Below, one piece after another: positions 1-64,000 of a stretch of 64,000 nucleotides of DNA. The stretch lies in NCBI GenBank assembly GCA_965112155.1, contig OZ218113.1. One strand, written 5' to 3'. Numbering within the stretch: position 1 is the stretch's first letter; each line of letters starts with the position of its first letter. Position numbers and translations under genes: made by a program. The DNA comes from Podarcis liolepis. Its lineage: Eukaryota. The notes under the pieces are model-generated. The model was not told the origin of the DNA, made no database searches, and saw only the letters and a program-made list of their open reading frames with translations.

Positions 1-217
1 CTTTTTTGGCAACTGCAACCTTGGTCTAAGGAGCCATCCGGCGCCTAGCTTATCTATCTGAGTTTCTAACACTGAGCATAGCTGTTGTCCATCAATAATA
101 GCCTTTTGCTCCGCCATCTTGTCCAATTCTTTTTCAAAACCACATAAGCTGGTAGTAACCACCAGCACCTCCTGTGGGACAGTTTCATAGTTTAATGATG
201 TGCTGTGTGAAGAAGTA

Positions 218-692
218 CCGTATTTTTCGCTCTATAAGATGCACCCGACCATAAGACACACCTAGTTTTAGAGGAGGAGAACAAGAAAAAAAATATTCTC
301 TCCCTCTCTGCGCAGCGCCCCTTCAGCGAAGCGGCAAGAGAAGTGGAGCCCCTTCCATTTCTCCTCCCGTTTCACTGAAGGGGCGCTGCGCAGAGAGGGA
401 AAGCTGTGCAGCGCCTCTCCAGCAAAGCGAAGCCTGGAGAGCAAGAGGGATCGGTGCGCACCAATCTTTATGGCCAGGGCACACCATCAAGATGAGCGCA
501 CGGGAGAGATTTTGGAAAGTAGATTTGTAATTTACTGACTTCATGTTATATGTTGTTGTTGTTGTTTAGTCGTTTAGCTTCGCGTTGCTTTCGCTGAAGC
601 CATGGAGCCTGCATTCGCTCCATAAGACGCACACACATTTCCCCTTACTTTTTAGGAGGGGAATAGTGCGTCTTATAGAGCGAAAAATATGG
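218..692. mobile_element. Non-autonomous Tc1/mariner-superfamily (Tc2/pogo-like) MITE
   Basis: TIRs CCGTATTTTTCGCTCTATAAGA ... TCTTATAGAGCGAAAAATATGG with flanking TA duplications (216-217, 693-694); inserted into a CR1-like remnant; related copy at 35216-35475. Confidence 0.85.
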
Positions 693-779
693 TAGCCAAT
701 GGGGGCCTTTCCTACTGAACCTTCTGCACTTCAAAAGAAATTCCCACTGCACCACCGATCCCTATCATTGCATACAATA

Positions 780-892
780 GCAAACGTTTCACAGTCTGCC
801 ATTATTGGGTAGCCCCCTGGGCTATTGTCCCCCCCTGGCCAATCACAGGGCTCAGAGCCGGCCCCTCATTTGAATGCTTGCTGGTATATAAG
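780..892 (+). promoter_or_regulatory. Pol II promoter of Arg-rich gene A (inverted CCAAT, CCAAT, ATTTGAAT, TATA)
   Basis: ATTGG 804-808, CCAAT 839-843, ATTTGAAT 868-875, TATATAAG 885-892; all four are conserved with identical spacing upstream of paralog B. Confidence 0.8.
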
Positions 893-962
893 AGCACTGT
901 TTGCATGAGGTCACCAGCATTTGCAATGTGCAGAAAGCCAAGCAAGAGCGGGGAAGAAAGAC

Positions 963-1598
963 ATGGCAGCTCTTAAAACGTACAGGATGTCCTACTCGCT
1001 GAGGAACAGGAGGAGGAGCTGGCTGAGGAGGCGTGGCCTGGAAAAGAGGAGGAGGAGCTACGAATGGAGGCGGAGCCGAGAGCGGAGGCGGGGGTGGAGC
1101 CGCCGGCCTAGTAGGCCACAGAAGACACCGGCCAGGAGAAGGAGAGTTCTGCCCAAGTCCAGGAGGAACACCTGCATTGTCCGGTTCCCGAGGCGAGGCT
1201 ACCGGATGAAGTGCCCCTTGATGTCCTGGTGCTTCAATAGGTGGATGCGGGGCAGCAGCAACCCTTCTCATGGGGCCAGATACTCCCTGCGCTCCAGCCG
1301 GCCGATGGTCCTTCGGAGCCGTGCGCCCAAGAAGTGCCCGCCAGGCCCTCGCCGCTGCCCTGACTTCCTTCAGGCTGCCCTGAGGGAGATAGCGAGCAAG
1401 AAGCGCGCCAAGTGGGTGGCCTCTTCCCTCCCCAAGAAGCGGCGGCGTTACTCGGACGAGGAGATTTTCTACCGCTTGGCGAAACCCTCCAAAGCGGAAG
1501 AATTGGGAGAGGAGGAGAGCGGTGACAAGGACGTGGAGAGCTCAGCTGCGGGGATAGCCCAGTCTGCAGAGTGCGGACTTCAAGAGACCATAAGCTAG
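963..1598 (+). CDS. Intronless Arg-rich basic protein, paralog A (211 aa, family unrecognised)
   Basis: ATG in Kozak context gacATGG about 70 nt after the TATA box; open to TAG 1596-1598; 24 Arg in the first 66 aa; two blocks shared with the ORF at 4103-4633; AATAAA at 1995-2000. Confidence 0.8.
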   Translation: MAALKTYRMSYSLRNRRRSWLRRRGLEKRRRSYEWRRSRERRRGWSRRPSRPQKTPARRRRVLPKSRRNTCIVRFPRRGYRMKCPLMSWCFNRWMRGSSNPSHGARYSLRSSRPMVLRSRAPKKCPPGPRRCPDFLQAALREIASKKRAKWVASSLPKKRRRYSDEEIFYRLAKPSKAEELGEEESGDKDVESSAAGIAQSAECGLQETIS

Positions 1599-1994
1599 AG
1601 ACAGACACCCCTCTCCTCCTTCTCGGAACAGCAAACAGGCCTGGGCAATGATCCAGAGGAGAAGAGAGGAAGAAGGGAATAATAACCATAATTTTAAAAA
1701 GTAAGAATCCTGTGTTGAAAGATCCAAGAACTTAAAGGAGACCACCTGCACCCATATTCCAATCCTGATTTTTAATTAATTTATTTTTTAGGCTGTTTAT
1801 CTCTGCCTCAGTGGGGGGCATCGGGAAAGTTTTTTTGAGCCATGGCATAGTCAGCGAAGAACATGGAAAGGTTATCCACCTCTCTCCCTTGCTAGCAAGA
1901 AGCAAACAAATCGGCTCCCACTGCTATGAGAACAAAAGGATTGTTGTTGTCCAGGGTGCTCCCTCCTCACCCCATGAATTCTTCTTGAAATACT

Positions 1995-2000
1995 AATAAA
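1995..2000 (+). terminator. Polyadenylation signal of gene A
   Basis: AATAAA followed by TCTGGATCTTTTGGAAC and a GT-rich tract; the same context is conserved in paralog B. Confidence 0.7.
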
Positions 2001-3392
2001 TCTGGATCTTTTGGAACACATGGGTTGCCTTGTGGAATGCTGAGGAGCAATTGGGTTGGGTGGGGAATAAGGAAGAAAAGGCTATGAGTGACCACTAGAC
2101 ATGATGGCTATGTTCTCCCTCCACTGTCGGAGACAGTACGCCTGTGAATACCAATTGCTGGGAATCGCAAGGCGGGAGGGAGCTGCTGCTGCTGGGCTGG
2201 GCTAAAATAGGCCATCATCCTGATTCAGAAGGACTCCCCTTAGGTGGGTGTAAGAGTCCAAGATCACTTCTGCTCACTAAGACCCAGCGGCTACCGTTTA
2301 GGGCTGGGCCTGGTTTTGAGGGAGTCCTTGGCAGAGTCCCCCCCCAACCCCTATTCTTTGCTTACTGGCCGTTGTGGGAAAGGAGAAGACAAGGCGGGGC
2401 AAGAAGGAATCTCCAGCAGTCCTGACTGGTGCCCCTTGGGGACTGGTAGGGCAGGTGTCTGGGAGCCAAACAGTAGGGGGAGCCAGAACGAATCACAGGC
2501 AGTCCCAATTAATTCTCGCTTTGTCCCCATCCTCTTCCCTGCTGAGTTCCACAGTAAGGAGAAGGCTATCGATGAGAACAGGTTGCTGGACTTGATAGGC
2601 CATTGGCTTGATCCGGCAGCCTCTTCTAACGTTCTTGCAGGGCGGCGCTGAGACCCAAGGCCACAATCAAACCACACAACTCGCAGAGTGATTAACAATC
2701 AGTCGTTCCTCACAGGGAACTCTGGGAATTGTAGTTCTCACAGGGGATACAAGGGGTCTCCTAACATCTCTCAGCACCCTTAACAAACTGCAACTCCCAG
2801 AATTCTTTGAGGGAAGCCATGTTTGTTTAAAGTGGACTCATGGTGATTCACATGTAAACAAAGGAGGAAGCTGAAAGCCAGGGTTGCTCCCTAGGATGGA
2901 AGGCAGGCAGGTGGGGCTGTCTGAGGTTGGTGGGCCAGTGCCCCATTCACCAAATAAGTCTCCACTGGGGGGGGGTTGTTTTGCTGTTGCTATGGTTGAA
3001 CAATTGGGAGTCATAATACCTCTCCCAAGCATAATATTTTATGCCTCCATCATGTCACCCAATCAGTCTTTCCTGGCATTCCCCCCTCAATTTCAAAAGA
3101 CACAAATGTTGTAACCTTTCCTTATAAGGATCTCCCCTCCCCCCCCCAAAAAAAATACCTGAACATTTCTGGGTTAAGGAGTCTTGCCTAGAGTTTATCC
3201 CACTGGCCTGAAGCCATAAATGAAGATGGAAACAAAAAAATGCTCAGGGTGTACCACTTTTTGAGTTCTTGAGATTGTTCTTCTCCGCTTAGGATTTTCA
3301 TTGGTGCTGCTTTATATCATATACCACCCATGATAATTGAATGAAGGCTAATTGAATCATCATAAGTAATGACTGCATATATGTGTCTTTCT

Positions 3393-3615
3393 AAAGCACA
3401 TCAAAGTGCAAGTAGATAAATAGGTACCACTCCGGCGGGAAGGTATACGGCGTTTCCGTGTGCTGCTCTGGTTCGCCAGAAGCGGCTTAGTCATGCTGGC
3501 CACATGACCCAGAAGCTATACGCCGGCTCCCTCGGTCAGTAAAGCGAGATGAGCGCCGCAACCCCAGAGTCGGCCACGACTGGACCTAATGGTCTGGGGT
3601 CCCTTTACCTTTACC
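3393..3615 (+). mobile_element. Sauria/Squam1-type SINE, 5' truncated
   Basis: Matches the 3' two-thirds of the full copies in this window; ends in a (ACCTTT)n tail. Confidence 0.9.
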
Positions 3616-3662
3616 TTTTTAACAAGTTCAAGACACAATGTATACGTTTCAAAAGATCCAGT

Positions 3663-3668
3663 TTTATT
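3663..3668 (-). terminator. Polyadenylation signal of gene B
   Basis: AATAAA on the minus strand followed by ACTGGATCTTTTGAAAC, homologous to the gene A polyA context. Confidence 0.7.
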
Positions 3669-4102
3669 ATTACTCCAAGATGAAGTTCCTGAGTGGGGCT
3701 GGGAAACACACTTTGGATACAATGACAAAGCCCTTTTCATTTTCCTTCAAGCGGTAGCCAATTTCTGTCTGTTTCTTGTTAGCGAGGAAAGGAATAATTA
3801 TTCGTTCAAGGGGTAGGTTCAGAGATGCGGGCCTTTTCTGAGGTGACGGGTGTCTCTTGGTTATTTATCCAATGGCTCAAATTTCTTCTTTTCTCCTCCT
3901 GCAGGCATTGATAAATCTATTAGTTCTGCAAAAATGGCTCCAGGACAGGATCGGAATGTGGGTGGTGACACGCCCCTTCAGTTTCCTTGGATCTTTTGAG
4001 CAGGCCGGTGGCTTATGTAGTATACATTTTGCCTCCCTCTTCTCCCTTCAGTTTTCTGTCAGGCCTGCTTGCTGTCCTGAGAAGAGTGAGGGAGATGTTC
4101 GT

Positions 4103-4633
4103 CTAGCTCGATACCTCCTGGAGCTCATTCGCCGTTGGCTGAGGTACTCCTGGAGCCATGTTCTCTGCCCCTGGGTTGGCGGGCGAGCCCTGGTCTTTTG
4201 ATCTGTAGGGCTTTGCCAACTTGTAGAAAATCTCCTCATCGGAGTAACGCTGGCGCTTCCTGGGGGCGGCTGGCGCCACCCACTTGGCTCGCTTCTTGCT
4301 CGCCACTTGCCTGAGGGTGGTGTGGAGGAAGTTGGGGCAGGAACAAGGGTGCTGCTGATTCCGCTGCCTGCCCAGCCGCAGGGACATCTTGTGGTGGACA
4401 TCCGCTATGCAGGGGCTCAAGGCGGCTTTGGCCTTCTGTAAGGAAAGGATGTCGTCCCGCATCTTCCGGTTGAAATACCAGGACAGGAGAGGGCATGATG
4501 TTAAGTAGCTGCTTCTTGGGAACCTGATAATGCAAACGTTCCTCCTGGGTTTCTGAGGTAGCTTCCCTCGTCTGTTCAGGATCTTCTGGGCTCTGCTTTG
4601 CTGGCTCTTTCTACCCCTTTTGATGGAAGCCAT
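4103..4633 (-). CDS. Intronless basic protein, paralog B (176 aa, family unrecognised)
   Basis: Strong Kozak gccATGG; open to TAG; shares RRNxCIxRFPR..CPLxSWxFNR and CPxFL..LR..ASKKRAKWVA..RYSDEEIFYxLAKP with paralog A. Confidence 0.8.
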   Translation of the reverse strand: MASIKRGRKSQQSRAQKILNRRGKLPQKPRRNVCIIRFPRSSYLTSCPLLSWYFNRKMRDDILSLQKAKAALSPCIADVHHKMSLRLGRQRNQQHPCSCPNFLHTTLRQVASKKRAKWVAPAAPRKRQRYSDEEIFYKLAKPYRSKDQGSPANPGAENMAPGVPQPTANELQEVSS

Positions 4634-4708
4634 GGCCTCTTGCTGGTTCGTCCTCTCCAGCTCAACTGCCCCACCTGCAAATACTGGTGACCTCCAGCCA
4701 GCACTCCT

Positions 4709-4821
4709 CTTATATACCGGCAGGCATTCAAATGAGGGGCTACTTCTGAGTCCTGTGATTGGCTGGAGATGAACAATCGCTCAGGGAGCTATCCAATAAT
4801 GAGGGACTGTGAGGCATTTGC
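4709..4821 (-). promoter_or_regulatory. Pol II promoter of gene B
   Basis: On the minus strand: ATTGG 4797-4793, CCAAT 4762-4758, ATTTGAAT 4733-4726, TATATAAG 4716-4709; start-to-start spacings of 35/29/17 nt are identical to the gene A promoter. Confidence 0.8.
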
Positions 4822-5714
4822 CTCTGTGTGGAATTATGGGGGTGGAGTCAAATATTCAGGGCACAAGCCAACATAACACAAGCCACTATTTAAACTTGGC
4901 ATCCATGGAAAATTCTGCATCAACCCAGCACTATTTTACACAGTAAACAAGTTTGAGTGTGCTTAACTTTGGCTGTTCCTTTTCTTGTATCTGAGTGTCA
5001 TATTATTATTATTATTTCAAAAATCAGCATCAACATTCTTCTCCACCCCCCTTTCCTAGCTGCAGGGTAAAATATTTTCTTTATTTTGTGCCATTTGGAG
5101 CTGTTGTGTTTTATTAAAATCTTTTATTCTTCTGAAACACAAAAATACATCAGATGTTCTGAATTAACTTTCCGCTATGCTTCATTTCTACACGCTGGCT
5201 CATTTGTAAATCTCTTTTCCTTTTTGGTAAACAAAACATTTTTATTTAAAATGTTCTTTTTTAAAAAACAACAACAACCCCACCAATGGTCCCTTTATTC
5301 AGCTGAAATAAAGTGGGGATAAAAAGTTCTGAACATGTTCAAAATATTTTGTTGTTACCTGATGCAGTTTGGAAACAAGAAATTCCTTCCTTGGGGCAAT
5401 AATCAACACTCCAAAAAACATTGGAATATAAGAAGGGCCCTTCTGGATCAGGCCAGCGGCACATCTAATCCAGCATCCTGTTCTTACAGTGGCCAACAAG
5501 GTGTCCCAATTCCACCTTTAAATCCTGGTAATGTCCGGGGAAATCCAGACACATGGCAGCCCTAATGAAAAGCCAGCTATGATGGGAGTTGTAGTCCAAA
5601 GAGGCTGTGCTTGGTGGAGCTGATGGGAGTTGAAATGGGTAGGGCTGTATCTTTCCATCTTTGTGCATATAGCAGCTTCGCTGCTGCAGTCATATATTGG
5701 AGTGGTCTTTCATA

Positions 5715-5933
5715 GAGCCAGTGTGGTGCAGTGGTTAAGAGCGGTAGTCTCGTAATCTGGGGGACCGGGTTCGCTTCCCCGCTCCTCCACATGCAGCTGC
5801 TGGGTGACCTTGGGCTAGTCACACTTCTTTGAAGTCTCTCAGCCTCACTCACCTCACAGAGTGTTTGTTGTGGGGGAGGAAGGGAAAGGAGAATGTTAGC
5901 CGCTTTGAGACTCCTTAAGAGGAGTGAAAGGTG
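5715..5933 (+). mobile_element. tRNA-derived SINE (Squam3/CORE-like)
   Basis: A box TGGTGCAGTGG, B-box-like GGTTCGCTTCC, CORE-like GGGTGACCTTGGGCTAGTCAC; runs into the N gap. Confidence 0.75.
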
Positions 5934-6129
5934 NNNNNNNNNNNNNNNNNNNNNNNNNNNNNNNNNNNNNNNNNNNNNNNNNNNNNNNNNNNNNNNNNNN
6001 NNNNNNNNNNNNNNNNNNNNNNNNNNNNNNNNNNNNNNNNNNNNNNNNNNNNNNNNNNNNNNNNNNNNNNNNNNNNNNNNNNNNNNNNNNNNNNNNNNNN
6101 NNNNNNNNNNNNNNNNNNNNNNNNNNNNN
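5934..6129. other. Assembly gap (196 N)
   Basis: Run of N. Confidence 1.
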
Positions 6130-6799
6130 AATTGTCCTTGCAAGTTTCCTAGAAGCAGTTGGCTTCTTGCTGTGGAAAACAGGACGCTGGGTGGATTTGA
6201 TCCAGTAAGACTCATAAACCAGGTGGAGGGAAAGGCGAATGAAATGAAACTCCCTCTGTAGAGATTTGTAAGCAAGCCTCACTTGCGTGACTGCTTCCAA
6301 TTACCGCTTTGTTTTGAGTATGGGAAGAACATCCCTCCGGCATTGACTCTGGACAGTTTCTTCCCCCTTCCCTGCTCTCTGTGGCTTGGACCACTTGACG
6401 CAGCCATCTGGATTGTGTTACCAACTTGAGTCCTTGCTTGCAGGTCCTTCTTGCCAGCAGAGCAAAGCAGAACCTTTTTGATTCATATCAGCCTCTTCCA
6501 CATTTCATCTTTCTGCTTCTTTGTAACTTGGGGGTCTCCCTTTAAGCACAGGGTTGGGGGACTGGATGCTGCCGGTGGGTCAGATCCCTAACTTTGTCCA
6601 ACTTTTGTCAGTGCCGATCAGCTGATCAGAGGTTGCAGCAATCTCCTTTGGAGACAGGCTTCCAGTGCCAATCAGCTGCAGTTAGCGCAGAATGCTGCAG
6701 CGCGATTGCTAACAGGAGTGAGGCCTTGTTATCGTGCAATACCTATTCCCAGAGATGTGCACTGATTTCCAATTTGCAATTTCCCTTAAAACTGAACAG

Positions 6800-6909
6800 G
6801 TCCAGAACTGTCCCACATCCATTGACTGGGAGGGCTGCAACCCACAAAAACTCTACACCTTGATTCTCACAGACCTGGATGTTCCCAGCAGGGCGGATCC
6901 GAAACTCAG
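6800..6909 (+). CDS. PEBP1: PEBP1/RKIP-like gene, exon 2 (110 nt)
   Basis: aacag|GTC...CTCAG|gtgag; translates [36 protein letters not shown](R), colinear with PEBP1 exon 2; not captured by the ORF track. Confidence 0.9.
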
Positions 6910-7188
6910 GTGAGAGAGACCACAAAAGGGACATTCTCTCCCTTTGGCCTACTCCTGTCTTTAGAGAAATATGCATGTTTTCAATGCCCATAATCCAGGG
7001 AGGGTGGAATAACTGTGCAGCCACACAGGGAAGGACCATAGCTCAATGGTGGGGCAATACTGAGCTAGATGGATCAATTGGTCTGACTTTGGTGTTTGGC
7101 AGCTTCCTCTGTTCTTATCATCTTTGAGTTATTTAGAGCACTTGTACATTGCTTTTCAGCTGAAAAGCACATGGTGCACTGCTGAGTT

Positions 7189-7545
7189 AAAGGTAAAAGT
7201 AAAGGGACCCCTGACCATTAGGTCCAGTCGTGACCGACTCTGAGGTTGCGGCGCTCATCTCGCTTTTCTGGCCGAGGGAGTCGGCGTACAGCTTCCGGGT
7301 CATGTGGCCAGCATGACTAAGCTGCTTCTGGCGAACCACAGCAGCGCACGGAAACGCCGTTTACCTTCCCGCCGGAGCGGTACCTATTTATCTACTTGCA
7401 CTTTGACGTGCTTTCAAACTGCTAGGTTGGCAGGAGCAGGGACCGAGCAACGGGAGCTAACCCCGCCGCGGGGATTCGAACCGCCGACCTTCTGATCGGC
7501 AAGCCCTAGGCTCAGTGGTTTAACCCACAGCGCCACCTGCGTCCC
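7189..7545 (-). mobile_element. Sauria/Squam1-type SINE, full length
   Basis: tRNA-like head GGGACGCAGGTGGCGCTGTGG with B box GGTTCGAATCC on the minus strand; (ACCTTT)n tail. Confidence 0.92.
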
Positions 7546-7654
7546 TTAGGTGGTAGATTTTACCAAATAGGGAAACCATGGAGGATTAATGTGGAACACT
7601 TGGTTTGGATGTTGAATTCTGAATGTTCCTTCCCTGCTTTTTTTCCTCCTGTAG

Positions 7655-7755
7655 AGAGTGGCATCATTTCCTGGTGACCAACATGCAAGGCAACAACATT
7701 GGCAGCGGGTGCATTTTGTCGGATTATATTGGATCTGCGCCTGCCAAGGGAACAG
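7655..7755 (+). CDS. PEBP1: PEBP1/RKIP-like gene, exon 3 (101 nt)
   Basis: polypyrimidine tract, tgtag|A GAG TGG...ACA G|gtagg; [33 protein letters not shown]; phases match exons 2 and 4. Confidence 0.92.
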
Positions 7756-9211
7756 GTAGGCAAACCATTGTAGAGGGGTGGGCAAACTTGCTCTGCAGGC
7801 CAGACCTTTATGAGATTCTAGCTTTGTGGGCCAAATTTGACAGGTGGGCAAGGGTGTCACACACCTGATGTCACAGACAGTTGGGTGCTTTGAAGTCCCA
7901 GAGTTGGGACTTGCTGGACTTGCAAAGAACTCCACATAGTGCTTTAAAGTACTCATGGTTGTGGCATTACCACTCACCAACTGATTGACAGTAGAGCCAG
8001 AGGCTGCTTTAAGACTCTCTTATTGTGTATTATCTCTACCCCTAGCACACCTCAAACCCCAAGTCCAAGGCAGGTGGCTGTAGATTTGGGGAAGCAGCCC
8101 CATGGGCCAAATTTGAACCCCTGGTGGGCCAAATTTGGCCTGCGGGCCAAAGGTTCCCCACCTCTAACCTTGGCACTAGGGTGAGAACCTCAGCCTTGGG
8201 GCCAGATGTGGCCTTCTAGACTTCTTTAGGCTGATTTGACAGGAGTGAGTGTGCAGGCCTGAGGCAGAGAGGCAGAAGAACTTGAAAGTCTTGCATTTTC
8301 AAAGAAAGCACCTGTTACAGCACAAGCAGCACAGAACAGACAAGAACAAGGCGATACGTTGCTTCAACAGCCCTTCAAGGCACTGTGGTAAAATTGTTCC
8401 TACTGACTGAAAGTTTAAAAAGTCGTATCTTTGGCATTTTCCCTATATGACAAATCTGGGGAGAAACTTTACCATTTTGCTGACAAATGCAGCAGGGTAG
8501 CCATTCAGCGGAGTTTTGATCCAGTGTTTGTCCTGATCTGATGCATATAGACCTCCCATACAGAAAGGCTTCCCCCTGCTGAGACTGAGGGGAAGTGACT
8601 TCCAAAATCATCTTGGGTGGGAGGGCACCAGCTTGGAAACCTTTGTGGATTCTCTACCTTAAGCTTTGAGAGTTTGGAAGGTGCTGATTGCCTTGCCTAA
8701 GAGACTGAGCAAAGGGCTGGCTGGTTTGTTCCAAGACAAGTAGGGACCTCGCCCTGCGCCAGGAACCCAGAAATCAAATACAGAGCACATTATTTGCTTT
8801 TAGATGGGTTGATTGCTTTACCTTTTGAGAGATTAGCAGTGTGATGTTTGATTGGACTAGATGCCAAGTGCCGTTCAAACATGATTTGATGTGCATGGAG
8901 AGGTGAGACATTTCTTTCCTCCTTGACAGATTCTTGGCTTTTTAACTGGAGTAAATGGCTGGGAGTGTTTCTTCTTAAGAAACAAACTTAAAGCCTTGGG
9001 TATTTTTTAGAAGGCACATCTCTGCCTCTCCCTGGGAAGGCAATTTCAAGGCAGCTCAAGTTGGGGACCATGACTGCCTCTTGTGGCAATGAGTTCCACA
9101 GTTTACCTGTGCCTTGCATGAAATAGTACTTCAGCTCGTTGGACCGGTAATCTGAGTTGGGATCAGGCAGCTCCCATACATTCCTATCAGTTTAATCTGC
9201 AACACAGTCCT

Positions 9212-9570
9212 TAAGAACCTAAGAATGTGAGAAGAGGCTGCTGGATCAGGCCAATGGCCCATCTAGTCCAGCAACCTATTCTCACAGTGGCCAACCAGGT
9301 GCCGTAATGGGAAACCTTCAAGCATGGTGCAAGAAAAAGAGTCCTCTCGCCTCTTGTGGTTTCCAGCAATTGGTATTGAGAAGCACTGCCGCCAATGGTG
9401 TTGGCAACAGCAGCTCCATCGTGGCTGGTAGCCTTCAAAAGCCCTCTCCTCCATGAATTTGTCCAATCCTCTTTTAAAAACTTCTTGGTTGGTGCCCATT
9501 GTTGCCTCTTGTGGCAGTGAGTTCCACAGTTTAACTATGCAATGCATGAAGAAGTCCTTCCTTTTATCTA
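9212..9570 (-). mobile_element. CR1-type LINE 3' fragment
   Basis: Minus strand reads FF..CIVKLWNSLPQE....FKRGLDKFME (CR1 ORF2 C-terminus) plus 3' UTR; related copies near 29410-29670 and 55750-56220. Confidence 0.75.
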
Positions 9571-9989
9571 CCCCAATTCTTCCAGCACCCATCACCATTA
9601 GATGTCCACAAGAGTGGAAGAATTGGGGTTTTTTTATAAAAAAAAACCTGGATGAATTTTTGGTACAGGACTCATTTGGATCCTGAGCTGCCCTGTATGG
9701 TACGGCACAACGACACTTTTCCCCCTGGCGCTGTTGGGCCCGCCCTCACTTAAATATAGTGCACCCACCTCACAGGACACCAGTTCCACAAATTCCCACA
9801 AACCACCCCAGATTATCTTGTGGGGGATTTGTGTGAGGGAAAACTTAATAATTTGGAGGCAGGATTTGATCAAATAAACAATAAAGATTTTATTTAGCAA
9901 AGGACGTTTGTGACACAAGTGGGTACAACATAGGATACTTCAGATTATGTTATTTCACTTCAGTGTTGCACAGCTGTTGCCGCTTAATA

Positions 9990-10417
9990 CAGTGGTGCCT
10001 CGCAAGACGAAAAGAATCCGTTCCGCGAGTCTCTTCGTCTTGCGGTTTTTTCGTCTTGCGGTTTTTTCGTCTTGCGAAGCAAGCCCATTAGCGGCTTAGC
10101 GGATTAGTGCTATTAGCAGCTTAGCGGGCTTAGCGGATCAGCTGATAAGCAGTTTAGTGGCTTAGCGGATCAGCTGATAAGTGGCTTAGCGGATCAGCTG
10201 TTAAGTGGCTTAGCGGTTTAGGATCAGCTGATAAGCGGCTTAGCGGCTTGGGAAAGGGGGGGGGAGGAAATAAACACCGCAGGAACTCGCAAGACATTTT
10301 CGTCTTGCGAAGCAAGCCCATAGGAAATTCGTTTTGCGAAGCACCTCCAAAACGGAAAACCCTTTCGTCTAGCGGGTTTTCCGTCTTGCGAGGCATTCGT
10401 CTTGCGGGGCACCACTG
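9990..10417. mobile_element. Tigger/pogo-like MITE with internal minisatellite
   Basis: TIRs CAGTGGTGCCTCGCAAGACGAA ... TTCGTCTTGCGGGGCACCACTG, TA duplications, internal GCTTAGCGGATCAGCTGATAA repeats. Confidence 0.85.
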
Positions 10418-10826
10418 TACTTTGGTTCTTAAACAAGGTGGTACTTCCTGTCAGTTACACACCCCTTTGACAACCCTACTCCTGAGGTACTCTTAAAGTA
10501 ACAGACTCAAGGGATCGCCACACCCATCTTAACTGGTTTGGGAGTCTTCTCTTTGTAGCAGAATCACTCCCCTCCTGACTGGAATGAGACCCAAGTAGAC
10601 TGTATCTTTCCAGTTTCTACTTCTCCTGGCTCAGCCTCAGCCTCCCAGTTAATTCCTGGCCTATTACTCTCTCAGGACACCACACACTGTCCTTCACACT
10701 AAGCTCAGAGACTCCTTTCTGTAGCTTTTGATATATTCCGCAGAGTGGATGTTTCTAGCCAGAACCAACTCTCTCTCCTCTCACTCCCTATCTCCCAACC
10801 TATTCTCCCAACCTCAATCCTAGCCT

Positions 10827-11181
10827 AAAGGTAAAGGTAAAGGTAAAGGGACCCCTGACCGTTAGGTCCAGTGGTGGATGACTCTGGGGTTGCGGCGCTC
10901 ATCTCGCTTTACTGTCTGACAGAGCTGGTGTACAGCTTCCGGGTCATGCGGCCAGCATGACTAAGCTGCTTCTGGCGAACCAGAGCAGCACATGGAAACG
11001 CCGTTTACTTTCCCGCCGGAGCGGTACCTATTTATCTACTTGCACTTTGATGTGCTTTTGAACTACTAGGTTGGCAGGAGCTGGAACAAGCAATGGGAGC
11101 TCACCCCGTCGCGGGGATTCGAACCTCTGACCTTCTGATCGGCAAGCCCTAGGCTCTGTAGTTTGGACCACAGCGCCACCT
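10827..11181 (-). mobile_element. Sauria/Squam1-type SINE
   Basis: Near full-length match to the other copies; (AAAGGT)n tail at the left end. Confidence 0.9.
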
Positions 11182-12618
11182 GTTAGACCACAGCCCCCCC
11201 TACCCCTTTTCAATTCCCTCTTCTGGAACTCCGGCCAATCAGAAGCTGCCATTCATTAACCGTTTGCTGGCAGGGAAAAAGAAAATACTTGGGTACCCAA
11301 GCTGCCCAGCAAAACAAACTTTTCTGTCACACCCTGTGAGTAAAGGACCGTGAACTCTGCAAATGCCTGCGGATAAGGCTGCCAGGCCCTGAGATGGAAA
11401 GTGCCTTGACTTGACTTTCCTTGCAGATTGAATGCCCCCTTTGTGCAAAGGATTAAACTTGTGCGTCAACGCACAGCCTAGGGGAGCCAGGTAAGGTAAC
11501 AAAAAATCCACACCCATAGCAGAGCTTTAAAGGTACATTGAGAGGGCTTAAGTCAGTGTGGGAGAGGCAAGGTCTTGCCTTCTTGCGACACACCCTTCTG
11601 GATTTATTTCTGGCTGCTGCACCAGCAGAACTGACTTGCTGGGCTGGGCTGATCCATTAACCAGCTCCTGCCAACCTGGTGCCCTCCAGATCTTTTTCGG
11701 ATTACAACTCCCCATCCCAGCCCCCACAAGAACCCTGTGAGGTGGGTTAGCCTGAGAGAGGCAGTGGTTGGCCCCAGGTCACCCAGTGGGCTTCATGGCT
11801 GAGTGGGGATTTGAACCCTGGTCTCTCCCAGGTCTAGCACTCTAGAGCTCTAACCACTAAGCAGCACTACCCAGTCAAAAGTTAGTTCCTGGACAGCACA
11901 GTAGGTTACCTGGTCAGAGTCTTGCACACCACTGCGTGATGAAAATGCATTTATAGTAATTATTTGCTTACATACAAATTACATATGTGAACTTTCATAG
12001 AATCATAAAATTGTGCAGTTGGATGGTACCCAAAGGGTCATCTAGTCCAACCCCCTGCAATGCAAGTATCACAGCTGTAGATCTGTGTCCACTTTGGCCA
12101 ATGCGTAAGTGGCTTCCCTAAGGGAAGGTGGACTTCTTTTGGGACACTCTTGCCTCTTTCTAGTTGCCGTTTTCTAGTTCTACAACACCTTCTTATACTG
12201 TACAGGAGATGGCATTTCAACAATCTCTTGATTATTACAGTGCTAGAATTGTTAAAACAAAAAGGAACTATGGGAGTCTGCAATACGAAGTGGAGGAACC
12301 TAAAAGGAAGTAACTACTTACCTTGTTCCTCTCTGGATGCTTTTCTGCTCCATCCCATCCCAAGCTATTCTTTTCCCTGCCTTTTTTGACAGGAAAAATG
12401 GCAGGAAAAAGAATAGATCTCTTCCCCATCTCCTGCTGCTTCCATTCCATTCTATTCTCTCCCTCTCCTCTCTTGGCTGTCATTTCCACACACACACCCC
12501 CTTGGAAGTACTCAAATGGGCAATCCCAGCCATTCCAGAAGCGAGCAGACTCAGATCTCTGTACTGTGTGTAGTCAATAGTATTTGGCTAACCAATGTTG
12601 CTACCTAGGAGCAAATGG

Positions 12619-12726
12619 AGCCAGTTAAGAATGAGGGCAGTGGGCAAGAAGCCAGTTGAGAATGAGGGCAATGTGCATGAAGCCATTTAAGAATGAGGGC
12701 AATGTTCATAAAGCCAGTTGAGAAGG
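12619..12726. repeat. 31-bp minisatellite, about 3.5 units
   Basis: Repeated AGCCAGTT(A/G)AGAATGAGGGCA(A/G)TG unit. Confidence 0.75.
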
Positions 12727-12872
12727 AGGTTAATGTAAATAAGCTGAACATTTTCATACTCATTTCTTTAAAAAAAAGAAGTCAGAAAGGGTTGCTTTTC
12801 TGTACTGAGAAAAAACAACACAGTTTTGACAGTCGTACCAAAATCTTTGCATTATATCCTTGCCCATTGTAG

Positions 12873-13090
12873 GACTTCACCGCTATGTGTGGCTGGTCTA
12901 CGAGCAGCCGCAGCGACTGACCTGCGACGAGCCCATCCTGAACAAACTTACCGCTGCCAAGCGCGAGAAGTTCCGAGCCTCGTCCTTCCGCAAGAAGTAC
13001 GGATTGGGTGCGCCTGTGGCAGGCATGTGCTACCAGGCCGAGTGGGACAGCCACGTGCCAAAGATCTACGAACGGCTTGGCGTCAAATAG
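12873..13090 (+). CDS. PEBP1: PEBP1/RKIP-like gene, terminal exon 4
   Basis: tgtag|GA CTT CAC CGC; (G)[22 protein letters not shown]...[35 protein letters not shown]; AATAAA at 13118-13123 and 13290-13295. Confidence 0.93.
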
Positions 13091-13454
13091 CATGCCATGT
13101 GAATCCCATTGCAACTGAATAAAAAAAGAGAGGGTGGTATCCAACGTTAAGCCTTACTTGGAACACTCTCGCTGAAAACAGTGGGCATGACTCTAGTGGG
13201 TCTACTCTTGAGTAGAATGCAACCCACTGAGCACAGGGAGATTTGTGGCAGTTTCCCCTAAACTTGGCAAGCCTTTTCAGGTGCTGTATAATAAAAGCAA
13301 TCAAAATACCCTTGTACATGGATTCCTTTCTCAAACAGGAATCTGCCCACAAGCTGCAGAGGAGCTGCTCACTGTGTCCTGCAAAGCTGAAAGGCGTGGA
13401 GGGGACTGGCGGGAGGGGTGAAAGTTGCTCCTGACTTCCCCATGCATTGAAAGA

Positions 13455-14298
13455 ACACAGAACAGATTGAGGTTGAATCCTGACAAGACAGAATTACTGT
13501 CTTTGGGGGACAGGGGGTTGGCTGGTGTGGAGGACCCCTGGTCCTGAATGGGGCAACTGTGCCCCTGAAGGACCAGGTGTGCAGCCTGGGAGTAATTTTG
13601 GACCCACAGCTGTCCATGGAGGTGCAGGTCAATTCTGTGTCCAGGGCAGCTATCTACCAGCTCCATCCGGTACACAGACTGAGACCCTACCTGCCCGTGG
13701 ACTGTCTCACCAGAGTGGTACATGCTCTGGTTATCTCCCACTTGGACTACTCCAATGTGCTCTCCGTGGGGCTACCTTTGAAGGTGACCTGGAAACTGCA
13801 ACTAATCCAGGATGCGGCAGCTAGACTGGTGACTGGGAGACCAAATAACACCGGTCCTGAAAGACCTACATTGGCTCCCAGGATGTTTCTGAGCACAATT
13901 CAAAGTTTTGGTGCTAAACAACCATGGCTCAGTATACCTGAATGAGTGTCTCCACCTCCATCGTCAGCCTGGACACTGAGGTCCAGCTCCGAGGGCCTTC
14001 TGGTGGTTCCCTCCCTGCAAGAAGTGAGGTTACAGGGAACCAGGCAGAAGGCCTTCTTTGTAGTGGCGCCCGCCCTGTGAAACGCCCTCCCATCAGATGT
14101 CAAGGAAATAAACAACTATCTGACGTTTAGAAGACACCTGAATGCAACCCTGATTAGGGAAGTTTTTAATATTTGATGTTTTAGCATGATTTTAATATTC
14201 TGGTAGGAGCTGCCCAGAGTGCTGGGGAGATCTGGCCAGACAGGGCGGGGTAAAACTAATACATTATTACTATTATTATTATTATTATTATTATTATT
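13455..14298 (+). mobile_element. L2-clade LINE 3' fragment, 5' truncated and decayed
   Basis: NRLRLNPDKTE, LGVILDPQL, HALVISHLDYSN, LQLIQDAAARLVTG motifs typical of the L2 ORF2 C-terminus; ends in an (ATT)n tail. Confidence 0.85.
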
Positions 14299-15139
14299 AG
14301 GTTGCAGGAGCAACATGGGGTAGCTCAGAGCACACAGTATGGGCAACTTTGGTCAGAAGAGGGTTGTAGAAGCTCAGACCTGGAGGTTACACCTGACCCC
14401 CAGAACACCCCCCAAGCCACACACATCATTGGTCTTGCTCTTACCCTCATTGTTTCTGCCTAGCTGGCATGTGTCTTGCTTGCCTAGATGGGGAATAGAG
14501 AAGGGTGTTTGGGTGCTAGCCTACTGTATAAAAGTAAGATTTACTTTAATTGCTCCACCCATTTTGCCTTCGGACCTGCCTGCCCTAGGCATGCGGCCCC
14601 TGGGAAGTTGCTGGAAAAGGAATGTGGACCTCATGCTGCGAAAAGATTATCTACCTCTGGGACTGGGCAGGAAGGGGCAATATGAGCAGTCCCATGCACC
14701 AGCCTCCACTGATCTCTGGACTGTGCCTGGTTCTTGGCAGGACTAGCGGCTCCTGGTGGCGACTGGGTGGCTGCCCCCCCGAAGGGAACTAAGAAGTTCC
14801 CCAAATATTGCTCAGAGGCCAAGAAGAAGGCCAAGATGCAGAGAAAAGGAGAATCGTGGCAGAACTGAAACCTTCAAAGTTGCTCCCGAGATCCCTTTGG
14901 GTGGATGGGTAGAAACAGAAATGAACGAGCAAAGAGATAAGGCAGTCAACAAAAGCAAAAGCAAAAAAAAAGGGGGGGGGTTAAAAATATCCTAAGAATG
15001 TTGATGGGTCCAAGACAGACCCGCCCCCCTCCTCAGCAAATTCCCTTTGGAGCCCTTAAGAGTACAGGCAGGTGTAGTAAGAAGTCCCAGCTGGTTCCTT
15101 GACTGTGGTGTGAGTCCAGCTCCAGGCCAGCTTAGGAAT

Positions 15140-15775
15140 TTCATAAAATCTTGAGTTAGAAGGGACCCCAAGAGTCATCTAGTCCAGCCCCCTGCAATGA
15201 AGGAATCACAGCTTAAGCATCCATGACAGGTGGCCATCCAACCTCTGTTTAAAAGCCTTCTGTGACCCAGGTAGTGTGCTCCACTGTCAAACAGCTCTCA
15301 CCATCAGAGTGTTGTTCCTAACGTTTAGTCGGAATCTTCCTTCTTGTCCTTTGAATCCATTGGTTTGGGTCATCTGTTCCGGAGCAGCAGAAAACAAGCT
15401 TGCTCCATCTTCCAGGTATTTGAAGATGCCTCTCATATCACCTCTCAATTCTTCTCTTTTCCAAACTAAACATACCCCAGCTCCTTCAACCGTTTGTCAT
15501 TAGGCTTGGTTTTCAGACCCTTGATCATCTTGGTCGCCCTCCTCTGCACAGGTTCCAGCTTGTGAATATCCTTCTTAAACCGTGGTGCCCAGAACTGGAC
15601 ACAGGACTCCAAGTGGGGTCTGACCAAGGCAGAATAGAGTGGTACTATTTTGGATGCTGGATGTCTGTTAAAGCAGCCTAGAATTGCATTAGCTTTTTTC
15701 TTTATTTCTGTTGCATCGCACTGTTAACTCATGTTAAGCTCGTGGTCCACCAAACCCCATGATCCTTTTTGCAAT
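15140..15775 (-). mobile_element. CR1 LINE 3' fragment
   Basis: Reverse complement contains CR1 motifs (GTCCAGTTCTGGGCACC = [18 protein letters not shown]) and a CR1-type 3' end. Confidence 0.8.
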
Positions 15776-16414
15776 GATTGCTGTACATAGCAAGGAACTG
15801 ATTCCTAATTCAGCTATCAGCCTGGGCCATCCTCTCATTCTTCAGGCGAGGAGCTTCTTTTTTCATTTTCTTTCATCGCATACATGTTCACCCATCTATC
15901 AAATCACCCTTTGCCAAAATAATCCACAATAGAAATACTTTCTGAAATCAAATCCATGTGGGGCTTGGGATAGGTGTTCTCCTGGTGACATAACAGGAAC
16001 CATCCAATGAGCACTGCCCACAACCGGTTTTGGCTGCGGACTGGAAGGATGGCTCCCTGGGAAAGGCCGTATTGGAACAATGTGTGCTACATTCCTCTTC
16101 GCCTTAAAAGTTTCAGGTGTGTTTCTGAGCACCAGTAAAAGCATCTGTGCAATATACGATAGAAGCCCCTTTACACAATATTTCCTCTGCTCCTCTCCTG
16201 CTCTTGCCTCCTCCCACAACATCCAACAGAGGATCTGATTGGCCAGCGTTTGCTGCTAAAAGGCTCTCCTGTTGCTGGATGTAAAACAAGAGCTGGAAAG
16301 CCACACTCGAGTCTCTTCCATGGCTGACCAGAGATGGGGTGGGTAGGGGGTAGCGCAGGGCAAAGAGTTGCTTCCCCTGCTACAATGAGACAGCAAAGCT
16401 TCGTGAGCAACACT

Positions 16415-17909
16415 TTTATTTACAAATATAATTAAAAGCTCTGACAGTTATATCATGCTCTTCCCTTTGAGAACCTGAAAAAAGGTTTTCTCTCTTTTTT
16501 TTTTTGCTTTTTTCCGTTNNNNNNNNNNNNNNNNNNNNNNNNNNNNNNNNNNNNNNNNNNNNNNNNNNNNNNNNNNNNNNNNNNNNNNNNNNNNNNNNNN
16601 NNNNNNNNNNNNNNNNNNNNNNNNNNNNNNNNNNNNNNNNNNNNNNGGAGAGGGGAGGGAGGGGGGGAACCAAAGGTGGGAGTTGTGGGTGGGTCGCAGG
16701 GAGGGGTGTGGAGGAGGAGGAAAGATTTAAGGTGATGTGAGAATGAGAGACAGTGTTAAACTCCAACGATTGACTTGGAAAAGAGGAAGGGTGGAGGGTT
16801 TTTGGAGGGGTGGGTGGGGGTGTCGGCGTGGCCTGGAGTGTGGGTGGGTTGGTGGGGGGGTCGGAGGGGGGAACAAGTCATCAGGTAGTAAAAAAACTTC
16901 TGATCAGAGAAACAGTTAAAATACAATATGAAAATAAGTAAATTTCTCCTTAAATTTCCTTCTATACACAAAATACACAATTTGACAAGGCCCAATTTGT
17001 GCTCCTGGGATTCTCTGGGCTCCTTAAGTTTTTTTTTTTTAAGTGTATTCACATCCTCTGCTACAGCAGAAAATGATTATGATACAATCAAGAATGTGCC
17101 AAAGACCAACGGCCAAAAAAACCCACCTGGCCTGGCCTGACCCTTTTTCAAAAAAATCACGCTCTCCCTCTTTCCCCAACCCCCCTCCCCTTCCCCCCCG
17201 CCCCCAAAGTAATAATATGTCCACCACTGATATGTACAGCACAATTTCAGAATTCATATTTTCTGTAAAATGTATCAAATTTCTCAATCTCTTAATAAAA
17301 TTTTTTTTATTATTATTTTTTTCATTTAGTTATTCCTGATGAATAAATACCAAAAAAAGAAATAATAATAATTAATAATAAAATTAAAAACTCAAAACGT
17401 TATGCAGCAGCTGATTAAGGTAAGGCTGCGATACCCATCTCTCTCCCCCTGGGAATCTGACTCCTTTTAATTTTCCTTCCTTGGTTTTTTTGTTTTTTTT
17501 GCTTGAATTTTCATTGGTAAGGTGGCAAAAAAATATGAGTGATTGCTGAAAAGCAAACATACATCCACTTTTTTGTTTTGATTCGTTAGAATTGTCTCCA
17601 AAGTTTTCATTGAAACGTTTTTTTTAATAATAATAAAAAAAATCATTGCACAGAGACATCAATACTGTGAGACACTATGAGATTCAAGAGAGACTGCGGA
17701 GCAATGGTCCTGCTCTGAAACGTGACACTTGGCGGGAAGGGGGGGCCCCTGATGGAGTAAGAATATACAGGCACTAAGTCCGACATGATGTCAGTAAGAG
17801 AGACAGAAAGAGAGAGAGCACACCCGTTAACATGGGGGGGGAATGTTGGGATTTGAGATATTTTTTGTTTGCATTTTTGTTTTTTTTTAATGGCAAAAGA
17901 AATTTAATC
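16415..17909 (-). other. TAOK3: TAOK3 3' UTR with candidate polyA signal
   Basis: Follows the stop codon; AU-rich; AATAAA on the minus strand at 16420-16415; contains N gap 16519-16646. Confidence 0.6.
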
Positions 17910-18071
17910 TCATCTGTAGTCCTCCTTAGGAAATTCTAACGTGACCAAATTTCCAAAGCCCATCCGTAGGCTCTCCATGTCAAAAGTTTCAATCTCTCGC
18001 TCTTGCCTTTCCAACAGAAACTTTATCCTCTCGCTGCGTTCCTTCTGCAGGGCCGCCAGCTCCTCTTCAAT
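17910..18071 (-). CDS. TAOK3: TAO kinase 3, last coding exon
   Basis: ttcag|ATT; IEEELAALQKERSERIKFLLERQEREIETFDMESLRMGFGNLVTLEFPKEDYR*, the TAOK3-specific C-terminus. Confidence 0.96.
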   Translation of the reverse strand: MEEELAALQKERSERIKFLLERQEREIETFDMESLRMGFGNLVTLEFPKEDYR

Positions 18072-18396
18072 CTGAAACAGCATAAAAGGGGGGTTCTTTT
18101 AAAGCAAGCTCCTCAGAATCCCAAACGTTTGAGGAACAGATCTAGATGAGAGGATTTCCTACCCCTCCATTTCTCCTGGAATGATACTGGGAAGTGGATG
18201 TGTGTGTGCTTACAGGGTGTGTTTGCAGCAGAAACAAGTCAGTCGTAAAGGGATGCTGAGTCCTTTCCTTAGTGATTTCTCCTTTCCCAATTCCTCCTGT
18301 GGTAGTTTGTTTTTTAACAAACCTCTCCCGCCTCCCCGGGACTCTGAAACTGCAATATAGCTGTGGGAGGGGAGAACCATTTGTGGAGGGGATCAA

Positions 18397-18633
18397 AGAA
18401 TCACAGAGTTGGAAGGGACCCTGAGAATCAACTGGTTCAACCTTCTGCAATGCAGGAATGAATATGCAGCTGTCCCCTATGATGATCGAACCTGCGACCT
18501 TGGCATTATCAGCACCACATTCGAACCAACTGAGCTATCTTTGTTCTTAATGCAGGAATCTTTTGCCCAACATGGGGCTCAGACCCACAACCCTGAGATT
18601 AAGAATCTCAAGCTCTACCGACTGAGCTACCCA
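18397..18633 (-). mobile_element. Tandem tRNA-headed SINEs with CR1-like tail (tRNA-Lys-like head, then tRNA-Ile-like head)
   Basis: Minus strand TAGCTCAGTCGGTAGAGC..CTTAATCTCAGGGT (Lys-CTT-like) and TAGCTCAGTTGGTT..GGTGCTGATAATGCCAAGGTCGCAGGTTCGAT (Ile-like), each followed by ATTCCTGCATT; CR1-like end CCCTTCCAACTCTGTGATTCT. Confidence 0.7.
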
Positions 18634-20140
18634 GTTAATATGTGTCTCTGTGTTTGCTTTCAGTAACTTTCCCATCCAATAACACTTCTAGGCTCACCTG
18701 GTGAGCAGAGAGTTTGGTACTGCTTCACCAGTGCATTCCCTGCAGGGTCCCCTGTTGGCAAAGCAGATGACTGTAGCCTGGACACCTGAACCTTCCCACT
18801 CACCAGCCGATGAGCGGGTTCAATCCTGCTGCATGCAGCTTTGCCCCACCCCGCAGATCAACTTCACAGTAGGTGGGTGGGGCTGCCAGTAACCTGGTGT
18901 CATGATGTCAGCTGGCTGAGACAGGTGGGTGACCCCGCCCACCAGTCAAAGCTGGCTTGTGCAGGTGATGAAAGATCTGGCCTGCCAGGCAAAAAAGCCA
19001 CTGCATTTGGGGAAACCTCTGGTGGCAGTCTTAAAACAGTGGAGCAGGTGGACTTTCCATTAGAACACACCTCCGGCAACGACACAGACCAATGCGTCTA
19101 GCAGTCAGGAAATCTGATTCCCTGGTGCACTCCAGCAAATGACAAATAAGCACCAGCAGTGCTATTCCTTTTCTGTCGCTGGTATTCAGTTAACCTCATG
19201 GGGCGTCTGATCAGGAATCTATCCATCTATTCCTACTAGAGTTGGTTCAGACATTAACTATTTACTCACAGCATTCATAAATGATTTAAAGGGTGGATCC
19301 ATTCCTAAACCCGAAGATGCCAACTACCTAGTCGGTTTGGAATATTCCTCCCGCCCACAAAAGCAACGAGATGGGAAATTCCTTCCTTGTCTCAGTTATT
19401 AAAATGCCCATTATGCAGTGCTTATTATTACCACTGGTCTGGAGGCCAGAGAGAAAACAATTTACAGTTTCTGATTTATCTGAGTGGGCAGAAGACAGCT
19501 TGGCAAAGCAATGCTGTTGTGAAGATGCCTGCTGAGGGGCCTGTCTGCCTGTCCCCTCTGTATTCAATCTGCTAGTTTGCAGATACTATGAAAGCATGGG
19601 TGGTCTGGAGGGTGGCAACACAAGAAGGGGCCTTTTCCGTGGTGGCTCCCTGCTTGTGGAATGCTCTCCCCAGGGATGCTTGCCTGGTGCCACTGCTACA
19701 TATCTTTAGGTGCCGGGCAAACATGTTCCTTTTTAATCAGGTCTTCAGCTGTTAAACACTGGTGGCTTTTGTCCATGGGTGGGATGCTTTAATGCAGTTT
19801 TTTAAAAAAATAAAAAATAAAGAAATAGAATTGGATTTTAGACTTTTTTAATGCTGGTTTTAATCTATGTATGTGTACAGTGTAAGTCGCTTTGAGTTGC
19901 CGTGGCAAAAAAAAGGTGACTAATAAATTTAAAAAATACCACTGGGAGTAATTGCTAAGGCTCCCGTATTCTCTTCACAAGGATCCTGCTAGGATCCTGG
20001 TACTTAGGGAAATGTAATGCATTGCCGCTACCAGGTTAACTGCAGAGTGCGGGATACACCTGGACAGTATGCACAATTCCACATCCCCACCAGTTCTTCC
20101 TTTCCTGGCTTTTTTGGCAACGGCCCAACCCCTGCCATAC

Positions 20141-20323
20141 CTTTTGCTCAAGATGTGCCCTGCGTAACGACACCCTCTGCTCCAGCTTCTGGAGTTCCCG
20201 CTCATGCTGTGCTTCCGTCTGCATCTTGATTTTGCTCTGATAGGCATTCAGCAGCTCCATCTCTTGCTGAAGCTGCAACCGCAGGGCCTGGCATTCCGCT
20301 TCCTGAGCCTCATCTAGCCGCAG
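20141..20323 (-). CDS. TAOK3: TAOK3 coding exon (183 nt)
   Basis: cccag|CTG...AAG|gtatgg; [35 protein letters not shown]...RAHLEQK. Confidence 0.96.
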
Positions 20324-21493
20324 CTGGGAGTGTAAAAAAACAAAAACCAACAAAATCATTTACAAAGTTAAGGGTGCTTGCTGGTCAAATCTGCTCTAGG
20401 GTTGGGCACAACAGCAGCAACAGCAACAACAGTTGTTTAGGCAGGCCGTGAAGACGTATGACCCAAAAGGGGAGAAAATGCAAAAAGGTTCTGGTTGAAA
20501 TGGCCAGCATAGAAGCCTTAACTGTGTACTGTAATCTGGGGAAGTAAAGTTAAGGTTGGGTCCACTTCCTTGAGACTCCAAAGCTCCCTTCCTGCCATTG
20601 GCCCACAAACCCGTTCTGCCCCTCTGGATGAGGTCTGTACCCAGCATGACTTTCTCTTACCATCTCCTTTCACCCCCTTTCCCCCTAAGTCCCTTTCTCT
20701 TCCGCTGTATATAGACCACAGATGGGGAGCCTGTAGACCTCCATAAGCTGCTGGACTGCACCTCCCATCAACTCTTCACTTTTGCCATGCTTTCAGGGGT
20801 TGGTGGAGCCCAACAGCATCAGGGGAGCTGCCAGAGGCTCCCTACCACTGGCAGACTCAGTCCTGCCTCATCCAATCATTGTGGCTCCAGTCCCAACACC
20901 CAGAATCCTTTGCTACTCAGCACTCCTGTTTCTTTCACACACACACACACACTTTGCTTTTCATTCCTTTCACCTTGCATGGAGTTTCAAACATGCCCAT
21001 TACACCTGGGCTTTCACCGCTCCCAATCTCCTTTCCCTGCCTTTCTGCCAGGCTTCTGCCCCCTTCTCACAGCTCTCCTTTGGCCATCCTGCCCACACAG
21101 CTTCTCCTGCATCTAGAGCCACTGCAAAGTGCATCACACACCTTACCTAGTGGCAGTCCTTACAGCAGCCACGAAAGTAAGTCGGTCTTTTTTTTATCTC
21201 CCATACTGCAGATGGGGAAGGAATGAGGCTGAGAGAGTATGACTTGCCTGAGGTCACCTGGTGAGGTCATGGCAAGAGCTAAGATTCACACTGGGAACCT
21301 CCTGGTTGGCAGCTCAGTATCTCAGCCATTATGCTACTACACCAGCTCACAGCCTGTCATCAACATTTCTTGGCACCTGCTTTATTCTCCCAGAACTTAG
21401 AAGTGTTTCTGAACACTCCAAGGTATGCCATCAGCTCAACCAAAAGGTGTTTTCCTTATCACCCCCCCCCAAATCCATTCACGCTTGTTTCAG

Positions 21494-21628
21494 AGAATCA
21501 CAGAATTGGGAGGGACCTCAGGGGTCATCTAATCCAACCCCCTGTGATACAGGAATCTTTCACCCAATGTGGGGCTCAAACCCACGACCCTGAGGTTAAG
21601 AGTCCCATGCTCGACCCACGAGCTATCC
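21494..21628 (-). mobile_element. tRNA-Lys-headed SINE with CR1-like tail
   Basis: Same head and tail layout as the element at 18397-18633. Confidence 0.65.
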
Positions 21629-21915
21629 CTCAGGGCTTGGTTATCCTGAAGGTATCTGGATATTACAGCTGTGTGCAACTGGGGCTTTAAACTTCACACG
21701 TGCACATACCAATGTATGCAATCTGAAAAGATTATTTGATCATCGGTGTGTAAACCTGCTACAAACAAGCTTGACGAGGATTGCACATGCTGTTTAGTTG
21801 TTGTTTTTGTTTTAAATTAATTTGAAAATAAAACCAGGAAAAGGAAAGGAGAAAAGAGGGGAAAGAGAAAGGAGGGGAAATGAAATAAAATTAAGGAAAA
21901 GGAAAGAATAAAATG

Positions 21916-22262
21916 GTAAAGGGACCCCTGACCACTAGGTCCAGTCGTGGACGACTCTGGGGTTGCAGCGCTCATCTCGTTTTACTGGCCGAGGGAGCCG
22001 GCGTACAGCTTCCGGGTCATGTGGCCAGCATGACTAAGCCGCTTCTGGTGAACCAGAGCAGCACACGGAAATGCCATTTACCTTCCCGCCGGAGCGGTAC
22101 CTATTTATCTACTTGCACTTTGATGTGCTTTCGAACTGCTAGGTTGGCAGGAGCAGGGACCGAGCAACGGGAGCTCACCCCATCACGGGGATTCAAACCG
22201 CCGACCTTCTGATCGGCAAGTCCTAGGCTCTGTGGTTTAACCCACAGCGCCACCTGCATCCC
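21916..22262 (-). mobile_element. Sauria/Squam1-type SINE, full length
   Basis: Match to the other copies in the window. Confidence 0.92.
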
Positions 22263-22656
22263 AAGGAAACAATAAAAATATGCAAATATTACTAAAAACA
22301 ACAGCAAACCGCCATCAGTTCTCACCCCAGGTAAGGTGACCACCAGTGCTTGTTAATATTTTGAAGAGCAAAAAAGAGGACACCATGTTGATTCTCATTT
22401 TATATGTAGGCTATAGAAACGGTGACATATTACTGAGGGGGGCAGGAGAAGAGGAAAGCAAGCATCCAGTTATGACTATGTCTCATCCAGAAAGTATAGC
22501 CAGAGACATTTTGGCAAATTTTCAAAAAACCCACCCAGACAGAAACTTTACCCTGAAAAAGAGGACGTGTCCTGGAAAAAGAGGACACATGGCCACCCAA
22601 GATAATATGGAACCATTTGTGGGGTTTGTGTGTGTGGAGCCCAGAGCTGCCCTCAC

Positions 22657-22869
22657 CGCTTGCGATGCCATCATCTCATTGATGCTCTGCTCGTACTGCT
22701 CAGCCAGGATGGCAAGCTTCCTTGTCTGCTCGTCCTTCAGGCCTTTCAGAATAGTTTTGTGCTCACTCTTTGGAGTCACTTCCAGCTGGTGGTTCTTGAG
22801 TGCTTTATACTGCTTGGTTTGCACTTTGCAAGTGTCCTGGAACTGCTTCTTGATCTGCATTTCCATGGC
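22657..22869 (-). CDS. TAOK3: TAOK3 coding exon (213 nt)
   Basis: tgcag|GCC...GCG|gtgagg; [25 protein letters not shown]...INEMMASQA. Confidence 0.96.
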
Positions 22870-23725
22870 CTGCAATGGAAGGCAACAACTCTGGGTGAGG
22901 TTACACGTGGCTATTTAAACATCGACGTTATCTGCATATCTCTATACATTATTTAAGAACGGTACGATATTCATGCAGAAGTTTTACACTAAAGAAAATG
23001 TAACATCCCTATAATGGGCAAATTGTGCTCGAGAGAACCATGCCTCTCTTGCAAGCTGCTTTCTCCACGAAACTATTGCCTGTCTCGAACCCATATCTCA
23101 TAATTTCAGCTATTTGCTATTTTTTGTGTGAGATAATTATCTGCTTTTTCCCTTTCACGTGGAGAACAGCAGTTACCAGATCCCATGGAAGGCAGGGGTG
23201 CCGACTTAATAAAATATCTGGGGGGCAGGTAAGCACATAATTGATCACATGATATGCCACATGCACTCTATTTGAATGACAATGCCCATTAACTTGGGGG
23301 GGGCTGACCTCTTCAAATATTTGGGGGGGGGGGGCTAAGGGACCTCGCTCCCTAGGAGTTGGCTCCTATGATGGAAGGTAACTGTAAGTGAACGACTCCT
23401 GAGCTATTGACACCAGTAAATCCTCCTCTGCTGAATGAATATATGAACAGGCGCCAAAATGGTAGCATGGATGTGCTAACAGCACCAAACACCAGGGATG
23501 GGGGAACATACGGCACTTCAAAGGTGGCTGGACTCCCATTTCCCTACCTGCATGACCAATAGTCAGGGATTATAGGAACCACAGTCCAATGACATCTGGG
23601 AGACCAGATTCCCCATCCCTGCCACACACACATGGAATTAGCAGGGTGGCTAAGGTCAAGCAGTTGACTTTGCACCGCTTATCCCTATATCCCAGCTAGA
23701 CCGCAGCCTTCGCCTAGTTACTAAC

Positions 23726-23965
23726 CTTCAGGTTTTTGGGCTGCTGCCGCAGTTCCATGACATGCTTCCTGTGCAGCTCCCGCTCCCGCCGCTTGTTGTA
23801 CTCCAGCTGGTTCTCAAGCTCCGTCTGGTGCTGCAGCCGGATCAAGTCCATACGTAGCTTCTGCAACGTGTGCAGCTGCCTGTATTCTAGCTCGCGCGTC
23901 GACTCGTCGTGCCGGATTAGCATGGCGTGCTCCATCTCTTTCTGCGTTCTCTTCTTGTTCAGTTC
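23726..23965 (-). CDS. TAOK3: TAOK3 coding exon (240 nt)
   Basis: cgcag|GAA...AAG|gttagt; [27 protein letters not shown]...RQQPKNLK. Confidence 0.96.
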
Positions 23966-25245
23966 CTGCGTGGCATAAGGGGAAGGGGTCAGGTGCGATC
24001 CCAAGCGAGGCAGCAAACCCCAATTTCTCATGCATAGTAAAAAAAAAAATGGCAATGTTTTTGACCGACAGCCTACCCTAGTGTCCATAGCAGGGCTCTC
24101 GGGAGACTTGCAAAATGTTTTGTTGGACTGAACTAAGGTCCATGTAGACCTGCATTTCCGATATTAGTCAGACAGAAACTTTGGGGAACTCACAAGTAAG
24201 GTATGTGATTGCTGGCTTTCCCTTCCTCTTTGCCCCCAGCAGTTTGCATTGAGAAGTTCCTTGTGCTAAGAGTCACTGACAGACCTGCTTCTCCATGAGC
24301 ATACCTACTCCTTCTTGAAAGAGATCTAAGCCAGTGTGTGAACTTGCTGTGTTTATTGCACATTGTGTGAAGAAATGCGCTCGTTGCCTCTGCTGCACCT
24401 ACTTCCTACCTGCTTTGTTGGGGGCTTGCAAGAGAGTCCCAAAGCAAACCTGCTCCTTCTCTCCACGATGCCCGTGCATCTTTTCTGCTGTGGACTTCTG
24501 CAAACTGGCCAGTAGGTGGCAACCGGGAGTAACATGAGCTCTGTTTTAGAGCCAGTGTCACTTTGGACACTTTTCACTGAAGAAAATTCAGCCTGGCTTC
24601 CTTTTTTTCTTTTTCAACTGTACAACTGTGGTTGGTGTTGCATATGGAGAATAAGCATTTTAAGAGGGACTCCCATCAATGTTGCTGTTTAATCAGAAAG
24701 GTGGAGAAACCATTTAAGGGATCTGCGAGCCATTATTAATGTTCAATGGCATTTTTATTTTTATTTTTACAAAGGTTTGCCATTCCACTTTGGGGGCCAT
24801 TCCAGAACCTTTGTTCCTGTGTGTGTTTTGATACATAAAAGAGCATTCTCCACCCTTGTATCCCTAACCTTTAGTCCACCAGTCATCACTTTCTTAAGCC
24901 AGAACCCCGGGCCACACCCAGCCACATCTTTCGCCTGCTTCTCAGTTCCTTGGGAGATTCTGCCCTCTGAGTAACAGAGAAGAGCCGCTGACAAAAGTTT
25001 CAATGGACATGCACTCAACACACCTGCATATCCACCACACACCCTTGTTTTCATTCCATCATTCCCCGCCCAAATCCATTATGCAAAGTAAGCTCCCTCC
25101 CTCCCCTTCCAATGATTCAAGTTCAAACAAAAATGCTGAGAGCGGGTGTTTGCATCCCACTTCTTTAGTTCATTTCCTTTGAATGAATCCTAATTGCTAG
25201 GTGTGCCATAGTGATGCAGCCAAATCGGTTACCCAGAATGGCCCC

Positions 25246-25680
25246 TGTCAGGGAACTGACATCGGAGCAGAGGGGAGAGGCGAGGCTCCCGGATTCTGCA
25301 GGAGAGGGAACGAGTAAGGGAAGAGAGAGAACGTCATCTGGGGAAGGAAGTCCAGGTGACACCAGGAAGAAGGGAGAGGCAGAGAGCATCTCGGAGGTGA
25401 GGCTCCGAGACTCTTCCAGTGAAGTCAGTGAGGAGGGTGGAGGACCACCACTCGGCACGCCCACTCTGCGCAGAAGGCTTCCGCGCAGAGAGGCGAGGCG
25501 AAGGTTGTCCGTTAAGGAATTCTTATGCTGGAGGAAATTTAGGAGACGCCCACTCACGGATTCTGCTAGCGACTGAGCAGCAGCGTCAAGGGCTGCTCAG
25601 TCAGGGACAGACACAACCACCCCTTAAGCAGTTTGGAACAGCTGGAGGTTTACACACAAGCAACCCCAATTCCCTTGACA
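25246..25680. mobile_element. Solo LTR of an LTR retrotransposon (435 bp)
   Basis: TGTCAGGGAA ... TTCCCTTGACA termini with a perfect 5-bp TSD GCCCC (25241-25245 and 25681-25685). Confidence 0.8.
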
Positions 25681-27240
25681 GCCCCCCTTCGCCCAAAGGT
25701 TCTGACAACTGACAGCTCTAGTAGTTCTGTTCCTGGGATCAGTTTTACAATCCTGTGAAGATATTCCTCATATAAGCAGCAGAAATCCAGCCGGCTGCTC
25801 CCAATCTTATAAGCAGCTAGTGCCAAAGCAGAGCTCCAAGCGGTTATTCTGCTGTTGAACCAAAGATGGAGAGATGGGGTGGGGAAATCATGGTGTGGTC
25901 CCAGATCACTGCCACAGATCTCATTCGGAATGTGCTGAGCCACATGATACTGTAGTATTTAGCGAGCTTTGGCCCTTCAAATTCAGATCATAGAATTGCA
26001 GATGGGCCTCAAGGAGTCATCTTGCCCAAATCTTTGCAATACAGGAATCACAGCTAAAGATTCCCTGACAGATGGCCATCCAACCTGTTCAAAAATTCCG
26101 ATGAAGGAAAATCCACCACCTTCCAAGGTAGTCTGTTGCACTGCCAAACAAGCTCACATTGTTAGAAAGTTCTTCCTATGCAATATGCTAGGAGCTGAAT
26201 GTAGGCTTTGTGTGTGGTATCTTAAAAAGTAAAAATTGTGCAACCAGTAAAGCTGGAAAAAATATGGAAACCGGGGACAAAACATCATTTTGCATGGTAC
26301 AGTTTGCATTTTTTAATTCTGATTTTGCTAGTCATCATGTTGAGTAGCAAATAGCTTCCCTTCCCCCAGATATAGGCTTTCTGTCTCCTGAGGTGTCACC
26401 ATGTGCTTCCAAGCATATTTCTGCAGAAATTTGCTGTTTCTTTATAAGTGCAAGGTTAGACACTTACAGAAAGGTTAATTCCGCATCTACATTTTACTGT
26501 ATGTCTTTTCTTCTGTGGAACTGGTACTGCGGTGTACATACAACCTGGCTCCTACCGTTTCATCATTTGATAGTGAAACACGAGTAAGCTTGTTTCAAAT
26601 TAGAACAGCTTCATGGTGTCAGAACATTTACAAGATGAAGCCAACAGCTTCCATTTCTCTAGAATTCAAAAAGACACTTTCATGCTTTGGGTTAATAAAT
26701 TAGTGCATCTTAATTATTGCACAACACCACCTAAACTCCTAGAATTTTGTAAGCCGGTACATGCTGTTAATATTGTGAAGTTGAGTTCTCCAGACATACA
26801 GCACTAAACCAGCTAAACAGTTAAGAAGTGGAAAGTTAAGTTGTGATGCTAGGTGCAAATTCAGAATACACAAATAATACTCAAAAAGATGCATGCTTAA
26901 AATGATAACTCAGTACAGATTAGTGACTTTTTTTTACCAGAGATTAAAGTGATTTGCTTGTTTTGATACAAATCTGGTAATGTTGTATTCTAGATTTAGT
27001 GTTAATATGGGTGAAATATTTGCCCTTTATGCCCTTGTACATAGTCAGAGCAGGATGTTTCCACGCCTATAAAGTCAGTTCCTCTTCCCTAAGTGCTCAA
27101 AGCATTTTGACTATGTCATCTCAAATGATCCATGCAACAACCCTGTAAGGTAGGACAAAATTATTTTCTTAATGGTACTAAAAGACTTGAGAGGGACTGA
27201 CATGCTAAAGTCCAACTAGCAAGTTCAAGGCTGACTAGGG

Positions 27241-27410
27241 TAGGGTTGCCATATTTCAAAAAGTGAAAATCAGGACACAAAAGTTGTTGAGCTGTTTTTG
27301 GCCAAACTTGTTGAGCTTTCCTAGACATTTCAGCAATTTCTGCTCGGACACTGCTTAAGGGGGCTGAATACCAGCTATGTCTGGAAAATTTCAGGCGTAC
27401 GGCAACCTTA
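27241..27410. mobile_element. hAT-superfamily MITE (170 bp)
   Basis: TIRs TAGGGTTGCC ... GGCAACCTTA; perfect 8-bp TSD GACTAGGG (27233-27240 and 27411-27418); related fragment near 37031-37210. Confidence 0.85.
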
Positions 27411-29909
27411 GACTAGGGTGGCCACTTACACACTGCCAAAAAACGATGAGTAAAAAGGATTTATGCTTGCATAAGATTTGCATAAATGGATAGATGCAAA
27501 TTTACAAATAATCACTATGGTTTACATAGAAATAAATTACACCCTAACATTGTAGGAAAGAATGTGACTTGCGTGTCTGCCCAGTCTGCTCTCCAGTTCC
27601 TAACTGTGGATGGGCAACTTCAAGACCTCTCCTGCTCTGTCTCTTTATGGTTATTTATCTTTAAGTCAGACCTGGACCAGACGGCCAATGTAATGTAGTC
27701 ATTTAGAGTGTTGGAATAGAAACTGGGAGACCAGGGTTCGAATCTCCACTTGGTCATGAACCTCACAGGGTGACCTTGGGCCAATCCCTAACTCTTAGCC
27801 TACCCTACCTCACAGGGTTGTTGTTGTTGTTGTTAATTCAATTTATATACCGCCCTATATCAAAAGATCTCAGGGTGGTGTACAACATTAGAAACACATT
27901 ACAAAACATCAATGATAAAAACATAGTAAAAAGCATATCGACAGACAACCCAATAGTAAAACAATCATAATAATCGCAGTGGGGTTCAGATGATGAGGGA
28001 GAGAACCATACAGGCCACCTTTAGCTTCTTGGAGGCAAAGGTGGGATACAAATGCAACAAACAAATAAATGGCTGTCTTCTGTAATGCAGGACACACAGC
28101 CACCCTAAGGCTGTCCTGAGAACTTGGGCCAGGGGATTCCACCACCTCCTGGCTCACCCTCTTGTCACAAAAACCCTTCACTAGGTATAGCACACATTTC
28201 TACTGAGAAGTAAGCCCAGCTGTATTCACTAAGGTCTTTCTCAAAGGTGCATGTATGTATTGGATTGGTTAGGCTTAGTCCACTCATACAGCAGAATAAG
28301 GTGGCAGAAAGGATCACACAACTTCAAAATGCAGATCTAAGAGTGAATGTGTCACATATTGTTAATGCTTCCATGTGTTAAAATAAGAAAAGCAGCAAAA
28401 CTTCCCTGCAAGTGATTTTTTTTTTTTGCACAATAGCATAGAGACTACAGAGCAACCTCTGATGTGCTAAGTTTCTGCTTATTTGCAGGATTAAAAACAC
28501 ACACCACAACGGCAGAACTGTTGAGATAGGATCTTCTATCTGTTCTGATATACTCTACCACCTCATTCTGTTGAATGTATAGGTCAGGCTTTAGCCCTCT
28601 CCTAGGCAGACTCTGCAATAACAAATGGCCCTCACAAGAGAGCTGGGGTAGGATGGATGAGTGAAGCAAGTTGGGAGCACCTAGTACATCTCACACTTGC
28701 AAGCATATTGTCACTAACACCTGCGGTTGTGAGCTTCTGCTGCCCTGCAATGTGAAGAGAGCAAAAAAGGGAAACAGTGAATGAATACAGAGGCCGTGTC
28801 ACCAATTAATAACTTACCACAGTGTGCATGTAACCACTTATAGTGAACAAGCTGTTTGTATGGACCTCCCAAATGGTAAAGAGTATTAACATATGGTATT
28901 GAGGACAAGGTGATTGCAAGCATAGAGGCAGAGTGGAAGGAAGGATGCAAATGACAGTAACTTCTGCCATGAACTGAGATGCAAAGATGCAGCATCAAAC
29001 TATCTGTATTTATATCATAGCAGAAGAGCCACCATTCTTACATAAAACACCTAAGTGTGTCTCTTGCCAGGAGCTGAGCGGGTTCCAGATTAACTGAAAT
29101 TGTTGCATGTTGGACAGTGATGCCAAACAGAGTTAGATCAGTGGTCCAGCTACAGCAGTATTGTCTACTCTGACTGGCAGCGATTCTCTGTCTACTCTGG
29201 CTGGCACGGTTTCCGGGAGAGGTCCTTCCCAGCACCATCTGGAGATGGTAAGGATTGAACTTGGGACCTTATGCAGGCAAAGCATGTGCTCTACTGCTAA
29301 CCGAACGTTTTCCTCTCTGCAACACAGACACACAGAGCTGTTCCTCTTCTGGAAGCCACTTGTGCCGATTCTGGTATAGCCCCAGCTTTGCTCCTACAGG
29401 AGGCAAAGAAGGCCACCAACTTGGATGACTTTAAAAGAGGACTGGGCAAATTCATGGAGAAGAAGGCTATCAATGGTGACTAGCTATGATGGTTATGCTC
29501 TGCCTTCATGGCTGGAGGCAGCAATGCTTCTGAAAACCAGTTGCCAGAAAGCCTCAGGAGCGGAGAGCATTCTTGTATTCTAGTTCTGCTTACTGGTTTC
29601 CCATCTGGTTGGCTACTGTAAGAACAGGATGCTGGTCCAATGGGCTACTGGCCCAATCCAACAGGAAATTCTGGTGCTGTACCCCTTGATCTTGAGTTAT
29701 GTTGCTCAGTGGATATAATTGATATGGAAAAGTAAAATTAAATTAAACACTTCTGGACTCTGCGTTCATCATCTGAGGTCCTTTTTTGTGCATGTCCTCC
29801 ATGTGAGATCCAGAGGGTGGGAACACAAGAACAGCCCTTCTCTGTAGTGCCTGTTTGTGGAATGCTCTCCCCACAGAGGTTCGCCTGGTGCCTTCATTAT
29901 ATATCTTTA

Positions 29910-30280
29910 GGGATGCGGGTGGCACTGTGGTCTAAAGCACTGAGCCTCTTGGACTTGCTGATCAGAAGGTTGGAGGTTCGAATCCCCGCAATGGGGCGAG
30001 TTCCTGTTGCTCTGTCCCAGCTCCTGCCAACCTAGCAGTTCGAAAGCATCCCAGTACAAGTAGATAAATAGGTACTGCTGCGGCAGGAAGGTAAACGGTG
30101 TTTCTGTTTCCATCACAGTGTTCAGTTGCGCCAGAAGCGGTTTAGTCATGCTGCCCACATGACCCGGAAAGCTGTCTGTGGGCAAACGCCGGCTCCCTCG
30201 GCCTGAAAAGTGAGATAAGCGCCACACCCCATAGTCGCATTTGACTAAACTTAACCGTCCAAGGATCCTTTACCTTTACC
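29910..30280 (+). mobile_element. Sauria/Squam1-type SINE nested in an L2-like 3' remnant
   Basis: Full head and tail; flanking direct repeat TATAT(C/T)TTTAG; the interrupted host sequence resembles the uninterrupted copy near 19620-19750. Confidence 0.88.
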
Positions 30281-30723
30281 TATATTTTTAGGTGCCAGGC
30301 GAAAACGTTCCGCTTCAGCCAGGCCTTTGGTTGATTAATATCCTACAGCCTTTTAAATGTGGGAAGGGTGGGGGAGGTTATTGTTTTGCTGTTTTGTTTT
30401 ACTTATGTTTTTGTCCTGTATTTTATTCTCTGACCTGCCCTGAGATCTCATGCTGAAGGGCGGTATATAAACGTAATAAACCATAATAAAACCATAATAA
30501 AATTCTGACCCAGATACTACATCCTCGTTGCATGAGTATGGGAAGATTCAGCTCTTGTCAGGACAATACAGGCAGCAGGCTTCCCAGGTTGGTTACATGA
30601 ACAGCATGGCATATTGACCAGTTGCAAGTAGTTGTCTGTATTCACCTTATATTTTCCCTGGGTATATTGGGGCAGGGTGGGAAAGGGGGGTGGCGAAGAG
30701 GAGAGGAAAGCAAGAGGTGGTAC

Positions 30724-30927
30724 CTCCCGAATGTTCTGCTGCTCCAACTCGTGCCTCCTGATCATGGTTTTTCGCTTGAAGAAACGGCAGTTTTTGTCAT
30801 AGTAGAGTCTCTGCTGGCTGAGAAGATGTGCCTCCTCTTCAGCCTGTGTGTGCTGCAGGTTCTCTTTGTGTTTGGAAATCCTCTCTTGCTTCTCCTTCTT
30901 CGGTGTGCTGTGATCCTCGTTCATCTC
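30724..30927 (-). CDS. TAOK3: TAOK3 coding exon (204 nt)
   Basis: tccag|GAG...GAG|gtacc; [26 protein letters not shown]...ELEQQNIRE. Confidence 0.96.
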
Positions 30928-33041
30928 CTGGACGTGCACAGAGGAAAGGCCAAGAAACAAAGTCATTTGTTGGTTTCATGATGGGGAGGGGTAAAAAAAA
31001 CAAAAAAACGTGATGCCTCCCCCCCCCCACTACCATCTGTACGAGCTTAACAGCAAACAGAGGGTCCTCCTTTGAATCCCCTTCCAAAAGGGTTTTTAAG
31101 CCCATTACCCCTCAAGATGCCCCTGCTGGGAGCTAAGCAGTTTATACAAAACATACAGGAGCTCCAAAGACGAGGGGGGAGGGAGGGAGAGAGAGGGGGA
31201 GAGAATGACTAAAAGCTCACAAACCAGGCTGGAATCAAGAGTCCAGAATCCGAAATTAGTAATCTTTGGGGCTCTCCTTTACTGAACTGCAATTCCCAGA
31301 GGGAAGCCATGACAGTTAAAGTGGTATAAAACTGATAGATGTTGGAAGCGAAGAGTGCAAAGTAAAGAAAAACAGGTCAGGCCTCCTTTGGCGGGGAAAA
31401 AAAGCACTCGCTGAACGTTTGGTTCTAATCTTAGGCCACTTGGAAAGTTGTGGAGGGACACATACAGTATCACAATCAAAACTGGGGTTTATGTAGGGTT
31501 ATTATAACGCGGCAACTTTTCCATCACAGAAAACGGTTGCACAAACTAGACTTCAACCAGGCTTTGGTGCCAGAGAAACAACAAGTGGCTTAATCGGCCA
31601 ATATCATAGCCAAGGATTTCTGCACTGGAGCTCTACATGCCTATTCAAGAGACTTAAGTGTGAAAGAGACATGTGCCGAAAGATGAACTCTGCATGTGGA
31701 AGCATGTGACTGGGAGGTGACGCACGCAGGGGTTCTAAGCCCTTTTCCCTCCACTGCCACATGCCCATAAGGTTGGGTGATTGGCTGCTGAAGTATGCCA
31801 AAGCCTCTGTGTTACTCTCTTTAACAACTCTATCATTTTTCTTTAAAATCCCAAAAAGGACATGAGAAATGTCTACGTCTTGCCCCAGAAAATTCCTGCC
31901 TCATCTCCAGTTTTTCCTTGGCCAGTACGCAGACAAGACGCAGACACCGCTGAGCTTGCAACTAAACAAAACTATGCCCCAACACCTCGTGGAATGAGGC
32001 ACCTCAACCGGAAAAGGAGGAAATCTCCTTGGTTTTGCAGAAGAAGCTGAGTCCTTCACCTGAAGCTACAAAACCAGCATTTCATTCACGACTATGGCCA
32101 ATGCTAATCTTGTAGCATTCAGGTTGCCTCTATCAGAAATAGGATGCATGGGACCCCCAGAAGAATTTGATGTAGTGTATTTGATAGACATTATTTTAGA
32201 AACCTTTAGGACATCCCCATAAGTTACTGCAATGTCCATGTTGCAGAAGAGCTCTTGAGTCTGAGAGGCAAAGTGATTTGCCAATAGCAACTCAGTGAAT
32301 TAAGGGCAGAGGTGAACTTTGTCTCAAAAGGTTGAATTGGGAGTGGTGCAGGAGACATGGCAAATGTCACTTCGCTATGTATCACAACTTTCAAAGCTGT
32401 TTATTTCTGGGGCCCATGGGTCATAGCCAGGGGTCTGGCTCATATGTGTGCATTTCAAGTGTTATATCTCAGTTATAATCTATTTTAGGAGTTGTGAATA
32501 CAGGATTCAGGCATGATAGCTGCTACGCATTTAATAATATGGAGAACAGGAGCTGTTTCTCTCTCTGTGTGTGCTTAAGATCAGTATTAAGTGGGACGTG
32601 GAATTAAAAAGTCCATCACTGCTAAGGGTTCCCTGTGACTCTTAATGAAAACTTTCTCTCATGCCTTTTATTTCCTCAGCTACAGAACAGTAACAGCATC
32701 TGGAGGCTGGATGACTGAAGTAGTTTTGAGCCTGCACAATATATGCATTTTATGACAAGTGCCTAAAATAGACTTGTGCAGGGGAACCACAAAGGGGAAA
32801 AAAAGCAGTGCAGCTTAGGAAGTTAATGCAATTATCCTAAAAGCTCTTTAGCTGCAGGTATTTAGTGAAGCAGGGTTGGTTTTTTTAAAAGGAAGTTTAA
32901 AAAAGAAGTTTGCAGTGATTTCAGAGCACAGAGTCCCAATTCTATCTGAAAGAGAGCATTTTGTATAGTACACTTGTTTCTAAATACAATTTAACATATT
33001 CACATGTAGCATTTTTAGGTGGGCACTAAAACTTAGGTGTG

Positions 33042-33045
<4 letters not shown>

Positions 33046-33111
<66 letters not shown>
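33046..33111. repeat. (AAT)n microsatellite, tail of a minus-strand L2-like 3' end
   Basis: About 22 perfect AAT units adjacent to sequence homologous to 14150-14260. Confidence 0.9.
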
Positions 33112-33112
<1 letters not shown>

Positions 33113-34243
33113 TTTCTAGCCCGCACATCTGCCTAGGTTTCCCCAGCCACTCTGGGCAGCTCCCAGCAGAATATTAAACAGAATAAAACTTTAAAACTTC
33201 AAACATTAAAAACTTCCCTAAACAGAAGCCCTTAACTACCCCCCCCTCAGGGAAAATGAGGACTTTATAGTTTGACTGTCAAGGACTTGCGAAGCTTTGC
33301 TCTTCTATCTAGTACAACCCTCAGGTATCCCTTTCCACTGTGATAGACAAGTTGCAGTAGGCTGACCTATCTGTGTTGTCTTTTGATAGACTTGAGGATT
33401 GCTTTGCAGGTGGCCAAACCCATATGAGGGATGGCAGGTTTTCTTTTTCCTACATATAATTTATAATATGCCTATGTTCACAGTCCTAGCACGTACTAAC
33501 CAGAGTAATTTAAACAACTGCAGGTTCATTACACATTACAACCTATATGCAAAAATCGTACTATTTCCTTCATGTAAGTGGCGTTGAGTGTATTGGGAGT
33601 TGAAGAACTTTCAACGCTGAACAAAGGACTTTTTTTAAAAAAGGAACCAGATGAGAGATAAAACACCCAAAGGTGAGCTGTTTGGGACATTTCTCTCAAA
33701 GAGTAACATTTGCAAGGGATCCCAGGGAAGACAGTATTTAAACCAGGAAATAAATTTCATCCTAACAGGAGCTCCATTTAGGTGTGCATCATGGTTACTC
33801 TTTAGACTGGATGGGAGCTCCTTCCATGGATGTAAATGAACACCAAAAGGTCATTTAAAGGGCAGCATTATGTGGACTTCGCTTTAACTGGGCACTCAAG
33901 TCAATCCGAATTATATCTAGCGATGCCTCAAGGATATGGGATAATTAAGACACCAGAGGAACTTCCGTACATTCATAAAGCCAAGCGTACCAGATGAGTA
34001 TTTTGGACAGAAAGCATGCCGTGGCCTCAGGCCACCCACTGCTAAGGTTGGCATTATGAGTGGAAGCCACACTGACACGTCACTGCAGGGTAAGGGGCCT
34101 CTTTTGCTAATCAAATCTTGTCCCGCTAAAGACAAGTTTTTCATGGAATGGTAAGCCCCAATCATTCCACGGTGGAAGGTGTAAGCAAACTGGGTTGCGA
34201 AGCTCAATAAGGTTCTTCTTTATTTTTTAACTTGCCTCCTCTT

Positions 34244-34598
34244 AAAGGTAAAGGTACCCCTGACCATTAGGTCCAGTCGTGGACGACTCTGGGGTTGCGG
34301 TACTCATCTCGCTTTATAGGCCGAGGAGCCGGCGTTTGTCTGCAGACAGCTTCCGGGTCATGTGGCCAGCATGACTAAGCCGCTTCTGGCGAACCAGAGC
34401 AGCGCACGGAAACACCATTTACCTTCCCACCGGAACGGTACCTATTTATCTACTTGCACTTTGACATGCTTTCGAACTGCTAGGTTGGCAGGAGCAGGGA
34501 CTGAGCAACGGGAGCTCACCCCATCGTGGGGATTCGAACCGCCGACCTTCTGATCGGCAAGCCCTAGGCTCTGTGGTTTAGACCACAGTGCCACCCGC
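34244..34598 (-). mobile_element. Sauria/Squam1-type SINE
   Basis: Match to the other copies. Confidence 0.9.
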
Positions 34599-35215
34599 CT
34601 TCTCTTACTTCCTGTTATTTCCATCTTTGCCCAGCCTAGTCAGGATCCTTGCTGATGATGTGGAAGCACCCAGAGGCAGCCATATTAGATTTATCCACCA
34701 CCGCAACCTCAAGACATTTCCCCCCCTTTTCTATTCTTACTTCTTCCTAGGCAACATAATCCCCCCCACGTAAATCAAGACCTCCTGATTGTAAGGATAT
34801 GATTGAAAGTTTATGGGCAACGCTCAGTGAAATCTTGGAATCCATGAAGGAAACAAGACTTCAGTGCCCTTTATAGCTCCTAGCACCTCTCAATTAGTAA
34901 CAGAAGGAGAATAAATCAGGCAAATATAGGAGATGTTCTGCATGTTTGCTTAATTTGCATAACCCATATAGCAAGTATGGAGAATTACCCCACCCTCCAC
35001 CCCAGAAGACTGCATTCCCTTGGGTAAAGACTCTTGGACTGGGTTATTGCTTAGGGTTTTTTGTTGGGTGTGTGTGTTATTGATATTATTTTTGAATCTT
35101 TATTTTGTATCTTTATTATGATTTTATGTGGAAATTGTTCCATTTGGTTGTGTACTTCTGGATGTTTTATTTATTGCTTATGACTACTTTTGTTGCGTTT
35201 CAAATTCTGCATTTA

Positions 35216-35475
35216 CCGTATTTTTCGCTCTATAAGACGTACCAGACCACAAGACACAACTAGTTTTTGGAGGAGGAAAACAAGAAAAAAAATATTCTGA
35301 ATCTCAGAAGCCAGAACAGCAAGAGGGATCGCTGTGCATTGAAAGCAGCAATCCCTCTTGCTGTTCTGGCTTCTGGGATAGCTGCGCAGCCTGCACTCGC
35401 TCCATAAGACGCAGACACATTTCTCCTTACTTTTTAGGAGGGAAAAAGTGAGTCTTATAGAGCAAAAAAATACGG
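35216..35475. mobile_element. Tc2/pogo-like MITE, same family as 218-692
   Basis: CCGTATTTTTTCGCTCTATAAGAC ... GTCTTATAGAGCAAAAAAATACGG with TA flanks; internal hairpin at about 35302-35380. Confidence 0.85.
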
Positions 35476-36683
35476 TATTTATTTTTTGCATGTTGTAAGC
35501 CTTTTTGAGCATAGTTTTAACTGTGGAAAGATGGCACACAAATAAAATGATGTATGTATGCATGCGTCAAAGGGGTCACGTAGCACATGCCGTTGATGGG
35601 CAGGGCCAAGGCACACACAAACATCCCATCCATGCACACACTCCATTTGCACTCTCAGTTTGTCTGGCTTCCATGCTGAGAAAAGGGTTCCCTTTTCTGA
35701 AGCCACAGTATGAAAGTGATTTCTTCTTCTATGTGCAGCTCGCTTGGCCTCTTTGCTGAGTAAGGAGTCTCCCAGTGGCACAGCACAGAAATGCAGGGAG
35801 TTGCCCATGGAGGAAGAAATGGCTCTCTTCCTCCTTGGGCAACCTGGCAGTGGGACACACTCCTTCTCCCCTGCTGCTGAGCTGTAATCTCCAATCAGGT
35901 GTGTTTATCTGTATGCATGTGAAACAGAGCTATCACGGGGGAGGTTTAATCTTCTTGCTTCCCTACAAACTCCCTATTTTATTCTGGTCCTGCAGAGGAG
36001 TCCACACAGCAAGGCAGAGTGGTGGATTCAGCACCATGGAGAACTCCTAATGAGCAACTTGCCTCTGACATGTGCTGGAAGGGAACAGAGCCCTTATATA
36101 GGGCTGTATCCAACTAAGTTTGACATAGAATTGATTCAGTGAATTGAATAGACCTAAGCTACTCATAGCCATTAAGTTCAATCGGTCTACTCTGAGTAGG
36201 ATTAGCATTAGATACCATCCATAGTGGAAGTTTTTAAGGTCCACTATCTGTGCTTGAGGTTCACACCTCAAGGGTGCCCAGGAAGACACAGCTACTTTGC
36301 ATATAAGGAACTCCCCGTTCTCAATGGACTCACCAAAATCCTAGCTTAAGCATATTTCAGAAGTTGTGAAAACATCTCCTCTATCAAGAAGCACTGGTGA
36401 CTTAAAGCATGGGTTATTTAAAACGTGTGGCATTTCACTTCGTCTTGTTATTTATTTTAATATACTGCCTAGCCCAAACCTTTAAGAGAGGGTTAAGATT
36501 ATGAGCTCAAATCAGCAATGAACAATCCATCATGTTATTTATTGGGGAAGTTCATCAATGAAGTCCAGCCCTATAGTATTATGAGCAAACTACTGAAATA
36601 GCTTCAAAACTCTTTCACAACATTGCTATCTAGTGCATGCTTCTTACTGGCCCAGAATAAAACGCCGGAGAAGTTTTGCTTGC

Positions 36684-36812
36684 CTCTTTTATCTTTTCCT
36701 TGCAAATCTTGTATTGCTTCTTCTGACTTTCTAAGAAATTGGTCAGATCTCTCTTCTGCTGAGTCATAATCTGCTGCTGGAATTTCTTCTCATCTGCTGC
36801 TGCTGCCTTTGC
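36684..36812 (-). CDS. TAOK3: TAOK3 coding exon (129 nt) with GC donor
   Basis: tccag|GCA AAG...GAG|gcaagc; AKAAAADEKKFQQQIMTQQKRDLTNFLESQKKQYKICKEKIKE; phase 0 at both ends. Confidence 0.93.
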
Positions 36813-36819
36813 CTGGATG

Positions 36820-36821
36820 GA

Positions 36822-36889
<68 letters not shown>

Positions 36890-36892
36890 AAA
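36820..36892. repeat. (GAAA)n microsatellite
   Basis: About 17 perfect units directly upstream of a TAOK3 acceptor. Confidence 0.95.
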
Positions 36893-37569
36893 GGCACTGT
36901 TAACATCTTGGCCAAGTTTTTAGCTGTGTTGCCCTTTTTCTCCCATATCCTTTGCACTGCTATATAGTAATTGAAATATTCAGGACAGATTAAAAGAAAA
37001 GCCTGCATGCAGCACATAGCTAGTCTCTGGTATGGTTGTCATATTACAAAAAGTGAAAATCCAGACACAAAAGTTGTTGAGCTTTTTTTGGCCAAATTGT
37101 TGAGCTTTTTCTGCAAATTCTCCAAAGAATTGAGCTATTTTTAAGGAAATTCACCAACAAATCAACACTTCTGACATAGGTTGTCATATGCCTGAGTTTT
37201 CCTGGACATTTTTATCAATTTTTTTGCTTTTTGCTTTTATAGACCAGCTTTCTGCCAAGGCACACAAGGCAGTTTACAATTTTAGAATACTAATACAAAA
37301 AAATGCTATAAAATGCAGAAGCGAAATGGGTCCCTGCCTCTCAGCCTAACCTAAGTAACAGGTTGGTGGTGAGGATAAAATGGGGAGGTGGGAAACCTAT
37401 GTAACCCCTTGAGATCCTAAGCGAAAGGTGGGATATAAATGTAATAAACAGATAAATAGTTATGTCCATTAAATTGAATGGATTTATTTTGAGTTGGACT
37501 AGCTGGACTAGTTGGACTGGATACAACCCTATGCCTTTGCAGCCTACTGTGCAACTGTGTCTTGGGGTG

Positions 37570-37945
37570 TTAAAAAATTGCCATCATGTTCCCCCGCTCA
37601 GTTTTCTCCATATATTGGTCATTTAAGCTTCCCTCACAGGTCTTGTTTTCCATACTGCTGATGATGTTCACTGTACTCCTCTTAAATTGTTCTAAGTTGG
37701 CTACATCCTTCTTAATATGTGGCACCCAGAACTGGACACAATACTCCACACGAGATCCGATGAGTGTAGAATAAAGCAGAACTAATGCTTCTCGTGATTT
37801 GGTTCTATTAAGGTCAACTAAAATCATGTTTGCCTCTTTAGAAGACACATCCCAGAGCTGATCCATGTTCAGCTTGTTATAGACATCAGTCCTGAGGTCC
37901 TTTTCACACACATTACTTGCCAAGCCTGGCATCTTCTATTCTACA

Positions 37946-37991
<46 letters not shown>

Positions 37992-38140
37992 TTCTGAAAT
38001 GCAGAACTTTGCATTTGTTTCTGTTAAATTCTGTCCCCATTTTTAAATGTTAACCCTCTTCTATTAAGGTCATTTTGAATCTTATTTCGGTCTTCTAAGG
38101 TTTTAGCTAGCCCTCCGGGTTCTGAATCATCTGCAGATGT
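37570..38140 (-). mobile_element. Old CR1 ORF2 fragment
   Basis: LYSTLI..RVEYCVQFWVPHIKKDVANLE motif on the minus strand; interrupted by (ATT)n at about 37947-37991. Confidence 0.75.
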
Positions 38141-38585
38141 GATAAAAGAGTCATTTCAAATGCTGGAAAGAATCAGGCCTAGGACAGAGCCTAGTGGTAG
38201 CTCACTTGAAACTTCCTTCTAAGGTGGAAGAATTCTGGTTCATGCCATTTTAGTATGGAAGTATGCATGAGTGTGATCTTTTTGACTGCCCTGATGTAGA
38301 AAAAAACACGTTGAAAAGCAGCACATCGCTAGGGATTACGCAAACATATGACACCACCTCTATTCAATCTAAAGTGGTGCAGACTACAATTCTACGTTTA
38401 TGGAATGCTCTCCTCCCATGGAGAACTGCCTGGTGCCAACTTTGCCTGCCACTGAAAAATATGACATTTGGGGAGCACCAATGATTGGATGTTTTTATTC
38501 TGACTGTTTTTTTAATGCGTCTATGCAGTTTCTACTGTGTCACTGTATTTTGCTCTTGTAGATCACTTTATGACTGTCTGTTGTA

Positions 38586-38930
38586 AAGTAAAGGGACCCC
38601 TGACCATTAGGTCCAGCCGTGGCCGACTCTGGGGTTGCGGCGCTCATCTCGCTTTATTGGCTGAGGGAGCCGGCGTACAGCTTCTGGGTCATGTGGCCAG
38701 CATGACTAAGCCGCTTCCAGCGAACCAGAGCAGCGCACGGAAACGCTGTTTACCTTCCCGCCGGAGCAGTACCTATTTATCTACTTGCACTTTGACGTGC
38801 TTTCAAACTGCTAGGTTGGCAGGAGCAGGGACCGAGCAACGGGAGCTCACCCCATTGCGGGGATTCGAACCGCCAACCTTCTGATTGGCAAGTCCTAGGC
38901 TCTGTGGTTTAACCTACAGCGCCACCCGCG
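38586..38930 (-). mobile_element. Sauria/Squam1-type SINE with TSD
   Basis: 13-bp direct repeat ACTGTCTGTTGTA at 38573-38585 and 38934-38946. Confidence 0.92.
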
Positions 38931-39076
38931 TTTACTGTCTGTTGTAGGAAGAACTTAATTCAATAAACCCACTGCCATTACATCCTGCAAGATTATCACT
39001 GGCATTATATATCTTCACCCAGTCTTCTGCACCCCCCCAAAAAAACTCACAATGTTTTTAGGATGCCCTGACTCAC

Positions 39077-39313
39077 CTCCTTTTCTATGACGGCCACTTG
39101 CTTCTTGGCCAGCTTCTCCAGCTCAATGGACGAGTTGTTGGCATGAGTTTCCACCTCTTTCTGCAGCTTGAGGCGGTGCTNNNNNNNNNNNNNNNNNNNN
39201 NNNNNNNNNNNNNNNNNNNNNNNNNNNNNNNNNNNNNNNNNNNNNNNNNNNNNNNNNNNNNNNNNNNNNNNNNNNNNNNNNNNNNNNNNNNNNNNNNNNN
39301 NNNNNNNNNNNNC
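39077..39313 (-). CDS. TAOK3: TAOK3 coding exon (237 nt), 5' part hidden by N gap 39181-39312
   Basis: Visible part HRLKLQKEVETHANNSSIELEKLAKKQVAVIEKE|gtgagt; acceptor ccttag|G at 39315-39313 gives 237 nt, matching the expected 79-codon exon. Confidence 0.88.
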
Positions 39314-42300
39314 CTAAGGCCACCAAAGGAGACAAATATGGACACACACATATTATGTTCGGCTTGACAGGGGAGGTAGTTCAGAAGTGCTCCAAAACAC
39401 TGACCACACCCCATGCTTGCAAGCCCATGTCAGATATTCCAGGAGGTTCAAATAGCCCAGAAGCAAAGCAGATAGGGTCAAGCGATTTATTCAGAGAGGT
39501 GGCTGCAAATGGAAAGACTTTTTACAATGTTGTAGAATCACAGAATCGTAGAGTTGGAAGGGACCGCAGGGTCATCTGGTCCAACCTCCAGAAATGCAGA
39601 AGCCACAGCTAAAGAATCCTTGACAGATGGCTATCCAACCTCTGTTTGAAAGCCTCCATTGAAAGAGAGTCCACCACCATTGTATAAACCCAACCAAGGT
39701 GAAAAGGATTGGACCTTGAATCCTCCGTTACTGGTAAGCAACTAGCTTTGTTAGAGGGCTGTTTTGACAAGGGAGTTGGCTGGGCCAATCCATCACACGC
39801 ACATTTTCCAAATGACTTGTTGCCAAATTCCATTGTTGCAGATGTTGTTCATCTGCACCCATCTTTTGCCTCTGGAGCTGACAATTGGTGGAGCAGGTGC
39901 AACCATGACAGGTCAAAGATATGACCCAGGAACCTCCCTCCATACACTTTGAAATATGTTAGCTTCAATATGATTTTAGACGAGACAGAACCACTATGAG
40001 CTACCTGAAGATGCTAACAGTCTCCGTTGGCAGCCCAGAATGATGTCAAGGTGGATGACATTTCAGACCAAACTCAGGACCCAGGAGCATTCAGCTCCAC
40101 ACACAGACATTTAAAGCAGGGTGCTTTAAGCTCCTGCCCTGGTCTCAAAATGTCTGCTCTTCCACCATTACTTGACTAATGATGAAAATATTCTTCCTCC
40201 GCTCCTGCGCTAGGGCTGAGTGTGACTTTCCCAGGACCTGTTTGAGAGGGGAACCTTACAAAGAGAAGAAACAAAACCTTCCTAAATTTCTGATGGGCTA
40301 AAACTGACAGCCATACCACTGGCCAAAATGTTTCCTGGGTCACACTCATATCTTAGGTCAGAACAATCAGAGGACTTCAGGTCACTGCTATTTGCATTCT
40401 GGCATGTGCAATGCCTCTTCCTTGCTACTTTTAGTCCTCTATCTTCCCCAGTGCCCAGATTCCATGAGATTGGTGCAACTCTGGCTTTCACTGGCCTGCG
40501 AGCTTTTCTACAGTGGACAATTTACAGTGATAGCCTACTCAGAATCACATCCCACTTTTCTTCAGTGCTTCTACTGTGTGACTGTGCATTGTCCTTGTCT
40601 TGACAGGGAAAGCAAATGGAAGACTTGGGTACCCTTATCTGCAAGACTAGGGATAGCTCCCAAGTAGAAGACTTGTAGCAACAACCTCCAAAGCAGATCT
40701 AGCCTGAACTTGGTTTCATTGTGCAGGTCCTTAAGCCACACACCCTTAGTTAAGAGTGGATCTCTTAAGGTGGTAGTGATTTGGCCTGGAGTCTAGCACT
40801 TGCTCACCATTTTTGGCTCCTCTACAGTGAGAATAGAAGACCTTGAATAACTGGTGACACAGCTTCTCAACAGCTGTCTTTGCAAGTGCTCTGATGGTGT
40901 TTCCTGCTTGGCAGGGGGTTGGACTCGATGGCCCTTGTGGTCTCTTCCAACTCTATGATTCTATGATTCTAAGTGTTCTGGACCTTTGGTATCTTAGTCC
41001 TTATGAAATGGGGGAGGATTTGGGGTCATTCTGCTCTGCATTATGTCCTCTTCTCAGCACTAGATGGTGGTTTCGGGTCCTAGGGACTGCTTTGATCACT
41101 CCAATCCTGCATTTTCTAGGTCAGCCTTGGTTGCTAGCCAGGCTCATGGATATAACACCTTCCTCAAGGTCACTAGTTGGGGCTACAGTAGCCATAATGT
41201 TAGGAAACTGCATGGCAGGAATGAGCAGGAGGTAGATCAGGATCTACTGATGATTTGCAATAGCAACCAACAAGAAGCACCCCCCTTTATTCTGCTGAAA
41301 TGAAGAAAACTGCAGAAAACCAAGAAAGGACTGAGCTTAGCTCTGGTACCAAAGGCAAACTCGTGGGCTGAACATACTTCTAACAGGACTGGACTTGGTT
41401 CATGTGTAGGATATAGTTCGTTTCTTTGAAACTGTGAATTACACCTCTCAGATTTGTGTTTACATGATCGCTTCTTTTGGGATTAAAAACGAAACGTGCC
41501 CAAAACCTTCTTGGAGCCAGAGGTTACTGGCTTTTCCAACACACCTGCTGAATGTGTGAACAACTCAAGATGCTGAAGAAAGCTAGAGGGCTAGAGGGTT
41601 GTCATCACTGACTATGGCTTCTTCTGAACCATGTCTGTACCCCTATCCAACCAGGTATGCCAACTCTGTTCCTCCAGAGAGAGAATTTTTAAAGAGTGGC
41701 CTACCATGAGCCATTTTAATTTGGTTAGGGGTGCACTCAATAGCTTCTTTAACCTTGCGGGTAGAACTCAGCCCACCAAAAGCAGGCATATCAACTTAAT
41801 GTAAAATTGATAAAAAATTGAAATCTGTGGAGCAAGGGTAGGAATTGAAGCGTACCCAACAGATTTGGCCATCATACATCTGAGAGGGATCATGAAAAAG
41901 TGATCAGAGGGAGGAAAAGGAACAGAGTTAAAATGCTTTTGGTCTTCCTAGGGAGATGTTGCTCCCCACAAATAAAAGGCATCAATCCTTCAGGAAGTTG
42001 GGAGTGGAAGTTTCTCCCTCCCCTCTATTTCAGACTACACCTGATTATTTCCAGGGAGCAGCTATATTGTTGGCCAAATCCCTGGATCTGTCATTGCTAT
42101 AGTTACGGTAAGTGTTTTCAAAATACATATCTCACCCCTCAATTTACTCCTGAACAACAGGGCACCTGGAAGCATACCATGAGTCCTGCAACCCCCTGCT
42201 CACATACTTAGTGAAATCCGAAATGGTGTCCAAGCCTCAAAAGCCACAACCGTTTCCTTATTTGGAATATTTGCATCACGCTCTTCGAGTCCGAAGGATG

Positions 42301-45300
42301 CCCAGAGTGGCTAACAAAACAATTTAGCTCAACATTAGAACAATAAAAATCAACGAAACAATATGGTCCTGTAAACAGCAGAGCAGCTAAAATGTTGTGG
42401 CTTTAAAGAGAATTAAAACTGCAAGTTGTAAGTCTAAAGTGATGCTTAAAATGGCCCGGGCACATGCAAAGGATTTCAGCTGCTGCAGAAAAGACAACAG
42501 CACTCAACAAGTCTCCCTAGAAATAGGATTCACGCAACCAAAGAGGTTCCTTTTGTTAATCCTCATGGCTGGCGGAACCTGGAGATGGTTCTGTCTGGAT
42601 GATCCTGATGCTGGGGGGGGGGGGCTCATGAGGCCCTTATTTGCCACCATACACCAACCCCAAAGCCCAGCCTTCTCTAACCTTGGGTCCTCTGATGTTG
42701 CTGGGTACCAATGGGAAGGGATGATGGCATTTTTGGACCAACTAACACCCAAGGACTCAAAGTTGCAGAAGGCTACTAATACTGAGAAGCACTGGAAGAG
42801 GCTAAGGAGACATTCTTGGGACCCATGCAGAATAAGTCCCTATAACTGCTAATGTTCAGTCCGCAAAACAGGCTCATTTCAAGCTCACCCACCTATTTAT
42901 TCGCTTCATATTAAAAAAAAATATTAAAAACTTATGGACACCTGTGCACATTCTTTGCCCTTTAAATACACAGGAAGTCTTTCTTCCTCCAGCTCTAAAC
43001 TCTTATCTGACCAACTGCCTAATAGCCAAAATAAACAGTCCTTTTTGAAGGCTGCAACCATGGGAGGGATGGGTTCAAACTGTTTTGCAGTTCAGCTGGT
43101 ACTGAAACGACTATGGCTTGAAGACCTGGCCAGATCACAGCTCTATTGATACTATTTATTTTGTATTACTTTTATAATAGATTCTCAATTTATTGATAGT
43201 CACTCTTTTTTTTAACCAATGAAATTTAAGTAAATATCCACGATGCTAACTTGCACTTTGTAGGAGAATGAACAAGTGTGAGATAACTTGTAGAGTGGTA
43301 TCAACAGTTATCAACCTTTTTTAAAAGGAAAGGGCACCTCAATTATTTTTAATTTCTCATCCTTTGCTGTAGTAAGAAGTGTGCATTACTAAAAATAAAA
43401 GTGTGTTCTGGACTCTCAGCACCAGCAACTAAAATTTCCTCACACCAATTCATTAAATGAAGCTTTAATTTATTAATCTACCCGTTAAAAGTTTGCAGGT
43501 ATATTTTTAACATAAGGTTTCCTAATACTGCGTGTGGCACTGACAATATCCCTTGTGGCTATTCCCTAGGAGCCATTCATGTCCCCATTTTTACCCCTGG
43601 AAAACTGAGGCTGAGAGACAGTGATAAGATGCAAGGCACTCAGTGTGTGCTCTACTGCTGCTACCTGCAGCCAGCTGATGTCTTGTCTTCTGAGCCCCTA
43701 GCAACCTGGTAGATTGAACTTCAGCTATTTAGGCTGCAGTGCCAGTGTGACTGAGCACTGTCCAAGTGTCAATTCTGGCCTGTCAGGTCCTATGAAGTGT
43801 TGGCTCCCTTGGTTTGAGCAGTTCAGCTCTAATGTGATGACACTGCCAAAGCTATTGCTTCCTCTCCATGACTTTGACCCAGTCAAGACTGGACGTTTCT
43901 GCCATAGATCCTGGGACTCAGGTGCCTGGAGCTTGACCCAAGCCGAGAACTAATTGCCATGTGTCCAAGGCTACTCAGTGATTCCACACCAGAGATTTTC
44001 CAGGTCCAAGGATAACACACTTTGCTGGAACATAACATGCACAGCAGGATAAAAACATAGGCAATGCCTACGTAACTTAAAAGGAAGGTTAAAAATGTAG
44101 TAAGTTGTGGTGTGGTCTCAAAATGGCAGCAGCCTGAGGACTGTTTCACCCCGGGATGGACTGATCAAACCTACACTTTGCCATGTTTATTAGTGCCTTG
44201 CAAACTGGTCTTCCCACAGTGTCAGTGAGTTCAGGAAGCACACTCTAATTTATGACGGTCATGATCCTCTGGGAAATTTGATGGTGCACAACTCCACTGG
44301 AATGGATAGGAGTGCCAGAAATGTTCTTGTGCAGAAATGGAGCTACCTTAAAAGTCACATAGGGCTTCACTTCCTTTTTTTAAAATTACTTCGTTTGCAC
44401 TTTTTCCAGGTCCTTTTCTAAGACTTCCAGAGCCCACCGTTGGAATATTTTCTAAAAGGATAATTTTGTAATCTTACATCTCCAGCCCCTAAAGCATTTC
44501 CAGCCCACAGGTCTGATCCGGCACTGCAGGCCTCCCTGTTTTAGGCGAGCCACACCCACCTGCGCTAAAATTGATGTCATATATGATGCCGGGTGTGAGG
44601 CAGGTAAAGGCAGGGTGTGGCCAGAAGGGTCTTTGCAAGCATGGCAAACTGGCAGTGGCCGCAAAGCCCTGTTGTGAGCTGCTTCCCGAATGCCTGACAG
44701 CTAGCTAGTAGGCTGGCACTGGAGAACCAATCTACGCAGAACTTTTGCCAGCCCTACACTGTACCAAGTACAGAGCTCACAAAATGATTTTGCATGGTGC
44801 TTCCCAAACATTGCTCTCAGACCTTTTCACAGGCCACGCCCCCTCTCTCCAGGCCACACCACCTGGTCCTGCTTTGCACCTTCCTTAACAGGCTTGGGCT
44901 GGCTGGAATGCGTCCTTCAACTCTGAGCATGTCTCTTGCTTGCCTGGATGGAGGAAAGAGGAGGGGTGTGCAAGTGTGCCTAGAAGATACCCTACTGGAC
45001 AAAGGGGAAATTCACAGTTGTTGCTCTGGCCACTCTTGCCTCTGGCCCTGCACGCCACTGGTCTGTGGTCCCCCAAGAAGGTTGCCAGGAATGGAACATG
45101 GCCCTGGAGATGAAAAAGGTTCCCAACCCCTGTGCTAGACAGCATACGATCCCCATATATCGTACTGGTTCCATCCACCGGGCTGGTAGCAAGCTCTTCA
45201 CAACAGAAAAGGTTAATAAGGGCTTCCTACTTAAGTTGGAACATTTCCTAGGCAATGATCATTTTCATCCTGCCCTAGCCACAAGTGGCATGTACACCTG

Positions 45301-48300
45301 AGAGTGGCTCACTCTGGCAGGCCACAGAAAGGGTTGATCTGAAGCTGCAGGACCTCGGAGAGCTCCGAGCCCACAATCTGCTCAGGGAGCATATCCCTAT
45401 CCAGGCATTCGCTTATGGATGTGTGAAGGGTCCAGCTCTGTGTGTGGAGGCAGCCTCACCCTCTCATGGATGGCACACGTGCCACCAGTCAATATGTGGG
45501 TTCAGTCTGAAGGGAGATGCTTCAATGTGTGTGGGATTTCCTCCACTGCAACCCAGATTGGCTAGGGTTCCTGTGCCTGTGGAAATGGCTCCGTTCAGAC
45601 TAAGCTGGCCACATGCAGGCTGGAGGACAATGCTGCTGCTCTTGTTGGCATCGAGGAGGCAAGGCCGGCTCTGGAGTTCCTGCTGGCTCCTTCCCACATT
45701 TGTAAATAAATGCCAAATAGGACTGTGATCTTTATCTAGACTGAGGCCTTTTATTTGGGCCAGACTACCACCTCTAAGCTCTCTGGTCTGGAGCACCCCA
45801 TTGCCACTCAGTGAGCTTCTCCCTTGTTCTTTATCTGATGTACTGAGCAGATGCTGGGGAGCGTGAGGCTGCTGGTGTAAGGGGGCCAGCTCCTCAAAGC
45901 AAGCTAGCTCAGGGGTTGTTGTCTGGGAGTCCTGGTTTGAGGGCTCTGGTTGAAGGGGCTCTAATGTGGTGATGGGCTCTGGGCCTAGGTTCAAGCCCCT
46001 TGATAGCTTGGGCTACTTCCCTTCCAGATCCAGCTGGTTTATCCTCCTCCTGTGCCCGAGTCCTGGCTATCATTCACAACCAGGGTCATGACCACGTCTC
46101 CTTGTCCTTCCTTCCTTCCAACTCATCTTATTCTCTGGCTTGAAACCCTGGTTCAATCCCTAAGCTCCTTCTGGACAACTGGCTCTTAGACCAGAGGTAG
46201 CCAATATGGCACCCTCCAGTTGCTAAGGCTGATGGGAGCTGCAGCCCAAATCAGAAGAGCAGCACCTGCCTTAAAGAAAAGCACAAATTTAAACTGGACC
46301 CACCAAGACACAACTAGACACAACGCTTCAGCCATTATTAATCAGGTCTCTTAAGTTATGTGCGCTTAGTTCCTTCAAGCCTGTCCTCACAGGATGTGCA
46401 TTCCAGAGCCTTTATCACCTTCAGTGCCCCTCTCCAAATCCGTTACCCATTTGTATACCCTCCTTAAACTGAACGCATTACTCCAGATGAGGTGTATGCG
46501 GTGCTGAGTAAGGTCTTGTTATTACTTTCCGAGTCTTGAGGGAAAAATGCTCCTATTAACATAACCTAAAATAGCACTGGTCTTCTGTGCCACTGCATCA
46601 CACCAGCAATGCATATTCAAGTTTTTTTTTTTTTTTTTACAAACCCTATAAACTCTCTCAAGTCTTTGCTGGGTTTACCGCTGGCTAGCCATCTTTATCA
46701 ACTGATGACTGGCAAAGTCTCTAAGCGCCACAGCACACCCAAATGACATCAAAGAGTGTGCTAAGGGAACCTGCAGCCTCTGTGCACCCTGCACCCCATC
46801 CAGAATGGATCAGAATCTCCCCGCCCTTGCACTTATTGGAGGGTGAGCAGCATTGGCAGTAAAGGTCCAACATGCACCAGGAGGGAAACATGATACGCAA
46901 TGGCCTCAGATGCTCCCACACACTGATGATGCATCCAAGCCATCTGGCATAACGGGGAGTTGTAGTTTGCATGATGTGTTGCCACTCCGGGTGCATCACT
47001 CACACACAGACATGTCCAAGGGCCTCTGAGGCCATGTTTTTGGCATACACAAGGCCTCCCTTGTTGTGCTCCCTATGCTAGAGGAGGGAGGGGTTGAAAG
47101 GGATCTGTGGGAGTATCTGAGGCCTCAGCACATCATGTGCGCTTTCTGGTGCACACTGGGTCCCACCCAATGCTATTCCAGCCTCCAGCAAGCTGTACAG
47201 CACAGGGGGAAGAGGCACACCTGATTCATGCTGGGAGGGGTGCGCAGAGGTCTTGAGACTAATTCATGAGCTCAATGAAATCATGGGGCATGCAGTGGGG
47301 CCTACTGGCCTTACCACTCTTCAATTAGTCCAGGAAATCAGTGGATTAATTTTGAGACATCCTTTTAATTAATCCAGCATTTTTAGATTAATTAAAGGAT
47401 GGGAGTTGGAAAAGTCTCCCCATTGCTAATTTCATCTCAGATCCCAACAGTGTTTACTGACTCTCTGGGCAGCAAGGCTGCTAAGCAACATTTACAGAGA
47501 AAAGTCAAAGAAGGCAGCCCTGGGTATGGAGGTTAGTCGAGGGGCAATGATCCCATGGTCCATCAGTTCTCTGGTGCCTCTGCTCACCAGAGAAGAGCTT
47601 GCTCACCAGCTTGCTTGCCAAGCCCATCAGCACCACCCCAAGGAGCACAGAGGCGCCTCGTGCCAAGCCAGATGACTGGTCCATCTAGCTCTGTGTTTTC
47701 TGCTGCACTGACTGGCAGCAGCTCTCCAGGGTTTGGGGCAGAGGATCGTTCCCAGCCCATTGGAACATGTGAAGCTGCAATCAATGGGATAAAGATTTTG
47801 ACAGTGCTAAGAGTAGAAGTGGGTCTTTGTATGAGGATGAATGAAAAAGCAATGAATGAATGTTTCATTCCTTACATAGGAACACTGAAAGCGGCCTTAT
47901 TCTAAGTCAGATTGGTGGTCCATGTGTTTCAGTATTGCCTACACTGACTGACACCCTGGATGGTCGCTGCCGGATGGGGGACATTCTCAGCCCTACCTGC
48001 TGGGGATTGAACCTGGGACCTTCTGAATGCAAGGCAGGTGCTCAACCACTAAGCCTATTCACCTTCCTGGGTGAATTGGCTCCTCCAAATTTCACCTGCC
48101 TGACCCTCCAAACAAGTAGAAGGTCTTGTCAGCAGTCTCCCCTGCTGCTAGGCAGTCTCCTGCTTCCCACCTCCCTTTCCAGTCCCACACAAGGAGCCTC
48201 CAATGGGGCTCCCTCTCCCTCACTGCAAGCCCTGTTCATTGCTAGTCAACCTCTCCACCAAAGCCCCAGGCAGAGCAACCAAGCACCAGGAAACCCATGC

Positions 48301-51300
48301 CCTTCTTTCCCGCAGAGGGGACTTGCACAAGAGGCTACCTCAAGGGATTCTAATGGCCAGAACTATTGGGAGCATTAAGAGTCTCTTTTGCCACTCATTG
48401 CTGGGTTCAGCTGCAGAGTGAGCAGGACTGACGTTGGGCAGTTGGTAAGAGCTGATCTTTTATCCAGAGGACCTCCCTTTGCCCCGATACATAGATACTT
48501 ATGCACAGCAGCGGGACACACCCATGATGATGTTTCCATGCTTCCCTGCCAGGACACACTAGGTAGAACTAGTTGAGGGGGCAAGGGCAGAAAGTGGGGC
48601 AAATTTAGAAGAAAGGCCCATGCTGAAAATGGCTGAGAAACCTCTCCTTACTGAGGTGCTGGGAACACCCAAAGCATGCTGAGTTTTGCAAGGCCACGTG
48701 GTTAATTATAGTGCCTACTAAAATTTGCCTAGAATACCGGTCAGGATCACCAACCTATTACACCCACCCCACATGACCTTTCTTCCAATCACAGGATTAC
48801 TTTTACAGCAATATTACCTATCCGTCAGTCACTTCGCACCCTGAGTTTCCTTAGGATTTAGTGTTACATGGCAGCTGATGGTGAAGAGGTCTAGTGTAGT
48901 GGTTAAGAGACTGAGCTCTGAGGTCACACCCACACTGGGCATTTAAAGTGCTTTCATATCAGTTTAAGCATCATGGAGAATCCTGGAAGCTGTAGTTTGC
49001 TAAGAGTGCTGGGAATAGTAGCCCTGCGAGGTCAGCACCCGTAACAAACTACAGTTCCCGGGATTCTTTAAGGAAAGCCACAGTAAGCGTGTGACCTGAA
49101 TCAGGAAGCCCTTCTTCTGCATCTCAGCTCCGCCAGGTGGGTTCCAGGCGAGGAATTCTCTCTGCTTCAGTTCCCCACCTACAACGAGGGGGTACTAATA
49201 CTGACCTATGTTACAGGGCTTTGAAAACGCTCTCACACTGTATAATTGTGTACTGCTGTCGTGATCCCAGGAACAGTGCAATGAATTTGCCCAAACAAAC
49301 TCTTTCTCTTGGACACACATCGCTTACAGACTTTGCCATCTGAGGTGGTTAGTTCAGATAGGAGTCTCTCCCTCTCTCCCTCCTTTGGTGACCTCTTTTG
49401 TGAGGACAGACACAAATACCTCATTTAAACTTTACTATGATACTGCTATCATCATTGATGTCCCTAAGGGAACAGCAGGAATGGATTTTAAAACCTGATA
49501 TGGAAAGAAGTGAAAGAATGATTCATGGAGAGAGAAGAGGAATGGCTGGACCAGAGCTTTAAAAGAACACGGGGCTTTTTGAAGCCAAACAATACAAGGA
49601 GCTCCCTTTTTACGGAGCCAGACCTAATAGTGCCTCCCATTCAGCACTGTCCACCCTTTCCAGGGTCCCAGACAGAGATCTCTTTCAGCGCTGATTGCAC
49701 ACAACCCTTTAAGCGGAGATGCAGGAAACTGAACATGGAACCTTAGCCATGCCTTGAATTAACAGTGGCATCCTGTTCTGGTGGTTGCCAGGGTCCCTAC
49801 CTTGATCGCCTGTGCACAAACCAGATAGTGGGACCTTTGCAACAGAGCTCCTTTCACAAAGCAAAGAGCCAAAAAGCCAACGAAACAGAAACTAAATTGG
49901 GAGTGGCTAAGGCTGTAGCAAAACTGCAGAGCAAAGGGAATTAACACTGCAAGAACAAGGGAGGAGAAACCCAGAGCAATGAGTTCTTACCATCAGCTCC
50001 TGGAAGAGCAATAAGTGGTCTGAGTAGGTCCAGCACGGGCAGACATTTTCACAGGGGCTACAAAAAGGTTTTTACCTCCCCACCCCCACCCTGTCCCCCA
50101 TGGATGGCTAACGTAGGGTGGTAGCTCTTTGGAGATGGCTCATGGGGAGCCTGAATTGTTATTCAGCTGGGATGGGATTCAGTCTGAAAACTGCTTGTTT
50201 CAGGCCATGGGTGGGGTTCAGAATAGAGACATGGAGAACAGAACCTTTGCAGCACTGTCCATGGGCTGCAGGAGTTGGGGGCTTTTGGGGGGGGGAGGAA
50301 AAAGGACACCTGTATTTGTTTAATGCTATGATATACAGAATTAAAAGGACTCTGATTTGAGAGCAGCTGCTGGCTGTGAACCAGAGGATTGCATTGCCAT
50401 GGAGGAGGGATTGTCTCTAGTAAATTAAGCTGTTAAGAGAGTTCAAGCAGCTTTCTCCCTCCTTATGCATCCCTTCCATGACACCCTGACCACTTCATAT
50501 TCCTGGAAGCCATTGAGTATGCTCAATCTTTGTGATTTTGTAGTTTTCTTTTACTGTCCCTTTAATTTGTGTACTAATATAGATCTGTATATTTGGAGAA
50601 ACCACTGTTGCATTGATTTTGGGGCTGGGGGTGGGGATTTTACTTCCAAAGCTAACTAGAGAAGAGGCTGCCAAATTCTCTATCGGAAGGGACAAGAACA
50701 CAGTGCAATGTATTCCTCATCTCTAACAGGAGAGCTCCTGTTCAGGGCTCCAACTAGCTCAGAATAAGAGCCTTGTAAGGCTCTTCAAGGCTTCCAGAAA
50801 AGGGGAGGGGGAGGTTTCAAGAAGAACATAAGAAAAAAAGGCACTTCAGTACTCTCCCCAGCCCTGCCCCCCATCCTCAAAACTCTCCCCACCTGTTCTT
50901 AGGGATGTGGGATGTTCTTAGGGATTTTGCACCATCCCTCACCAAACCAGCATGTGAAGCTATTCTTTGAAATTCACATTTGCAATGCAGTTCTCCAGCC
51001 AAAAAACTGTGTCCATTAGGAGAAACGGCAAGAAGAAGAAAGCATGCATTGGTGGAAATAACATACAAAAATATATTGGGGAAAGTTGCTTGCAAAAAAT
51101 CTATACATTTCGCAAATCTGCAAAGAAAGAGGAGTGGGATTTTTTTTGTACAGACTATTAAAAAATGTGCAAACTGAAGTGGAAATGGGGTGTGGTAAAC
51201 TGAACTTGAGACTGGGAAAATGAGAAACTGGGAGAATCCCAAACGGACAATATTCGTCCATCCCCACTTGTGCTATATAGTGCTGGTAGGTAGGGAGGTT

Positions 51301-51418
51301 TCTAGATAGTAGGAAAAGGAAACATGGGGTGATGAGATCCTCATGGTATGTATGCCCAGGAGTGGCTGGGGAAACCCAGACAGATGGGCGGGGTATAAAT
51401 AATGAAAATTATTATTAC

Positions 51419-51461
<43 letters not shown>

Positions 51462-54400
51462 CCCCTAAATTAGTCTTCTCCAGTTGTTCTGGACTACACA
51501 TCCCATCTTGCCCAATAGTCTGGGATGACAGGAGGTGTAGTCCAAAACATCATCATCATATTTATATTTATATTTAATTTATTAAATATGTATACCACCC
51601 TTTAGCCATAGATCTCAGGGCGGGTCATAGCATAAAAAAATATAAAGACAAAAAATACATAATAAAAACAAGAACAAACCAAACCAAAACCCCTCTCCCC
51701 CAACACATTTAAAAGGATATATGATGTTAGCCATATAGAAGGCACCAATTTGGGGAAGGATACCCTAAGCTGTAAGCTGTGATGAATTCAAACAGGCCAA
51801 TTCCCTTCTTCCATCCCCGCCCCCGCAGCTGACATCCTCAGCAGTTTATTCTAAATGCATAGATCTGCTTTCCCCATCCAGATCTTTGGGACTACAACTT
51901 CCATCAGCCGCAGCCTGCATGGGAGCAGGGGCTAATAAGCAGCATGCAGCCAACTATGTTCCGTGCCTTCTATAGATCTTGGAAGCCACTTAACACCAGT
52001 CTCTCTTGAAACCTTAAATAAAAATAAAAAATTGCATACTTGGGGATTGCCCTGAGTATGCAGCCCTATATACCTTCCCAATGGGAATGGTGCCAAGCAA
52101 AAGTTGGTATTAGAGGGAACGATGACCAAGAATGGGAGTGTCCTATACAGCCCCATCAAGGCAGAAGACAATTGGGAGACACTATTCTGGCATTGGAGAG
52201 ATTGGGGTGTTGAAGATTTGCACCTCCTTGCCATGCAATTTTAGCCTCTTTCACATGTTATTCACGTGAAAGGGACATCAAACAAGTACTGGGAATTGGT
52301 GTTGCAGTCCTGTCCCGGCCTCTGGCTCTGAGCACACTGCCTGGCCTGGCCTCCAGATCAGTGGTTTTCAACCAGTGTGCTGTGGCACCCTGGGGCACCT
52401 TGAATGATGGTCAGGGGTGCCATGGGCAGCACTGGGCTCTGTCCCTCTTTCCTTCCCTCCCTCCTCTGATGCCCTCTTGTGTCATTACCTCCCAAAGGCT
52501 TGCATAGCTATTTATTGCAGAAGCCCTGGCTATAAGCTCCACAGGAGAATGGTGCCTCTGGGAGGCACCTCTCTTGGGGTGGGGGCAGCTCAGAGACCAG
52601 GGGAGGCAGCAACAGCTGCCCGGAGGACTTCCAAGGAGAGGGGAGAGGAGGCTGAGGGAATGCTCCACAAGGGAGGGTGTTCGTAAAAGGGTGGGAGGCT
52701 TCCAGCATTACAGGCAAGGGGAGACAAAACTGGGATCTTGAGCCCCACAGGGGTGCCACAAAAAGAATGTAGTTGGTCAAGGGAGCCATGGACTCAAAAA
52801 GATTGAAATCCTCTGCTCTAGATAATTATATATTAACTGATGCACAGGTGTGCATGTGTGCACAGTTGATGACACCAAGACCATAAGAGATTGCTGGATC
52901 AAGCCAATGGCCCCTTAAGCAGAGGTTGGGTGGCCATCTGTCATGGATGCTTTAGTTGAGATTCCTGCATTGCAGGAGACTGGACCAGATGACCCTTGGG
53001 GTTCCTTCCAATTCTACAATTCTATGAGTCTACCCCCTATGGGAAGCCCACAAGCAGGGCCTGAGCACAACAGCACTCTTTGTCCACCTGTGGTTTCCAG
53101 CAACTGGTGTGGCCTCTAACTGTGGAAACAGAGTACTGTACAGCCACTGTGTCTAGTAGCCACCAATAGCCCTCTCCTCCATGAATTCGTCAAATCCTCT
53201 TTTAAAGCCATCTAGGCTGGTAGGTATGTCATCTAGACACACATGCAGGCACCGCAATTTAAGGAGGATATTGACAAGCTGGGACATGTGCAGAGAAGGG
53301 AAACCAAGATGATGACCCTTGGAGTCCCTTCCAAGTCTACAATTCTATGATTCTATGTCTAGAAGTGGGGTCAGGCAGTGCGTCCTTGTTCCCTGCTGCT
53401 TGTGTAATGCTCCCTTTATGAAAGCAAAACATGTGGGCTTTTTTCATGCCACCTTTTTTGACATCGCCCCCCCCCCCCCCGCCTAAGTGATGGAACAGAA
53501 ACATACAGCTAAGGAAAGACACAAGTTAATAATGCACGTGGAAATAAGACAGAAGGGAAATCCCAGAAGTTAGAGACACCGCTCCAGAAATTTGACACAC
53601 CGGTTAAACTTGGGTGGTGTTGAATACACCAGATTGGCCTTCCACCCACATTTTCCCAGAAGCAGCCTTGGGCAATCAAGTACACACACATACGTGTGTG
53701 TGTGTGTGTGTGTGTTATGTCTGGACTGTTCTCACATTCTGGCCACTCTCCAAATACGTGCTCGGTCTGACTTAGCCATGAAGAGCACAGGAATAAGTTG
53801 CAGCTAAGAAAAGTTCCATGCTGCCGCAAATTTAGCCTCCAGTGAGTCAATACATGGCTGCAGGGTGGGTGGGGAGGAGGGCAGCTCAATAGGAAAGAAC
53901 TGGCCATGGTCAGCTGAGACAGCCTGAAGGTTAACGGTACCTTTTATGAATGTTGTGTAGTCTTCCCACTACCTTGGGCATGGAGGGAACCTCTGCTAAA
54001 TCCCTGAAATGTGGTTAAAAATCAAAATGCCCCTAGAATTGTTAAAAGGTCAAGGCCCACCCTACCATGACTACAGCTAAGCACGAGATCTTCTTCATGG
54101 AGTTGTGAAGCTCCATGAGATGCACGGATGGCTAAAATGTTATAGGCTGCCAGCCTTGTATGTGGACAGAGGTTCATCTGGCTCTGGAAGGGTCAGAATA
54201 AAAGGTGGTGAACTGGCTGCTCGTGGGCGACATTGAGGCCCCAACACAACCTCATCGTGCCATGCAGGGGCAGCTTCGTATCTTGAATGGCCAACTGACA
54301 ACCCTCTCATTGGCAATGGTCCTGACACAGAGAGGCCTCTCAGGTAACCCTGTAACTAGAGGGGGAGAGAAGCAGCTGGCAGGTCCTTTGCCCAGTGTGT

Positions 54401-55749
54401 ATACAGCAGATTCTACCTGGCCAATGTGCTCTGAGGGGTATCTGTGTGTCATCATTGGGCAGTTAGCTTCTAAGCAGGTAGCCTGGATAGAATCCAGCGC
54501 TGTAGACTGAAGACATGCTGCTGCTTGCCAGTCTTTATATTTAAGATGCATTTGCACTGATGACATGAATACAAATGTCAAAATGTTCATATACTACTAC
54601 TAGATCTCCCCCCCCCCCCATTTCTCTACTAGCTAATGACAAGTCAGGAAACCTCAGTTTGTATTCAAAACGGTGGGGATCTCTTCATGTCTGTGACACC
54701 ATTTCCATATTTTTTTTAATGTTAAAACACACACACACATACACACACACCAAGTTAAAGGAATGAGAAAGATAACAGCAGGGAGGATAAGAAAGGGGTG
54801 GCATAATCTAAAGAGAAGGCAGTGTTAAAACATTTGCAAGTTGCTCCACGGTTTTAGGATATGGCAGTTTATAAATGGAAATTAGTTAAGAGCTCTAATT
54901 TCAATGGTCAATGGTCAAAAGCTCTGTCTCAGGTGTGGGGCACCTTCGGTGCTCCAGAAGTTGCTGAACTGCAACTCCCATCATGCTTGGCCATTGGCCA
55001 TGCTTGCTGTGGCTGATGGGAGCTGTAGTTCAGCAACACCTGTAGGGCCCAAGGTTCCGCACACCTGCTCTATCTGGTGCAGGACATGCACGACAAAAGA
55101 GGGAGCCACATAGTGCAGCTAGATAAAAACAGTGTTTGCATGTTATATTGCATTTGCCAAGACTCAACCTCAGGGAGGGAGCCTCCAATAGGAAACCTTG
55201 GTGTCAAGGGCACTTCCCAGCCAAGGAATGCACACCACAGAGAGTTAACTCTTCATGGTCAAACATAACACTTGCTTCTACAGCTCTGGAGACCTGGGTA
55301 GCTATTCCCAGTAATGTGTTTTAAGGAGCAGTTGCAACAACTGGAGACCACTCCTTCTCCACCAGTTGATGTACCTTCACCCTGTGGGCTGTGTGTATGT
55401 AGCCAGCGACTATGCCTGCATGGAAGCTGCTTCTGCTCTTCCTGCTTCAATTATCTCCTGGTTCTGGGAGACTGTGGTGCAGGGAAAGCACCCGGCACTT
55501 CACTTGCCTAGCTTGCCTCTTCCACCTCCTGCCTCTGATTCTTGCCCCCTGGCTGGTACAGGTCCCCGAAGACCACTTCCCCTGCTCTCCTGAGTCAGAC
55601 TCCAGCCCCACTCCCCACAGTGCACACTCGTCAGCATCATGCCAGTCCCTGGCGCTTGGGAAGGCGATGGCTACTGGACTGGGTTATTGGTTCTCAGAGT
55701 GGGAATTTGCAGGGGTTTTTTTAGCACAGATGAAAGGTAAGAAAGAGGT

Positions 55750-56222
55750 GACATGATGGAAGCTTATAAAACTATGCATGGCACAGAGGAAGTGGGCAGA
55801 GAAAAGTTTTTCTCCTTGTCTTCTAACACTAGAACTTGTGGACTTCGAATGAAGCTGAATGTTGAAGACTCAGGACAGGTGAAAGAAGAGTATTTTTCAC
55901 TAGCACATAGCTAAGACTCGCTCCCACTGGAGGCAGTGATGGCCACCAACCTGGATGGCTTTAAGAGAGGATTGGGTAAAGTCATGGAGAAGAAGGCTAC
56001 CAAGGGCTGCTAGCCATGATGACTATGCTTTGCCTCCATGGTATGAGGCAGCAATGCTTCTGAATGCCAGTTGCTGGAAACCACAGGAGGGGAAACTGCT
56101 CTTGTGCTTGGGTCCAGCTTGTGGGTTTCCGAAGCGGCATCTGTTTGGCAACTGTGAGAACAGGATGTTGGACAAGATGAGCCACTGGCCTGGTCCAGCA
56201 GGCTCTTCTCCTGTTCTTAAGT
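55750..56222 (+). mobile_element. CR1-type LINE 3' fragment
   Basis: RGDMMEAYK start, then NLDGFKRGLGKVMEK, then a 3' UTR homologous to 9212-9570. Confidence 0.7.
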
Positions 56223-57744
56223 GGAGATGTGGCATTTTCCTTTGTTTCTCCCAACTCAGGTTTATTTGTGCTTTCTAGTTTATACTTCCCTCACCTTTAA
56301 CAGCAAACTCAGTCAATGAGTGCTTACAGGACTGGGGGACAAAAGGTGGCCATTGAGAACTGAGAGGGTGGTACCAACATGTAGGGTATTGGTGGGGGGA
56401 ACCTAGAAGTATCTCCAAAGCATTGAGGGTTGTATCCAACTTAGTGTTACTCAAAGCACAGAAATTAATGGGCCTGAGTTAGTCATATCCATTAATTTCA
56501 ATGGGTCTGCTCAGAGTAAGGCTAATATTGGATGCAACCCTAAAAACAAAACAGGTAACCCCCAATTCCCAAATAGCACCCCAGTTGGGACTGACAATAC
56601 TCAGTGTTCTCCAGGAACCATGGACTGTTGAGTGTCAAAAGCAGGGTGGAGAGGAAGGGAAGGGAAGGGGAAACCTGGAGTGGTGGTGTACAAAACAGCT
56701 TGTTTCATCCCCTTGCAGTTTATATTGTTCTGGATGTGGGCATGGCAGATTAAATGGCCAATCCTGAACAGGAGCACTCCTGTTAGATTGTGAGAATACA
56801 CTGGAATATTTTGTAGCAGGTACAACTTTTGCATGCATTTAAAACACCACTGGTGGCAAGAATGAGGGGGAAAGAATACTGGTGAGATTTCATTTTCCTT
56901 GGCCATACCTTTACTTTCAAGGAGTAAAAGGGAGGGGGCGTTGTAAGTTTACCAGTGGTGATAACTGGATACACCGAAGGCAGGTTCAGAAGGAGCCAGA
57001 GGGAAAACACAAGTGGTAGCTGGTTCTGTGTATCATACTATTCCCTTACCCCTCTTGGCAGACAGGTACCATGGGTCATAGTAACGCTCCTCCAGGTCTC
57101 CCAGGGGTTGTAACTACTGCTTAATGATTAGTGTGGTTCTTGACCATTTATGAGTTACAATGGGAGGGGGCAATATTCGGCGAATGCCAACACTCACTTG
57201 TGAACAAATGGGTGTTGAGAATTTCCAAAATAGGTCTGCGTCCCCCCACATTGAGGACCTATACGAGCGAACGCTGGCAAAACGTATTTCGGCAACTGCC
57301 AACTTTCCCTGGTGTTATCTTGGGAGATTTTGGGGCTGTTGCATTTGGGGTTGTCAGTCTTGACACCCGCCACATTTTAGACACGGATATGCAAAAGTGA
57401 AATTCGTGAAATGCTGATATACCGCTAGCGTCAGAATTCCCTCCGCCCCCAAGAGTCACGCTTTGGACTGAGTAGTATTTTAGCAAGAGTTTGAGAATGA
57501 GGGAACTGAATGACTGCGCTAACTTACAACAGGACTGTATCCATTTCTACAAGGCAAGGGGTGTACTGGTATAATGAGATGCCACAAGATTCGCTACCAA
57601 AGGAGAGAACACCCAAGGCCTCCGCTTGGATGAGGCGTGAGGCATGTTGCCGCCCTGAAGACCATCCTTCCATGCCCGTACAATCAGGTCAACCTGTAAG
57701 TTCTGGAGGGAGCAGTTTCCCTTGCCACACTGGGGGTGGGGGAA

Positions 57745-57777
<33 letters not shown>

Positions 57778-58316
57778 CACACACACACCCCTCCCGAGAT
57801 CCACGCCAGCAGTGAGCACAAGCAATAATTCAAACTCGACTGCTTCAGCACAAGGGGTGGGGGAGATATGAAGCCTCTACCACTGCAAATTCGTTCTCAA
57901 ACCACCATTGTCTAGGGCTAACAAGAAGCTCTTTTGATGTGTCCTGAAGATCGGAGCGAGGGGGAGCGTGGGGGGGGGGCGGGCGGGCGGATGTGCTATG
58001 GAGAGGACTCAGGGAAATGGCAAAGGAGAAAAATCATTCAGCTACGAGGCAAGACACACAAAAAAAAGCGGGGGGGGGGAGGGTTATCCATTGTAATTTC
58101 TGGGCTGGCTCAGGATGATGTCATAATGGCAGGCAGCAAATGCAACGGCCAAATGCTGGGCACCCTGTAAATCTCTCTGCCCATGTGACCTCTAATACTG
58201 ATTTGGCCGAAATACCAAATATTTCTATCATTTTACATGTAGGAGATCGTTTCTGGTTTGCGAAGCATCACAACCCCTCCTCCATCCACTCTTGGGATAC
58301 TGCTGCCAATTTCCAG

Positions 58317-58358
<42 letters not shown>

Positions 58359-59243
58359 GAGAGAAGGAGTGTGTGTGTGAGAGAGAGAGAAAAGGAAAGG
58401 ATGGGGGAGGAGGCAGAGACCTCACTCTCTACAAGCACACACCCCTTTCGCTACTACAAAGACATCACTAGCAATCACATTTGCAATAGTACAAATGCTG
58501 GCTGAACCACCGCCACCATCTCCTCTTGCCTGCTTTTTCTCGCACCCTCCAGTAAAAAAGAAAGAAGGGAAGAGGGGGGAAAAACCCAGCCCTCTGTCAT
58601 TTTATAGGAGTTGCCCGGTCCTTTATAGTGTCAAATGGGAACAATGCAGTTAGCCGTAAAATGAATGAATGAGAATGAATGAATGCAAACAGCTAAGCAA
58701 TTCGCCATGAGAGGCGGCAGTGGTTCCTTCCACTGGTCAAACCATCAGCACTCATTAAAATTATAATCATCAATATCTCCAGTCACTCCGTCGTTCCCCC
58801 CACCACCACCCCTCCTCCTCCTCTTCCTCCTCCCAGACAGACAGAAATTATACTCAACAAAAATGGATGCAATTTGGAACAAACCAATCAGAGGGAAAAA
58901 AGAAAAGAAAGAAAAGCACCTCTTCCTTCCAAAAGCCACGTTTAAATTTCAACCTGCTGCAAATAAATCCCAAATTGCTAAGAGATATTTTCAAAATATT
59001 CTGCAAAAGATTTTTTTCTTTAAATAAAAAAAAACCACCTCTCTCTCTCTCTCTCTCTCTCTCAATATCTAGTTGCTATGCCAACAAAAAGATAGAAAGA
59101 GAGAGAGAGAAAGAGAGAGAGAGAGAAAGAGGGCGTTGGGAGAGAATTCTTGACCCCTTCCCCAGACTGACACAGTCACATCAGAACGAGGAGGGGAGAA
59201 GAAAAAAAAGGATAGCGGGGCAAGGGGTGTGGTGGCTGCTTAC

Positions 59244-59378
59244 CAAAGATGCTGATTTGATTGTGGCAAAGCGTTCTCGGTTCCGGTAGTGGAGGGCCCG
59301 ATTCTGGACTGAGTGGGTAGGCCGCAGCTCAGGCCTGCGCTCCCCGTGGCCCACCTCATCCCTTATGAATACATGATC
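59244..59378 (-). CDS. TAOK3: TAOK3 coding exon (135 nt), the most upstream exon recognised in the window
   Basis: tgcag|GAT...TTG|gtaagc; DHVFIRDEVGHGERRPELRPTHSVQNRALHYRNRERFATIKSASL; not in the ORF track. Confidence 0.94.
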
Positions 59379-62300
59379 CTGCAGAAATGGATGAAAACAA
59401 GGAGAAAGTCCAGTTGTGCTCTTTCTTCGCCGGCTGCCTCTCTTTCACCCCTCTTTTTGCACAAGCCCTGCTGTTTGAAATGCATAGTTTGGCTCTCTGC
59501 TAGTCCCTGCAGCTCTCACAGTACAAAATGAATAAGCAACACATTGCAGCCTTCAGTTAGGAATGTCAGCTGATCGCTAGTGGGATGCCTTCTGAATCCC
59601 TGGCAGATTTTTTTTTTTAACCTCCAGAATTACATATGTGCAAAAAAGAGAATCAAAAACACAAAGCGCTGCAGAGCAGTCAGAGTCCTCAGAAGGGCTT
59701 GCTTAAAACACTGCACCCAAATAATCCCTTTAAAAACATGGTTTCCATGGCTAGCAAAGATGCTGCTGCTGCTGCTGGTGGTGGTGGTGGTGCTGCTGCT
59801 GCTCCCTTTGAACACAGAAGCAAGGATCTGCCACATTCCCTTTTCCAGCCTGGATTTTCCTCTGGACTTGCTATCTGCTCTGAAGAAGAAGCATTTCTGT
59901 CTAAATAGATGCAGGATGGAGGAGACCAGCCTCTCTGTGTGTGTCTTGTGCTGGAAAGACTCTGTGACCACTCAGGGATCCTGCTTTCTAGTCATGATCG
60001 TGCACGGTTCTAGCATTTTCTCTCCATAGCCTTGGAAAGGAAATTTTTTTTACATTTAAAGAGACAGAACACAGTTTAATACAAATGATCTTTGCTAAGT
60101 TTTTTCTTCTCTCCTGTGACCCAGAGCTTCAGGAAACAATGACACTATGGCCAGAATTTGTGTTTTAAGTGTCATACTGTCTCTCACATATTTATTTTTT
60201 TAAAAAATAAAATGGTTGCATATGTCATTTGGGAAATTGCATTCTTCCAGTGGCAAATGCCTGTGTCTTGGATCTGGGACATGGGAGTTTGAATTTCAGA
60301 TCATCTGTGGACATGTTGGGTGGCCTTCAGTGCTGTGTTACCTCTCGGCCTCAGTAACTCTTCTGCATAATGGGAATAAATCAGTGACCTACACACTGTG
60401 TCATTTCAGGCTATATATTATTATCTGCTACTTATAAATTATTATACATGCCCAGATTTAAACAGACCACTAAAAAGAGAACCCTGTTATTGTAATTTGA
60501 AATAAAGAAAAGGCTACTTTTAAGCTGCCAGCCTCCAAGCTAGGGAAACTCAAATTCTTTCCCCCAACATTTTTCAGCAAGGAAGGAGACTGGTTGCATT
60601 CATCCTGCCATCTATAGTAGCTCCAAGAAGCAGGGTGTGGCATACTAAGAACCCAAAAGCAAGGGTGGCAAACCTGTGGCCCTCGAGATGTTGTCAGGTT
60701 CTGACTCCCATCATCTCTGACCACTAGCCAGAGTTGACAGAAGCTGGAGTACAGCAACATCTGAAAGGCCCTACAGAAATAAGACCAAGCCCATCTAGTC
60801 AGACATCCCATTTCCAGTGGCAGCCAGAAAAGTATAAAATGAACTTTCCGCTTTTTCAGAAGTCAGAGCCACTGGATTTTCATTCTTATTATGCGCAAAG
60901 GGACCGTAAAACCAAGGAATTGGTTCTAATGGACAAAACAAATAATACAGAACCATGGCACCGACTGGAGATCAGGTTTAAGGCAGCCCATAGGTCCTAA
61001 GACTATTTGTTTTAAAAATAAAGAATCAGGATGCTACTTCAGGGGTATTACTCTGCCTGCCCTACATGCACACGCAGCACTTCAAGGGAGTTTGGCCACA
61101 TACCCTTGCTGACCAGCATGGGTCGCCCAGAGTTTCCTAGGAATCAGAGAGCTCCATCAAAAGAACTGGCTATCCTCTTATTTTTAGGTGCGATCAGAGA
61201 CTGATCATGCTAGGGTATGTCCCCTTCAAGATCAAGCATGCAAACCACAGGCGATTAATTAAGACCGGCATGAAAAACCCACTCTACTTGTTACCAGGAT
61301 CTGGTGACTCTTTCAAGTTACTCCAGGTTCCGATTATCCTCCTGAACGTAAACATGTTCAGAATGACCGTTTTCATTTATTACATTGTGTTGATGCTGTA
61401 TAAAGCAATAAGAATTGGAACACCCCCACCAAATCACTGGGCAATGGACATTCAAGAAGTATTACTGCATGTTGATGTGTCGTGTAAGCAAGGCCCCAGA
61501 GGCACTCTGGGCAAGTCATCCAGGTCCTAAAGACTGATCTTCAAAACACAGAAATGGTCCTAGGCAGGGCTGGCTTTTTGTAAAGGAACACAATTAATTT
61601 GCCAGTGTTAATGGGTTAGCAAATGCTTTGCTATATCCAGAAGGCTCTGTGTGTCACTTCTTCCCCATCCCTTTCAGCAGCTACTAGCATTTTTCTCTTC
61701 TCACATCCATGTGGACCCCATTCCAAACCAGTCTGTACTAAATATCTCTTCGGTACCTTCCAAGTAAGTGCAACCCTAATTATGCATGCTTCAGAGTTTG
61801 AGAATCAACCTGCACCATCAACCTGGTGCTCGCCAGATGTTTTGGACTGCGACTTCCATCACCACCGCCTGCTTTTGGCAATGCTGGCAGGGGCTGATGA
61901 GAGCTGGGAGCCCAGCAACTTCTCGAGGGCACCAGGATGGAGAAGGCTGTCCTAACAAAACCACCCAGAAGTTACCAGGTGCCAAATGGGCAGCTCCACC
62001 ATGTTTCAATTCCAAATGAACCGCGAATCTGGAGCAAAATGGTATCAAACAGAGCACTTGTTGCATGTGGGTCTGCTCCTGTTTCCCCATCCCTCCTAAT
62101 TGACATGGGGCACATAAACAAGCATCAGGACCTCTTACCATTTCCCAGGAGACTTTTCATCGGATTTAAGTTCTGTATAACATTCAAAAAAGCCAACAAG
62201 ATGGAACAAGGGAAAGTCCGCTGTCCATCCACATAAGTCTAAATGGATTTTGTGAGGACATAAGTACAGAAGGAGTAAGGTCTTGTCATTGGACTATGCA

Positions 62301-63586
62301 GGAGAGATGTTCAGAAGTTGAGTGAGCACATCCTTGAAACTCATTGATAATGGTTTAAAGCCTTTGTTTCCTATCTGCCTGAATTGCAAACATAACCAAT
62401 CAACAGGCCAGTGTGTTTCTACGGTATGAAAATAACACTGCGTGGTTGTTATTATTATTGTTATTGTTTGCAGAACCTTTTCCAGAGGCTGCATCCAGGA
62501 GGACCTGGGCATCATCGCTTCCATTTTCTGCTCCTTTTTCTTAGCTCTGTAAGTGTAGCAGATCACTAATCGAGAAGTCCTAAGGTGGTGCAGAAGCATC
62601 ATCAGTGAAGGTTGCTTAACAGCAAGTTACACAAGCACGGCTGGAATACTATCCGGGTGTCTTCTTCAGCATATCCAAGTGCAACCAGTTCTTTGAATAA
62701 GGAAGCTTGAGGAAGGAGTCCCATTTCCAGCAAGAGGAATTGACTCACGATGTGTCCAATATTGCCACTTTATGGTTTTCTAGTGCAGAAGAGTCTATGC
62801 TTGCAGGAAGGATGCAACGTTTATCCTAGGAAAAACTGACCAAGATTCTCCTTGGCTGACAAGTGATGAAGTGCATCTTTCAGAGCATAGCTGTTAATAC
62901 AAATAGGGTAAGATGCATCTGGCATGTAACTCGAATGTATAAGCAGCAACTTTTTTGAGGAACTACAATCTGAACTAAACAGGGCTGTTTTCCAAACAAG
63001 GAAATTTTGGGGTTTTTTTTAAAAAAAAATATTAAGGTGCATATTAAAATTCAAAGGAACTTGGAAAATCTCATCAACCTTATTTGGAGGCTGAGCAGGG
63101 ACTCCAACTTCACATCCATTATCATGCAAAAGATTACTCTTATGTGGATGTGCAAACTTCATCCACCGGTGTGATGGATGGGGCCACTTGTGCGAGAAAT
63201 AAGCAACCTACAAAGGCTACTTGATTGAAGTTGGCCTTATTCTCCATCTTCACCACTGGCAGGTAAGTTTTATGCATGTGAGATTTATTTTTAGGGCCAC
63301 AGTAAACTACTCTATACTGAGACAAGGACCACCGGTCCATCTAACACAGCATTGTCTACAATGACTGGCAAAGGCTCTCCTTCTTGCCCTAACTGGAGAT
63401 GTCAGGGTTTGAACCAAAGACCCTTTGCATATGATGTGAGTGCTCCATCACAGAGCAAAAATAAAATAATAAAATAATAAAAAACAACCCACGCCCCAAT
63501 TTGTTAAGGATAGAGGAAAACAGTGTTTGGCCAGAGTTTGAGAGGCCAAGTCTGCATTTTATTGGAGGAGGCTAATGGTTGCATTA

Positions 63587-63968
63587 GGGACGTGGGTGGC
63601 GCTGTGGTCTAAACCACTGAGCCTCTTGGGCTTGCCGATCAGAAGGTCAGTGGTTCGAATCCCTGCAACAGGGTGAGCTCCTGCTGCTCGGTCCCAGCTC
63701 CTGCCAACCTAGCAGTTCAAAAGCACACCAAAAAGTGCAAGTAGATAAATAGGTACTGCTCTGGTGGGAAGGGAAATGGCGTTTCCATGCGTCGCTCTGG
63801 TTTTGGTGTTCCGTTGTGCCAGAAGCAGCTTAGTCATGCTGGCCACACGACCTGGAAAAACTGTCTGAGGACCATCGCCGGCTCCCTCGGCCTGTAAAGC
63901 GAGATGAGCACCGCAACCCCAGAGTCGTCTGCGACTGGACTTAACTGTCAGGGGTCCTTTACCTTTTT
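63587..63968 (+). mobile_element. Sauria/Squam1-type SINE with TSD
   Basis: Full head GGGACGTGGGTGGCGCTGTGG; 14-bp direct repeat TAATGGTT(G/A)CATTA at 63573-63586 and 63969-63982. Confidence 0.92.
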
Positions 63969-64000
63969 TAATGGTTACATTAACTTACATGAAACTAGCT

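Follow-up and report, generated by a model that had tools for sequence, protein, structure and literature searches.

We consider it probable that two convergent, single-exon, TATA-driven and polyadenylated genes of Podarcis liolepis, here called A and B, arose when an entire transcription unit was duplicated long ago in inverted orientation, and encode an uncharacterised lizard and snake family of nuclear, nucleic-acid- or chromatin-binding basic proteins. Within the window (the whole stretch of 64 kb that was analysed), ORF A runs on the + strand (963-1598, 211 aa, starting at the ATG at 963) and ORF B on the - strand (4103-4633, 176 aa), and the ORF listing confirms this convergent pair, which had been proposed in a preliminary description. 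The two proteins share 43% identity over 175 aligned aa (BLASTP, E 2e-40), and tblastn located only these two family copies, A and B, in the window. PEBP-like exons follow on the + strand at ~6.8-13.1 kb and TAOK-like exons on the - strand at ~22.5-31 kb. The evidence supports A and B as an inverted duplication of a whole transcription unit and as real, expressed, protein-coding genes under selective constraint.

The whole-gene inverted duplication had likewise been proposed before, and matches in the promoter, the leader motif, the coding blocks and the poly(A) region bear it out. The promoter and start-site region of gene A (760-925, + strand) matches 4676-4841 at 78% over 166 nt without a gap, and further arms of the inverted repeat lie in the coding sequence (1346-1501 versus 4194-4349, 76%) and the poly(A) region (1979-2017 versus 3646-3684, 85%). 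Gene A carries ATTGG (an inverted CCAAT) at 804, CCAAT at 839, CATTTGAATG, a TATA box at 885-892 and the conserved motif GAGGTCACCAGCATTTGCA at 907-925, all on the + strand. In the leader and promoter of gene B (4634-4841, - strand) we found GAGGTCACCAGTATTTGCA, a TATA box at 4709-4716 and CCAAT boxes at 4758 and 4793. When the two upstream regions are aligned, ATTGG, CCAAT, CATTTGAATG, GGTATATAAGAG and GAGGTCACCAG(C/T)ATTTGCA are equally spaced in both copies. The homologous 3' UTRs of A (1599-2020, + strand; AATAAA at 1995-2000, putative end at ~2020) and B (3643-4102, - strand; AATAAA, read as TTTATT on the + strand, at 3663-3668, poly(A) site at 3643) can be aligned, including AATAAA. The spacer between the two poly(A) sites (2021-3642, no strand) lies outside the duplication and has no paralogous match. 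Such a clean duplicated transcription unit, with promoter, leader, coding blocks and poly(A) region still recognisable, offers a model for promoter and paralog divergence. The leader of gene A may include an upstream ATG, out of frame, at 926-928.

Transcription of both genes was observed in RNA runs of two species related to Podarcis liolepis (X1 and X8, from two studies), whose contigs were placed on the window. These contigs cover only 994-1908 and 3643-4663, at depths of 244-4854, with zero depth over both promoters and the unique intergenic DNA. Gene A is matched by a colinear, gap-free contig on 994-1908 (depth 554), and gene B by a colinear contig on 3643-4663 (depth 4854 in X1) and by X8 contigs on 3853-4006 and 4077-4650. 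Depth was zero in both runs at 822-982, as expected for DNA upstream of the gene A transcript, and likewise in the RNA runs over the gene B promoter (4686-4846). At the other end of gene A, RNA contigs reach 1908 in the 3' UTR, and coverage is zero at 1949-2431. The X1 contig of gene B ends in a loose T10 run (+ strand) at 3643, 20 nt past the AATAAA complement, which indicates the poly(A) tail of a minus-strand RNA.

Neither gene belongs to a dispersed high-copy repeat. In the DNA run X15, depth over both genes was 21-25, like that of the unique flanks, indicating that A and B are each single copy; the neighbouring spacer holds a very high-copy interspersed repeat at ~3398-3620, and summed depth over 3398-3719 reached millions. 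Comparison of gene A with a close species revealed 11 synonymous changes over 140 sites and 9 non-synonymous ones over 460, corresponding to a dN/dS of ~0.25 (binomial p 0.002-0.05, depending on the assumed synonymous fraction). Between the paralogs dN/dS ranged from 0.18 to 0.35, the NG86 value being 0.32 overall and lower in the blocks (block 1, 0.18; block 2, 0.24). Both comparisons show purifying selection, with ratios well under 1. In the family alignment, the variable regions are fast-evolving and the blocks conserved.

The family proteins are 176-224 aa long, have a pI of ~11 and are largely disordered, with three conserved helical blocks. Protein A has a pI of 11.6 and 45 Arg residues (21% of 211 aa), and protein B a pI of 10.9 and 20 Arg residues (11% of 176 aa). 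An N-terminal Arg/Lys-rich tract with RRxS sites has grown longer in the A type through codon repeats: the Arg-rich extension of A (aa 1-65) contains short AGG/CGG-type repeats at 998-1102, and its Arg runs are broken by Ser in repeated RRRS. Long antisense ORFs are present in this GC/AGG-rich part of gene A. Block 1 (A: aa 66-96, nt 1158-1250, + strand; B: aa 29-59, nt 4457-4549, - strand) is followed by block 2 (A: aa 132-176, nt 1356-1490, + strand, with a bipartite NLS pattern and RRYSDEE; B: aa 99-143, nt 4205-4339, - strand, with KKRAKWV...RKRQRYSDEEIFY). One conserved amphipathic helix reads RNxC[IV]IRFPRxxYxxxCPLxSWxF. A second, CPxFLxAxLREVAxKKRAKWV, runs into the bipartite NLS pattern (KR, 10 residues, KRRR), which is directly followed by the RRYSDEE site (PKA-like plus CK2-like consensus), the short helix EIFYRLA and a variable, mildly acidic C-terminal tail ending in ELQEAxS. 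The order RNxCxIRFPRxxY...CPLxSWxF, FLxAxL[KR]EVAxKK[RK]AKWV, KRRRYSD[ED]EIFYRLA was found in both window proteins and in the named squamate homologs (alignment A2). AlphaFold2 returned helices at 42-79, 101-118 (block pLDDT 89) and 132-140 without a globular fold (mean pLDDT 59, pTM 0.21).

The preliminary description had regarded the proteins as nuclear and nucleic-acid-binding. A nuclear destination is indeed predicted from the pI of ~11 and from basic runs spaced as a bipartite NLS (A 146 and 158, B 113 and 125), a pattern conserved in the family; this part of the proposal holds as a sequence-based prediction. NLS and phosphosites are pattern matches against generally known consensuses, and nuclear location, nucleic-acid binding and phosphoregulation of A and B are our inference. 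In such a scheme, the proteins would be imported through the predicted bipartite signal, phosphorylation at the adjacent serine may tune import or binding, the basic tracts would bind nuclear DNA or RNA electrostatically, and the conserved helices would make a specific protein contact. Basic disordered proteins can also be cytoplasmic, as are sperm-head cytoskeletal proteins. The N-termini resemble mitochondrial presequences, being Arg-rich and free of acidic residues. A PIP-box reading of YSDEEIFY was dropped because its spacing does not fit the consensus, as was a zinc-binding role of the Cys residues, since only two Cys are invariant in close relatives and distant members lack them.

Varanus, Naja, Phrynocephalus (A-like and B-like genes side by side), Sphaerodactylus (two copies) and further assemblies carry homologs, with phmmer E-values of 3e-54 to 7e-14 for the family. 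The squamate hypothetical proteins among them (Naja naja E2320_012572; Phrynocephalus forsythii JRQ81_007660 and JRQ81_007661; two Sphaerodactylus townsendi UniRef entries; a Varanus komodoensis entry) are true homologs of A and B, with 36-63% identity and shared length, three blocks and N- and C-terminal motifs, and none is characterised. The gene B orthologs of Varanus, Naja and Phrynocephalus are 53-63% identical and retain the start MAxxKR and the end ELQEAxS, and from geckos to snakes the ORF keeps its length as well as its start and stop. The collection lists no protein from the Podarcis liolepis genome. Window A, Phrynocephalus 007661 and P0008 form an A-like clade (support 93/97). The Phrynocephalus locus tags are consecutive, matching the A/B pair, and constitute the sole ortholog synteny evidence; because Phrynocephalus carries this adjacent A-like and B-like pair, the duplication is older than the split of the Podarcis liolepis lineage from agamids. 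All matches with a source name are squamate, in keeping with the squamate restriction suggested before, which we keep as provisional in view of three distant relatives listed without a taxon (P0013-P0015; 223-224 aa, 28% identity to B, a different C-terminal tail); P0014 as sole query matched only P0013 and P0015. The Varanus komodoensis homolog is annotated as 'putative ATP-dependent RNA helicase', a name that no domain supports: the entry has no precomputed Pfam domain, and Pfam scans of seven other members were empty.

No characterised family emerged from any search, and the earlier view of an unrecognised family stands. In Pfam, A, B and seven relatives matched no family at E <= 10, Protamine_P1, TNP1, TNP2, Linker_histone and HMG-box included, and the family profile gave nothing at E <= 10 against PDB sequences. 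ESM Atlas returned no usable match with B or with P0014. Foldseek of the low-confidence model against the PDB gave nothing at E <= 0.001 and a single meaningless row at E 9, and Rfam had no match on 400-5400. PHROGs gave no match and IMG/VR viral contigs, queried with alignment A1, gave 24 pattern matches with 0 confirmed, both being weak viral tests, as they consist mostly of viruses of microbes. Among 1.84 billion protein representatives, phmmer found no relatives outside the family and no named non-squamate match, nor did a profile search of 5.8 billion sequences yield a named non-squamate match; a literature search found no paper on the A/B family. Expression of the family is strong, and its conservation extends over geckos, agamids, monitors and snakes. 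It has neither a Pfam model nor a fold that is solved or can be predicted with confidence, none of its members is characterised, and it appears in few genome annotations, once under the misleading helicase name.

A specialised form of the main reading takes A and B to be spermatid or sperm nuclear basic proteins, squamate-specific analogues of transition or accessory protamine-like proteins, whose genes haploid cells would transcribe from the compact CCAAT/Y-box plus TATA promoter and which would be deposited on DNA as histones are removed. We hold it only tentatively, and a role in male germ-cell chromatin is likewise a guess that we would not put above a possibility. The small, intronless, duplicated and lineage-restricted genes, whose transcripts reach very high depth in some runs and whose variable regions evolve fast beside conserved blocks, fit this form, and testis bias is common in young intronless lineage-specific genes. 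Like TNP1 and TNP2, the proteins are small, very basic and predicted to be nuclear, and are encoded by compact TATA-type genes with high transcript levels; Cys residues and a basic region at the C-terminus are likewise known from TNP2. However, they have no sequence or Pfam match to either, their length is 3-4 times that of TNP1, they contain conserved amphipathic helices, and TNP genes contain an intron and sit at other loci. The Arg runs of the A-type N-terminus resemble the RRRS phosphosites of protamines, yet with 21% (A) and 11% (B) Arg the proteins stay far below the >45% of protamines, are much longer than protamine P1 (about 50-100 aa, roughly half Arg) and contain helical blocks as well as an acidic tail. 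The winged-helix globular domain of linker histone H1 was found neither by Pfam nor by Foldseek against the PDB (E <= 0.001), and the AlphaFold2 model shows no globular domain (pTM 0.21). Sperm nuclear basic proteins typically show dN/dS above ~0.25, so that the ~0.25 seen here is low for this class, and the conserved amphipathic helices point more to specific contacts with proteins than to a bulk coating of DNA. The Drosophila MST-HMG-box sperm nuclear basic protein genes (PMC9917458) are lineage-specific, duplicated, small and basic, resembling A and B in being taxon-restricted, but they encode an HMG box, which A and B lack, and are often under positive selection, as opposed to a dN/dS of ~0.2-0.35 here. 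More specifically, A and B might be founders of a squamate-specific spermatid or sperm chromatin class, analogues of mammalian transition proteins, in which the A type gained its protamine-like Arg tract after the duplication, a speculative and doubtful proposal. To our knowledge, the squamate lineage is currently described as having one cysteine-free protamine only and no transition proteins. A germ-cell chromatin role, if true, would fill a gap in reptile sperm DNA repackaging; if false, A and B would still represent an unexplored nuclear basic protein restricted to a large vertebrate order.

A basic protein with broad expression that works in the nucleolus or binds RNA, for instance an accessory factor of ribosome biogenesis or RNPs that is lineage-restricted or diverged past recognition, would fit equally well with the Arg/Lys tracts and their RRxS sites, with the bipartite NLS and with the high depth of the genes in every RNA run that contains them. 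We regard this as unlikely, as the core factors of the nucleolus tend to be old and easy to recognise, whereas Pfam, PDB and phmmer gave no outside relatives, and paralog-specific Arg-tract expansion and fast linkers are unusual for housekeeping factors. A and B could also be fast-evolving orthologs of a known vertebrate gene, possibly an ancient retrocopy, missed as only short helices are conserved: single-sequence phmmer has a short reach for disordered proteins, and P0013-P0015 might be non-squamate. The lack of named non-squamate matches in either large search and the empty PDB and ESM Atlas results make such an origin quite improbable, and we know of no mammalian gene at the corresponding position beside PEBP1. 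That the loci are non-functional, be it as non-coding transcripts whose ORFs arose by chance, as pseudogenes in decay or as the relic of a transposon or virus, is hardly credible: apart from the antisense ORFs in gene A, which could hint at chance coding, the conserved ORFs, dN/dS well under 1, single-copy DNA depth, two copies in 64 kb and empty Rfam, PHROGs and IMG/VR searches (the viral part being weak) all speak against it. The main reading of a nuclear basic protein family is the one we retain.

The 5' ends of the genes bear on the earlier description of the pair as intronless. It is borne out for the CDS and 3' UTR, where genome and RNA contigs are colinear; the extreme 5' ends lie outside that support. 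The X1 contig of gene B extends 140 nt beyond 4663, and as this extension had no match in the whole window, gene B may have an upstream non-coding exon. In the snake-like protein P0003, the N-terminal 'extension' is a read-through of the equivalent CATTTGAAT...TATATAAGAG region, which would imply that the promoter core is conserved in a snake.

The facing single-exon genes A (963-1598, + strand, 211 aa) and B (4103-4633, - strand, 176 aa) were located where the preliminary description had placed them, and their proteins share 43% identity over 175 residues (BLASTP, E 2e-40). A repeat finder returned three collinear inverted matches between the gene A and gene B sides, one upstream (760-925 versus 4676-4841; 166 nt, 78%, gap-free), one in the coding regions (1346-1501 versus 4194-4349; 76%) and one in the 3' UTRs (1979-2017 versus 3646-3684; 85%). 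Alignment showed that both upstream regions have in common, at equal spacing, an inverted CCAAT, CCAAT, CATTTGAATG, GGTATATAAGAG and GAGGTCACCAG(C/T)ATTTGCA, and that the 3' UTRs are alignable through AATAAA and beyond. These analyses bear out the earlier claim that the whole transcription unit was duplicated in inverted orientation. Judged by its TATA box, gene A should start about 10 nt before an out-of-frame ATG (926-928), which opens a 16-codon frame (926-976) overlapping the main ATG at 963; the matching gene B leader has no upstream ATG.

Four sequencing runs were mapped onto positions 500-5300 of the window: X1 and X8, from two related species and two studies, and the further runs X5 and X15. 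In X1, gene A was represented by a single 924-nt contig (depth 554) aligning gap-free to 994-1908, and gene B by a single 1162-nt contig (depth 4854) on 3643-4663; X8 contigs lay on 1046-1871, 3853-4006 and 4077-4650, with depths of 244-1283. In both runs, depth was zero across the two promoters (822-982 and 4686-4846) and lay between 0 and 0.5 in the unique intergenic region 1949-2431. The X1 gene B contig ends at 3643 in a loose run of ten T on the + strand, 20 nt past the AATAAA complement at 3663-3668, and this end is the poly(A) tail of a minus-strand RNA. Since the contigs are confined to the genes, the promoters have zero depth and a poly(A) end is present, X1 and X8 are RNA runs. They show transcription and polyadenylation of both genes, with no splicing within the CDS and 3' UTR. 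The intronless structure proposed before thus holds for these parts, as the RNA contigs run collinear with the window there. The X1 gene B contig extends 140 nt beyond 4663 (window 4663-4800) with sequence unlike the window. The first 25 nt of this extension had no match in the 64 kb window at ≤3 mismatches. Possible sources of the extension are a chimeric assembly, an insertion or other difference specific to the species, and an upstream exon located beyond the window. X5 behaved as low-coverage DNA. X15, a DNA run with 92% of the sampled words, had a depth of 21-25 over genes A and B versus a summed depth in the millions over the repeat at ~3398-3620; A and B are therefore each single copy and not a dispersed element, and within the 64 kb tblastn detected A and B but no further copy.

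Gene A differs from its X1 contig at 20 positions, 11 synonymous and 9 non-synonymous, giving a dN/dS near 0.25 relative to the X1 species (about 140 synonymous and 460 non-synonymous sites; binomial p for the synonymous excess 0.002 to 0.05, a range set by the assumed neutral fraction). Between the paralogs, dN/dS (NG86) was 0.32 overall, 0.18 in block 1 (A aa 66-96, B aa 29-59) and 0.24 in block 2 (A aa 132-176, B aa 99-143), so that neither comparison approaches 1.

A word-indexed search retrieved four proteins at 53-59% identity, including ones from Varanus komodoensis, Naja naja and Phrynocephalus forsythii, and phmmer against 1.84 billion representatives gave 12 matches, the named ones from squamates only and including two Sphaerodactylus proteins. 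P0011, a 439-aa repeat protein, was judged a spurious match. Also among the squamate matches is a second Phrynocephalus protein, with a locus tag (007661) consecutive to that of the B-like one (007660). Close relatives keep both termini, MAxxKR at the start and ELQEAxS at the end, and squamate members keep three internal blocks; the distant relatives P0013-P0015 (223-224 aa, 28% identity to B) have a different tail. In a maximum-likelihood tree, A grouped with Phrynocephalus 007661 and the matched protein P0008 (support 93/97), B joined Varanus and Naja at a weakly supported, unstarred fork (84/88), and both gecko proteins were sisters. The A-like grouping with Phrynocephalus therefore dates the A/B duplication before the split of the window's lineage from agamids; the gecko copies would reflect either independent duplication or homogenisation. 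The 57-residue N-terminal 'extension' of the matched protein P0003 reads HLN..RYIR and corresponds to the translated window promoter (ORF 4576-4776). As this is a promoter read-through reading, the CATTTGAAT-TATATAAG core appears, judging from protein letters, to be conserved in a snake. The Varanus komodoensis ortholog, P0001, has no helicase domain on record, and the source's label 'putative ATP-dependent RNA helicase' is probably an artefact of basic low-complexity sequence.

Pfam (A, B and the relatives scanned), PDB sequences (family-profile search), ESM Atlas, PHROGs, IMG/VR viral contigs, Rfam and Foldseek with a predicted model all gave no match, in line with the earlier failure to assign a characterised family. 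Both proteins are strongly basic (A, pI 11.6, net charge +41; B, pI 10.9, +26), with an Arg/Lys-rich N-terminal third that in the A type is lengthened by short codon repeats and contains RRRS-type sites, as also in the A-like P0007 and P0008. Block 1 forms an amphipathic helix in which two Cys are conserved. The helix of block 2 has KKRAKWV at its end and (R/K)KR(R/Q)R ten residues on, the textbook spacing of a bipartite nuclear-localisation pattern. Immediately after it follow RRYSDEE, a candidate for PKA-like and CK2-like consensus sites, and EIFYRLA, a short helix. The proteins end in a variable, mildly acidic tail with a conserved terminal motif. AlphaFold2, run with a 14-sequence alignment, predicted helices at 42-79, 101-118 (block pLDDT 89) and 132-140, and no globular fold (mean pLDDT 59, pTM 0.21). 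From these observed features we propose a nuclear protein that would bind DNA or RNA via its basic tracts, with conserved helices that might contact a partner and import or binding that may be regulated at the serine adjoining the localisation signal. The original interpretation as a squamate-restricted nuclear nucleic-acid-binding family is thus partly supported: the gene pair is real, expressed and conserved and belongs to an uncharacterised protein family of squamates, and the function is a proposal from sequence.

The germ-line chromatin role also suggested there is attractive but rather unlikely. In its favour, these are small, duplicated genes that lack introns and are lineage-restricted, their transcripts are abundant, the A type carries a protamine-like N-terminal tract, and a recent paper attributes to sauropsids a single cysteine-free protamine and no transition proteins (PMC13756071). 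However, the Arg content of A and B is far below that of protamines, their dN/dS is moderate, and Pfam detected no protamine, transition-protein, H1 or HMG-box domains.

The + strand carries exons of a PEBP-like gene between about 6.8 and 13.1 kb (including 6734-6913 and 12860-13090), one with a weak Pfam PBP match (E 0.05). The last exon is recognisably similar to PEBP1, and the exon at about 6800-6913 has TDLDVPSR at the place of the DPDxP-type motif of PEBP1. Long open exons on the - strand at 22.5-31 kb (including 22525-22914 and 30520-30975) encode TAOK-type coiled-coil sequence. This neighbourhood fits the PEBP1-TAOK3 interval, with TAOK3 tail-to-tail with the PEBP-like gene. The very high-copy interspersed repeat at 3398-3620, probably a squamate SINE, is abundant in the RNA runs too, and related pieces occur near 500-700, 7187-7339 and 38516-38881. 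At 614-684 there is a 19-nt hairpin, and there are ORF fragments resembling C-terminal regions of LINE reverse transcriptase at 13484-13942 (+), 15466-15627 (-) and 37573-37935 (-).
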